Source: Convolutriloba macropyga
Lineage: Eukaryota
Direction: 5' to 3'
Length of the DNA: 64,000 bases
Assembly (NCBI RefSeq): GCF_964194025.1
Contig: NC_134478.1
Location: forward strand, 12,710,001 to 12,774,000
The notes beneath the pieces are model-generated. The model worked only from the letters and a program-made list of their open reading frames with translations, did no database searches and had not been told where the DNA came from. The stretch's first letter is position 1, and every line of letters begins with the position of its first letter. Positions 1-64,000 of this stretch are shown one piece after another. The translations under genes and the position numbers were made by a program.

Positions 1-218
1 CGCATCTACGGAAAATCCCGTCATTACGCCGCAGAATTTTATTGAGCGCAACCTTATCGAAAAGTGTTTTGTGTGACTTTGTTTTTTTTTAATTCTTTTT
101 AGATATTACTCAAAACAAGCAAACAGCAAAAATAATGAAAAATTTTTTGAAAACAAAAAGTACTTTGAGAAATTTCAAAAATTAAAGCAGAAAATTGTAC
201 ATACATTCATAAACCTTG

Positions 219-3200
219 TTAATTTAACTTTTCCTTCTCCCATTGGATAATATTTCTGTTCTTGATTACAACTTTCAAGTTGTACCGCTTCCTCACTCGC
301 TCTTTCCACATTGTCAACCAAGGATAAGATGCTTTGAAATCTTTATATCCCAAAAGATGTGCCTCCTCAGTAGCAGCCTTCCTCAATGCTTCATTTGAGA
401 CTGTGATTAAATTGTCTACAGTTACACATCTGTTGAAAAGACGCTCGTCCAGTTCTTTGTATCTAGACCACTCAGCTGAAACAATTATAACCTCATTTAT
501 AAGCGTATTTTGTTTCCTTGGAGAATATAACATAAATCGAACATAAACCGGCTAACGTCAGACGAATTTCTCTGGAACGACCGGCGAGGCAAACAATTTA
601 GAAGGGGGCCTAGGCTAGAGAAAGTTTTATGATGCAAAAGAAAACGTCTGACTGGAGGGGAGGGGTTTCGAACCCGCGACCTCCCGATAATTGTTGAAGA
701 CAGAAAACTTCTCAACACTAGGCTACACGGGCTAAGCACCGTTATCTCTCACAAGCAATTTTATTTTAGCAACAGACTTAACTTCTGAATGCTCGCAAAT
801 CAAATCACTCAAAACAGTGAAAAAGTCAAGCGCGAAAAGTCACCCGAGAAAACAAATCGATAAAAAGTTCTAGAACAAAACGGTCAAGAGAAAACTTTGC
901 ATAAAAAGACACGCACGTTTACAATAATTGCTTTATGGTTCGATCGAGAGCAACTAATAACCTTATTTGGATATTTTCAGTTTGTAAGCCCAGCTTAGTG
1001 GATGCATATTATTTGCTACCCTCGGAAAATTAGAGCTGTCTAAAAACAACAAAATGACAACTTCTGAGCAGAATGGCTAGCAAAACCTGTAACGGATGTT
1101 AGATCAACCGGAGCAGAAAAAGAACATCAAAAAGCATCTTCCATTTTATTTGGTTTTATCTAGTAACAAAACCTTTTCGTGAAAAATTGATCTATATAAT
1201 ATATCTAAGATGGCTACAGAGATAAAAAAAATTGATCTTTTCCTTTTTTATCACCGCATACATTATTCATTGCCAACACACCTCTCCTACCGTTATATAA
1301 CGAAAAAATAATGTACCCACTGAGATGAGGGTGGGGGCAAAACGGAAAAGATCCTAGTCACTTTGTATTATATTTGCAAACCGTTTTCGATAACTAGACG
1401 GAGCCTCTTAGAACTTAGACAAATGAAAAGAATGAGACTTAAAAAAATTGTTAACGGTCGTTAAAAAAAATCTCGACGAAATAAAAAAAACATAGAAGGA
1501 CAAATTCTGAATTACAATCCCAAGAACAAACAAACTGAAAACCTGACTTTTAGTATTCGTAGAAGAACAACTTCTAAAACATAGCATACATCAATACAAA
1601 CACTAAACAAACAGCAATAAAGAGGTCATTTTTAGAGCAGTTTTTTTAAAATTCTGAGAACAGTTTTTAAAAACAAACTATTGACTAGATGAGAGAAAAA
1701 ATTAAGATATTATGAAACAATTTACAAAACAGAAACTTCGACGGTACACACCAAAATTAAAGAAAACATGAGAGACCAAGTAAAAAGACAAGAGATAGCA
1801 TTACACAAACCTCTTTGAAAATCAAAATAGGCCACATAAATCCGTTAAAATGCGTAATTAGTACTTCGAAAACTTTAGACAATAAAAATTACCTATTAGA
1901 AAGCACGTAAAAAATTTCGTGCAGCTGAATCCAGGGGATAATGTAGCAAAACAAACAATCAAAGCACGCAAGCAACGAAGTTCACTGAAATCTGATCTCT
2001 TTTCAAAATGAAGGGTTCCAAAGTAAAAACAAAATTAGCTCTAAACCTGAACCTTTAAAAGATTCAATTTTGTCACAATTTCAAGAAACAATGAGATCTG
2101 CCAATAGTGAGACTCAGAGACTAAAAACTAAACAGATTTTAACAATATGAAATATGTCAAGGGAAGTATTCCTAAGCGCTGGCATTATAAAGCATGAACA
2201 AGTGTGTTTTGTTTTGTCTGATTCACAAAGTATATGACACAAGTCATTACCGAGGTTAAATAGCAAGTCAACAAAAAGAAGAAGCAGACAAAAGTAAAAA
2301 CAGATCACTGCAATCTTTTATCAAATAGTCAGTGTCAGTAGAACTAATAAAAATGGGAAACGGCAAATTTGACACAAATTTCATTTATCATTTAAAAGAT
2401 ATATTTTAGGTTAATCTAGATTCGCTGGCAATAGTAGTTTTATAACACATTCTTAGGAAGCGGAGGTAGAAATAGCCTTGATCTGAGTAAAATATTGCGT
2501 CTGCAATTTTTAGGTTTTTATTTCCCCGCAAATTTTGACTAAGTGGGCTAAGGCAGAATATTTGAATCCAATTTTTCATGACAAATGCCAAATTTCCGGA
2601 AATTAGCCAAAATTTTAGCTACAAAAGTTGATCAAACAGTTCAGCAACTCACCACTAACTATGACGGTAAAACCAATAATACTATCGTTAACAATTTTAT
2701 GATATTTACCAGAACTGATCAAAATTTGAGCGAAGAACATACCGACTAACGTCTGTTGAATTGCTCTCGAACGACAGGCCGGGACAATTAGATTTAGGAG
2801 CACACTTAGAAATGTTGTTGGTGCAAAACTCGGACCTGATATTGATTCGAACCCCGAACACCAAGATAGCAGTTAGATATCATAACCACTAAGCTACAAC
2901 GGCGTTGTTACGCCACCGCTACCAATCACTTTTATATTAGCAACAAATTTCAGTTCACAATGCGAGCAATTGAAGTCACGAAAAATGAAGAAGTTTAGCG
3001 TAAAAAAGTTACTTGAGAAGTCACAGAATGATATAGAACAAAAGCACAAAAATGGTCAAGCGAGAATTTTGCATTAAAAAACCAACAAGTTTACAACAAT
3101 TGCGTCAAACTTCGTTCGAGAGCAATTAATTAGGGAAAACAAAACAAAACAACCGAAATCAGGCAAACGTTCACAAAACTTCTAACCTCAATAACTCCTC

Positions 3201-4887
3201 GAAAAAGAGCAAATTACAAAAATTCTTTTCTATTTGATATTATACAATTGACGGCCTTTCTAATGATACCACTCAATTCTGTCGGCCAAAATTGACCAAA
3301 CAAAAAAACAGTTGAAAATCTAGACCCCCACCACCACGAAGCTGGGGTCCGAAAGGTAGTTCAAAAATAAAAACTAGTAGTTCAAACATAAAAAGGAAAT
3401 TGAAGAGCTTCCTTACCTTTGTTAACCAACCGCCTTGTGGGTCCTTTAGAATTGCTGCCCGAGTTGATATTCTTAGCAGCCCACAATCTCAACTTCTCTC
3501 TGTCTTTATACCAACTATAAACTTGTTTCCTGTTAATTTGAAATTTCTCTGCAGTCGCTGCCATGTTCATGTTGTTCTCGACCAACCATTCGACAACGCA
3601 CAGTTTGAAATCAACGGCGTAAGAGGACTTTCGGTTAGTCGAAGGTTTGCTCAGTGCCAGACCTAACAAATGAGCTTGAGTTAGAGCTTGATCAGAGAGC
3701 GGCAGAATTCTCGACGAACTTGTGTCGTCGTAAGTTTTTGAATTATGAATCGCTGTTTTCTGCCATTGCGGTTCCTCCATTTGAGCACCAACGTCGAAAC
3801 TTTTTGATTTATCAGCTAGAAATTCGAAGAAATCATCTGGCAATGTTTCGAATTTGGGTTCCTTCGAACTTAACGCCGCACTTTTCTCAGCCTCTGACTT
3901 TGTTTTTCTGACATAGGGAACAAATTGTACTTTTGACACAAAATCTGAATAAGAATCAACAATTTGTTGTTTAACTTTTGCAGAGGTCACAATTTTGGAC
4001 AGATCTGGAACCACGTGGCAAACGATTGGAGACGTACAAGATCGCTCTAAGTCCACTTTTTGAAAAGTTTTACTACCATTGGGACTAATTTCAGATAGAC
4101 TTTGAGTTGCGAAATTGTGCTCAGTTCTATTCGGTTTTTCTAAAATTTGAATCGCCCCAGATTTCGATATCGACTTTTTAGTTTTCTCATTCTGTCGGTC
4201 AAATTTAGAGCTGTTGTACTTATTAGAATCGGAGCGCAAATTGGATTCTTTTATTAAAGATGCCCTTTTTAGCACTTGGGTAAAATCAACTTTCTTCAAT
4301 TTGATAAAACTCGTTTCATTTACAATTTCAACACTTGAGCAACTTCCAGGTGATTTTTCATTAGAGCAGTTGATATGTCCGCCTGGTTTCGATTCACTTT
4401 GATTTGGCAATTTTTCAGTTTCAACTTCATGCCGATTATTTTGCGAAAAATTATCCCCCGAATGGCCAATTCGATTCGTTTGAGACACCAAGTCCTTTTT
4501 CGTACTTCGTTTCTGTTTCTGGGGTACTTCCAAATCAAGCCCAGTTTTAGTGCTAATACATTCTGCGCTACGCTTTCTACTTCTAAGCATATCTTGGTGG
4601 TTTGCTTGCGCGTTCTTTGTGATCAAGGCTGAATATTTGTATGTTGCCCGTTTGTGTACTTTAGGAATGTTTTGATGCCTTGAAACTGGTTCCGGGTTCG
4701 GTATAACTAACACATGTCCGTTTTTGTCCCACGTGTTATTTTCTCGAGGAAACGTGTCCAATTTATCAAACTTTTCTGTCGTTTCATCCTTTTGTGACTT
4801 GTGATTTTGTTTATTGGCAACTATTTCGCGTTCGTATGTTGTATTGGTGATAAGATTCTGCAAACTGTTAATGGCATTATATGGCAT
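219..4887 (-). CDS. Two-exon pogo/Tigger-derived DNA-binding protein (Brinker-type DBD + CENP-B/Tc5 HTH, no DDE domain); exons 4887-3417 and 475-219, about 574 aa
   Basis: ORF 3382..4887 ends in a BrkDBD-like segment (RKSSYAVDFKLCVVEW...AEKFQINRKQVYSWYKDREKL). ORF 219..533 is a CENP-B HTH (YKELDERLFN...ALRKAATEEAHLLGYKDFKASYPWLTMWKER). The phase-1 donor AAAG|gtaagg at 3417/3416 matches the phase-1 acceptor tttcag|CT at 476/475, giving ...RRLVNK-A-EWSRYKEL. Confidence 0.8.
545..957 (-). mobile_element. Helentron-associated non-autonomous element (HINE/DINE-1-like) with internal tRNA-like cassette, copy A
   Basis: Homologous over about 400 bp to copies at 2741, 17661 and 19366; degenerate terminal hairpin (ccggc taac gtcag), subTIRs (aatttctctggaacga / ttcgatcgagagcaact) and B box (ttcgaacc). 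Confidence 0.65.
2741..3129 (-). mobile_element. HINE/DINE-1-like element with tRNA-like cassette, copy B (best preserved ends)
   Basis: Perfect 16-bp inverted repeat AATTGCTCTCGAACGA (2759-2774) / TCGTTCGAGAGCAATT (3112-3127); hairpin remnant ccgac-taac-gtc outside the left IR; minus-strand A box TAGCTTAGTGGTTA and B box GGTTCGAATC. Confidence 0.7.
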
Positions 4888-6118
4888 GCTACACTGAAAT
4901 TAACGGAAAGTTGGCATCATGGAAAGATATTATCAATGAAGATTTTAGGCAATTAACCAATTCTAGTAAATATGGATGGATAAAGAATAGGCCACTGAAA
5001 AGTGTGTATATCGTGTTTTAATGACATTTTCGATGCAAGGTGTTGGGAAAATGAGGTCATTATTTTTGAAACAACGAGATACAAATTATGATACTTTCCG
5101 AGCTATTAGCACTTCAGCCACTCACTAGAAGTAACGAAAAACCGTTCATTTTAAAATGGATATCATCGATTAAAAGATTTCTAGCGAAAGTCGCAATTAT
5201 TTCAGTTTTGGCATATTTTTAGCTCGAAGAAACAGTCATATATATAAATTTCTATTTATAATCTGAAAAAATCTCATTTTAAAAATAACAATTTGATTAG
5301 ATACCTTCGAACACTGCTGTGCTTCAAAATTTTAGGTTTTCACCCAGAGATGCAAAATTCTCCACCAAAATTTTCAAGTTTTGAAAGTCCTACAGCAATA
5401 TGATGACCAGCATTTTTAGCGCACAAAGAAATCATGCTTGAAATGCCACTGAAATTTTAATATCCATAAATTTGTAAAATTACATGCACGTTTTAAAAGG
5501 CCAGGTCAGTTTTAAAACGCCCGATTTTGAAACTCGCGAAAAGTAAAAATCAAGCAAGGTTAGGGGACTCTGCTAAAGTAAATCCAAATTCTGGCTCACA
5601 TCGCAAATCACTGCGCAATTTTGATTAATAATACATTTTCTCAGAGTCACGTAACCTATACAACTGAAAAGAAATGATAAAAGATAGACTGCCATTTCAT
5701 TTTAGCACAAAATTTACCAAAATCTTGAAGCTCTTGAATAATACAAATGGCCACAGAATTCAACGAATTTTTGGGATACTCCAGGCACCAACGGCATTAA
5801 ACACAAAGAGATATCTAGCGCCTCTAAGATATCAAAGATAGCCTTTTATTTCATTTTCAAAATCATGAAAGCATCAGGAGTTTAATTGCAGCAAAAATCT
5901 TTCTAAAAATTTCGAGAAAAATAGCGCAGGACAAACTTGACATGCAATTTCTTGTGCGCCGAATAATTCAAAAGTTGTATGTTTAGCTGAATTCCTCTTT
6001 TAAACAATAAATCCAAACAACTAAACTGAGGAAAAAAGCTTTTTTCCCTTCCACGTGTATGGTGATCCCCTAATCTTTTGCTCTAAAAATTATCCTTTCG
6101 AGTAATTTGAATGCAAGT

Positions 6119-6350
6119 CAGAGCTAGAAATTCAATATCGCCATGTTAGAGTAGTGGATCAACTCACCCCATGCATTTGATTGCTCAATTGAAAAAACTT
6201 GTTTGGCGACGGTTGGTTTTAAGATAACTGAATTGTATTTAATTTGACGGTCGATTGCAAAAAGGCAGGCGCAATTGGGGGGAATCTGATAGCTCTTACC
6301 ATGTTTCTACTCCACCGCTCTAACATGGCAACAAAGAACTTTTAGCTCTG
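6119..6350. mobile_element. MITE-like element with about 40-bp imperfect terminal inverted repeats
   Basis: cagagctagaaattcaatatcgccatgttagagtagtgga at the left end versus tccaccgctctaacatggcaacaaagaacttttagctctg at the right end; no TSD recognised. Confidence 0.55.
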
Positions 6351-6999
6351 AGAATGAACAAATTGAAAAGAATTTAGATGAAAAACCTCATCAAGTCGGC
6401 AACGAAGACTTCTCTTTGACTCTATTTCGTGGCTCTTAACAAACTATTAGGAACCAAATGATATCATCACCCGACACGTTAATTTAATTTTTTTTCTTAT
6501 ATTCTCTTATTTTACTTCCCTTTTTTTACCATTAAGTAACATTCTTTCACAATTTAAATCAAGGCACAGCAATGTTTTAATTTCAAAAACTTAGCCTTCT
6601 TTTACATTATTGTATTTAATGATAAAAATTAGGCATGTCTAATGACATCAATTTGCATGTCACGCATTTTTGAATCCTTACAACATATGTTAAGGTTTCA
6701 AGATTTTCTAGTGGATCTTCAGAGCTGGGCGACAATCTACTTCGGGTGCTGATTTACTAAACTTAAGTATTATAATGATTAATTGAACTGATCAATAAGA
6801 TAACAGTTTTTTCGAGTGATGATGAGGCTTCTTTAAGTAAATAAGAGAACTTTAAATCAACAATAAGTTTATTTCAAAAATATGGTAAATTCTAATAGTT
6901 ATTCAAATGTTGAATATGACTCCCCTCTCTTTCGAGGTAAATGTTTCCCAAGTACCTAATTATTTTTCTGTCTATTATCACTGCCATGACGCATGGTCT

Positions 7000-8930
7000 G
7001 CAGGAAAGTGATATTTCGAGCAACGTTATTCAAGTTTTGGATGAAGTATCGAGTTGAAAAGTTTGAGCGAAAGGCTCAGTCAGTCGCAACTAACACCCGA
7101 TATTGTAGTAACCGTTGTGCAGTTGATATTGCTCCGGTTAATAGTTGAAAGCTTCTCCAAATGTTTCTCATTGTAAGGAATAAAGAACAAATGCTCTTCA
7201 AATCACTTGCACTTAGAGCTATACGCAAATGAGGATGTGATTTGGGCAAAGAATTTTTCTCAATTTCATTTTGCGGATGAATATCAACTGACCTGCCGTT
7301 TAGTTCTGATCGAAGCATGATATGCCACCGGTCTTATATTTTTGAGGGACAATTTTGAATAGCTGATTGATCATCAGATTTAACTCCTATTACAGGTTTA
7401 GTCTTACGTTTTGTCGTCTTCGACCTTGCGAAACAATGGGAATCATCACTAACAACTCATTTTTATTAAAATGAACAATGCGGCATCCTAGAAAAAGTAA
7501 TCATCTTTAATGAGGATGCAAATATACTGTAAACCAAAAAGTTTGAACCAGTCCAGTTTTTGATCTAAATTTCTTCATTCAATTGCTCACAAAGTCAGAA
7601 GTCATGTCACATGCTCATTAAACGCCTCATCAATTTCACACAAACTCAACTTTGTACAATGTCGATTGGATGTTGAGATAAACACAAGTTAAGAAGTCCA
7701 GACATGAAGTTGTGTTAATGCCAAGCGAAACGGCCAGACATTTATACCAACCAAATTAGATGAGCCGACAAGTCAAAAGAGCCATGTAGGGGCCCTAGCA
7801 ACAGCCGGAATTGGTCTACTTGAAAGCGGACGAGTTATGGGACGTGCAGGAGGATGTGTGACGCAAGAGGAAATCTTGGAAGGCGTCAAGATGAAGCCTA
7901 ATCAAATGCCCAAAATATGGAGCAGTTAAACATCTACACCGAAGTTTTGATAGATTACGTAGGACAAAAAAGAGACAAGCGACAAATTTTTCATTATTAG
8001 TAACAAATTGGCATATATATGAGACACAAACAAATGTTCGAGACGAATAAAAAGAGGGCAAAAATGAGTGACCGTTTGCTTGCTAACACTTTTGTACGCC
8101 GACGTTAAAGCTATATGCCTCCGAACGCCTCTGTATGCCAGACCACTTAATTTGCTACATTGATCCCAAATTTTCTCCAGACAGACCTTTATATGCCGCT
8201 AGTACTACGAGAATCCTTAATGGCAGTACTAGAGTGTCGATCGAGAACAAGACAGGCTATTACTAGGTATTCCCACACAAGACATCATTTCATACTATGA
8301 TGATGCCTAACTGTTACGAGACGCGATACAGTTGAACACGTTATCATTGTGACTTTAGTGATACAACTTGAATCATGTCAACCAATTTTTAGAGCTAATA
8401 ATGCGCGAACCGTACCAATGCCTCAACAAGAACCTCAAATGGCAATTAAGTTGAGAATCGAAACGCCATATCTTGCAATATCTGAGGACCAAACGGAATC
8501 AATCTGGTTGACAGCGAAACCGTTCGAACAGTCATTGGAATCTTCAGATAAGAAAGAAGATGGGTCTTATTAAGTAAATATTAGAACTTTAAGTCAACAG
8601 TAAGTCATTTCACAAGTTTGACAAATTCCAATAATTATTCAAAGTTATTCAAAGGTCAAACGACATGACGTTTAATCTAGAAGATGCGTATATAGAAAAC
8701 ATCAAAGATAACTTGCTATCATGTTTTAATTGAGGCCTGGGTGTCTCATTTAGTTTGTTATAATAGGTACTGACAAATTATCGCACTGTTTATATTGCTT
8801 ACTGTCGAGAATAGTTCTATAGCTACTCAACGTTTCAACAAAAGAGGACTTAGACGTCAAATTACAAAAAAGACAAATTTCTAGTTATGTCTCCAAACTC
8901 AATACCCATTGAATGATTAACCATTATCCA
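7000..8930 (+). mobile_element. Heavily decayed LTR-retroelement remnant with an F-type env fragment
   Basis: ORF 8349..8573 reads FRANNARTVPMPQQEPQMAIKLRIETPYLAISEDQTES, which resembles the xxPxP...YLAIS segment of F-type retroelement envelopes and parallels the LYQTVAIPQP segment of the element at 52.08 kb. The upstream pol-like part is barely readable and the boundaries are approximate. Confidence 0.4.
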
Positions 8931-8939
8931 CTACCGCAA

Positions 8940-9030
8940 AGAATTGCTCTGGAACCACTGGCTGGGGCTCGATTCTAATGCAACCTGCATTAGAGAGCAA
9001 TTCAAATCCCGCAAAACACAAAAAGTCAAG
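8940..9030 (-). mobile_element. Short deletion derivative of the HINE-like family
   Basis: gaattgctctggaacc ... gagagcaattcaaatc...aaaagtcaag matches the left subTIR and the internal subTIR copy of the family. Confidence 0.45.
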
Positions 9031-9285
9031 GACATGTTAAAATTTTCGATGTAAGCGAGTTTATGCAATATGTACGTTTTGAGTATCGTGATTCGCATAA
9101 AGACTCACTCATTTCTTAAAATTGTGTTAGAATAACAATTTTGTCAGCCAGCGTTAATTGAGGAAATTAATAAATACAGAATTTTTCAGCAACAGCAAAA
9201 GCTGCCTAGCCCCTAGTATTCAAATAAATAAAAATCTAACAGAAATTGGTACACTATAATCAATTTTTACATCCTAAGTTTGATG

Positions 9286-12200
9286 TCAGCTAAAAACTGG
9301 CATTAATGGATTCTTTTTAGGCTTCTTCGGCTCAGGTGGCGCTTTTTCAACAACTGATTCTGAATTTTCAGCAACCGGTGTCACAACTTCACTATTGTCC
9401 GCACTTGAGTTTGGAAGTTGTGCAGGTGGCGATAATGTGTCAAATTTGGGAGCGAGTGGATTCTTCTTAGACGTTACAGTTGTTGCCGTAGAAACTAATT
9501 CAGTACTAAGAGATACAGGAATTACAGACGATGGTTTGTTCTGCCGCATATCAACATCTCCAAAACAATCATCTGCGTTCACAAATTCTGGTGTTTGATT
9601 TGATACTTTTGGTTTTTCTCTTGGTTTCGGGTTGTAACTGCTTAGTTTCCTGGTTGTTGGTTGCAAATTTGATGTGACGTGAGATCTCGAGCCGCTTGTC
9701 GTTAATGTTAAGCGGGGAGGTTCCGACGCAATAAGGGGTTCTGGAGGCGGGTGAGAAAATGATGGCGGAGGCTCTTGGGTTAGCAAGGGGAATTGAGGCG
9801 CTACCGGGGGTGGGAAATCAGGGAAATGCGTCACTGGTAGAGCATCTGGACGCTCGGTTGACAGGGTGTGTTGTTGATGCATGGTTCTCAAGTCAACGTC
9901 CTGGTTCGGCATTATAAGAGGGGTTCCTATTAACATTGATGCGTCTTGAATAAATGGACTAAGTGCATTCGAAGGTGGTAGAATTGCCGAGGTCGCAGCT
10001 GGAATGTGTCGAGGGGTTGGGAAATGGGGAACTGAAGCGAGCGAATTTGGGGTTATAGAAGTTGGTTGTTTGTTTATTTGTCGATAATCTGTATCTCCAG
10101 GCCGTCTATGTCCTTCATCACCCATAGAAGTTCCTACCATGTTTATTGGTGCATCAAAGTTGTTCACACCACTAGATTCAGTAGGAAACCGTTTCGGTTG
10201 ATTTGGAACGACTCTTGCTGAAGCTAGTCGAGGATCTAACGCCGGCTGAGGTGCACTTAAATTGTTCAGGCTATAATTGGGAGGAGCGCTTGTGGGTGAA
10301 ATGTAAGTTGGCGAGAATTCCGGCCTAAAACTACCGGATGATTGCTTTTCAGGGTGGAACGAGTTTCGAATTGATGGGTTTGGAAATAGTCGGCTGGTTA
10401 AATCAGGTTGCACTAAGAGAGAGTTATCTTCGTCATCATTGTCATTTTGAACCCAAAAATCGTCAATGACAAATTGGGTAGCCCAAAAATCAGTTACTAG
10501 AAATCTCATTAATATAAGAGCACTATTGGTTCTAGGGTCAAAAGGAGGTTCATCGGGATCGATCCAGTCAAGTGGGACATAGCGGGTGTCATACGTTCCC
10601 GAATATGCCCCTGGGCTTCGGCGATGAGGTAATTTGTTGCTTGGAGGGGGTTGTTTTTGATCTTGGACACTTGATTGCTGTTGATGAGCAATTGGACTCG
10701 TATCTGGTTGCTGATAATTAAGCGATTGGGTTTGGTAATTTTGAACCGAAGTATCTTCATAAGAACTTGAGGAAAATTGTTGGACTGCATGCTGGGATCG
10801 TGAGGGGCCTGGTTTCCTTTGTTCTGAGGAATCATCAACGTCTCCATCTAGTAGTTTAATTGGTTTGATCTTCCGTAAGGGCCTCCGAACCCTTTCAATT
10901 TCTATGTCGTTGTTCCATCTTTTAACTCTTTTCAAATCCTTTCTGAAATTCGAAGCTCTTAATTTTCTGTTCATAGCTAGCAACCGCGGGTCAGGCAATC
11001 CGCTCAAACTGATTTGCTCGTCTGCGAATTTCTTAATCCTCGGGTTCTTAAAGAAGGGCTCGTAAGTTCCTCGATGCTGTTCTTTCGATGAATCATTTGC
11101 AATTTCAGGAGAATCGTTTTCGGCCATTTGGTCATCAGTTGGTTTCGCCAAATTTGATTTCAGGCTTGCTAGAATATCAACAGACGTTAAATTTCTATTT
11201 TCGCACTCCGGTTCTCCAGCAAACAATGAGCGTATATTTTCTGGAATTTCAATTTCACTTGCGTTGATATTGCTGACATCTGCGTTAACCAAGCCAGTGA
11301 CTTGATCATGCAAAGAACCCATATTGCATGCGATATTCGCAAACTCCATTTCTTTCTGCGGTGATCGAATAAGACTTTGGAAGCCATGACTTGGGCTTGA
11401 CGATTCCTGGTTCTCGAATTGAGTTTGCGGTTTCAAGCAAGCCTTGGCGATTTTGTAGTTAGCTTCAACTTGTGGAATCGTTGACGGTGGTTCGTCAACA
11501 ATCGATTCCGAACATGATTCGATGTCGTTGAGACTTCCTCTAAATGATCGCGCCTCTTCCTCCGAGAGCACGCCCACAGGTTCCTGGACCCATTGACGTG
11601 TAGGGTTACAGATTCGAACGTCTCGGGAGAAAACGTCGTCTTCTGATTTGGGCGTATGCAAGGTGGGCGATATGAATTCGGGCATGTCAAGGGTAATTGC
11701 AATATTCGAAGATTGAGATAATCGCCGTGGTTCCATGGCAATGGTTCTGTTATCCATGAAGACAGGTTCTGGTGGGGGCTCGGCTGCAAAATATTCCGGT
11801 TCTTCTTTGATATCGGGTAGGTTCTGACATAACATAGCACCGTTTACATCTTTCTTGGGCAATGATCTCAGTTGTTGCTGGTGTTCGACTTCACAGGACG
11901 CAGTCTGGTTATGATCGCCAGCAATTTTTCGTTGCTCTCGAATAAAATCATCAACTGACTTCTCTGTTTCCTCAAGCTTGGCTTCATTTCTTGCCGTTTC
12001 CAAAAACAGATCTAGTTCTTTTTCAACATCAAAACTCTCATCATGAGGGTTTTCATTGCATTCTCCGAACTCCCCTTCTTCTAGATCGCATTCAATTTTC
12101 GTTAAAACGGTCAAATTGTTACTGTTGACAAATTTTCCGACATCAAAGTTTCGCCGAGCGTCGTAGTTTTGATTAAAGGTTCGGGTTTGTTCAGTTTTGG

Positions 12201-14664
12201 GTTTATCGGGTTCCACTAAAAGCGAATCTTGCTCAACTTCAGGCACAGATCGATTTGAACCCATTTGCTGATCGAAATCAAAACGATACTGACTCGGTTC
12301 CATTTGGTATTGATTACAATAAGCTGAGTTCTGGAAGGAGAAAATTTGATCAACAACGTGGTTTTGAGGTACAGAACAAGAGTTAAGACTTTCAGGACCC
12401 GCCATAACCGGGGATTGAACCTGCGCAACGGGAGATATTGACATTTCAGATTTTGGTCCTTCTGCGTTAGGAGTTACAATTGAAGTTTCTACAGATGTCT
12501 GATTATTTTGCATTGACTGGGCTAAATTTTTGAATTGAAAGTCTACAAATTGTTGCATTAAATTATCCAAATTAGCCCAACCATTTTGTACAAAATACTC
12601 TGCAGTCGGCGAACTGCTGGACTCTTTTGATCTGGGTTTCTTAGAACTTGATGACAATCGTTTTGACGAATCGCGAGCATTGGGTTCCACTTTCGTTCGG
12701 GGACACTGATCAACTTTCGCCTTTTTAGCCTCTTCTACATACAAATTTTTCACAGAATTTGGATAATTTTTCACCTTGACAGAATTTTTGTCATCTACAG
12801 ATTGCTTAACTGAAGAAGTATCATCCTCTGAATGTTCTTTTTCCAGTTTTCTCAGCTTTTTCATTTTCTTTTTGATCTGTTTTTCAAGTTTTTTTGACTT
12901 TTTCTTCGCCAAAACTTTGCCATCTTCAACGCTTGAATCGCTATCAAAAGATTCTGATGGTCTTTCTGACCTTTTCTTTTTCTTCTCCTTACTTGATTTC
13001 TTCGACAATCTTTCCTCCAACTCTTTGATTGCTTCTTTTGTTTTCTCTTTTCGTTTCTTCTCTTTAGGTGAGATCTTTTTCACATCCATTTCATTCCCAG
13101 AATCAGATGGAGAATCTTTTAACCTCCCTTTTGGGAAAGTAAATTTACGTTTTAATTGCTGATCCAAAATGAGGTCTTTGGAATTTTTCGTTTTGCGTCG
13201 TTTCAACATATCTCTCAAATCATCATACTCGCTACTTGAAGAAACCTGACAATCACCAGTTTCACCCGAACATCGTTTGTAAACATTTAGAATATTTTCG
13301 TCGTTCGCCGCTTCCCAATCCGGGAAAAATGCCTGTCCATCGGTGTAATATTCCTCGTTTTGAGCACCATCAGCGTCATCGTTAGTATCATTGTACACAA
13401 TTGAATTAATTTTCCGTTTTTTTGATTTTGCCGAAGTTGGTAACACCCCCTCAAAACCCATATTCGCAGTCTCTTTTTCCTCTCCGCTTTCGGATGATAT
13501 TTCAACTAAACTCCGTTTTCTAGATTTGTTCACACCTTGACCTTCACAGCCATGGAGTAAAGGATGATCTTCAGAAAACAGTTCAGGCTGAGAAGTGACC
13601 AAATTTTCCTCATCTTCTGACGATGAAGGAATTTCTCCATCTTCCATTTCATAATCGGATACTTTTTCCTTTTTCCCAGATTTTTTAACCCCACATTCAT
13701 AAACAAGGGCTTCGATTTTAGAATCTGAATTCACTCCCTCATTTTCTACTATACTTTTAACAGTACAGCTTAATTTAGAACTAACAGAACTTACATCCGA
13801 GTACTGGTCAGTGACATTTTCCATAATTTTAGAATCAATGCACGAATTTGCTTCTTCGATGACTTCTGGGTTGTTCGCGGTTTCGGGCATTAATCCTGAA
13901 TGACACTTTTTGGCGACTTTTCTCGTGCTTTCTGATTTTTCACTTACATTTTTGTTCGGAGAGAATTCCTGGCTTTCCACGTTTATTAAATTTTGAGCAT
14001 TTTTTGGGTCAACTTGCTCCGGGTTATCAGATAGTCCACATCTATTTGATTTAAGCGCGAACTCTCCCCGTTTCAGACCGTCATTGTCTGATACACTTTC
14101 AGTAACTTTTGGGTCCGTTTGCTTCTCATTCTTAGAAAGTACCCAAGTTTTCGGGCAATTTTTTCTACTAATTTCACTCTCTTCCAATTCGATAGCCTCT
14201 GAATCAAGTTCGGCTGAATTTAGCGCCTCGGCTGAAATTTCAAGCACATCGGATTCTTTATCTTGACAATTCTCAACTTTTGAATCCGCAAATTTCTCCA
14301 AACTTGGGTGGCAGAACTCGAAGTTTTCAGAGCAATTGGCACCATAATCGTTATCAGCCTCAGTATTAAGTTCACTATCTCCAGCAACACCACTGGCACA
14401 TTTTTCGTTATCGATATCAGAGCTAATTTCTTTATTATTACACATCAGTTCATTAAACAGATCTTTTTCAGAGGGCGTATCTTGGTTTGGTAGTTTTGCG
14501 AATGACAGGTCATGCTCAACTTTGTGCTTGTTATCCGACATCTCAGACTGATCACAGCTTTTAGCTGGGGTAGTGTCGCCAGATAAATGATCAATGCAGG
14601 GTTCTGTACTTTTTGATTCGGCGGCAGACGTTAAATTCTCTAGTGGCATGCTAACTGAAGCCAT
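9286..14664 (-). CDS. 1792-aa single-exon low-complexity nuclear protein with EDGEI/EEGE and repeated DPR and DxDxR motifs (ZC3H4/Suppressor-of-sable-like architecture, no CCCH fingers)
   Basis: Uninterrupted 5.4-kb ORF with ATG in aaataATG context. Motifs: MEDGEI, LEEGEF, Lys/Ser-rich block, PDPRL, FDPRT, LDPRL, GDTDYR, QDVDLR, GDVDMR, Pro-rich C-terminus. The coding status is confident; the family call is tentative. Confidence 0.75.
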   Translation of the reverse strand: MASVSMPLENLTSAAESKSTEPCIDHLSGDTTPAKSCDQSEMSDNKHKVEHDLSFAKLPNQDTPSEKDLFNELMCNNKEISSDIDNEKCASGVAGDSELNTEADNDYGANCSENFEFCHPSLEKFADSKVENCQDKESDVLEISAEALNSAELDSEAIELEESEISRKNCPKTWVLSKNEKQTDPKVTESVSDNDGLKRGEFALKSNRCGLSDNPEQVDPKNAQNLINVESQEFSPNKNVSEKSESTRKVAKKCHSGLMPETANNPEVIEEANSCIDSKIMENVTDQYSDVSSVSSKLSCTVKSIVENEGVNSDSKIEALVYECGVKKSGKKEKVSDYEMEDGEIPSSSEDEENLVTSQPELFSEDHPLLHGCEGQGVNKSRKRSLVEISSESGEEKETANMGFEGVLPTSAKSKKRKINSIVYNDTNDDADGAQNEEYYTDGQAFFPDWEAANDENILNVYKRCSGETGDCQVSSSSEYDDLRDMLKRRKTKNSKDLILDQQLKRKFTFPKGRLKDSPSDSGNEMDVKKISPKEKKRKEKTKEAIKELEERLSKKSSKEKKKKRSERPSESFDSDSSVEDGKVLAKKKSKKLEKQIKKKMKKLRKLEKEHSEDDTSSVKQSVDDKNSVKVKNYPNSVKNLYVEEAKKAKVDQCPRTKVEPNARDSSKRLSSSSKKPRSKESSSSPTAEYFVQNGWANLDNLMQQFVDFQFKNLAQSMQNNQTSVETSIVTPNAEGPKSEMSISPVAQVQSPVMAGPESLNSCSVPQNHVVDQIFSFQNSAYCNQYQMEPSQYRFDFDQQMGSNRSVPEVEQDSLLVEPDKPKTEQTRTFNQNYDARRNFDVGKFVNSNNLTVLTKIECDLEEGEFGECNENPHDESFDVEKELDLFLETARNEAKLEETEKSVDDFIREQRKIAGDHNQTASCEVEHQQQLRSLPKKDVNGAMLCQNLPDIKEEPEYFAAEPPPEPVFMDNRTIAMEPRRLSQSSNIAITLDMPEFISPTLHTPKSEDDVFSRDVRICNPTRQWVQEPVGVLSEEEARSFRGSLNDIESCSESIVDEPPSTIPQVEANYKIAKACLKPQTQFENQESSSPSHGFQSLIRSPQKEMEFANIACNMGSLHDQVTGLVNADVSNINASEIEIPENIRSLFAGEPECENRNLTSVDILASLKSNLAKPTDDQMAENDSPEIANDSSKEQHRGTYEPFFKNPRIKKFADEQISLSGLPDPRLLAMNRKLRASNFRKDLKRVKRWNNDIEIERVRRPLRKIKPIKLLDGDVDDSSEQRKPGPSRSQHAVQQFSSSSYEDTSVQNYQTQSLNYQQPDTSPIAHQQQSSVQDQKQPPPSNKLPHRRSPGAYSGTYDTRYVPLDWIDPDEPPFDPRTNSALILMRFLVTDFWATQFVIDDFWVQNDNDDEDNSLLVQPDLTSRLFPNPSIRNSFHPEKQSSGSFRPEFSPTYISPTSAPPNYSLNNLSAPQPALDPRLASARVVPNQPKRFPTESSGVNNFDAPINMVGTSMGDEGHRRPGDTDYRQINKQPTSITPNSLASVPHFPTPRHIPAATSAILPPSNALSPFIQDASMLIGTPLIMPNQDVDLRTMHQQHTLSTERPDALPVTHFPDFPPPVAPQFPLLTQEPPPSFSHPPPEPLIASEPPRLTLTTSGSRSHVTSNLQPTTRKLSSYNPKPREKPKVSNQTPEFVNADDCFGDVDMRQNKPSSVIPVSLSTELVSTATTVTSKKNPLAPKFDTLSPPAQLPNSSADNSEVVTPVAENSESVVEKAPPEPKKPKKNPLMPVFS

Positions 14665-14769
14665 TATTTCTCAACAAAACATAAATTGTGATAGAAAAAT
14701 AACAGCCGCCTTTTCTGCCATCATTAGTGTATGATTTTACTTTTCTAAATTTCTATTTATGGTTGCTTT

Positions 14770-15189
14770 TCACATTTTTTTCGAGATGTTTTCTAGAGGA
14801 TATCGTTTCACTTTTCCACATGTCAAGCACTTGATTTCACAGAATTTCCGTTTGCCATGTTCTCTGATCTTAAGTGATGTGTTTTCAGTGGGCTTAAAGT
14901 ATGTATAGCAAAACTTGCACGATTGATGTTTAACTGCCGGCTCCACTTTTAAGCACATTTTCTGACATATTTGCTTCACATTGTACATGTAGTATCTTCC
15001 AAACTCTGGACATTCTGGCACTTGGTAGGAGAGTAAAGCGGCAGCTTGATGAAGGTAGTTGATCTTCTCAAAGGCGTCGCTTGTCGCACTTGGAATCCCA
15101 CTTGCCAATTTTCGCTCAAAACGTCGCTGCTTTTTAGAGCTCACAGGTTTTTTGTTCTTATCTTCAGCAGCCTTCTCTTCATTTTTCAT
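14770..15189 (-). CDS. RPP21: Ribonuclease P subunit Rpr2/RPP21 (about 139 aa)
   Basis: AFEKINYLHQAA, GRYYM...ICQKMCLKVEPAVKHQSCKFC...IKCLTCGKVKRYP is the Rpr2/Rpp21 Zn ribbon (CxxC...CxxC). The likely start is the ATG at 15189, directly after tttttaatttcag; the ORF-track extension to 15375 is probably intron/UTR. Confidence 0.88.
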   Translation of the reverse strand: MKNEEKAAEDKNKKPVSSKKQRRFERKLASGIPSATSDAFEKINYLHQAAALLSYQVPECPEFGRYYMYNVKQICQKMCLKVEPAVKHQSCKFCYTYFKPTENTSLKIREHGKRKFCEIKCLTCGKVKRYPLENISKKM

Positions 15190-16774
15190 TCTGAAATTAA
15201 AAAGTATTTTTAACAGTATTGTTTTCAAATTAGAATCAACATTAAGTGCCGCATCCAGAATTTCAATTCGTGCCTGCCTGCGTTTTTCAGTCTTAACGTG
15301 ACCATATGATGTGTACGATTCTGCAAATGTTTCCTGAAAATTAAAAAATAATTTAATTTTGAAAAGTATTAACAATTCCCTCTAGTGGATATCCTAGAGA
15401 TTTCAGGATGTTTTTCCAAAATATTTGATTTTAAGTCATTTTCAAAAACTAAATTCAAAAATTTATTTTTAAACAAAAAGGACACCAGAAGCATTATGCA
15501 GATGCAATCGGAAAAATGTTCTTTTAAATTTATCTTCGAAATAGCTTTTTTCCAAAAAATACTTTGAGTCTGAGTCTTAAGTCTAACTTTAAGTCTAACT
15601 CTTGAGTTGCATTTTGTTTCTTGGCACCGGATTAGTAAAGATTTTCTTGGCTTTTCAAAAGTGAAAATTAAAACCTTTTTATTTTTTAGGTTTTACCAAA
15701 ACAGTTGATTTTCTTGATTTTCTCATTAAGATTTACGTGCTCAAAAATTTTACAAAGAACATAGCTCGAGAGTTGAAACAAAAACACGTAGAAGGGTTCT
15801 GCGAAGTATAAGTGACTCTTATGCCCAGAAGTTGGTTCTTCAATCAAGTGTTTTCTAAGATATCTCTATACTTATGAACACTTTTGGTAAAAGGATGCAG
15901 ACAATTTGAATTATTCGGAGTTTTTTAACACAAAACTGGCTCCAAATGCTCACTAAAGCAAATCAAATCAATTTTCATACATGTGGGCGGTCATACTTCT
16001 TAAAAGTACGTTTTTAAAACTTAATATATCAAAAGTACATATCAAAACTGAAGCTCGCACACAAACATGCACCAAAGCGACATCTGTGCACTGCATCTGC
16101 ATTTTTCGTGTTATGGCTTAATTTAATGAAATTGATAATAAAGACAACAGACATAAGTAATTGAAGACATAATGCTACTGAGCTCGAAAAGCACTGCTAT
16201 GATATCAACCAAAATACTACATTACTGCTCTCATTGTGTCACCATCTGTGACACAACACCTACCCAGGTCAACAATCTAATAATCAGGGCGCTAGTCCTG
16301 ATTTTAGATCTATAAAAATCTGACCTAAAAGAAACATGCCTTAATCCCTGACTCAAAATGCAAAACTGTCGTTAAGATCAAACAGTTAAAAATAAAACAA
16401 ATCCATTTTCTGCGTCGCTAAGGTCCTCAAATCCGACCACCTATTAAAGCATGCAATAAATGACGCGAAATCAATTACCTATAAACTTATCTGAATCCCA
16501 CTGCAAAACAGACAAAATTTGGAAAACGAAAATTTTGGATTGAATTTTTTGGTTATTGATTCAAAGAAACCAGTTCACAAAAAATCTATAACGCATCTGG
16601 CAGATTGCCCGAAAATAGCTTTGTAGATCTGCAGTCTCAAAAGGATAGCAAAAGAAACAGACCGAAAAATTCTTTATTAAATACTGAGACGTTATATTTT
16701 GATTAAGAATTTGGTTTGTGATTACTGCTTCTATTAGGTGCTCTCAAGTAACCTTCGATTAGAGTGACACGCAC

Positions 16775-17015
16775 TCACTTGACTTTACCTCTTTGAATTT
16801 AAGTACAGAAAAGTCAATTTCTGAGTCAGAACTCACTTTTGAGAGTGCGGTAAGTCACGCGTGACCAAAAACTTAATCACGCCAATGAAAAAACTAGCTC
16901 CAATAAGAGTGAAAAATGACGTCACGCACGCAATTCAGTTGAAATTGCATGAACGAATGAACAAAAAGCTGATTTGAAGTGATTGTGACGTCATAGGGTT
17001 GTAAAAATATCGATA
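16775..17015 (-). promoter_or_regulatory. Putative promoter and first non-coding exon for the RPP21 locus
   Basis: Clustered motifs: TGACGTCA twice (16917-16924, 16986-16993), CCAAT twice (about 16882, 16900), TATCGATA (17008-17015), palindrome GTCACGCGTGAC (about 16854-16865). Minus-strand donors AG|gtaaag (16788) and AA|gtgagt (16778) lie just downstream. Confidence 0.45.
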
Positions 17016-17129
17016 AAATAAAAACCAAGAGAAGGCCAATAATAGCCCCAGCTATCACTGTGCGGCTATGAAAAAGATTTAAATGTTAATTCAACTGAAG
17101 TTCTGATAACTAAATGGAAAAAAAACCGC

Positions 17130-17485
17130 AAAAAGCCAACCAACGTCGGCTGTACTGCTCTCGCACAACATGCGATGACTCGAGTTTATTGCAGTAGCCT
17201 GTTTCATTCAGTGCCGTTGATTATCGCCTGTTTTAACGTGCGGGAGAGCTTGCTCACGTAATTTGACACCAATTTGATCAAAGTTTTCATTAAAAAAGGA
17301 GTATAATTCCACCAATTTAAATCACGTAAAAACTAAGAAGGCGCAAAAGTCAACTTGGTCAAGCGACCAACAAAAATTATAAAAAAGAGTCGACTGAAAT
17401 AGCTACTTCAAACTTTGCTCAAGAACAAGCGAAAAATTTTGGATAAAAAGACACGACTACAATAATTGATACTTCGTTCACGCTC
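17130..17485 (-). mobile_element. HINE-like family member lacking the tRNA-like cassette
   Basis: Left end gccaaccaacgtcggctgtactgctctcgcacaac and right end caagcgaaaaattttggataaaaagacacgactacaataattgatacttcgttc match the family ends; the interior is different. Confidence 0.5.
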
Positions 17486-17660
17486 ATAACATGCCAGAAG
17501 TTAAAATTCAAAAATTAATTACAAAACTTTCATCCAATTGTATTTGAAACAAACAGCTGCTCAAAAAACGATTTCCACCGTTTAAAGAAACTTTAACGCT
17601 TGCAACAATCAGGCAGTGAGTTAAAAATTTTTTGAAGAAACTGGGTTGCAAAAAGATAAC

Positions 17661-18030
17661 AAACCGACTGATATCGGATGAATTGCACTCGAACAACAGG
17701 CGGGTGCAAATTGATTTAGGGGAGTAGCTTTTTAGTGTCAACACTCGGGCCTTATAGGGGTCCGTACCCGAGACTTCCAAGATAGCCGTCAGACATCTAA
17801 ACCACCAAGCTACAACCTTTTTGAGAATCAACTGCGCATAATCGCTTTTATATTAGCAACAAAGTTCATTTCTGAATGAGAGCAATTAAAATCACACAAA
17901 ATAAAGAATTGAAGCGTGAAAAAGTCACTTGGGAAGTCACACAATGTTCTAGACCAAAAAATGATCAAGCAAAAAATTTGAACAAAAAAGACCTAAACGT
18001 TTACAAAAATTTTAAACTTGAGAGCAATAA
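17661..18030 (-). mobile_element. HINE/DINE-1-like element with tRNA-like cassette, copy C
   Basis: aaaccgactgatatcggatgaattgcactcgaac ... tgagagcaataa; body colinear with copies A, B and D. Confidence 0.65.
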
Positions 18031-19209
18031 AAAAACTACAAATTTGCATTTTTGAAAATATAGAGCTTGCAAATCTACACGTCATGAGCTTTCATATGGC
18101 TCAACACTTCTTCTAGAACGCTTATTTATTCCAACCCTTTACAAATTCCTTGAAATGTTGGTATATCAACATAGGAGCCGACTACCGGATAATATCCGCC
18201 AAAGACCTACTATTGAGACAAAGAAATAACCACAGAAGAAACATTTCCCAGGGTTAAAAAAATTATGTGCGTTCCAACATTTGTATTCATAAACTCAGCT
18301 GCGTTTCAAACAACTCAAACCAATCAATAAATATCAGAGCAAGAAAACTTCGGCTATGTTTAGGTGCACTGTATTGGCCGTCAACAAAAAGTGCAGAAGC
18401 TCGAGATTAAACAAAACTTTGAAACTGTCGCACATAAACGAAATTTTTATATCCAACTTGTCTAGCTTCCACTCAAAATATGCTAACAGTCTTTCTAACA
18501 AAAACTAAAACTCTCACTCTAACTCTCACTCTAACTAACACACTGACTCTCACTCTAACTAACACTCTGACTAAAACTACTCTTTCTTTTTGCTTCATTT
18601 AGCAGATTGACTTGAAAACTTTTTTCTGAATGCATCAATAAATTCGATCGATTAAAAACATTAGAATTCAACGGGCACTTAACCAAGACAACGAGACGTA
18701 CTCACATGAACAAAATGTACTACTCGGATGAAAAATAAGGAAAACGAAGAACAAAACGAAGCAAAACAATTTAAAATATTTTCTGGAAAAAACAAGACTG
18801 TCTACTCCGTTTTCCAACCAAGTCAAATCCAACATTAGCTGCAAGCTGATATCAGGGAAGCTCAACAGGCAGATTGTCATAAAATGGCATTGATTCCCAA
18901 TGACATCAATTGGATTTGAAATCTGGATAGAAAAAGTAACCTGAAATTGACCGTTTTTGAAGCCAAATAATTGAATTAAAAGCATCATTTGAACAGGTAT
19001 TTAATTTAATCTTGCATATCCATAGGAGCACAAAAGATAAGTACTAAAAAATCTAAATATCATTAGGCTTGTTGTCGAATACTAAATTAAAACAAGGTTA
19101 AACGAATGGCATCAAGAAAGGGCACTTTTTTATTTCATTTCATTTGTATATCTTAGCAGCGGAAATTGTGAATGCAGGGCCGATACGTGCTGAAGAATAC
19201 AGATGAGAG

Positions 19210-20102
19210 AATGAGAGAGAACTTTAGATCACACAAAAAGAATCAAGGACGTAAGTCATTCGAAATGTCAAAAAAACCACACGTTTACAATAATTGCTTG
19301 CTTCTCTTCGAGAGAAAAATTGAACATCCTGTTGACACTTCTCATTTGTACTGCTTTTTAAAAACAAACCGACAATTGCTCCTGAATAACAGGATTTAAT
19401 TTAGAGGTATAACTGGTATATTATAAAATTTTTCATGGGTGTAAAAACTCCGCCCTGGTAGGGGTTCGAACCCGAGACCTCCTTGACAGCAGTCTGGCAT
19501 CTTAACAACTACGCTACAAAGGATTTCAATCCTCAACTGCTCACGATCACTTTTATATTGGCAACAAACAACGAGAGCAATTCAGATCACACAAAAATGA
19601 AGAACTGGAGCGAGACAACGTCACATGAGAAGTTAAAGACTGTTCTAGAACAAAAGCTCGAAAACCGTCAAGCGATATTTTGCATAAAGACATCTCAAAC
19701 GAATGTCGAGCAGTTGGCTTTGTCAGTAGCTAGCTACGGTTTAGGGATGCTAGCTTTAGCTTAAATGAAATGGCGTGGGGTGAGCACGACCGGTGGGTAC
19801 GGGTGGAACGATGTAAAGGGGGTGGGGATGAGGGGTGAAAAGGGGAGTCGGTGAAGTGGGGTTGTGAGGGGGGCAAACTCTCAGAACCGCCCTCTGCACC
19901 ATAAATTAATGTCTCAGGTGTATTGCATACTTAAAGTCTTGTAAGCCGAGAGCCTCCAAGAGATATTAATGCCCTCCGGGCGTTATCTGTTTCCGTTTTT
20001 CAGGACGAAAAGTCAAAAAGCTCAAACAAAAAATCGGTCGAGACAAATCGCATAAGAACGCAGCACTAGTATGATTGCCAAAAACTTCATTTGAGAGCAA
20101 AT
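19210..20102 (-). mobile_element. Cluster of HINE-like copies: partial copy 19210-19320, copy D 19366-19700, right-end fragment 20035-20102
   Basis: Copy D has the clearest tRNA-like cassette (minus strand: TGTAGCGTAGTTGTTAAG...AGGTCTCGGGTTCGAACCCCTACCAGGGCG); right-end motifs taattgc...tcgagag recur. Confidence 0.55.
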
Positions 20103-20872
20103 AAAACCTACCTGCAAGCAATATACACGTCACTCCATTTCATTTTGATATGACAAACAAAAAATATTGGTAAACAAGCTACAAAAATCATCAGAAATAG
20201 CAAAGTCAGTGGCAAAGTCCGCCTGTAAAAAAACCGCGAAAATCGATAATATAGCCTAGTAGAACAATTTCGTCCAGAAAGAATTGTTTAAAACTGCTGT
20301 GAAATGACGGACTTGAACAAAAAAAATGTCCTTATCGAAAATTTTCCTAATAGTTTATCATTTATCTCGCTCTGAAATGTTATAGGAAATTAGTCTACTT
20401 TGTTGAATTTTGTGCGCAGCTTGACTCCAAGAATTTGTTTCGACGAGCGGGACTTAATGTTTCAAATGAAATCCATCAAAAAAATGAATTGAAAACAAGG
20501 CGTCCCACACGACACCTCGAGTCTGAAAAAGTCAGCGCCCCAATATAATTTGAACTCTTAGTTGCAAAAAAAAATACGAAGTGAGTAAAAATAGCTCTCG
20601 TTAACGCTACACGGCTATTAAAACCAATATAAAATACCTCTCTAGCTCACTCAATGAGAGTGCCAATGTCCAATACATTTCAATGAATGTCCAAATAACA
20701 TAAAAAAACACAGTTTTGACCGCGAAAAACCTGACTAGCTAAAACGGTGAATGAGTTTAAAACTGTGAATGTAAACTGTCAATTCAGCTCAAATATATCG
20801 AACAAATCAACAGTTCAAATTAGCGCCCAATATCACATTTCATTCTCTGCCATTCTGTGTCCACGTTGTGAT

Positions 20873-21962
20873 TTAGGCAGATGCGGCTGGGGCTTTTGCC
20901 ACGGCTGGCTTGAAGAACTCCTTTCGTCCGTCCTTGAATCCAGACCTGAATCTCTTGGCAACTCTTCGGAGGTGCTTGGTCTTGCCAACTCCGGTGGTTC
21001 TCCTCCTCTTTGCCTTCTCGGACCTACAAATCACAATTCATAGATGTTGGGCTCTAAGTTGATCGACAAGTATTTGATCAACTGCCGTCCAAATTTACAG
21101 TCAAATTATTCATTACAAAAAAAATCTAATACTGTCGTTTGCTTTGGCATTTCAATTTTATTGGGTACTGATAATTTTATTTGCCAAGAACGCATCTACT
21201 GTGAAAAGGACCAGTACTGGATTCGATTCCGCATCTTTTCCTTGCAAGCCCTACTTGCTAACCATTACACCAACTAGTCTTAAATTCTTGAAAATAGGCG
21301 TTTGCATTTTGTCGCAACCGAGAAGTTATATATATCAACTCATAGTAACTGCGGTTGGAAAACTGTTGCAGAACTTCGTACCCTAATCACCAGTGCAGTA
21401 TTAGTTCACTGAGTTTTTTCCGATATTTGTTTCATGAATACGTTATGCAAACTGTCAGCTCCATCTCACAGCTATTCATTTTTGCTTAGCCCCAGAGTCG
21501 AACAAATTCTCAATGGCTATAAATCTAATCCCTGGGTTAAATTTTGTTTTATATATACCGTTCCCATTTGCAATTAATTTTTAAAACCCAATTAGACATT
21601 GTGAGGGTCAATTAGCACAGGCCTTAGAGACCCGAGATCAACTATTAATGGATGCCCTAGTTGATTGAGGACCTGTAAGTCTTGTAAGATAATCGATGGT
21701 CCATCAAAAATAATTTTATCATTTTTGCTATTACAGAACGTAAATATATTCGAAATTTCATGTTTCAACTTTAAAAATTTATAAGGTATATAATGAATAA
21801 GGTGAAGTAAACTGACCAGTTGTATCTTCTCATTTTCTTGTCAGGGTATCCGCAAGAAGAGCATTTCTTCTTCTGAATGTGGTAGCTCCTCTTGCCACAC
21901 CTCCTGCATGTCATGTGGACCTTCTTGTTCCTCTGTCCAAACGAAGTGGTACCCTTGGTCAT
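20873..21962 (-). CDS. RPL37: 60S ribosomal protein L37 (eL37), exons 21962-21817 and 21023-20873, 98 aa
   Basis: [40 protein letters not shown]...YNW is spliced (TG|gtcagt ... tttgtag|G) to [32 protein letters not shown]...ASA*; C2-C2 Zn finger; phases match. Confidence 0.97.
21042..21702 (-). ncRNA. Candidate cluster of up to four intronic box H/ACA-like snoRNAs (21597-21702, 21425-21536, 21307-21410, 21042-21135)
   Basis: Each module has at least two hairpins, with ACA+3 nt right after the last stem (stems GGGTC/GACCC, ATGAATA/TATTCAT, CAACCG/CGGTTG, AGTTGATC/GATCAACT), in sense orientation within a ribosomal-protein intron. Canonical H boxes are not clear. Confidence 0.4.
21208..21279 (-). 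pseudogene. tRNA-like element (degenerate, TGC loop), probably tRNA-derived repeat family 2
   Basis: GACTAGT TGGTGTAATGGTTAGCA...CTTGCAA...TCGAATCCAGT ACTGGTC: 7-bp acceptor stem, A box and degenerate B box; the anticodon stem does not pair. A related copy is at 55431-55500. Confidence 0.5.
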
Positions 21963-22539
21963 ATTGGTTTGATACTACTACTCTCACTACTCGTGTAAAC
22001 AACACAATAGGCACGCAACTAGCCGAGATCTGAAAGATGAATTAAACAATGTCAAAACAACAAGTCCATAGATTTAGTGAACATAATATTAAAATTAATC
22101 AGCTCTTGTTGCGATTAGAACAGTTGCATAATTTACGCCACAGTTTTGTTGATAAAACTACGAGTTTATGCCACTTTTTAATCTCCATATTTGCTATAAA
22201 AATAGCGCAATAAAAGAGTGAAATAAACTCGTATTTCCGTTAAACAAAGCAATTTTGGTGTATATTATTCGGCATTTAATTTTAAAAATAACTCAACAGT
22301 TTTTAAATACCATCTTATCCTTAATCGTTGTAGATCGACAATAAGCAACTTTGAGATTAAGAATGGCTAACGGTTCCAGTGCAACATGAACAAGACATCT
22401 CAAAATAAGCATCTAAAGCAAAAACTGATCATATGACCGAAAGTTTTATCCTAACTAGAATTTACTAAAATCAAAAATATCAAAATCAAATACAATCAAA
22501 TCATTATGAATCAAATTCAGTTTCATGAATCAAAATTTT

Positions 22540-25500
22540 TCAAGCCTGCGCAGCTGGAGTGACTGGCCTTTTAATTTTCTTAGCAGATACCGAAGGCAAG
22601 TCCACTTTTCCAGTAGTAAGTTGCTCCATTTTAGCACTCATCAAATCGCGAACTATACACTGAGACAAACATGAACTTTGAGGCATCGTTGTTGAACTGT
22701 TGGTTTTATTCGGTCTCTTTTCAACTTTTCTAGCTGCTCGCTCTTTCACTTTTGCCTCATCATCGTCATCTAGCAAAACAAACTCTTCAAAAATTGGTTC
22801 CGGTAAAGTTTTCTGAGTAGCCCCCACTTGCTCAAAGCCATTTCCGGAACTTTCTGCATTTTGGTCAGGTCTAAATTTTAAATCAGTATTTTCAGTGATA
22901 AGAATTTCTTCAAACGGACCAATAAGCGCCTCTGGAATTGGTTGGTCTTTGAAAAAGAGACTAAATTCGTCGATCAACAGAGGGTTAAATTCAATCAAAG
23001 GAGTGACATTGTTCCATATAGACGTTTCGTCAACAGAACTGGACGCAAATGTGTCCAAGATAACATTAAAAAGTTTCGGGTTCTGGTACGTACACAATTC
23101 CACTTTTTGAAGAAACAATTTGGCGCGTTCAAAAGCCCGATATTCGAAATATAAGCCCAGAAGTAAAGCCGTGTTTAGATCGACGATTTTAGCCAATTGG
23201 AAGTACAAATTCGGACAAACAGCAAACAAAGCTTTAATTTCTTCGACTTTCATTTCAGAAGCATCGTTTTTGATATCGAGTTGGCCAAGTGAACTCAAAA
23301 ATAACTCAAAATGATCGTCTCCTAACGCATCATAAATATTTGAAAGCAACTCTTCTTTCAAACTTTCAATCCGGCTTTCCAATTCAGGAGTAATTTCAGG
23401 ATTAAAAGATTGCCGAACAAATAACACCATCGAGGAGAAACTTCTCTTACTTTGCTGCCAATTTTTCCTACGTTTAATGGTTCGTTTTTGAGCAGGTGCT
23501 TCGTTTGAAAAATGATACTGCTGGTTTGCAATTGGCCCAAAACTTTGATTTTGTGGGTTCAAAACTGGCTCAGATATCATTTTCACGTTCTCAGAAAAAT
23601 TCCTGGAGAATTTAGAAGGTGAGTTAACTTTGATAATTTTCTTGGGCGAGCCAGTAAGGGATGTTTTGATTGCTCGTTTGACCAGTTTATCGCTTATAAT
23701 TTTTGCAGGGCTTTTTCGGAATTTTTGGGGCGATTTTGACAGTAAAATTTTATCTGGTTGCGGGTACTCTAACGTCTCTTCATTCACAGCTACAAACTCG
23801 GAGCTGTTTCCTTCGTTCGGATCTGAACTGTCAAACTCGGGCTCTATTCCTTGCTCATTAAATTCTTGATCGACAACGACAGGTTCGACGACGTCTTGAT
23901 TGCCGACGACTTCGTCTACCTCTGGTTCCGCGTCTTCATTCGCGAATGTTTTTCTCAGTTTGTCAGAAAATTCCAGAACATTATTCTGACACGATCTGAC
24001 AAACTGTTTGCCTTGATCATTATCTAAGTATCTCAATATTTGCATCCACATTGGTAACGGCCACTCTGGGTGCTCAGAGACCATTTCAAAAGGAGCCTTC
24101 ATCTCATCTTTCCTCATCCAGCTTACATCCACCGGCAGCGGTGGCAGCTCTTTGTACATGTCCAGATACTTGACAGGATTTGGGACTGCCGATTGCAGGA
24201 GAAAATAGTATCGCCTCATAATTCGCTTTGCACTCCTCATCGGAAGTAATTGTCGACTTATAAGCTCACACACTTTCTGCATAGTGAGTAACATTCGTCC
24301 ATTCCTGTCTGGAATCATGGCGAGGTCCGACACACCAAGAGCTATCAAACAATCTTCGGGATCTGACCATCTAGGGTTAAAAATTTTATCGGGCTTGATT
24401 TTCGAGGGGCAGAAAAAGACGTAGGGCAGCAACTCTCGGTACATAAACACTTCAGAATACAGCATAACTCTAAGAAGTGGATTTGGCAACCCTCCTCTTG
24501 CTTGGGGTTGATAAGGGAATGGGTGGCTCACAATTTTAGAAGCCATTTCTAAATTATCCACTGTTATATGGTCGAAGTATTCGTGTTTACTGTTATGCAA
24601 TTGCAAAATTATATCACGACTGGCGTCAGAAACGTGCTGCCAGTTTTTCAATGTCTTCGAGAGTAAAAAATTTTGAGTAACGAGTTGAGTGAATTGTTGC
24701 AACTGTTGTTTCAAAGTATCATGCAGTAAATCAAGGGTCCAACTATTGTTAAATTTCGTTTTATTCATATTCTTGTTTACTCGCTTTGAGTGAGAGATTT
24801 TAGGCAAAATTATTGTTTTGCAAATTGATCTCAGATCAACCTTTTTCTTAATTCCCAGGTAGTTGAGAGTTTCTTGTACCAAAGCCTCCTTTTCCTCTTG
24901 AGGAATTTCAAACTTACGAGTAAATTTTTCCAATTTGTCTTTACGCAATTCCGCTTTATAAACGTATAAGTTATAATCAAAATCAGGATCGGAATCTTGA
25001 CTGTCTGATTCGTTTGACAGGTGTTCAACCTCCCCTTCGGATGCTAACCCTCTTAGCCAGTGCTTCCAAGTGACATCATCCTCATCAACTTGACTGGATG
25101 GTGTGGGAACCGAAAAATTGTCATCATTTAAAGAAAAACTTTCTGATCTTCGAGAGCTGCAAGCATTAATAACGTCATCAAAAGTTTGCCCACTTTCAGT
25201 CTCGTCGAAGTTCATAGGCAGTTCAAATTTGTTTATATCTTCACGTTCGAGGTTTAGCCGCTTTCGTGTTCGCGAAGCAATCGTTTCAAGAGAAGGTGCA
25301 GCCGACTCGGATTGCGTTTTTGGCGAGTTCTGGATATTCGAAAGCAGCTCTGCGACATCTGGCAGCTCGAAATCTGGATCCATTTCGTCATCTTCTTCAA
25401 CCTCTGTTTCCTCGAGCGACGTAGAACCAACATCTTGGATGTTATCGAGAAGTTCATTTTCGAAAAGAGAATTTTGATTTTGCAGCGGCGCGTCTAGCAG

Positions 25501-25986
25501 CGCCAAAAAAGAATTGTTCAACAAATCCTCATCTTCTACAGGTGGGAGTTTGCGCTTTTGAGCACGAGTTTTAACTTGAGTGGGAACTGGGGAAGCAGGT
25601 GGTGCTTCCACGAGAGGCGGAAGTTTTCCTTGATTGTCATCAGTTTGTTCACTAGCCAGAAATTCTTCAGACAGCAAACTTTGGACAAGAGGGCTTCTAA
25701 TAACAGCGTAAATGAAGTTGACCACATTACTGCCTTTGAGACTGAATTTGAACTTTTTGGTTTTAAGGCTTTGGTCGATATCTAGATTCAGGAATCTTTC
25801 TTCCTCCTCTTCAGTCAGTTTGGGCAGCCTATAACCGTGATGCAGGTCGTGCATTCCTCGCCTGTTACCCGATTTGTTCAAACGCATTGGTTGTTCCTTA
25901 GTTTTGCCCTGATTAGTAGCATTGCCGGTGGTCGCTACTTCTGAGTATTTTGTCCCCAGCTGCGGCAGTGATGGCTTCTTCGACAT
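22540..25986 (-). CDS. GON4L: GON-4-like / YY1AP-related protein (GON4L/Mute orthologue), 1148 aa, single coding exon
   Basis: Colinear GON4L motifs: IASRTR, WKHWLRGL, DPDFDYN, LKQQLQQFTQLVTQ, FMYRELLP, EDCLIALG, and PAH-like FERAKLFLQKVELC...LIDEFSLFF. Confidence 0.8.
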   Translation of the reverse strand: MSKKPSLPQLGTKYSEVATTGNATNQGKTKEQPMRLNKSGNRRGMHDLHHGYRLPKLTEEEEERFLNLDIDQSLKTKKFKFSLKGSNVVNFIYAVIRSPLVQSLLSEEFLASEQTDDNQGKLPPLVEAPPASPVPTQVKTRAQKRKLPPVEDEDLLNNSFLALLDAPLQNQNSLFENELLDNIQDVGSTSLEETEVEEDDEMDPDFELPDVAELLSNIQNSPKTQSESAAPSLETIASRTRKRLNLEREDINKFELPMNFDETESGQTFDDVINACSSRRSESFSLNDDNFSVPTPSSQVDEDDVTWKHWLRGLASEGEVEHLSNESDSQDSDPDFDYNLYVYKAELRKDKLEKFTRKFEIPQEEKEALVQETLNYLGIKKKVDLRSICKTIILPKISHSKRVNKNMNKTKFNNSWTLDLLHDTLKQQLQQFTQLVTQNFLLSKTLKNWQHVSDASRDIILQLHNSKHEYFDHITVDNLEMASKIVSHPFPYQPQARGGLPNPLLRVMLYSEVFMYRELLPYVFFCPSKIKPDKIFNPRWSDPEDCLIALGVSDLAMIPDRNGRMLLTMQKVCELISRQLLPMRSAKRIMRRYYFLLQSAVPNPVKYLDMYKELPPLPVDVSWMRKDEMKAPFEMVSEHPEWPLPMWMQILRYLDNDQGKQFVRSCQNNVLEFSDKLRKTFANEDAEPEVDEVVGNQDVVEPVVVDQEFNEQGIEPEFDSSDPNEGNSSEFVAVNEETLEYPQPDKILLSKSPQKFRKSPAKIISDKLVKRAIKTSLTGSPKKIIKVNSPSKFSRNFSENVKMISEPVLNPQNQSFGPIANQQYHFSNEAPAQKRTIKRRKNWQQSKRSFSSMVLFVRQSFNPEITPELESRIESLKEELLSNIYDALGDDHFELFLSSLGQLDIKNDASEMKVEEIKALFAVCPNLYFQLAKIVDLNTALLLGLYFEYRAFERAKLFLQKVELCTYQNPKLFNVILDTFASSSVDETSIWNNVTPLIEFNPLLIDEFSLFFKDQPIPEALIGPFEEILITENTDLKFRPDQNAESSGNGFEQVGATQKTLPEPIFEEFVLLDDDDEAKVKERAARKVEKRPNKTNSSTTMPQSSCLSQCIVRDLMSAKMEQLTTGKVDLPSVSAKKIKRPVTPAAQA

Positions 25987-26777
25987 TTTGCCAAATTAAC
26001 TACCCTATAGCTATCTGAAAAGGAAAAAGAAAATAAACATTACTTTCCACAAGAATTACGAGCGTATACCGGTATGAAAAAACTAGATACAAAAAGAATG
26101 TTGCCGTCACTTCCTCTTGTCTTTTGACACGTGGTTAAAAAAGGAAAAAGTGACATGTGGATAAAAAAGTGAGTTAATTTACTCGCAAAATTAGGTACCA
26201 GTAGAAGCTAGTAATGAGGCGAACATAATACAAAAATGACCAATTTATGGCTAAAACAAACATTCAGAAACAAACGAGTTATGTAACTAATTATATCAGC
26301 CATAGTATTTATGTATTGATGATGCAAACGCCACCGCCTAAGTTTTATAACCAGAGTTTACTAAAATAGACGCTTACGCAAAGAAAATAATACCATTTTA
26401 CTGAAAATTTTATTCATCATGTCCCAAAATCAGAATTAGCCAGAACATGTAATAGAGGATTCGAAACGACTTCAGATCATTTTAGCTATATTAGTTACAA
26501 ACTTAAGTGTTCGCACTCAAATATCAGAAATGCTTCTAATGCAACTCGATATCTAGGACACCAAAATTAGTCCTCCAAAAAACCAGAAAACGAACACCGT
26601 AATTTTAAACTGTAATGACTCGACGAAGCCTGCGTAATAAAATTAAATTAATATCAAATTTGAAAACTAAAAAGCTACTTATCAAAATGGCTACTTAATT
26701 ACTTGATTAATATGATTAAACCCAAACGATCATTGTCAAATACACTTGATTAATGAAATACACGTAATGAGCACCAG

Positions 26778-29700
26778 TTATTGGAGAAGATCATCAGGCG
26801 CCGCAAATTTGATTTTCATTTTGCGGATAATGTCCAATCGTTTCTGCCAATTGTTGCAATAATCCAAATTCTTTTCTTTGAACAGGTACCCGTGACACGC
26901 CATGCTTGCATGCAGAGCCATTTGTCGAACAAACATTGACAAGTTTCCGTCTGAAATGATCTTTTCCTCTTTGGCCGCGTGAAGAACCCAGGGTTCCAAC
27001 TCCCGTTTGCAGATTAATTTGACCGAATTCCGCTTCGCATCTGTTGGCGTCACGACAATGCTAACGAAGTTCAGCTCAGTTTTTATAATCGAGTTTGAAA
27101 GCCTTGGCGTTTTTGTATCATTGTACAAAATCAGAACGGCATCGTTGCCGAGGAGACCTTTCTTCCGGTTGCAATCGGGATCATCATTCGGATCCGGAGT
27201 CGGGATCAGTGTCGCAACATGAAACATCATTTGGAACAAATCATCGATCCAGCAAATTGCCAGTTTTCCATCTCGTTCATGTTGCGATTTATCCAATCCC
27301 GCATTGTAAACTTTCTGTTCTTTGTTGCATTCTGAAAGAGTTACTACCGATCCCAAGCTTCTGATAAATTCGGTGTATCTTTCACTTCCACAAATATTAG
27401 ACAATACGGCACTTTCGTCAAACTCCTGACCTTCCGCTACGTACAATACTCCGACTTTGTGCGTATTAAAAGGCAGACAATTATCAAAATAATTCAACTC
27501 ATCCTTCAAGTCTTCTGAATCTGGTAAACAAAATATTGGGTTCGAGTTACCTCTCTTGCTGTCCAAATTTGAATCTCGACCTTTATTTTTCTCAAAAGAC
27601 TGCTGATGGATAGCTCCAATCAGTTGATAGAAAACGGTCGAAGGATTACTGAAGTCAAAGTTTGACGACTTTGTCAAATCCGAGTTCGAAGAGTTTAGAC
27701 CTCGAGTCACTATTCTCTGTCTGATCCTAGAAGGTGCAACGTTTCCAGTTGCAACAACTGAAGATGCATGACGTTTCTTTATTATTGCTTCCTTCGATTC
27801 ACGCTGGCTCTGTGCTTGATTCATTCCGTAAATTGCGTTACTGTTTAAACTTCTCACAATACGAATATCGTTCGAAGCGATATCGTCAAGAGAGCGAGAT
27901 CTGAGCATGTTTGAGAAGTCAAACGAAACTTTAGGCTTCCCTCCAGATCCTGAGACGGACGGCCGCTGCACTTCAGTTGTCATCGTGAAAGTGCTTCCTG
28001 TAGAAATGCATTCCATCTCGGTACTCTCGCTTATTCCACAAAAATCGGTGCTTCCACAACTTGAAGCAGCAGTCGATTGTTGGCTGTAATCACTGGAACT
28101 GTTCACAACACCAACTAAAAGAGAACTCAGATTTTCCAAACCAAAATCACTGGTTACTAATGAGCTGGTACCGCCCTGACTTTGGGTTCTAAGAAGATAC
28201 GACAGGTCACCCGTAGCTGTTCTAACATACACTTCCGCCCACCTCGAAATCCAACACGGACAATGCTTCACAGCTTCGTTTGAAGTCAAGAACGTCGGCA
28301 ATTTAGTTCTCTCACGTTCGCAAGTCTGCAGACCTTGTTTCGCGTGAGGTGTTTGAGGAGTCGATTTATGTCTCTGTCTATCAACTTTGGGCTTCGGTTC
28401 TCTTTTCAAGACCTCATTGGCTCTTTGATTGCAGTCGCCACAAAGACCGTTTGATTCCAACTGAGCGCTATTTCCACTAGTTGTGATTGTTATGATCCGA
28501 TTATTTACAACCCAAGTTCGAGAAACTCCATTTGACAACAAGAATTTGCTGATCTCGCATCGCTTTGGTTGTGCCAGAGTTTCGCAGAATACATGACGTA
28601 AAATCACATCCATACAAATTTCAAGTGCATCAATTTGTAAACTTAAAATTTCGCTCAGACTGGACTTGGACGAGTCCGATTTGGTGATCAATTTTTCAGC
28701 CGCCTCAAAACTATCTCTTGATGTCTCCGTCGATGTTTCGGCATTGGCTTTACCCGGCTGATCAGTTTTCGAAGAGTTTCTCAAATGTTCAGCATACTGC
28801 AACTTTTTCTGTAAATTTGCGATTCGGTTCTGAAGTTCTTTTAGAATCAGTTTCTTCAGTTGAACCCGAAATGCTACCTTACACTTCAAGAACCACACAC
28901 AAACTAAGTTAAGAGCAACTTCTACGCAATATTTAGAGTACAGTTCATAGTCTACAAATTGCAAAATTATGGTCAAAATCTGTTTGTGGTCTTCATTGGT
29001 CAAATTATGGTGCAGAGAGGGCAACTGTGATAGCATGAAAATCAGGTCTAGCGCTGGAACCGACATTGTTCGAGAACTTCTGACCAAGAAAATGTTGGAC
29101 AAAATTGTGGGTAGCCACTTAATGCAAATGTCGGGGCACTCCATGAAACAAACTGACAACGCACAAAGACACGTCACACCATACTTGGAATCCTGAATGG
29201 CACTAGTCAAACACTCGACAATTCTTCTTGCTTTAGCTCCTAAAGGGTACGTAACTAAACAAATCAAACACTGGAAAACTAGACTTCGAAAGTTACCGAA
29301 TGTTTCTAAATAACTGGAAGAAGTTTCAGCGCTGGAAAAGAATCGAAATTTGAACCCGGTTGGTTTCAAATCGATTAGAATACAGAGTTCGATAACTAAC
29401 TGCTCCAGATATGTTCTGCCTAATGATATGGTACCCAAATCATCGTTACCCTCGATAACATTTACTTCCACAATCTTTCTATGAAAAATTCTCTCAACGG
29501 GTTCCTGGCACTGCAGAAAGGGAGGAACCGATCTGACCAGCTCCTCAAAAATCCTATAATCCTTTTGCTCTTTCAAGGAATTGAACAGAAGTTTGAGGCC
29601 TAGAGTCAATGCATTTTCCACACTCACAATCGAATTTTTTTCTGGCATACACAGCATTGCATCGTGCAATTTCAGGAGGTCGGAGCGGATCAAGAATTTC

Positions 29701-31454
29701 GACAGCTTCACTTGCAAGTCCGGGGTCCAGAACTTGAGAGCAGTTAAACGCAGTAACGCATGCCCAAACGCAAGAAGTACATCAGATATTGCTTGTATTT
29801 CTTCGGAAGATGATTTTATTTCATGCTGACTAATTGCAATAATTTGATCACTTAACATCAGTGTTCTTTGCAAAAATGTTGTCAAGAGTATTCTATGACT
29901 TGGTGCTGCGGTCGAAAAATCTTGTGATTCTAGAATCTTGGCGAACGATTTCATGAACGATGAAAAATCACACATTTTGTATGTTAGGTAATCAAAATAG
30001 TATGTCAGAATTAAAGTTGCATGATCGTCGTCTAAAGCCAACCAATCTACTTTTGCAACGCAGCAAAGCGTAACTTCGTGAATCTCTTCAACATGTAGTA
30101 TGAATAATCTGTTGGTCCTGAATTCTGATAACTTTCGGAAGAGAATGTTCAGTTCAACTGTTTCCGCATTTTGCGAGAGAGCTCCAAATTTGTTCAAATA
30201 AAACTCATACCTAGGTATCCATTTGTCATCAAGGACTCTGTTACATAAGAACAAAAAATCAAAGGCCTCTGTCAAAAATTTGATTGATAGAAAGTTTAAA
30301 CCAACGTCCACAACTTCTAGAAACGTCAACACCTCGAAACCAGTCGGTCGTAATGTAAAGTGAGCCAGTTCCTCAGAGAAGAAATATTCCAGTTGAGTTG
30401 CAACTTGGTTCAGAACTTTGACTTCACTTTGCTTTTCTCGATACAAACAAAGTGATAATATGTTGAGAACCTCTGGTAGTTCCGAAGTGACTATTGGAGC
30501 TTTGTCATTCACACGTTCGACTATCTTACCGAGATTTAATGTAACTTTACATATAGAAGAATCGATGTCTCGTTCAGTTTGGTCCACCGAAATTTTCTCA
30601 ACAACTTTATAAAGAGTATCACAAACGCCAGTAATGTCAATTTCAATTCTTGGGTTTTCAATCAAAGTCAGATAATGGTCAATAAACTGCACACGTAAAA
30701 AGCTTAATTCAAGGTTTTTTAACAACACATTATAAAACCTTAAAGCACTACTGCCCCAGTGCGGTGTTCCTTTCACACAAGCCAGGAAATTTAAAACCGC
30801 TTGAAGACTGCTTGAGTTAGCTTTGGTCACTAGGTGAACAATCTGCTCTATTGATTCAGAACAAAACACACCAGAATCATTTGTTAAAAAATCTAGCACC
30901 AAGTTGGCAGAAATTTTGAACCTGTCTTCGCTATTAACATTGAACTGCAGATGACATATTAGAACTTCAATAAACTGACAGCGAAATTGATGACCAAACA
31001 ACTGGCCATGCTTTTTCAAATTTTGATTTATCAGCAACACCAGTTCATCGGATAGACACAAATGCACGATTCCGGCAAATGACGCAACAAAGAGCTCCAG
31101 GACGTTCACCAATTCTATTTCAAACTCTGGCACATCGATTTCTTCCAGGAGAAGCGTTGCTAGTTTGATTATGTGCCTCCAAATAGATTCATTCCAGGTA
31201 TCGAGTTCATCGAAATTACGACACAAGAAATGAAGCAAGCATTTCTTGACAAAACTCGACGATTTCTTTCGATAATGAACCTCACGCGTAAATGACACTA
31301 TTTCCGACCAGACTTCATCGGCGTCAGTAGCAGACACATCCGTGAGCGGTGCCCAAATGGAAGCAAATTCATTCTCATTCAGTTTCAGAGTTTCCAAATT
31401 GGATGTCAAATCCTTCAGTCGTTTCAAATGTTGGTCCAGTTTGGCTTCATTTTC
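26778..31454 (-). CDS. TSC2: Tuberin (TSC complex GAP subunit), main exon; the 5' exon(s) lie upstream
   Basis: TSC2-specific SRTWVVNNRIITITTSG and WAEVYVRTATGDLSYLL. Rap-GAP domain THKVGVLYV...GSERY...FHVATL...LGND and C-terminal WQKRL. No in-frame ATG near the ORF start; candidate acceptor tttgttaag|GAA at 31454. Confidence 0.93.
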   Translation of the reverse strand, partial: ENEAKLDQHLKRLKDLTSNLETLKLNENEFASIWAPLTDVSATDADEVWSEIVSFTREVHYRKKSSSFVKKCLLHFLCRNFDELDTWNESIWRHIIKLATLLLEEIDVPEFEIELVNVLELFVASFAGIVHLCLSDELVLLINQNLKKHGQLFGHQFRCQFIEVLICHLQFNVNSEDRFKISANLVLDFLTNDSGVFCSESIEQIVHLVTKANSSSLQAVLNFLACVKGTPHWGSSALRFYNVLLKNLELSFLRVQFIDHYLTLIENPRIEIDITGVCDTLYKVVEKISVDQTERDIDSSICKVTLNLGKIVERVNDKAPIVTSELPEVLNILSLCLYREKQSEVKVLNQVATQLEYFFSEELAHFTLRPTGFEVLTFLEVVDVGLNFLSIKFLTEAFDFLFLCNRVLDDKWIPRYEFYLNKFGALSQNAETVELNILFRKLSEFRTNRLFILHVEEIHEVTLCCVAKVDWLALDDDHATLILTYYFDYLTYKMCDFSSFMKSFAKILESQDFSTAAPSHRILLTTFLQRTLMLSDQIIAISQHEIKSSSEEIQAISDVLLAFGHALLRLTALKFWTPDLQVKLSKFLIRSDLLKLHDAMLCMPEKNSIVSVENALTLGLKLLFNSLKEQKDYRIFEELVRSVPPFLQCQEPVERIFHRKIVEVNVIEGNDDLGTISLGRTYLEQLVIELCILIDLKPTGFKFRFFSSAETSSSYLETFGNFRSLVFQCLICLVTYPLGAKARRIVECLTSAIQDSKYGVTCLCALSVCFMECPDICIKWLPTILSNIFLVRSSRTMSVPALDLIFMLSQLPSLHHNLTNEDHKQILTIILQFVDYELYSKYCVEVALNLVCVWFLKCKVAFRVQLKKLILKELQNRIANLQKKLQYAEHLRNSSKTDQPGKANAETSTETSRDSFEAAEKLITKSDSSKSSLSEILSLQIDALEICMDVILRHVFCETLAQPKRCEISKFLLSNGVSRTWVVNNRIITITTSGNSAQLESNGLCGDCNQRANEVLKREPKPKVDRQRHKSTPQTPHAKQGLQTCERERTKLPTFLTSNEAVKHCPCWISRWAEVYVRTATGDLSYLLRTQSQGGTSSLVTSDFGLENLSSLLVGVVNSSSDYSQQSTAASSCGSTDFCGISESTEMECISTGSTFTMTTEVQRPSVSGSGGKPKVSFDFSNMLRSRSLDDIASNDIRIVRSLNSNAIYGMNQAQSQRESKEAIIKKRHASSVVATGNVAPSRIRQRIVTRGLNSSNSDLTKSSNFDFSNPSTVFYQLIGAIHQQSFEKNKGRDSNLDSKRGNSNPIFCLPDSEDLKDELNYFDNCLPFNTHKVGVLYVAEGQEFDESAVLSNICGSERYTEFIRSLGSVVTLSECNKEQKVYNAGLDKSQHERDGKLAICWIDDLFQMMFHVATLIPTPDPNDDPDCNRKKGLLGNDAVLILYNDTKTPRLSNSIIKTELNFVSIVVTPTDAKRNSVKLICKRELEPWVLHAAKEEKIISDGNLSMFVRQMALHASMACHGYLFKEKNLDYCNNWQKRLDIIRKMKIKFAAPDDLLQ

Positions 31455-32420
31455 CTTAACAAAAATGACGGATTTTCAAAAAAAAACTAATTAAAATTTC
31501 CGGCTTTAGATATCACTGAATTGTTAAGTAGAGTGGGTTACCTAACATATTGCACACTAAATTAATCAGATTGAGATGTCTGAATAAATTTTAAGAAAAC
31601 TAACCTCAATTTTTAGATCACGTCTGCAGTCCGGAGAAACTTTGTCAAACATAAGACACCTAAAGTAGTTGTCGAACATAAGACACCCCGTCACAACAAA
31701 CAATTTTTTTTCCTCCTTTTTGAAAAGGTGCCGGGAGTTAATAACAAAACTTCGAGTCTGATAGCAAGCCAAAAACTTGAAACTTGAACTATTTAAGTTC
31801 AAGTTTGAAGGATCGTCAATTAAAAACTTTATTACGAACGTTTTCGAACTGAGTTCATCATCAGGTTATAAAGAACACAAAATGCTTAAATGAAAAGCCA
31901 GAAAATAAAATGCAAATCACTTAAATCCACTCAGTCAATGAAATTAAAAACGAACTTTTAAATACCTACAGTCGTATCTACAAAAATTTACATCCAGATG
32001 TTTAAAAATGTTTAAACTAATGTTCCCGTTTCAGAAGCCATCGAAGATGCTCTGCGATGTCTTTACCCCAGCGATACCCCCTCCCAATATTGATAGTTCA
32101 ACGTTTAAGCTCCTATTCGAACTGGCTGTCACAAATGTTTATTCTAAAAGTAATGGTAACTGGAATTGCCAAAGGTTTGGCAATAGGCGCTTCCCTGCGT
32201 TATATTGTCCCAAATTTATATGAAAAGTTTTGAAGAGAATGAAAGTGCCAGAGGCTGTTGAAAAGCTAAGTCAATTATCAAATCCAACTTAAAGTTCTTC
32301 TAATTACAATAAGTGCTGAGATTGAGATGAGCTCTGGAGAAACAAAACTTCAAAACCAAAATGCTCTAACTGACATAAGCAAGTGTAGAACAGCAAAACT
32401 TGCACGGAAAATTTGAGAAC

Positions 32421-32937
32421 TGCTATCACATGAAGTGTCAAAATCTAAGTAAAGAGCAATACGAAAAAAATTTGAAATTTAACTCACTGATAACCACACT
32501 ACTATAGTAGCCAACCGTGCGCAATACTCTATGTCTTTGGCTAATTGAGCGTGGTTCTTGGTTAAAATGCAAAGTTAGAAGTAACATTGTCAAGAAGATT
32601 AAGGTAAAAAAAAGTTTGTTTAAATAAACTATGATTTAATAGAGTGGTTAGCTCTGATGGTAAGTTTGATGTTTAATGAATGAAAATAATCCTCGTTTTG
32701 ATCGGTGCCCAATATCGGTTCTATCATCGTGGTAAATTAACCAAGTCAACAAAGATATGTCAGTTTCGTTGATTTCGCTCGAAGCCCGAGCTTTGTCTAA
32801 TCACAGGTCTCTTCACTTTTCTGACACCTATCAATCTTGTGTCAGCCATAAAGCAAAAAAAACAAGTTTTAAACTAAATCTTTACCCTTGAAACCCCAGG
32901 CCTTTAGTACATCTTTTTTATATACGTGTGATACTCA
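32421..32937 (-). repeat. Putative 3' LTR of element 1
   Basis: Begins just after the polypurine tract and is bounded by the imperfect inverted repeat TGCTATCACA (32421) / TGTGATACTCA (32927-32937). No second LTR is present in the window to confirm it. Confidence 0.45.
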
Positions 32938-33066
32938 GACTGCCCCCTTTTAACAGGAATAGAGTGCACCACTCACGCAAAAATTAATAATATTTTTTGT
33001 TCACAGTTCTTGTTATGTGGACGTCCTAATATACAAAAATTTTGTAGAATCATAGGGACAGTTTGA

Positions 33067-34280
33067 TTATTGGTTTTGGTTGTTCGTAACTTTTTCTGCC
33101 TCGTCAAATCCAAATATTTTGTACGCTTCCCGTGCCGCATCATTTGTCAGAATTTGATATGCCCGGTTGATGGTCTTGAAGAATTCTTCGTCTCTACCAG
33201 CATCAGTGTGCGTCAACAGGCTCATTTTGTGGTAGTGTTTCTTGATCTAATCTTTGAAGCAGAACTTTTTACCAACAAAAATCTCGTATAGCGTTGCATA
33301 CCGGTTCATAATGTTTTTGTTCCGAATCTCGGATAAATATTTCTCCGCGGCCATGGTTTTTGGCATTTTGTTTTTAAGAGTACTCTTTTATCGATCAATG
33401 AGAGAACCTTTTTTCCGGCATTCGTTGGCCAAATACTGATTGTAGTGTTCTCGCTGCTCAAGCTCTGACCGCAATTGGTCATTCACGTTCTCCATATTTT
33501 CGATTGCTTCGAACTTCTTAGTAGCTCTGACTTTCAAATGGCCAACTCTTGCTTCATTAACTCAATGGATTGCTCCTGTTCAGCTTTTCTGGCTGCTGCT
33601 GCCTTTAAGTTATCTCGTAACTACTCACAATCGGCAATCCATTTGCCCAAAGCTTCTTTTGTTGCCTCTTTGGTCTTCTTGCAATAGTTATCCAGTTCTT
33701 GTCGAAGCTCGACGAGGTCTTGTTGAATTGAAGAGTTAGTACTCTTCAACTTCTCTAACTGTAAGCACTGGTTTTGCAGTTCCACTTCAGTCTGCAGAGC
33801 ACGCGACCGAACATTGGCTGGTGCCAGATGTTCTAGCGTAGAAAATTTCTGAGTCCGCGACAGACAAGATTCCACTCTATACACTCCCGGGGAAATCCCT
33901 GAAAGAACTTTCCACAATTCTGGCGTGTAATAAACATAATCACCAATCTGTGGAATCTCGTTACCTGCTATATTGTATAAAAAACCCTTTTTGCTTCTAA
34001 ATTGTCTCGATATTTTCAGTTTTGAACTCAAGATTTTTCCTTTTTTCCATTTTTGGTCTCGGACTTGAGACCTTCCCGTTTTTTTGTCTGGATTCAAGAT
34101 GATTTTTTGGTCTTGAACTCGAGACGTTGCCTTTTTTGGTGTTGAACTCAAGACAACTTTTTTGGTCTCGAACTCGAGACGTTCTTTCCTGTTTTTAGTC
34201 TTGAACTCAAGACAACTTATTTTTCTTTCACTTTTTTAGTAAACAACTAACTCTTTCAATGACTCTTTTTCTTCAATCAT
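33067..34280 (-). pseudogene. Accessory ORF of element 1: Lys-rich repeats, coiled coil and C-terminal DnaJ (Hsp40 J) domain
   Basis: Manual translation of 33294-33109 gives TLYEIFVGKKFCFKD*IKKHYHKMSLLTHTDAGRDEEFFKTINRAYQILTNDAAREAYKIFG. It joins ORF 33621..34151 through several in-frame stops and one frameshift near 33525. The start is approximate. Confidence 0.8.
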
Positions 34281-34379
34281 TTTCTTTTGTTCTCGGCGTT
34301 CATTTATTAATTTGAGTAATTGTGTTCCCGTTATGGGGTCAAGATTAAGCAATAGTTATCGCCAAGATGCTCCATTAAT

Positions 34380-36160
34380 AACTAATGCAAAATAGATGAG
34401 CAAGGTAGGAAAATTTTTCACAAATTGAAAAATGAGGTAGACAAATAAGACTGACACAGCAATGTCCTTCGCTTTCAACTAAATGTATAAGCTTTCGATT
34501 CTTAAATTCTGAAAAAAATGTTATTTCATTTGTTAGAAAAACTTGTTGTTGGAACTGATCGTTCCAGTGAATAAAATTTTTATGACTGTATTTTCCATCA
34601 GAATCTCGGAATGCTTCCTAACTGATAATTCCTTTAATATTCTGGGGAACTGTTCGAGCAATTTGACTCTGTTTTACGTCTGATGTGGAGAAAAGGCTGC
34701 GATGCAGGTTTTCATCATTTACATTTAAGTTACTATTCATCGAACACTGATATATCTCGCAATTGAATTTCATCAGCATTGTTGAAAACTGCCGTCTTCT
34801 AATTTGACAACATTTGGGTACAGCGGGTTGTATGCAGCGATTGTATAATTATGATACAAAACTTTTGTAATAGGGTCCTTATATCAAATAAAAGAAAAAT
34901 TCTGACCCTCTACTAACACAGGAACTTCTGTGCAAAAAGGAAAATTAGTTATTGTTGCTACCATCTTGATACATTTATGAACATATAACACAGATCCTGC
35001 TCTTTCGACGTGAGTTCCTTTCTCGAAGAACACTACTGATGGACTAACTATGTTTTTTGATAATTCAAGCATTGTTTGAATTCTTAGTCGTTGATTCTCG
35101 CATTGGAGCGTTCTAAGTTTGAAAAAAATTTTCCTCTCTCTTTGAGAAGTTCAAAATTAAAGGTTTCAACAACCCTTGAAAGAAGTATCTCCATTGTTAT
35201 TTTAAGATTACCAATTTTTAGTTCTGACCTCTCCTCGGAATGAAAAACATCTGGAACTCCGATAGTTTTTACCTGCTGTCCACACAAACTAATTGCTGTT
35301 TCCTCTAAGATTTCTATTGCAAAATCTTCATATTTGATTTTGTATAAAATTTTTCCGCCGAAAAAAAGGTCTTGTTGTTACCAAAAATGTTTGCAGGGTC
35401 CTCCTTATTAAAGCGTTTGATCATTCGAAAGTTTTGCTCACCTTGATTTTCAAAAAAATAGTTTCCTAGGTCGTCTTGAGAACATGTGGTTTTGATGAAA
35501 ATAGTATTTGAGAATTATAGGGGATCCTTAAAATTTAATAGGTTTCTTTGTAGCACCTTCCCCCAAATTGTTATTGTTGCTTTGATTTCCACTTTTCCGA
35601 TAAGTTTTCTCCTAAGGGTGAAACCCACTCTACAGGCTCTGCATACATAGCGCCTTCGCGCCCATTTTTTGCCATGAAGCTTTGACTATACTCTTTGACA
35701 TAAGTGGTTCCGCTGGCTTGCTGTAAAATTGTTTCAGTTAACAGCCTGTTGACTTTGAAGGTCATATCTCCAAAACCTGGTGTGGCAAAATTTTTGTTCT
35801 GCCAAATATTTCTACAAACTCCCTCGTTTAAAGGGAATTTTGATTTTAGTATTCTCGAATTATTTTGTGAGAAAAATGACACCGTCATATATGTTGCTTT
35901 TTTAATCTGCCGACACTGTATATACCGCTTCATACATGTCAGTTTTTAGTTTTATCTGAAGCTGAACCTCAGCATATATCAAACTGCATTCTTCTCTTGT
36001 TTTCGATACTCGAATTTTTTATCACAGTTTGAGCTGTGATCTAGAGAATAGATCTTTGTGGATACGATATTGTCAAAATCATAACCGTATAACTTGATAC
36101 AAAGTGATGGAGAAGCAAAAATGGCTAGCAATGCCAGATACGAACATATGGATACTCCAT
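34380..36160 (-). pseudogene. Envelope glycoprotein of element 1, chuvirus-G / class III fusogen-like
   Basis: Signal-like SYLALLAIFASPSLC followed by LYGYDFD...YSL...NCD; CGQQVKTIGVPDVF; RAGSVLYVHKCIKMVATITNFPFCTEVPV...DPITKVL...NPLYP; C-terminal TM IAVSVLFVYLIFQFV. Confidence 0.65.
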
Positions 36161-38160
36161 CACACGATGATCCGGATGAACTCGCCTTTCTTTTCGATTC
36201 CCTTATTTCTTTCTGGACTTTCTTGAAACAACAACATCATCAGTTTCCTGACTGCTACAATACTCTTCGTCTTGCTCAGTAAAGTAAATCGTTAATTTCT
36301 TAAGCAACGATTTCAATCGGCTGCTAGACCTTTTAGCCATTTTTGGTGCCTTGGGATCCCTATTAATCTTTTCTTAAGTATTTTTTTATTACTAATAGAT
36401 TCCTGTGTTTTTTTCTGGTTTTAGAATTTTTGTTTCTGCTGCTTTTTTTCCAGTGTACTCTGTAGGTTTTGATGAAGTTGCTCCTCCACCCTCGCAACAT
36501 ATTTTCCCTTCATTTGCCCTTTAGAGGTTATTTGCTTTGATTTTTAGCTTCATTCTCCAACGTGTCATTTGCAACATTTAGTGAATTGTTAGCATCCACA
36601 GCTTCGGATTGATTTTCTGTGTTTAACTTGCTTTCACTGTCTGTTGATGATTCTATTTCAATTATATCACCATCGGTGGAGCTGTTCAAATCGGTATTCT
36701 TCTGCTCCTTAAAGATTATTTTTAATTTCGCCTGATGCTCAGTCGTGAATGGCTTTTCTCGTGCTTTATATATTTTCAGTCGGTCAGAATGGACCTTAAT
36801 AGTTTTACTCGTATTTTTATCTTCTACCTTGAAATTTAAATCGTTTGTAATTTCAACTATTATGTATGGTCCTCTATAGAAAGGAGTAAATTTTCTTATT
36901 TCTCCTTTTTTAACCGTTGGGTTGAAAACTAACACTTCTTCGCAAATTTAACGCTCGGTCCACACTTACTGCAATCATAGTAGGTCTTCTGGCGTTCTTG
37001 TTCGACATCCATATATTCTCGCATCAACTGATGCGTTTCCTGTAGTTTCTGTTTCATTGTGAATACATAGTCACTTGGTGTTGCATATATTGCAGTCTGT
37101 GGTTTGCTATAGATGCAGTCTATAGGTACCGGCAGTGGAAAACCCAGTACTACATACGCTGGGCTGTTTGTTGGTACAATATGGATTGATGATCCAATTT
37201 GGTCCAATCATTTTGATACTGGCCTATGTATTTGGAGATACAATCTTCTATTGTCCGAGTTGTTCTTTCAATCATTGCGTTCCCTCGTGGTTGGTAGGAC
37301 GTTGTTGATGTCCTCTGAATTGATTCCTAGTTCACTGCAAAGACTACGAAATAAATTTGACATAAATTTCGACCCTTGGTCACTGTGTAAATTGACTGGA
37401 CAGCCGAATCTCGCTATCCAGTGTTCAACAAACGCTTTTGACACGGTTTTGCCTCTTGCTTGGTTAAAACTACTGCTTCGTACCACTTACTGAATTGATC
37501 ACGGATAAGCAAAATGTACTTGTTTCCCTGAGACTTGGGAAGTGCACCCATGATATCAAGAGATAGAAGCAAAAATCGATGACTAGGTTTCCATTTTGTG
37601 AGTGAGGGCCGACTTTCTGCTTAGTGCCTTTCCTTTTTAGGCACACATAACAGCTTTCTATCCAATTTCTTACGTCTCTTCTCATGAACGGCCACTAAAA
37701 CCATTCACAATCCCTTTGATATGTTTTCTCAAACCCAAAGTGACCTGCGCTAGGAGAGTCATGCAGCAGCTCAAGCACGTTGCACACTCTCTCCTATGGT
37801 ACAAGCATTTGGTAAACAGTCTCAAAATTTGGTTCTCTTTCGTGTTTACGATGAAAAATCCCGTCTATGAAAAAAAGATTTGTATACTGAACCCAGTATT
37901 TGCATAACTCCTTTGATGGTCCATTTTTCATTTGCCGTGGTACCGGTCTTTTTTTGTTTAGTATCCAGGAGTATACTTCTTTGAGTTTATTGTCATTTTG
38001 CTGCGAATCTCGCAGTTTTCCTGCCTGCAGTTTGTCTAAATGCCAACCTCGACTACCATAATCGGTATTGTCCTGCCCTGCGTCAATCGCGATAGCGTTA
38101 ACAAATGCTATTGGTTCTTCGTCTTCTGTGTTTATGCGCAACAGACAGTCAGTGTGTGAG

Positions 38161-38705
38161 AACAAGGTCTCCACTGGGCTGTTTCCGCCATGCAAATTTT
38201 TACGTAGCTAGCTGAAAAAAAGCCATGCTATATTCAGCTAAATTTCGTTTATATACGGGCAATTTCGTTTGAAAAGAATTGGACTCCCTTACTCAAAACA
38301 AATCTTGCATTCCTTAGATGCAAGATTTTGCTGACCTTAACGGCAACATTTTTCTCTCTTAAAATTCACTGATGTGTTTGACTGCTCGGCACGACTCTCG
38401 TGCAACAAACCTTGACTTCTGTTCTCGCCTCCTGGTGTTGGCGATCGCGCTCTACTGTCGCAATTGGTTCGTCTATTATCAGCTCTGCTTCTGTTATAGC
38501 TATTATAGTTTCTATTTCTATCTCCGGTTTGTCTTGAACTACGCTCACTTCCGCGCAAAAACTTTTTTGCCTGCTCTAAACTTGAGGTTAAAGTTAAATT
38601 TCCCAAGTTTTTCTATCCATCTTGCATCCGTACCATCTGATTCTTTAAATCTATAGATCCAGACAAGAGCCCGGTGGTCCGTTATAATCAAAAAGTGCTG
38701 ACCAA
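38161..38705 (-). repeat. Internal duplication (RNase H piece fused to gag C-terminus), paired with 40666-41197
   Basis: Two diverged direct copies of about 540 bp share the same RH-to-gag junction. Confidence 0.85.
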
Positions 38706-41400
38706 TTAAAAAGATTTTAAAATGTTGAGTGAAATGAACGATTGCAAATAATTCCTGCTTTCTGGCTGAATAATTTCGCTGACTTTTACTCAGAGTTTTG
38801 CTAGCATATGTAATAACTCTATCCTCCGTTCGTTGCTTTTGGGTAAGAATCGCTCAATTCCTGTCAACGAATTATACGTAGTTAATGTATACGGATCCCT
38901 ATCGTTTGGATATCTTAAAATTGAGGCGTCCAAAAGCTTCCTGTTAAAATCGGTTATCGAATTTTTGCAGTCTACACTCCATTCATATTTATTTGACTCA
39001 TTCAGCAAACTTTAAAGAGGTTCTGCTGTTTTTTCGAAACCCGGAATGAATTTCTGATAAAAACCCACAAGGCCTAGAAAGGCCCTGACGCCCATCAAGG
39101 ATGATGGTTCTTTCATCATTTCTACCGCTCTTACTTTCTCTGCGTCTACCTCGACTCCACTCTCGGATATAATGTGCCCCAAGAAGATGACACGTTTTTG
39201 GATAAAATTGCCTTTTGATCACTTAATCTTTATTCCATTCTCCGCTAAACTTTGGAAAATCAGTTCTACTCGTTTCAGATGTTCGTTGAAACGTCTTCCG
39301 AAAACGATAACGTCATCTAGATACACTAGAGCCAGTTTGTTTGACAGTCCAGCAAAAATCAACTCACATAGGTTTTGAAAAGCACCCGAAGCAAACGCTA
39401 GTCCCATAGGGAGTGTTTTCCCCTTATACAGGCCGAGAGGCGATATGAAAGCTGTTAAATTCTGACTCTTTTCCTTGATCGCCATCTGAAAGTATCGCGA
39501 CAAGAGATCTATGTTCGTGAAATACATGTTTGCCTACAGTGAATCAATAACCTCATTAAATCGTAGTAAAGGCCAGCATATTTTTTCTAGTTGTTTTTTC
39601 AGACCACATTAGTCTACAACCAAGCGATAGTTTCCATCCTTTGTTGGTACAAGCAATGATGGTGCTGCCCAGTCGTAATTTGTTGGTTCGACTAAGTTGT
39701 TTCGTTCCGAGTATTCGACAATTTTATTCATGGCTTTTCTTTTCTCAAAGCTCATGCTGCCGTATGTACGTCTGAATGGAACAGCATCCTTTTTAATTTT
39801 ATTTTATGAAAGATTCGGTCGCAAAACCCCATATCATTTGAGTTTCGAGAAAATATTACTTCATGTTTTTGTGCAAAGTGACTTCACTCTTGTCATTTCC
39901 TCGCAAGACAAGCTGAGACAAGCATTGAACTCGAGTTTGCATTCTTCTCAAAATCAAATTCATCTCTAGGTTTTGTTTTTTCGTCAGAGTTATTTCGTTG
40001 TATTCTTGAAATTTTTTTTGGTTTCCGCACTGGCGATTCTCGCATTTTTGTAAATTTTCATTTGTTATAATGTAGGGTCCAGAACTCGAACCCATACGAC
40101 ATCATCAGCCCTGTCATTCAGCGACCTCGCTATTAATAACTGTGATTTGTCTTCAAACTCTTTCATTGTTTCGACTATAATTTCTGTTTGCTGTGTTATG
40201 TAACCTTCTTCATCGATAACTGCATTCAATGAAACCTTCGCAGCAACGAGGTAATTCGTGATCCTCAGCAGCAATTAAAAACAGATTTTTATTACTTCGT
40301 TGTGATGTGGACAGTTGTAAGGTTTTCCCAATTGTCCGGTAAAAGATTTCGCTCTTTCTGAGGTTTGAAATACAGTGAAAATTATATAAGAATTTCACGC
40401 CCAAAAAACAAGGCGTTATCTCAATTTTGGTCACTAGAAACTCAACTGTTATCTCAGATGTAAATTTTTGAAGTTGGACCTGAATAGCATTTGAACCTTT
40501 GACAGACATTTTTCCATTGTTTGAAGCTATTATATTTTTACTGCACACTCTGATTAGGCTCGGTTCTCCCAGTTGCTGTTAGAGTGTGTCGCTTAAAAGA
40601 TTAACACTACTTCCACTATCAATTAGGGCCATTATCAGTTTGTATTTTATCATTTTTTTTTGGCAAACAAGGTCTCCACTGGGCTCTTTCCGCCACCCAA
40701 ATTTTTATGTAGCTAGCTGAAAATTAAGCCCCGCCATATTGAGCTAATTCTCGTTTAAATACGGGCAATTTCGTTTGAAATGATTTGGACTCCCACATTC
40801 AAAACAATTCTTGCATTCCTTAGATGCAAGATTTCGCTGAACTTAACGGCAACATTTTTCTCTCTTAAAACTCACCGCTCTGTTTGACTGCTCGGCACGA
40901 CCCTTTTGCGACTAATCTCGGCTTCTGTTCTCGCCTCTTGATGCTGACGATCGTGCTCTACTGTCGCAATTGGTTCGTCTATTATCAACGCTGCTTTTGT
41001 TATAGCTATTATAGTTTCTATTTCTATCTCCAGTTTCTCTTGAACTACGCTCACTTCCGCGCAGAAACTTTTTTCTCTGCTCTAAGTTTGGTGTCAAAGT
41101 TAAATTTCCGAAGTTTCTCCATCCATCTTGCAACCATGACGTCTCTAGATCCAGACAAGAGCCCGGTGGTCCGTTATAATTAAAAAGTGCTGACCAAGTA
41201 AAGGGAAATCTATTTAAAAGATATGTAGATGACATTATTTGTTGAGTAAAAGACGACAGAACAAAACCAATAATTTGTTGCAAATAGACAATCTTTTGAA
41301 TAGAAACTTGATGTTCACAATGAAGTACAGAGAGAAGAAAGAAAAAGGAAATAACCTTCCTGTATATTTCAGTATAGGTTACGGAACAAAGAAATGTTAC

Positions 41401-41467
41401 CTGTAAAAGGTAGCAGAAGCCAACTGAAAGAGGAACCATTCCGAACTTCCTTAGCTCCCCGTCATTC
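41401..41467 (-). CDS. Candidate upstream exon of TSC2 (...MVPLSVGFCYLLQ)
   Basis: Flanked by a strong acceptor (ttttttttcag|) and donor (CAG|gtaaca). It ends in phase 0, compatible with the acceptor at 31454. Not verified. Confidence 0.35.
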
Positions 41468-42559
41468 CTGAAAAAAAATTTTAGATGTTATTGTCTAAAG
41501 CTTCTTTTGATCTCAAGGCAAACGCCAATAATTTAACGAAGCCCTACAAAAATCAACAAAAACCAAATCGCAGGAGAAATCACAATCCAGCAAACCTGTC
41601 GTCAAGAAGTGCAAGTTTAACAGGCAGTCAAAATAAGTCAAGAATATAGATAAAACTCAAGCAGATGCTCAAACATGTTCTACGGCATAAAGACCAATAA
41701 AACATAAGACTAAATGGAAAAACTTTAGAAAATAGCGAAAGGCAGAGTGATCTGATCAACAACGAAACGCTAAACCTGCTTACAATCCGTAAAAAAATCT
41801 AGTTTTGATCAGAATCTGAACATGCGCGTGGCATGCGAAGCAACTTGGAGTCTTTGCAATTGCAGCTTTTTTGGTTACACAAAAAAAAGAATATTCATAC
41901 ATAAAAGAGTGGATGGTAGAGCATCAAAAAAAGACTCACAATATGTCGGTATAAAAGTGAATGTTGTGGCAATTAGTGCTTGTTCAATAAGCGTGTAACT
42001 GACTCACTATTTAGATGTTTGAACTTCTCTCAAAACAAAATTTCTGCTTCTATTTGATTTCTTTCGAAATTAATAAAGCCATCAACAGTATGCCCCAACA
42101 CCTTTTGTTTAAAAAATTTGTAAACTTCCTTTTTTATATAGGTTTGTTCCTACTTTGTAGATTGCTTGCCGTGTGTTAGGCAGAGCTTGCGCCTTATTCA
42201 AAAATGTCACCTGTTGTCAAGCAGACACGTTTATTTGGTCCTTTGTTCTTCCTTATAGTTATTAATTTTATTTGTAATACGCCGCCGATCTAAAAATTTT
42301 ATCAATTTGATTCAAGAATTTCTATAAACCATAATTAAATGTTCTCGCACAAATTCTTTGCTTTCATCCTGGAAAGAGCAAAATATTGTTTTTTGAATAC
42401 AACCCGTCTCAGCATCTAAATCTTAAAGGGGATGAACTTCCCTATGATGATATCAATAGAGGTTTATGTTTTTAATGACACATTTGCACTGGCAGAGTTA
42501 CAATGAAATGAAACTCACCAAATTCGAACTTTTGTTAAATTTTTAACCCGGGTCGAGAT

Positions 42560-43130
42560 GTCAGCGCCGTTTCAGCGCATATTTTTGTAAGAAATGCGCT
42601 GAAATGAGCTGAAAATTCGAGATGGCGCTGAAACTTTAAAATTTCAGCGCAGCTTCAGCGCATTTGTTAAATAATTTCATTGCATTTTCATCTCAATTCT
42701 TAGATAACTTTCAAAACTTTTTCAGCACATTTCTTACAAAGTTTCAGCGCATCTTCAGCGCATTTCTTACCTGATTTCAGCGCATTTTCAGCACATTTCT
42801 TACATAAGTTTCAGCACATTTTTCAGCGCACTTCTTACATAATTTCAGCGCTTTTCATATCAAATGTTTTTTTTTATATTTTCAAATTAAACGGAAAGCA
42901 TTTCAATTCTCAGTAGTGCAGTGGATTAATTGATAGACACAATGATTGGGGTTCGAGCCTCGGGGCGAAAGAAAAGAGCTCAATTTTTTGCAGTTTCAGC
43001 GGATTTCAGCGCAATTCTTACAAAGTATCAGCACTTTTCAGCGCATATCAGCGCATTATTATGTAATGTTTTTGCGCTGAATTTTTCAAAAATTGAGCGG
43101 ATTTCAGCGCATTTCTTACATAATTTTTGG
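42560..43130. repeat. Degenerate TTCAGCGCATTT(CTTACA) repeat array in both orientations, with an embedded A/B-box segment at about 42912-42965
   Basis: About 20 copies of ttcagcgca/ttcagcaca and the inverse gcgctgaa; TAGTGCAGTGG ... GGTTCGAGCC lies inside. Confidence 0.7.
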
Positions 43131-43294
43131 AAATTTTCTCGATCCGGTATGCAATCTCCGTGAAGATGGTGAAGACTCCCATGTATTGACAAAGAGTGTA
43201 GCGTATTTTTCCTCATTCGGTTCTTTCTTAGTGTAATCAGATAGGTTATAGGTTTTGCATGTATTGCGATAGGGTATAGTCGATAACCGATCCT

Positions 43295-43540
43295 ATTACA
43301 TGTATTAGGATAAGAGTTAGCAGCCTACATGTTTTAGGATAAGTGCAGCCGCCTCCCTTCAAAACTGAATCCCATGTATTAAAATAGAGAATAGACTCAA
43401 TAAATTAAGATAACGGCTATTTTCTGAGATTAGTCATAGGTGTCATGTATTAAGATTGGGCATAACTGTCGTATGTTAGGATTAGGCATAGCTTTCATGT
43501 ATTAGGATTAGGAAAAATTCTTTGTATTAAGATTAAATAT
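43295..43540. repeat. Degenerate tandem repeat with core (CA)TGTATTAGGAT
   Basis: Recurrent tgtattaggat/tgtattaagat at about 20-25 bp spacing. Confidence 0.55.
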
Positions 43541-46500
43541 AGCCCTACTCTTGTATATCTTATAATTATGACTATGCGTGTGTAAAGGGAGTAAATAAGG
43601 TCAATTGTATGTGAAACAGTAGAATACAAGCGTTAATGTGTACTGGAGAACTTTTTTCGAACCACTTTTAAGTAGATTATAGTTAGAAGGGCTGGGAGGT
43701 TAAAAGCATGTTTCACGATATATGAATCATCCACTTTCACTCAACCTTAAAGTGTGTACCCAAAAAAGAAAGGTGCACTAACAGACTTGTGACATTGTCT
43801 TACAGTGAATTGCATGCGTTATACAGAAAAGAAATTAGCATTACTTATAACTTTTTTTCACGGAGTGCTTTTTCAATAAAATAAGAGATAACGTATTGAG
43901 ACTCTCTTTATTAAATATCCCATATGTGCAATTTATTCTATGTGCAATCAAAGATAGATAAAAACAAAATTTGTTAAAAAATGAATTAAAACAGTACAAC
44001 ATTACAGACTAATAAAATTACAGACAGTATAAATTATGCACACTGAACGCTGGAATCCACTATATTAAAATATGATCAAGTTATAAGTATAAAAGTGCTG
44101 TATCAACACCGCCAGATTTGACAAATCGTTTCGGACGGATATATGACAGTAACTTCTTAGTCTATTCATATGTAGCAACAGAATGATATGTTGTTCAATA
44201 ACCCCTGTTTGTCGAAGTAAGGTTGATATTTTCAACCATTCCACGTCAGTTGTTGTCCACTGGCCCATCTGCATTTTCCTCCAAAAATCTTTTGTTCAGA
44301 TCTTTACCACTTAAATTGTAACTGTCAGACTTGGTATCGTAGCAAAGAAAGATTTTTTGCAGAGGCAAACGATTTCGGTACATCTGAATACTCCTTTACA
44401 GAGTCTTGCCTCTAGTTTATCGCACTTCTTATGCTTTCAATTGCTTGTTCTAGGGAACAATCTTTGTGAGGCATCTGCATGTGCACAGTCCTTCACTCAC
44501 AAAGCTTTCCTCGATTCTCTTTTAGCAGGTCGAATGCAGTCGTATCAGTTTCTGTACGCTAGTGCTAAATACGGAAATCATTTTTGTTTTCCAAATTCTC
44601 AAACTTATCAACTTCTAAAAAACTTCCGAAAAAGGTAATAGAAATCCAACATACGTAGTTCAGCGTTTTCGAGTATAAAAACTCAACTATTATAGTTTCT
44701 CGATGCCCAAATCTTACAAGCTAAACTTCGCAAATTTGTGTCAACACTTTGTTCACATGCTTGAATTTTTTCCCACACAATGATATGTGAGATTTTTCAT
44801 CGTTGAACTACATGGCCGTGTTGTGTTTTTTTCTGTCAATAAGTTGATAACCACAAGAAATTTGACACACAAATTCATTTTCACAACGCTCGATTCCGGC
44901 TTCTAGCGACTACCACTGACTGAAAAAAAATTGTTGAAGCAATTTTTGGGCTTGCAATGTAAAAAGCACAAAGTACTTGTATATTTCAGATCTATTGTAA
45001 GATATTAATTGAGTAATGGAGTAATAATTCTGCCATTTCTAACATGAAACTCGAAATAAACTTTTTTAAAGTTTTAGATTAAATTGTTTTTAATCGCATA
45101 CTGTGTCATATAATACCCAATAATGACTCCGCTGAAATTGATTTATTTGTAAAAAATGAGGGAAATTTTACTTTTATTCATCTCTAATTTCAAGATCGCG
45201 CTGTTTGTATTCAAACACTTTGCTATCTTTTATTTTGCCAAAAACAAGACTCTTGCTTCTTAGGTAGCTTAAAGGGAAAATTTATAGGGAAGGCTACGAA
45301 TTACCTGACGTTTTCTATCTCTTTAAAAGTTCCCCAGTAGTCACACTCCCACACGTTCACGATATTGTATCCTTTGTTTCGCGAGTAATATCTTCCGAAT
45401 GGATCATGCTCTTTTCACTGGTTCTTGACCGCATTTCGTTTCAACAGAGACCCGCTCAAGCTTCCTGACATGATCAAAAATGAAATTAATATCCTATGGC
45501 TTCAAACACTGTTCTTCAATGAGCATAAAGTGTATCCAGTCTAAAAAGTCAATCTTTTTCTGTTTCCCGGTTGGCAAAAAGTTTTCCTTGACTTATTGCC
45601 GTCGTTGTCATTGGAGTTAAAGCATGGCTACATGGCCGAATGTTTGCTATCTGTTAGATCGGGCTCTGATTTTCGTTATACTCTATGGCGAACTCCAAGA
45701 CTGACCCAAGCTAATTAGTCACTGCTTGACACCTTGAAAAAAGATAAAAGTGACTCGCGTAAATACCCAAGATAGATTTCCAAATCTTTTCTGAATATCT
45801 GACATGAGTTATATCAGTTACAGTCTCTCTTTTGGACACAAGCAAATGTTCACCAATCGTCTCCTCTCGTTTTTTGTCAAATGTGTCCTTTGAGTTTCAA
45901 CAATTAGATAGTAAATTCGAGAATGGATGACGTGTATGTGTGGCAAAAAATGAAATGTAAATATGTCAACTGCTTTGTTCAGGTAAAATTCCCCGATTTT
46001 TTGAATTGCTTCTATTGTTTGAATAACATTCTTGTTGTTGTAGCACTAAACAAACTATCACAATTTCTCTTCCTCCCAAACCACCTTTAGGGGTATTTGT
46101 TTTCAAGAACTCTAGAAGACAGAACTTCTTCCTGAATTGAGGATCATTTTCACCACTAGAGACAAATAAAGCGCAAAATTCAGCAGAAGGACTTGCTCTT
46201 CAGTACGTGTTTAAGCACGCAAAAAGCAATGTTACTGTGGTGGTCCCAGAGAGGCTACTGAGAGGAGAAGAGACGATTTCCAGCTTCAGAAGACACAAAC
46301 AGGAGTTGGAGCGAGAGGAGTTGGTGGCGTTGCAGTACCTCCAACGCAGGAGGCCCCCATGCCCAAACAACCAGTAACTTCCTGTCAAAAATCTTCAACT
46401 CTTTCGACCATTGCGCGCCGCACTACCAGAATGTCTGTCAAGCGAATGGGTGGAGCGACACTCAGTCATGAGGAGTTCTGCCAGCTTGCTTGACTGGTCA

Positions 46501-49500
46501 TGCAATTGACAGGTAATATATACTGCAGGCACGATTCCTGCGACAGGAAGCTGTACACTCAGCTCCAACACTCCAGATTTAACTCAATGAGTTGAGAAAC
46601 AAGACTGGAGACTACCCAAACAGTAGGACGGCCAGGGCAGAATTCGAGAGTCTAAAACGAAACAAGGGGAGTCTTAGAAGATTGTGGACTTCTACCGACG
46701 AGTGCGGAAAGTTAGTTATTTGGTTACTGCAGCTCTCGCAACAGATGCAAGAGACTTAAATAGGCTACAAAATAGACCTTCATAGAAGGATTGGTGGACC
46801 CAATCGTGAAGGGACCTAGTGCGGGAGGAACCGTAACGCTGAATTCCGCATAACAGAGAACACTAAATCTGGAAGCAGTGACCATTTTGCGGATAGTAGC
46901 ATTTCACTAATACCGTAGCCGTGTTGTTCGTGTACGACATATGAAATTGAGGGCACAAACTTGCCAAAGACTAGTGCTCTCAACTCAATTCAATCATGGG
47001 CTGCGCAGTCCTTTAAGATGCAGGAGAAAAAGAAGCAGTTCATGAAGAATGGTTTCCAGGCAAACCTCAGCGACCAAAAAGGAGCAAGAGGGCGAATCTA
47101 GACATTGAGTGCTCTCCGTGACAAGAGAAAAGGCATTGTTCTCGAAACTGTCCAAATAGGAAGGCGCATTTAAACAAGGATTAGACGCGACGAGAACATA
47201 ATCCACAAAGGACTGCTCCAACAAGAAAAGCAATGTATTACCCGGTTTCGTCCTAAATTGACCCTGGGTACTCAAAAGACTCTATGGGAGAAAATAGGGG
47301 CTCATCAATACCATTGAAAAACGATATTTGTGGAGCTAACCGGATAACTGTAGAGGACACCGGTAGTGGGGTAAATTTCATGTCCAAGGAGATAGCAGAA
47401 AAGTACCCCGTGCCACAAAAGGAGTATGACTGAACAGTGTACCTTGCGGAGGGCGAACAGATCCGCCTCCTGGTTGAAAAAAACCTTGCTAATTTGCATG
47501 GAAAGCAAGTTTGTGTGCGATGCAGACTTTCTGTTAGCCTCTATACTACCAGTGGACATCATCTTTGGCATAGTTTTCCTTGGCAAAGCCCAATCAATGC
47601 TCGATTGACTTCCACATGGTTGCATTATTCACCGGTAAAAAAACTAAACCGAGTGCTGTAGCATTTGATTGTGTATTCAATATCGAACTTCTTTCCGAAC
47701 ACTACCAACCACGAGCCAGATGAAAAGACCAGTTTTGAAGGATGATTTTTGACAGCCAGATGCCTAAACCCAATGGAAATAGCGCGGGCTACTGGCAAGT
47801 AGCGCTCACTGAGAAAAAAGACTGAAAACAGCCCTCTGATTGCCAGAAGAGGGCCTCTATGAGCACAAGCGGCTACCATTCCGACTGTAAAATGCGCCTG
47901 CAATTTTTCAGCGCCTCATGAATCAATATTTCAGAATAGAGCTGTATGAGTTCGTGACCATTTTTTTTTGAATATGTCCATGTTCACAGTCAGAATATTA
48001 AAGAACACCTCCAAAACCTCAAAGTTGTCATGAAAAGACTAGAATTAGCGGGATTGCATCTAAAGCCCTCGAAATGCAAGCTGATTCAAAGAGCAGTGTC
48101 CTACCTCGCGCACCACATTGGAGCAAATGGATTAAGGCCAGACCAGGGAAGACTGCACGCCCTATCGAATCGACCAGGGAAGACTACACGCCCTATGGAA
48201 ATAGCATCTTTCGTTGGCTTCTGTAGCTACTACAGACGATTTGTTAAAAACTTTGCGGGATTATCGAAGCCTCTGCATAAGCTCACTCAGAACTACCAGC
48301 GATTTTATTGGAATGAGAATTGTCAGCGCCCCCCTAAAAACCTCGAGGACGAATTCCTCGGATCACCAATTTTGAGCCTTCAATATTACGAAAAACTTTT
48401 TTTTGGACACTGGCGCTAGTAACAACAGCATTGGACACTGGCGGCTGTTCTGTCTAGTCTGGATAACAATATGGTGAATGCGCCAGCTTTTGCTATTCGT
48501 TTGCTTACGCGAACAGAAGTAGACAAAAGTACAACGAAGAAGGAGGCGTTGGCCCTGGTTCAAGCAGTAAAGTGGTTACGCTTCCATTTGCAGGGTATCC
48601 TCTTCATACATCGGACAGACCACGCAAGTTTAAAATAGCGCTTTCGTCAGAAAAATGGCGGAATGACATACAGAATGATCCAGATCTTGCAAACTGAGTT
48701 TGACTTAGGCAAGCAGTTCACCGGTGAGAAACATGACAAGGCGCCCTTTCTTGGAAAACAACAAGCGACCCTGAGTGGAAGGAAAACGAGGAATTGGCAG
48801 CAACTGGATCTCGAACAGAGCCCATGAACTTGGAGACGGTAACAGCTAATTTGCAAAATCCAGAAATTTTTCCTCAATATTAGAGCTATCAGACAAAAAA
48901 GTGGCCTCAGTGGACATCAAAGCTAGCATTGATGAAATCAGCGCTAAAACGAGAGAAGCGTCAGCTATTGCCGCGATTCTGGAAAAGACTACGGTAAAAC
49001 TGAATGACAGACAGTACAACTGCAGTACTTTTGGTGTAAACTCAATGGACAGGGAACAGGCTCAGAAACTGGGACCCGAAAACCTCGGGTTATGGAATAA
49101 TTGAGAGAAATTTGTGATGCAAGATGGTATGCTCATACAAAACTGATATACCCCTGGCAAAGACAGCCATCAATAACTTATCGTTGGGCCGCAGGTTGCA
49201 AATCGCAGCGTATTAGATCAACTGCACAAATCTAAAGAGGCAGGAAGACACTTTGCATTACATAAGACACTCGAATGTACTCGATAACGGTTCTGGTCGC
49301 CCATGTTGTGAAAAGACTTTGATCATTGGACCAAAACTTGCTAACAATGTGCAGTGGGATTGACAGCGTGAAGAAAATTGATAGCCCAGTTGCAACCAGT
49401 CACAGTGGGAGTACGATTCGCGACAGTGCCTGCCGATATCTTGGAGCCTTATCGGGCAACCGATATACGGGAAACAAAAACATCATGGTCATAACTGATT

Positions 49501-50849
49501 ATTTTACTAAACATGTAATCACTGTCCCTCTCTCCAAATTAAAAGTGGCGGAAGTGGCAAAGGCATTCGTTGAGAAACAAGTTTTGCGCATTGGAGCGCC
49601 CGCTACGTTGCATACAGAAAACGGAACCTAATTCTGCAGCAATTTCATGACTGAAGTGTGCATACTCCTGAACATAGAAAGAATCTCCTAAACTCCCACA
49701 AGGAAACGGACGAGTGAAGGTGGAGCGCCACAATAGAAGTCTTGCAAAAATAATCAGCAAATACTGCTCAGAAAAACCAAGAGAATGGGAGGTAATCCGT
49801 CCATACGTAGAGTTCGTATACAAAAAAAACTGCCGGCAAGTCAAGCAGGAGAAACCTATTTCTTGCTAGTGTTTGGAGACGAAACCGTCTACGTGATTGA
49901 CATACTGTTCTCTAATCCCCCCGACACAGAGCTTGCAGTACACGAGTACACTCTCTTTCGGATGAGAAGTTTCAGCAAGCCCACATGTGTGCTGGGTAGA
50001 CCCTAGGTGCAGAACAAGAAAGACAGAAAGACCAGTTTTCAAGAAAACGTACGAAAAATTATCATAAAGACGATTAGTTGTGACCTTTTCGATTCAATTA
50101 GCCAAGTCAACGAAGTTCTATCTCCCATAAACTGGCCCACATACAGTTGTATGAAACAAGATGAATTTAATTGCAATATTCGTTCCGAAAGGACAAAAAA
50201 ATCATATTGTGCACTATAACAGACTCAAATTCTTCAAAGCACAATAAAAAAGACGATCAACTCCTGTGTCGATGAACTTGAACTGCAGAAAGACTACCAA
50301 TTCAACGTTACGATGCGGACATTTTGCCCAGTATCAATGATGAGGATGATGCATCGCTGCAGCGTAAACGGAGGATCCACAGTCGAGTTAGAGAGTCTGT
50401 ATACAACATGTGGGACAAAGGTCGCATTGGTGGGGAAATGCAAAATGTTTTAGTTGAACTACCTCTAATTATCACATCGATGACAAAAATCAATGGCGAT
50501 GAAGAACAAGAAGCTAAAGAATCGAGTGAGAGTAGGGAGCAACAATAGATGCAATTGAACCTCAACCAGTGATCGTTGCAGACGAAAAAAGCAACATTGA
50601 CGACGCTAAACAGCATTGACATCAGACAAAAACGCGGAAACCAGTAGACAGAATGGGACTAAAAAATTTTAGAAAGCTGCATGATGAATTATTATGATTA
50701 CAGTATTAATGCAAAACTTATGAATGAAAAATTGATACTAATTTTATGTTGTGTGATCGATCTATAGAGGGAGGAAACATTTTGAAGGTATGAAGTGGTG
50801 TTTTACAATGTACAAGGTTGAAATAACCAACAATCAAAAACAATACCGA

Positions 50850-52700
50850 TCCTATTGGTTACTTTTCATCTTGAATAGTATGAAAACCGGACCCTTCTCT
50901 TTCAAAATTGTTTTACTGGGGGTTTTGTCTTGGCTTTACCTCAAATCTTGCCTGATAAAACTTTCGTTGTGCCAAAAATTTACAATACGTTTTCATATAC
51001 TGGCTGATTTTTTTCAAAACTGGGGATTTCACTAAATGGGATCGATTAGAAGCAGAAATGGTTGTCATCCCAGATATGACGGTGTTTGTGGCTTCTTTAT
51101 TCAAGATGATAAGAGTGGTTGACCCTTTCCAGAGCTCCCTCGTATCGACGTTACCAAACTACAACCCGCAAGACCTCGCGGAGAACGAGACCCAACAATA
51201 AGACGGCAACTACAACGGACGTATTTGATTTGTTTTTCCACGGTTGTCACGGAGAGCTACAGAAACTTGACTGCAAGAGCTGCAATTGAAATAGAGAACA
51301 AATATCAACAACTTCAACAAGACTATCAGCTGGACAGGATGTCATTATTTAGCAACCATTCGAATGTTTTACAAGAGGAGACAAGGCAAAAGAGACAAGT
51401 TAACGTGCTATTGGTGGCAGGAGTGGCACTCATCCTGGGTCACAAACTGGAGGCATGAATGCAGGCTGTGAATTCTTCTCCGTATTCGATTAATACAATC
51501 AGAGGAACCAAAGCACATTGAGAAAATTAGAGAAACAAGTGGAACATTGCCTGGCTAAACACTCAAACAGGATGAACAGTCAAAACTCTGAGTGCTGAGG
51601 AGCTTGCTACGTGCACTTTTGTCAAGATTACTTGGAACAATACTGACAGAAACTTAGTCTTGCTTGTCTATGAGATGGTGAAAGAATGGGAACGCATGAG
51701 CTATTGAGGATGCGAGATAATCCAGGCTTATCGAGATGGGCAAAAAGTCAACTTGTAGGTTGGACAAGTGCTGAGAATTGTTTTCAAACTACAAGGGCGA
51801 AATTTTTTTGCGCTTGCCAATGTGACCAACCTGGGATATGTCCTAAGCGATGCCCTAGCCTCTCTAACCAAATGACTATAACAAGCCAACTTGCTACCGC
51901 CACCACAAATTAGGGATATTGTGTCAAAGATTGAACAAACGAGATAGTTCCCCTCAATCAGAAAGAGCAATATGTCTGCATAGTGCCAATTCGAGCTTGT
52001 AAAAGCGCCGAAGTAACATCCGAAGAATTTAAAATTGAATTAGAAATTCCATTTTATCACACCTACGCAAAATGCCAACTTTATCAGACTGTGGCAATTC
52101 CGCAACCACTGAGTAGCGGAAAGACGGCAAACGTTTATGATTTTCAGAATACTTTGTAGTCTCCCAATGGAGAAATGTATAGATCTTAACTGTCAAGTTT
52201 CATGATACTGACCCTCTTCGGTTCTGCAAGAATCTATTTGCTCAAGTACCCCATCAGCAAAAAGCTCATGCCTTAGCAGCCTGTTTTTTGACTAAAACAC
52301 TGACGCGATGAAATTTTGCACACAGAAAAGATCCCTAATGCCGGCGAACGCGTCAGCTCAATACCTCAGGCAGTCTATGTTCCTCCTTTTGTCGGAACAC
52401 AAAATTATCATCTTCTTAGCGTAACAATGAATACACGAGCAAGCCAAATAGCTGGCTGAAGAAGTTTTTTGGTGAGATCACCCTCAAATGGTCATCTAGA
52501 ACTCCTTAGTAGTGGTCTGACACTTCAGAGTGGTCTGACACTATAGTCACTTGGGAAACCACGAGAAGCTTATGCAACACGGGATAGTCCGTTTCAACAG
52601 TTTTATATTCCTTGCTATTCTGTTGACAGTTGGTTTGGGAGTTTCTTGTGGCCACTGGAAACTTCTGAGAAACTTCTGGCGGTTTCTTGCAAATAAACTG
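50850..52700 (+). pseudogene. F-type (class I, furin-cleaved) env of element 2
   Basis: RQKR (51384-51395) followed by the hydrophobic QVNVLLVAGVALILG; IELEIPFY...CQLYQTVAIPQP (about 52035-52110); TM FIFLAILLTVGLGV (about 52600-52645). Confidence 0.7.
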
Positions 52701-53121
52701 AAACAAGATTCATCAGCAGTAGAAAGAGTTACGTTCAACAAAAAACATGAGAAGGAAAAACCTGTAGTTGAACCGCCTAGAGGGTAAGCTAGACTTCTAT
52801 CCAATTAACTAAACTTATAATTGCTTGATTACTGCTATTCAGGAGAAGAACAAAACAACATGAGTGGTATGCAGGATCAAAAAAATGACGCAAATTAAGG
52901 AGTGTAGTTAATAAGAAAAGAGAAATGGTCTCAGGTGGTTGATTACACCATAAAACAAATTATATCACGCTTTTTTAAAGTAGTACCAATTTCATACCCC
53001 TTATTTAGTAGAAACACATATATGCAACTTTTTAGAGAGTAATTTACATGAAATGAGGGTGTGTGGTTGTGATTGAACTCTTTATGAATGACATAAGAGG
53101 AAAGGATGCTGAGGAGAGGGA

Positions 53122-53508
53122 CGGTAACTCCAAGTTCATGCTCCATGTGGTACGTATTACCAAAAGAATAGAAGCAGTGTTCTAATTTCAATGCTTTTGA
53201 TTGGCTAAATTTAAGGCATACGGAAAAGAAAGATAATAGGAGGACTCCGAAAAATTATCTGTTTCGGACTTTTGGAGCTTCAGCAGCGGACTTTGCCCCC
53301 TCTCAAGCTACCCTCTCCCGAAGAAAACTCTAGCTGCAACGCTATTCTTCGTTCTTCTAGCTGCAACTCTCCTCTTCGTTCTAGTCCAGTAGTGAACAGC
53401 AGAAGTGAGGTTGTCTCGTTGAAGAGAAAAACAGGAACCCGAGAGCAAGGTTCAGCAGAAAGACTTGGTCCCGAGAACTTGTTTGAGCACGCAATAGGCA
53501 ATCTTACA
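53122..53508 (+). repeat. 3' LTR of element 2
   Basis: Starts (c)ggtaac right after the PPT and ends ...cttaca; its last 58 nt align to the 5' LTR end. Confidence 0.65.
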
Positions 53509-54023
53509 CATAGGCAATCCTCGCATTCTGGAAAACTACTTTTTTCAGGAGAAAAAACTGCCTTTAGTGCTGACGCGTCTATTTTCATATTGTTTCGGTT
53601 GAAAAAAATCTCGGTCCACGTCGCAGTCTCTGATAAAATATGCCCATGAAAGGTTTCTACATGCAGCAAAACAATCATCTGCCACTTTGCGACCTTGGTT
53701 CCGTTTTACTCTTTCAGATTTTCAAAGAGAAAAACTACAGTTGATAAAAGATTGCCACCGCCATTGTATTGGTAAATGACTGCCGGGTGTTTTGATTTTG
53801 TGGGCCCCTTGTTCTTCGTAAAATTTGCCACATGTTTGATCAAAATTGGGCGCTGTTCCAATCAATTTTTTGCCGTTTTTAACAGCAGGATGTCGACATG
53901 TCTCGTCGACTTGGGTTGAAGCGACTCCACAACATTGAACATTAAAGCACTTGGGAAATTAGACCGTTCCTCAAAAGCTGATTCTGCTGAACGTAAACAA
54001 TTTTGCTACTATTTGGTAGCTTC

Positions 54024-54223
54024 NNNNNNNNNNNNNNNNNNNNNNNNNNNNNNNNNNNNNNNNNNNNNNNNNNNNNNNNNNNNNNNNNNNNNNNNNNNNN
54101 NNNNNNNNNNNNNNNNNNNNNNNNNNNNNNNNNNNNNNNNNNNNNNNNNNNNNNNNNNNNNNNNNNNNNNNNNNNNNNNNNNNNNNNNNNNNNNNNNNNN
54201 NNNNNNNNNNNNNNNNNNNNNNN
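54024..54223. other. Assembly gap (about 200 N)
   Basis: Run of n characters. Confidence 0.99.
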
Positions 54224-55430
54224 CATAACTATATACCAGCATAAAATTCTTAACAGCATAAAATGAGCAGCCGCGATTTGCAGTTCTTGACTTAAAAACA
54301 TGATGTAAAGCGCTTAATTTGGCGGAAAACAGCTTCCATAGTTCTCTCAAATACTATAAAAACTGAATCAAAGTATCATAAACAAAAGACATCCGCGTGA
54401 TCAAATTGGACGGTATAAAATTCGATTCGAATCATATTCACTAGTTGAAATGATTTGGTAAAGCGTCATAAATACTCATAATCACGCCTAATAGCGTACG
54501 GGAAACGTAGAAAAAAAATAAAAGGATACATTTTTTGCTCGAATTAGTGCACACATTACTCAGTGAATAACATGAAGGAGAGAAAAAACTTTCAGTATTT
54601 CAATATCGAGAAAAATTTTTATCCCGGGGAACGGATCAGATTTATTTCAATTCTTTTTATATATTCAATTTTGCTTCCCTGGTTGGTTGCCGTTATTTGG
54701 GTTTAGGTTGTTGTCAAAAGAATAGGAGTCGGTCACGGTTAACCGTTACAGCCAATAAGCAATAAAAAGCAAAGAATAACAACTACGTTTGAATCAAATT
54801 GCTTTCAAGAAAAGCCCGGGCCTCAATTATACCTCAATTTAGCCTGGAGTTGGTATAATGTCAAGCAAGGGGTTAAAATGATGGTATAAGAGATTGCTAT
54901 AGACCACTTCTAAGACTAAAAATGAAAAGATGAAACCATTTTTGCGCACTTCTCATTTGACATTAAACTGAAGCTACAGAAGCGAGCGTTTCAAACTCTG
55001 AAATAGCAACACTTAGATTACGCGAAAATTGTAAAGCCAAGCGTGAAAAAGTCACTTGAAAAGTATAAAAATCACCAATTTCTTGGATAAAAGTTGCCCT
55101 GAAAGCTCAACTCGGGCACGTCATTGACAAATTTTCAGGTTCTACCCGCTCCAAAATTATGGTAATAGCTAAAGTGACCGAAGAATTGCCGCTGCAAACA
55201 CAAAAGGACATGGCTTTCGAATCTGGGCTAACGAGTTATCATTGAAAAACTGATAGTGGTAATTTTTGTGAGAAGTGTGGTGAAACATCACCGCTAAAAA
55301 TAGCAAAAGTGCATCAAAATGCATACAAAAAAACACTAGAAGTCATACATTCGACGCTAAAAATGGAACACAATTTCTTGCGCCCACAATGTTATAGGGT
55401 CTAATAAGGAGGCGCAATACTCTAAAAATG

Positions 55431-55500
55431 AACCTGTACTGGATTCGAACCAGCATTATTACTTGCAAGTCTAGCGTTCCGTTCACTCCACAAACTGGTC
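55431..55500 (-). pseudogene. tRNA-like element, second copy of repeat family 2
   Basis: GACCAGT...CTAGACTTGCAAG...CTGGTTCGAATCCAGTAC, colinear with 21208-21279. Confidence 0.5.
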
Positions 55501-56344
55501 TTTAAATCTCCCGCAACAACAACCTACTCAAAATATTTAATTATAATAAACTTTTCCATGATTTTCGAAACTTATAATTCAATCTTTATCTGCTAGCTCG
55601 GATTGTTCGCCATTTCTCTCTGTATTTCTGAGTAATCGAAAAACAATTTATTATCAGAGGTTTTCTTTAACACCGAAAACCGGAAACAACTCGAATTTTA
55701 GCCAATCAGAATCGAGATACGGATTTAATGCTCTGTGACACATTTAGCTGCAGCACAACTTCGTTTTTACTTTGTGTTTACTCAACGCAACAAAGGTAAT
55801 CCGTTAAAATTATTGTGTGATTTGAGTCCACATTAAAAATTCGACATTTGTTTTTGCCATTCCAGGTTCCAGACGTTCTGAAGAAAAGTCAACAATGTTT
55901 TTATCCCAATCACCATCTTTCCCCAACATCATTCCAAAGAGTAACTAACTGTAATTAATTTAATGACAAACAAAATAAAATTAACAAAACACTCCCTTTT
56001 GCTTTAGAACCTCCGATTTCTCTCAAAAACAACAGCAACCGGATTACAGAAAACTATGGTTATCAAAATAAAAATAGAGCTGTATAACTGTTTTAAATCC
56101 AAATTGTTAAACCAAATAAAATTTGAAAACGAGAGCCATCAAAGCTTGTTTAGTATTTTTGAGCACACCCCCCCTCGATGTTTTCTATGCCCCAATTACA
56201 AATCATGTGTTGCTAAATTGCAACTTACTCATGAAAAAATTAGCACGTCCGCTTGGGGAACGTAGTCGATATGTTTTCCACATATTTGGGAGGTGGAAAC
56301 AAATAAGGTCCTATTTTCTCAAAGTTTTTATGTTAATCATTTGA

Positions 56345-57050
56345 AGTGAGAGTTGAGCAGTGAGTTGTGAGTTGAGTTGAGAGTGAGTTGAGTTAGGTAT
56401 TGAGGTGAATGGTGAGTTGTGTGTTGAGTTCAGTGGTGCGTTGAGTGTTGAGTTGAGCAATGATTTGAGTGTTGAGTTGAGTGTTGAGTCAAGAATTGAG
56501 TTGTGTGATGAGTTGAGAGTTGAGATGTGTGTTGAGTTGAGCACTGAGTTGAGTGTCGAGCTGAGAGTTGAGGTGAGTTTCGAGTTGAGTGTTGAGTTGT
56601 GTGTTACGTTGAGTATTGAGTTGAGTGTTGAGTTGAGCATTTAGTTGTGTGATGAGTTGAGAGTTGAGTTGTGTGTTGGGTTGAGAGTTGAGTTGTGTGT
56701 TGAATTGAGATTTGATTTGAGAGTCGAGTTGAGTGTTGAGTTAAGTGTTGAGTTGGGAATTGAGTTGAGTGGGGAGTTGGGTGGTGTTTTGAGTGGTGAA
56801 TTGAGTTTTGAGTTCGCAGTTGAAAAGAGAATTGAGTTGAGCGATGAGTTATCTGTTGAGGTGAGTGGTAAATTCTGTGTTGAGTTCAATAGTGAGTTGA
56901 GTGTTGAGTTGAGCACTGAGTTGAGTGTTGAGTTGAGAGTTGAGTTGTGTGTTAAGTTGAGAGTTGAGTTGTGTATTGAGTTGAGAGTTGAGTTCTCTTT
57001 GAGTTGAAATTCGAGTTGAGTGTTGAGTTGCGTGTTGAGTTGAGCATTAG
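56345..57050. repeat. Minisatellite, 12-bp unit GAGTTGAGTGTT
   Basis: About 700 bp of degenerate tandem copies; it produces the spurious NSTL/VELS ORFs. Confidence 0.95.
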
Positions 57051-57154
57051 AATGTGTGTTGATTTGATAGTTGATAAGATAGCACAAAATAAGAAAAGAT
57101 TAATTCCGTCTTAGCATAACGATACTTAATCTCTCGTGTGTGTTTAATTATAGT

Positions 57155-57380
57155 CTCTGATCAGAAGTCAGTTCGGTCTGGAAAGTCTGATCAGAGGTCA
57201 GTTCGCTCTGAAAGGTCTGATCAAAGTCTGTATATAGTCTGGACAATGGTCTGAATCTGAGTCTTCTCATAAGCGCACTTTAGTTTGGACCAGAGTCTTG
57301 GTACCGTCTGATCACAAGTTATCTTGGTCTGGAAACTCTGATCAGAGGTCATTCCTTTCTCAATAGTCTGATCATAGCTC
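57155..57380. repeat. About 30-bp tandem repeat (TCTGATCAGAGGTCAGTTCGGTCTGGAAAG)
   Basis: tctgatca recurs at about 30-bp periodicity. Confidence 0.75.
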
Positions 57381-58265
57381 AATTTGGGTTCGGACCTCAA
57401 CCTGGGAACCTGGGAAATCATCGACACGAAATCATGAAGGAAGGAGTTGCAATATTGGTGAACAACTAGTATTTCCAGGTAAAGTTTTTTATTTTATAAA
57501 ATTTATTCGAAAAAAAGATGCTATTCAATGGAATTGAGTGCTATTTCTCTTTGTCGGCATTTATTAAAATTTTTAACTTTTTGGAAAAATTGCAAGGAAA
57601 AGTGGTTAAGGGAAAAATGATCCGGGACTTTTTTTTTCAGCTTGGACTTTAGAATGGTGATCACGAATTTTCCAAATAGAGATGCGGAAAAAGATAAAAA
57701 AAAGAAGCGGAAACAAAACGTTGGAGTAGAGAGAGGTTGCTATTTTTGAAGAAGCAATAACACTTTAAGCTCTTAAAATTTCTTTTAATTATTTTTGCTG
57801 ATTTATAATTGATTGAGGATACTAAATTTCATATAATTATTTTCAATTATAATCGATTTTATGTTCCAAATTGGCAAATATAATCTGTTATAATCACAAA
57901 TTTTTTTGGTCATTTTAATTAATTATAATGATGTAAAAAAGAAGTTTTTGGCTGCGGGCTCGAACTTGGGCATCTCTTATAACCCCTTCTCATGTTCTTT
58001 CTTGCTCCTCAAGGCTACATTTCTCTACCCAAGTATACGTTGAACAAGTAGAGCTTTTGGTCAAGCTATCTCAAGCTTATCTTATGCACAATCTACATTA
58101 AGTTTTCCTCTCCCAATTTTCTAACATACACGTTGAATAAGTAGAACTAGTGTCGAATTTATATTTTAAACAAATTACAATTTACATTAGTTTTACATTT
58201 ATCTTGACAATTTTCCCCGGGAAAAATTTGATCCGCGTATCCTGTAAAAGAATTAAGTTATCTTG

Positions 58266-60380
58266 TCATACAGACGAACTAATAATGCCATACCTGTAAT
58301 AAGGGTATCCATAATAGGAGGAATAAGGCGAAGTATAGTAGTAGGAAGAGGAAGGAGAGTAGGATGGGTAATACCAGCTGGGGTCGTAAGAAGTACTGGG
58401 GTAGTACTTGTCGTATAGGTCCTTGTAGTTTCTGTACAGCCATGGCCTCCAATGCCAGTACTTGTACTTAGACGACAGAGATCTTTCCAAGTCATGCTCA
58501 CGCAGCCATCTATCGTCCTAATTGAACATAGTAGCTCACTTCAATCTGACATGCTCAAAAAATTTTCAACTTTTGGATTTTCGAATTTTTCCAGAATATT
58601 TGCTAGGGCAGATATTCTAAATTTGGATCTTTTCCGTTCGTGATTGAAATATGAATACAGCCTTTTTTATGGAATCACCTAGGAAATTTGGCCTTTCCTT
58701 CATACTTCTATATAAAACGTATATTACTGTAGATATACATACCCTAACGGGCGCTAGCAATGAGAAAAACCCGAACCAAATTGTGCATTATTTGCTAATA
58801 AATTATTTGCTTATATTGAAGATGAGAAAACGACAGTGACATGAAGGGCATAAAAGTTATTAACCGATGAATGGGGTGGACTTATAGTGAAACTAGAACA
58901 TCGTTAAGTTGATCCATAACTAGAAAAGATCAGGAGTGAATTTTGGTCGGGTTTGAACCTTCGTTGGAGTCATATAAAGATCATATTTGATATCATGCAG
59001 ATCACGCTGTATTTACTCGTATGATCCTTGTTGGGCACCAAGAAAATCATAAAGGTCCTTGTATGATTATGAAAAAGTCATAACCATTAAAAACGCCAAA
59101 ATAATAAGTTCTTCGACCCATGAAAAGACCATGCTCGACATTAACTTGATATGAAGAAGCCCCATGAAAATACTTTACCACGACTTTAACTATGCGCTGG
59201 ACTGTGTAATTATAGTCATTGTTGAACCCCTCACCCACCCACCCCCCCCCCCCCCGCCCCAGTAGAATTACAAAGTCTTCTCAGAAGTCGAGATCTAAGC
59301 CTATTAAATTTGTTCATCAAAAATTATGTTTCTTGCTTGTTTCATATGTCTTGTTAGAATTACTATAAAATTTTGACCATGTCTTTTCTTTAAAAAAAAT
59401 GACACAATTCTTAGTCTCAAAAATTAATTTATGATTCTTTTATAATTACCAGGAAATTATATTGTATATGATCTTCATATGACAACCGAGAAAATATACA
59501 AAATCATATTTGACCTTGAATCGTCGCTTTGTAGAAATTCTGGACGGTCGCTGACAAGGGGAATTTAAATGAACCATGAGTTCAAATAATGAAACAGACA
59601 CTAAACAGACACTGAACAGTACTTACCAAATACTGAAACAGTTAAAGACAAATATAAAGCATGAACAATATAAATCATGACTTCAAAGCGCAAATTGCCC
59701 AGGATTAATTTTCCAGACTTTTCCAGAGGTAGGGGTGGGGGTGGGGGTTTTGACGGGTATTATGCAGATATAACAAAGAGCTACTTTATGGTGTCTGGGA
59801 AATAATCCTTATTGAATTAGGGGTTTTTGAATGGCAATAAAGCGATAGCATTGAATGCCTAAAAACTACCTTTGTGATCATTTGTTTTTTCCCTGGGGGA
59901 GAGGGGTGGTTTTGTATTTTTTGGGTTTTTCCTATCTAAAATTGTGGGTTTTTCCCGTGGTTTTTCTTTCCTACCGAATAATGGGTGGGCTTCCTACGTG
60001 AGGTCTCCTATCTAAAAATTCGTTAGATTTTTCAGTGGGTTTGCTATCTAAAAATGGGTGTGGGTTGCTATCTAAAAATGGGTGTTTTTTTTCAATAGCT
60101 TTTTGCTTTTTCCTGTCTAAAATTAGGTGGGTTTTTCAGTGGGTTTTATCCTATCTAAAATAATAAGGTGGGCTTTATTTGAAACTGGGTCAACGTACAC
60201 TGACGGTGTCCATGAATCGGCGTCTATTTAGGAAGTAGGACATTTCTTTCGAGTCCAGTTCCTTCTTGAGCACCTGGATGTCTGTCTTCTGGTGCTCATT
60301 CTGTCTCTTCAGCTGGGCATACTTGTCCTCTAAGTCTTTGTGCTCCTTCATCAGGCTAGTTTGGTACTCACGAACCGAAT
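58266..60380 (-). CDS. 3' exons (60380-60205 and 58517-58266) of an unknown coiled-coil protein with a Tyr/Ser/Pro-rich tail
   Basis: Both segments are GC-enriched with C/G-ending codons. The acceptor gattttag|AT, donor ACC|gtcagt (same hexamer as the RPL37 donor) and acceptor caattag|GAC join in phase 0 to give ...RRRFMDT-DDRWLREHDLERSLSSKYKYWHW.... A possible further donor CAG|gtatgg is at 58294. Confidence 0.65.
59930..60170. repeat. Degenerate tandem repeat with core CTATCTAAAAAT(GGGTG)
   Basis: About six copies of ctatctaaaa. Confidence 0.6.
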
Positions 60381-60614
60381 CTAAAATCAACTCTGGTCAT
60401 TATCTGGGCATTATTTCTATTAAATAAAGGCTAAATAATTGACTCTTGTTTACAATGGAATACTAGCGAACTTTTTAACAACCGTTAAAACTTATATTTA
60501 AATACTAAAACAACAATCTTTCTGGGATGCTTTATTTAAAAAAATACAAAAGTTTACATATTTATAAGAAACAATTTGGGAATCACGCACCGAGTCTAAA
60601 ATTGGGTGTCCCAT

Positions 60615-60730
60615 TTTTTCACCCCTATTCATTTAACCCCCTATCATTTAACCCCGATTTATTCACCCCTGTATCATTTAACCCCTCTATCTTTTAACCC
60701 CACTATCATTTCACCCCGATTTTAATCCCT
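60615..60730. repeat. Short tandem repeat (TAT)CATTTAACCCC
   Basis: About eight imperfect copies. Confidence 0.65.
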
Positions 60731-61127
60731 ATAAAATAGCGGCCCGTGGGACTTGATATGAAACTATCACAACCGAACGTAAAAACCTAAAATTGATACC
60801 AGTAGCTCAACTAGTTCCAACCAATAAGTGTTTACATTAAATTTTCTTTATTTTATATTTTATAATTAATCCTGTCTGATAATCAACTTTGTTTTCATAA
60901 CTATGGTCATCAATGTAACATATCAAGAGTTTGATGAATCAAATATCAACAGTAAATTTCATTCCTCAACAAGTGAAGAAGATATTTCTTGCAATTTGTT
61001 TTTGTTTTTACTAAATTATACAAAAATATACAGCAAAACAATTATGTCTTTTTTATAATACTTTTTTGTAAATATTTATTGATGATAACGACCAATAATA
61101 AAAAAAATTAATTGATAGATAAACCTT

Positions 61128-61365
61128 TAGAACAAAATTTTGAATTGGAGGTGGTTAAAATACTACTTTCATACTCACCTCAAAATAAAATATCAATTTT
61201 ATCAAGACATTTGTAAGTTCCTCCGTATGTTCCCCTAATTAATTGAAAAATAATCATTTAGAGCAAAACTTTGAATTAGAGGTGATTAAAATTTTATTTC
61301 CATTCTCACATCAAGATATAATATTAGTTTTATAAATACATTTGTAAGTTCCTCCGCGTGTTCTT
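61128..61365. repeat. About 130-bp tandem duplication
   Basis: caaaattttgaattggaggtg...catttgtaagttcctccgtatgttc is repeated as caaaactttgaattagaggtg...catttgtaagttcctccgcgtgttc. Confidence 0.75.
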
Positions 61366-63029
61366 ATAATAACTCAGCAGTCAATACAATGATTAAAGTT
61401 ATTTTCTTTGCTGGTCAAAGACCCGGAACTTGAAAAAAAACTGTAAATTAATATTTAAATCCTGCATAAAAATGAGAAGAAACGTCTTTAGTCAAAGAGT
61501 GTAAAATTTGCAATGCCCATATGACTAAAAATTGCAAACTTTGTTTATTAATGCATTGTATGCATATTATTGCAAATTTTTTGTTGGTTAAGTTTGTAAG
61601 AATTCAGTAGCAATACCATTGTAATTTCTTTAAAAAATTACATATGATGTGCCAAGTTCATTCCTGTTGCTATTTGCCTGAATTGGTTGGTTTCGTAGTT
61701 TCATTAAAAATGGTCCTGAGAAAAAGACGGAACTATTCTATTTTTCCACCCACCGCGGCTTAGTTTTACTTTACGTATAAATCGTAATTGGGGTCATAAT
61801 AAACCTTAGAGGGCGAAAGAGAATAGATCCATAAAGAATATGACGAGAACTCTAAATTGACAATGGAACCTAAAAATGTTTTAGCTTGCAAATGTTTCCA
61901 AAGTTTATGCATTGTTTAGCAAGCCTTGTAATTGAGACACAATTGATCGGATCGTGAACTTAATACTGAGATTATATTAAATGTGTTCACAGATAGGAAA
62001 GCTAATTCAACAATAACTTCAGCCAAATTTGAAAATTTTTGACATCTTTCTGAAAATGTGTGAAATTTACTTCAAGCGTGTATTTCAAATAGTAGAAGTC
62101 TTTTCAACAAGAATAAATTATTATCGCACAAGATTATTAAATTTCTCAAAAAATTTTTGGAAATCCTAGCAAAACTGCGAGAAATTGCAAAACCTGTGGG
62201 CACACATTAGAAAAACGCGGAAGTTCAAGAATTGGTTGACCAATTTTTTATTCCACGCCAAAAAAACACAAAACACAAAAAGGTTTATTTCATTGCCTCT
62301 TTTCCTATGTAACTTCAAATAGTCAAAACCAAACAATTAGCTTTCTAAAAGCTTCCTGCCAAAATTTGTAACAGCAACTTGATTGTATTTTTTTACTTAC
62401 TCAACTTACGATTTAACGACCAAACAAAGCAGAGTCTGGATTACCACATTAAAAATATTGCGCGCAGGATATGTTGTAGAACTTCGATTCAATTTTTTTA
62501 TGAAAGCGGCGAAAAATTATACAAACTCATTTTCCTGCAGATTAAAAGAATTTAAAGATTATCTTTTTGTTTGTCTCTGTACGCAAGAAATATTGAAGCG
62601 TTTTCTTCCTTAAAAATACATTTTTAAAAACACAAATGAATATACAAATAGTTTTATGATGTGCATAAAATGTAAAAATTTTCAGTTAACAAAGCAAAAT
62701 AATTTGCCGTTCATTACAACGCAGAGGTATACCCAAACTGTAACGGGCAGATATGCCTGATTCGTGCATCTAGTGTTCGTTTTTACTGTATTAATACATT
62801 GAAAATGGAACAATATTGCGGAAAATAGCTACTCTAGCAGAAACCGTCAAAATGGATGGGAAATTAGCAACCCGTGTTCGCAACAATGTCCTAAACCTAG
62901 ACGCGAAATACAAGTACAAACTTTATAACCTATTTTTCGCACGGCTTGTATCACGCATCTGCTCCATTTATGTATCATTTTTTCGCACGCAATGTAGCTG
63001 GATTTCGCATAAAATCCGCAATTAAGCCT

Positions 63030-63150
63030 AACTTAATTACTACTTATTTAATTAAGCCTAACTTATTACTACTTATTACTTTATTACTACTTTATTACTA
63101 CTTATAGTACATTTTTACTACCTATTGCTAGTATTATTTATTACTACTTA
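63030..63150. repeat. Low-complexity (TTATTACTAC)n repeat
   Basis: Direct inspection. Confidence 0.8.
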
Positions 63151-64000
63151 TTTAAATCGGCCAATCCCACATTGATATACAAAGCTTTTGATGTGCGAGT
63201 TTTTTTCGGAAAAAACCAGTTTTTGTAGTTCCATGTATTTAAAGCACTTTAAAGCTTTGAAAGCTGCAATTAAATCTTCATTAAAGTGCTTATTGCATGC
63301 TCAAAATGCGCGCAAATAATAGATATCTAAGTTGAGCGGAAACGTGCTACAAGACTTGTAACCTACTTTTCGTTCCAAATGTTCTTTTATGTTGCAAAAT
63401 TGGCGCAACTCCTTTTGCGAAAAGTAAGATGCAAAGGATGTCTTCTATTTTTGTTCATTGTATGTGTCTTATTTTCGAGCCAATTTTACTAAGGCGGAAA
63501 AATTGGGGTATACCTCTGCGTCGTAATGTTCTTCTCAATGAATTTTTTATATTGGATTTAGTTTGTTGATTGACTGCTATGCCGCAATTTGCAAATTATG
63601 CGTTTTTATAAGCAATGTTACTATGTTTTAAAGTCGCATATAAGTGAAAGGTTTTTCGGCCACCCGTTGCAAATTATATGTTGTTATATAGCACTATGCT
63701 CACTATGCTCATAGAGTAGATCCGAAATTCAAGCAAACCTTAGAATCCTTATCTCAGCAGTTAAGAGGCAAGTTTTCTTTGAAAAATGTGCCACCCAATA
63801 AGCAGGGAGTTTAAAATTTTAGGTCTTATCGTATGGGCCGTAAATCATTGGCGGTTAAAATTTGGGAGCGAGAACAGGAGACATACTTCAAAAGAATTTT
63901 TTAAAAAAAGAACGGGAGTGATTCTATTGTTGATTCGAACTGAACATAATAATAACAATGATTGGTTGTGAACTAAGATTTCAATAACTTACAATTTTTA

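Follow-up and report, generated by a model that had tools for sequence, protein, structure and literature searches.

Retroviruses and retrotransposons borrow host chaperones, and a J-domain that bears the HPD motif stimulates Hsp70. Among the closest described systems, as far as the accessible portions of these sources go, Ty3/gypsy elements with a gB-type env, named 'ancient errantiviruses', are widespread (Chary and Hayashi, PMC13524379). Extra genes have been described for the bdelloid elements Juno and Vesta, which carry GDSL esterase and DEDDy exonuclease ORFs (PMC5408684), for the Cer1 CERV, whose extra gene product comes from a spliced mRNA (PMC10309623), and for an orchid LTR retrotransposon with an AlkB domain (PMC9289625). 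J-domains occur in 11 families of RNA viruses, where they were proposed to aid folding or assembly (10.1101/2022.02.15.480533), and polyomavirus T antigen carries a J-domain in cis to a binding module (PMC5721967).

Here, we analyzed a 64,000-nucleotide stretch of the Convolutriloba macropyga genome (NC_134478.1, positions 12,710,001 to 12,774,000; contig C11 of the 1.18 Gb searched), hereafter the window. A first-pass annotation had proposed that it holds an enveloped Ty3/gypsy retroelement with its own Hsp40 J-domain gene. We find that the element belongs to Ty3/gypsy (Metaviridae) and that its fourth gene, ORF4, encodes a J-domain protein under strong purifying selection.

The window copy and its relatives

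The copy in the window is decayed and truncated at its 5' end; the element it derives from is ~9.7 kb long and runs gag, pol, env, ORF4, polypurine tract (PPT) and LTR. Only the 3' LTR is present: no 5' LTR, primer binding site or 5' gag was found in the window, and the copy carries an internal duplication. Its features are as follows.

32503..32939, minus strand: 3' LTR of family A, ~437 bp; 32503 is the end of copies, and the stretch stands at both ends of two-LTR copies
32940..32951, minus strand: PPT, read from the sequence, at the same position in families A, B and C
33067..33967, minus strand: ORF4, broken in the window (~280-300 aa in open sister-family copies)
33109..33294, minus strand: J-domain of ORF4 (Pfam PF00226)
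33202..33210, minus strand: HPD site, HTD in the window copy, read from the sequence
33310..33790, minus strand: coiled-coil stalk of ORF4, bounds approximate, predicted as a continuous helix in the family C model
33803..33965, minus strand: N-terminal four-strand SH3/Tudor-like barrel of ORF4 (family C model, fold matches)
33968..33984, minus strand: candidate splice acceptor (T-tract and AG) immediately before ORF4, from the aligned AG in other copies
33985..34235, minus strand: spacer with A-rich repeats of variable number
34236..36200, minus strand: env (class III / gB-like fusion protein), broken, with its own stop at 34238-34236 (tblastn of family B env)
36316..40819, minus strand: pol (protease, RT, RNase H, integrase), broken (Pfam pieces)
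~38162-38600, minus strand: duplicated gag-end/protease piece within pol
40747..41202, minus strand: gag 3' remnant, with a stray RNase H piece before it

ORF4 of this copy is interrupted by stops at 33623, 33390 and 33249 and by frame breaks near 33539, 33281 and 33255; the stop within the J-domain is in frame (33249-33247), and the ORF ends at 33069-33067. Upstream of the J-domain lie remnants of RT, RNase H and integrase, all decayed, and a weak match to PF24664 in env. Elsewhere in the window, one open frame of 1565 aa, whose product has Tuberin and Rap-GAP domains (26778-31475, minus strand; TSC2-like), lies ~1 kb beyond the 3' LTR, and 56301-57400 is a tandem repeat with a 12-bp unit and strong GC skew.

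The J-like peptide quoted in the first-pass annotation was present on the minus strand at 33294-33109 and, with the stop read as X, matched the DnaJ model PF00226 at 39.2 bits (E 7.7e-10, cut-off 27.8), but part of the quoted helix I-II text was read in a shifted frame, owing to the breaks near 33281 and 33255. The env transmembrane region, the PPT (32951-32940) and the 3' LTR (32939-32503) were located where that annotation had put them. Its account of the gene itself needed amendment: the coiled coil and J-domain held up, but an N-terminal beta-barrel (~33965-33803) had been missed, and the Lys-rich repeats assigned to ORF4 are the A-rich repeats of the spacer, between the env stop and the ORF4 start (~33967), outside the open ORF4 of most young copies.

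Querying the genome with 800 bases over the J region, we obtained 593 first-look candidates; of the 40 that were scored, most were 82-88% identical to the query. Ten long stretches defined the family A unit of ~9.7 kb (LTR of ~437 bp, leader, gag, pol, env, ORF4, PPT, LTR), with LTR pairs 81-90% identical in seven of the ten. Target duplications of 4 bp flanked six of 12 copies inspected, and the primer site matched host tRNA-Ser(GCT) genes (45 exact pattern matches in the genome; ARAGORN called tRNA-Ser(GCT) at all four primer-matching loci tested). Because LTR pairs, primer site and target duplications bound the unit, the J-domain lies inside the element; in two-LTR elements it sits between env and PPT, within the true LTR boundary. 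A cluster of ~40 tRNA-Ser(GCT) genes at 2.70-2.80 Mb on contig C10 is likely the primer source of these elements. The LTR termini are not TG...CA: those of families A and B are TG...TA and those of family C TA...CA (L073, L074, L075, L083, L090).

A PF00226 search of the genome returned 910 candidates; the 150 that were scored comprised ~18 host-type genes followed by a long run of near-equal matches. From this search came 12 loci (L059-L070) of family B, a younger sister of A, with an open frame of at least 270 aa in ten and HPD in all 12, figures that are biased by the choice of these loci on J score. Full-length family B copies have LTR pairs 96.7-99.8% identical, a gag of 351 aa, an env of 677 aa and an ORF4 of 304-312 aa, stop to stop. 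Family C (LTR pairs 97.4-99.8% identical) has a gag-pol of 1686 aa, an env of 689 aa and a 280-aa ORF4 that starts from an ATG just after env. Family D, reached via P0184, showed the same order of env and ORF4 in 8/8 loci. The genome thus holds four families with one gene order, two of them young with open ORF4s, and the gag-pol-env-ORF4 layout that had been postulated for an ancestor is directly visible in the young copies, with intact, HPD-bearing ORF4s between env and LTR in open copies of families B and C. The pol order in open B and C copies was protease-RT-RNase H-integrase by Pfam, and the same pieces occur in the window. Among B, C and D, identity is 73-77% in the RT core, 27-38% in env and 28-33% in ORF4; env of B and C is 31% identical over 660 aa. 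For four other env-bearing families, which lack the J-domain, RT identity is 30%, and they lie on the opposite side of the tree.

To keep the choice of copies independent of J, we also picked 30 loci by env DNA alone, the window included, some of which overlap the loci above. The J segment was present in 28 of the 30 (27/29 without the window) and the barrel in 29; both loci without J were tandem partial duplicates cut inside it, and in one other copy the J segment was inverted. These counts, and the occurrence of the segment in four families, exclude a one-off insertion.

Several derivatives of the elements were also observed. At ~87.47 Mb on contig C1 (L039/L040), at least seven units of ~626 bp, 92-96% alike, form a tandem array; each unit fuses an LTR plus primer site to the 3' half of the J-domain. 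Four loci (L076, L009, L107, L114) are short derivatives, bounded by two LTRs or headed by one, that retain ORF4 or the 3' end; at L114 more of the tRNA sequence follows the primer site before the jump, which speaks for faulty strand transfer and against splicing.

Anatomy of ORF4 and selection on it

ORF4 is a gene separate from env and encodes a barrel, a long coiled coil and then a J-domain, which matched PF00226 at 60.5 bits in open B and 52 bits in open C copies. HPD was retained in 12/21 family A copies, 15/15 family B copies, 21 of the 24 family C loci that were parsed (of 30) and 4/8 family D loci, and in 24/29 of the env-selected copies; its context is HPDAGG in families A and B and HPDKGG in C and D. 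AlphaFold modelled the family C protein as, in order, a four-strand barrel (pLDDT 87.8), a long helix (residues 83-197, pLDDT 80-90) and a four-helix J-domain, with an overall pTM of 0.30.

Fold searches with the barrel placed PWWP, Tudor, KOW, chromo and SH3 barrels in a tie at Z 5.5-7.5, with none at Z>=8 and no Foldseek match at E<=0.001, and named no ligand. The top match was a PWWP domain solved with ssDNA (Z 7.5, rmsd 4.8, 69 aligned); SMN Tudor aligned over 50 residues (Z 6.8, rmsd 1.6), and the matches include Tudor structures determined in complex with methylated peptides of PIWI or histones. The barrel had no match in Pfam, Tudor included, and no usable match in the ESM Atlas. Two of its arginines are nearly invariant in 30 aligned sequences, and, judged by eye, only about half (2/4) of the Tudor aromatic cage positions are aromatic in the alignment.

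Class A/B Hsp40s begin with a J-domain, followed by a G/F-rich region and substrate-binding beta-sandwich domains, while class C proteins combine a J-domain with a separate binding module. ORF4 has a C-terminal J-domain, and open B and C copies gave no G/F region, zinc finger or DnaJ_C match. No hydrophobic segment, and no signal or membrane segment, was detected in ORF4. By its predicted domain layout, ORF4 is a class C J-protein; of the 'Hsp40 gene' first proposed, the J-domain stands and the classical Hsp40 does not.

We estimated dN/dS from pairwise comparisons of natural copies (10-21 of family A, 8-15 of family B) with the within-family distance subtracted. Net A-versus-B values were 0.12 for gag, 0.12 for pol, 0.13 for env and 0.09 for ORF4 (90% bootstrap 0.07-0.14), and within ORF4 they were 0.06 for the barrel, 0.12 for the coil and 0.02 for the J-domain (0.01-0.07). 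Within family A, dN/dS was 0.76-0.89, a range expected of copies that decay once inserted, and any one ORF4 stop occurred in at most three of 21 copies. ORF4 is therefore under strong purifying selection, as strong as that on pol, while env and ORF4 have diverged to ~30% identity.

Net A-versus-B dS was 0.70 in ORF4 versus 0.20-0.22 in gag, pol and env, and the LTRs of A and B (L074) are ~75% identical versus 81-83% for the body. Because divergence in ORF4 and LTR exceeds that of the other genes, the 3' module (ORF4 and LTR) has likely been exchanged between lineages, independently of gag.

A quick tree of J-domains (82 columns) placed the 13 element-type domains on one side of a branch with SH-aLRT 100, apart from 13 non-element J-domains of this genome and 40 others; 42 of the 63 inner branches are open, and P0190 (no HPD) and fragments were left out. 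The library sequences nearest to the element J-domain are HPDKGG-type DNAJA-like proteins, one of them from maize. We also noted P0118 (4 members), a DUF1907 protein whose last ~55 residues are the tail of the family C J-domain, which may be a true chimera or may reflect faulty gene calling at an insertion.

Env, the post-env slot and expression of ORF4

Env matched PF24664 at 39.9 bits in open B and 52.7 bits in open C copies (cut-off 27), and gave no match to PDB sequences. In a simple hydropathy scan, B env passed at its N-terminal segment only and C env at its C-terminal segment only. In the open copies of both families env ends at its own stop (677 aa in B, 689 aa in C). In most family B copies the spacer lies between the env stop and the in-frame stop that precedes ORF4; its A-rich repeats range from 0 to 6 repeat cores per copy and are absent in family C. 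An env relative 43% identical to that of family C also occurs outside this genome.

Other families in this genome with a PF24664 env carry different extra ORFs after env (L121, L122, L125, L128; L123, L129; L124, L126, L127, L130). The env is 897-902 aa at L121, L122, L125 and L128 and 769-830 aa at L123 and L129, and the extra ORFs include one of 274-288 aa accompanied by two short ones, a coiled-coil ORF of 611 aa and, in some families, ORFs of 130-180 aa that are Cys-rich and RING-like (Pfam RING matches weak). This suggests that the post-env position is a general slot for accessory genes.

An acceptor AG stands at the aligned place before ORF4 in seven of the nine family A copies read (window included) and in all ten copies each of B and C, and family D has a T-rich, acceptor-like stretch there. 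The leader holds a GT donor in 7/8 family B copies (full GTGAG in 6/8), in five of six readable family A copies and in the one family C copy read. Because leader donor and acceptor are conserved, ORF4 is likely translated from a spliced subgenomic RNA. In families C and D, an ATG stands where the barrel begins. In A and B no in-frame ATG precedes the first barrel strand; no ATG to start ORF4 was found in the B leader exon, nor a donor in 5' gag to supply one. Among the loci mapped, deleted genomic copies showed no donor-to-acceptor joint, their joints being short-homology jumps at the primer site or random deletions, and a family C copy compared with four contig sets, whose kind is unspecified and which are silent on expression, gave none among the 15 joints listed (186 more).

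A profile search over 1.84 billion proteins recovered close copies and, beyond these, barrel-coil-J homologues at 25-45% identity (P0127, P0132, P0135 with 14 members, P0140, P0142, P0251 and fragments) from ENA and Logan assemblies. The barrel was kept in all full-length homologues, and we infer that these proteins, too, are probably encoded on LTR elements. Six were sought in this genome, and five did not turn up as such: the best matches here were 38% identical for P0132 and 30% for P0140, and P0251, P0145 and P0273 gave none with these queries at the cut-offs used. IMG/VR scans found none, and a metagenome scan gave 80 loci matching essentially the J-domain only, 0 with the barrel. Viral J proteins in the fold search were J-domain-only matches, none at E<=0.001 and none with the barrel-coil-J layout.

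Proposed function and comparison with known systems

We consider it probable (about 0.85) that ORF4 is a targeted Hsp70 adaptor with J activity, through which the elements likely recruit host Hsp70 themselves. The protein, probably translated from a spliced subgenomic RNA, would be cytosolic or nuclear; the barrel would bind a client, and the J-domain, in cis at the far end of the stalk, would trigger ATP hydrolysis by Hsp70 on that client. The client may be the genomic RNA of the element or its Gag/Pol particle, with Hsp70 helping assembly, reverse transcription or uncoating. We favor this own RNA-protein particle, at a little under even odds, because of the conserved arginines and the nucleic-acid-binding barrels among the fold matches. 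A possible but less probable client is a host silencing complex, either PIWI/Tudor granules or methylated chromatin, on which a Tudor-like barrel would dock so that Hsp70 could dismantle it. T antigen acting on Rb-E2F offers a parallel, and Tudor, PWWP and chromo barrels fill the fold matches, among them the Tudor domains with methylated PIWI or histone peptides. In flies, piRNA biogenesis involves Hsc70, Hsp70 and the J-protein Droj2, and Hsp70 can also collapse it, according to the accessible part of one study (10.1101/423210). Two further observations weigh in the same direction: exchange of the 3' module between lineages is not predicted by a strict own-particle client, and RING-like genes in the same slot of other env families here fit host modulation better. 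However, the barrel is strongly conserved (dN/dS 0.06) with no visible arms race, it lacks a Pfam Tudor match and, by eye, about half of the cage positions are not aromatic. The fuller proposal, that the clade resembles complex retroviruses and that ORF4 is a T-antigen-like remodeller whose Tudor-like reader steers Hsp70 onto the piRNA or chromatin silencing machinery and dismantles it, we hold to be unlikely, though if true, it would be the first chaperone-based anti-silencing factor of a retroelement.

The remaining explanations fare worse. That ORF4 acts from the cytosol on Env trafficking or budding, for instance by using Hsc70 to uncoat or remodel host coat or scission complexes, is improbable: ORF4 does follow env in 4/4 families, and the baculovirus BJDP and many giant-virus J proteins appeared in the fold search, but ORF4 has no membrane anchor, nothing links the barrel to Env, and such co-location is expected of any spliced 3' gene. 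Binding alone could demand the conserved HPD and helix II-III, as if the J-domain were a decoy or sponge for Hsp70 or host J-proteins with no specific client; we give this still less credence, since the barrel is as constrained as the J-domain and is kept in every full-length homologue, which argues for a targeting role. Very little speaks for an Env whose cytoplasmic tail is the coiled coil and J-domain, with ribosomes crossing the repeats by read-through or frameshift. In decayed A copies one frame does seem to span the transmembrane region into the repeats, and A/B ORF4 has no obvious ATG, but we rejected this fusion, together with the Lys-rich N-terminus of ORF4: env has its own stop in open B and C copies, the barrel of families C and D opens with an ATG, and the repeats belong to a spacer in which their number varies and which in C has none. 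Least credible of all is a host DNAJ retrocopy, inserted once and carried as a functionless passenger; the window copy itself is broken, which speaks for it, but the env-selected copy counts across four families, the J-domain dN/dS of 0.02 and a clade apart from host J-domains refute it. The targeted adaptor remains our preferred reading, and the whole clade appears to encode its own. With barrel, stalk and J-domain in one small, testable protein, its partner may mark either a chaperone-dependent step of the retroelement or a new route to disarm transposon silencing.

A selected J-domain accessory gene in LTR elements is, as far as our searches extend, new, while gB-type env, extra ORFs and viral J-domains were already known. 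In full-text searches and word searches of retroelement papers, we found no LTR element with a J-domain gene; such an annotation may still exist in Repbase, Dfam, subscription journals or bioRxiv supplements, which lay outside the scope of these searches. With the ancient errantiviruses, in the accessible part of PMC13524379, the present elements share the gag-pol-env order, LTRs, a tRNA-Ser primer site, a class III-type env (PF24664) and recent multi-copy spread in an invertebrate. They differ in having a fourth, selected gene after env; the accessible text of that paper has 0 occurrences of DnaJ or J-domain, and its 7 supplementary files 0 of DnaJ. Juno/Vesta, Cer1 and the orchid AlkB elements likewise show an extra gene captured by an LTR element, but in the portions available none is a J-domain gene (0 occurrences of DnaJ in PMC5408684), and in Juno/Vesta the extra ORF replaces env, whereas ORF4 follows it. 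Enveloped retrotransposons of invertebrates can thus carry accessory genes, as complex retroviruses do.

Among J-domain carriers, RNA viruses, giant viruses and phages with DnaJ, and baculoviruses with BJDP all resemble ORF4 in having captured a J-domain; as far as the sources consulted extend, these carriers are not reverse-transcribing, and none was seen with the barrel-coil-J layout. Polyomavirus large and small T antigen shares with ORF4 an HPD J-domain (HPDKGG in T antigen and in families C and D, HPDAGG in A and B) in cis to a binding module. According to the available part of PMC5721967, that domain is N-terminal in a protein of a DNA virus, whereas it is C-terminal in ORF4, and we draw the likeness without a claim of kinship. 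The elements described here extend virus-encoded J-domains to reverse-transcribing elements.
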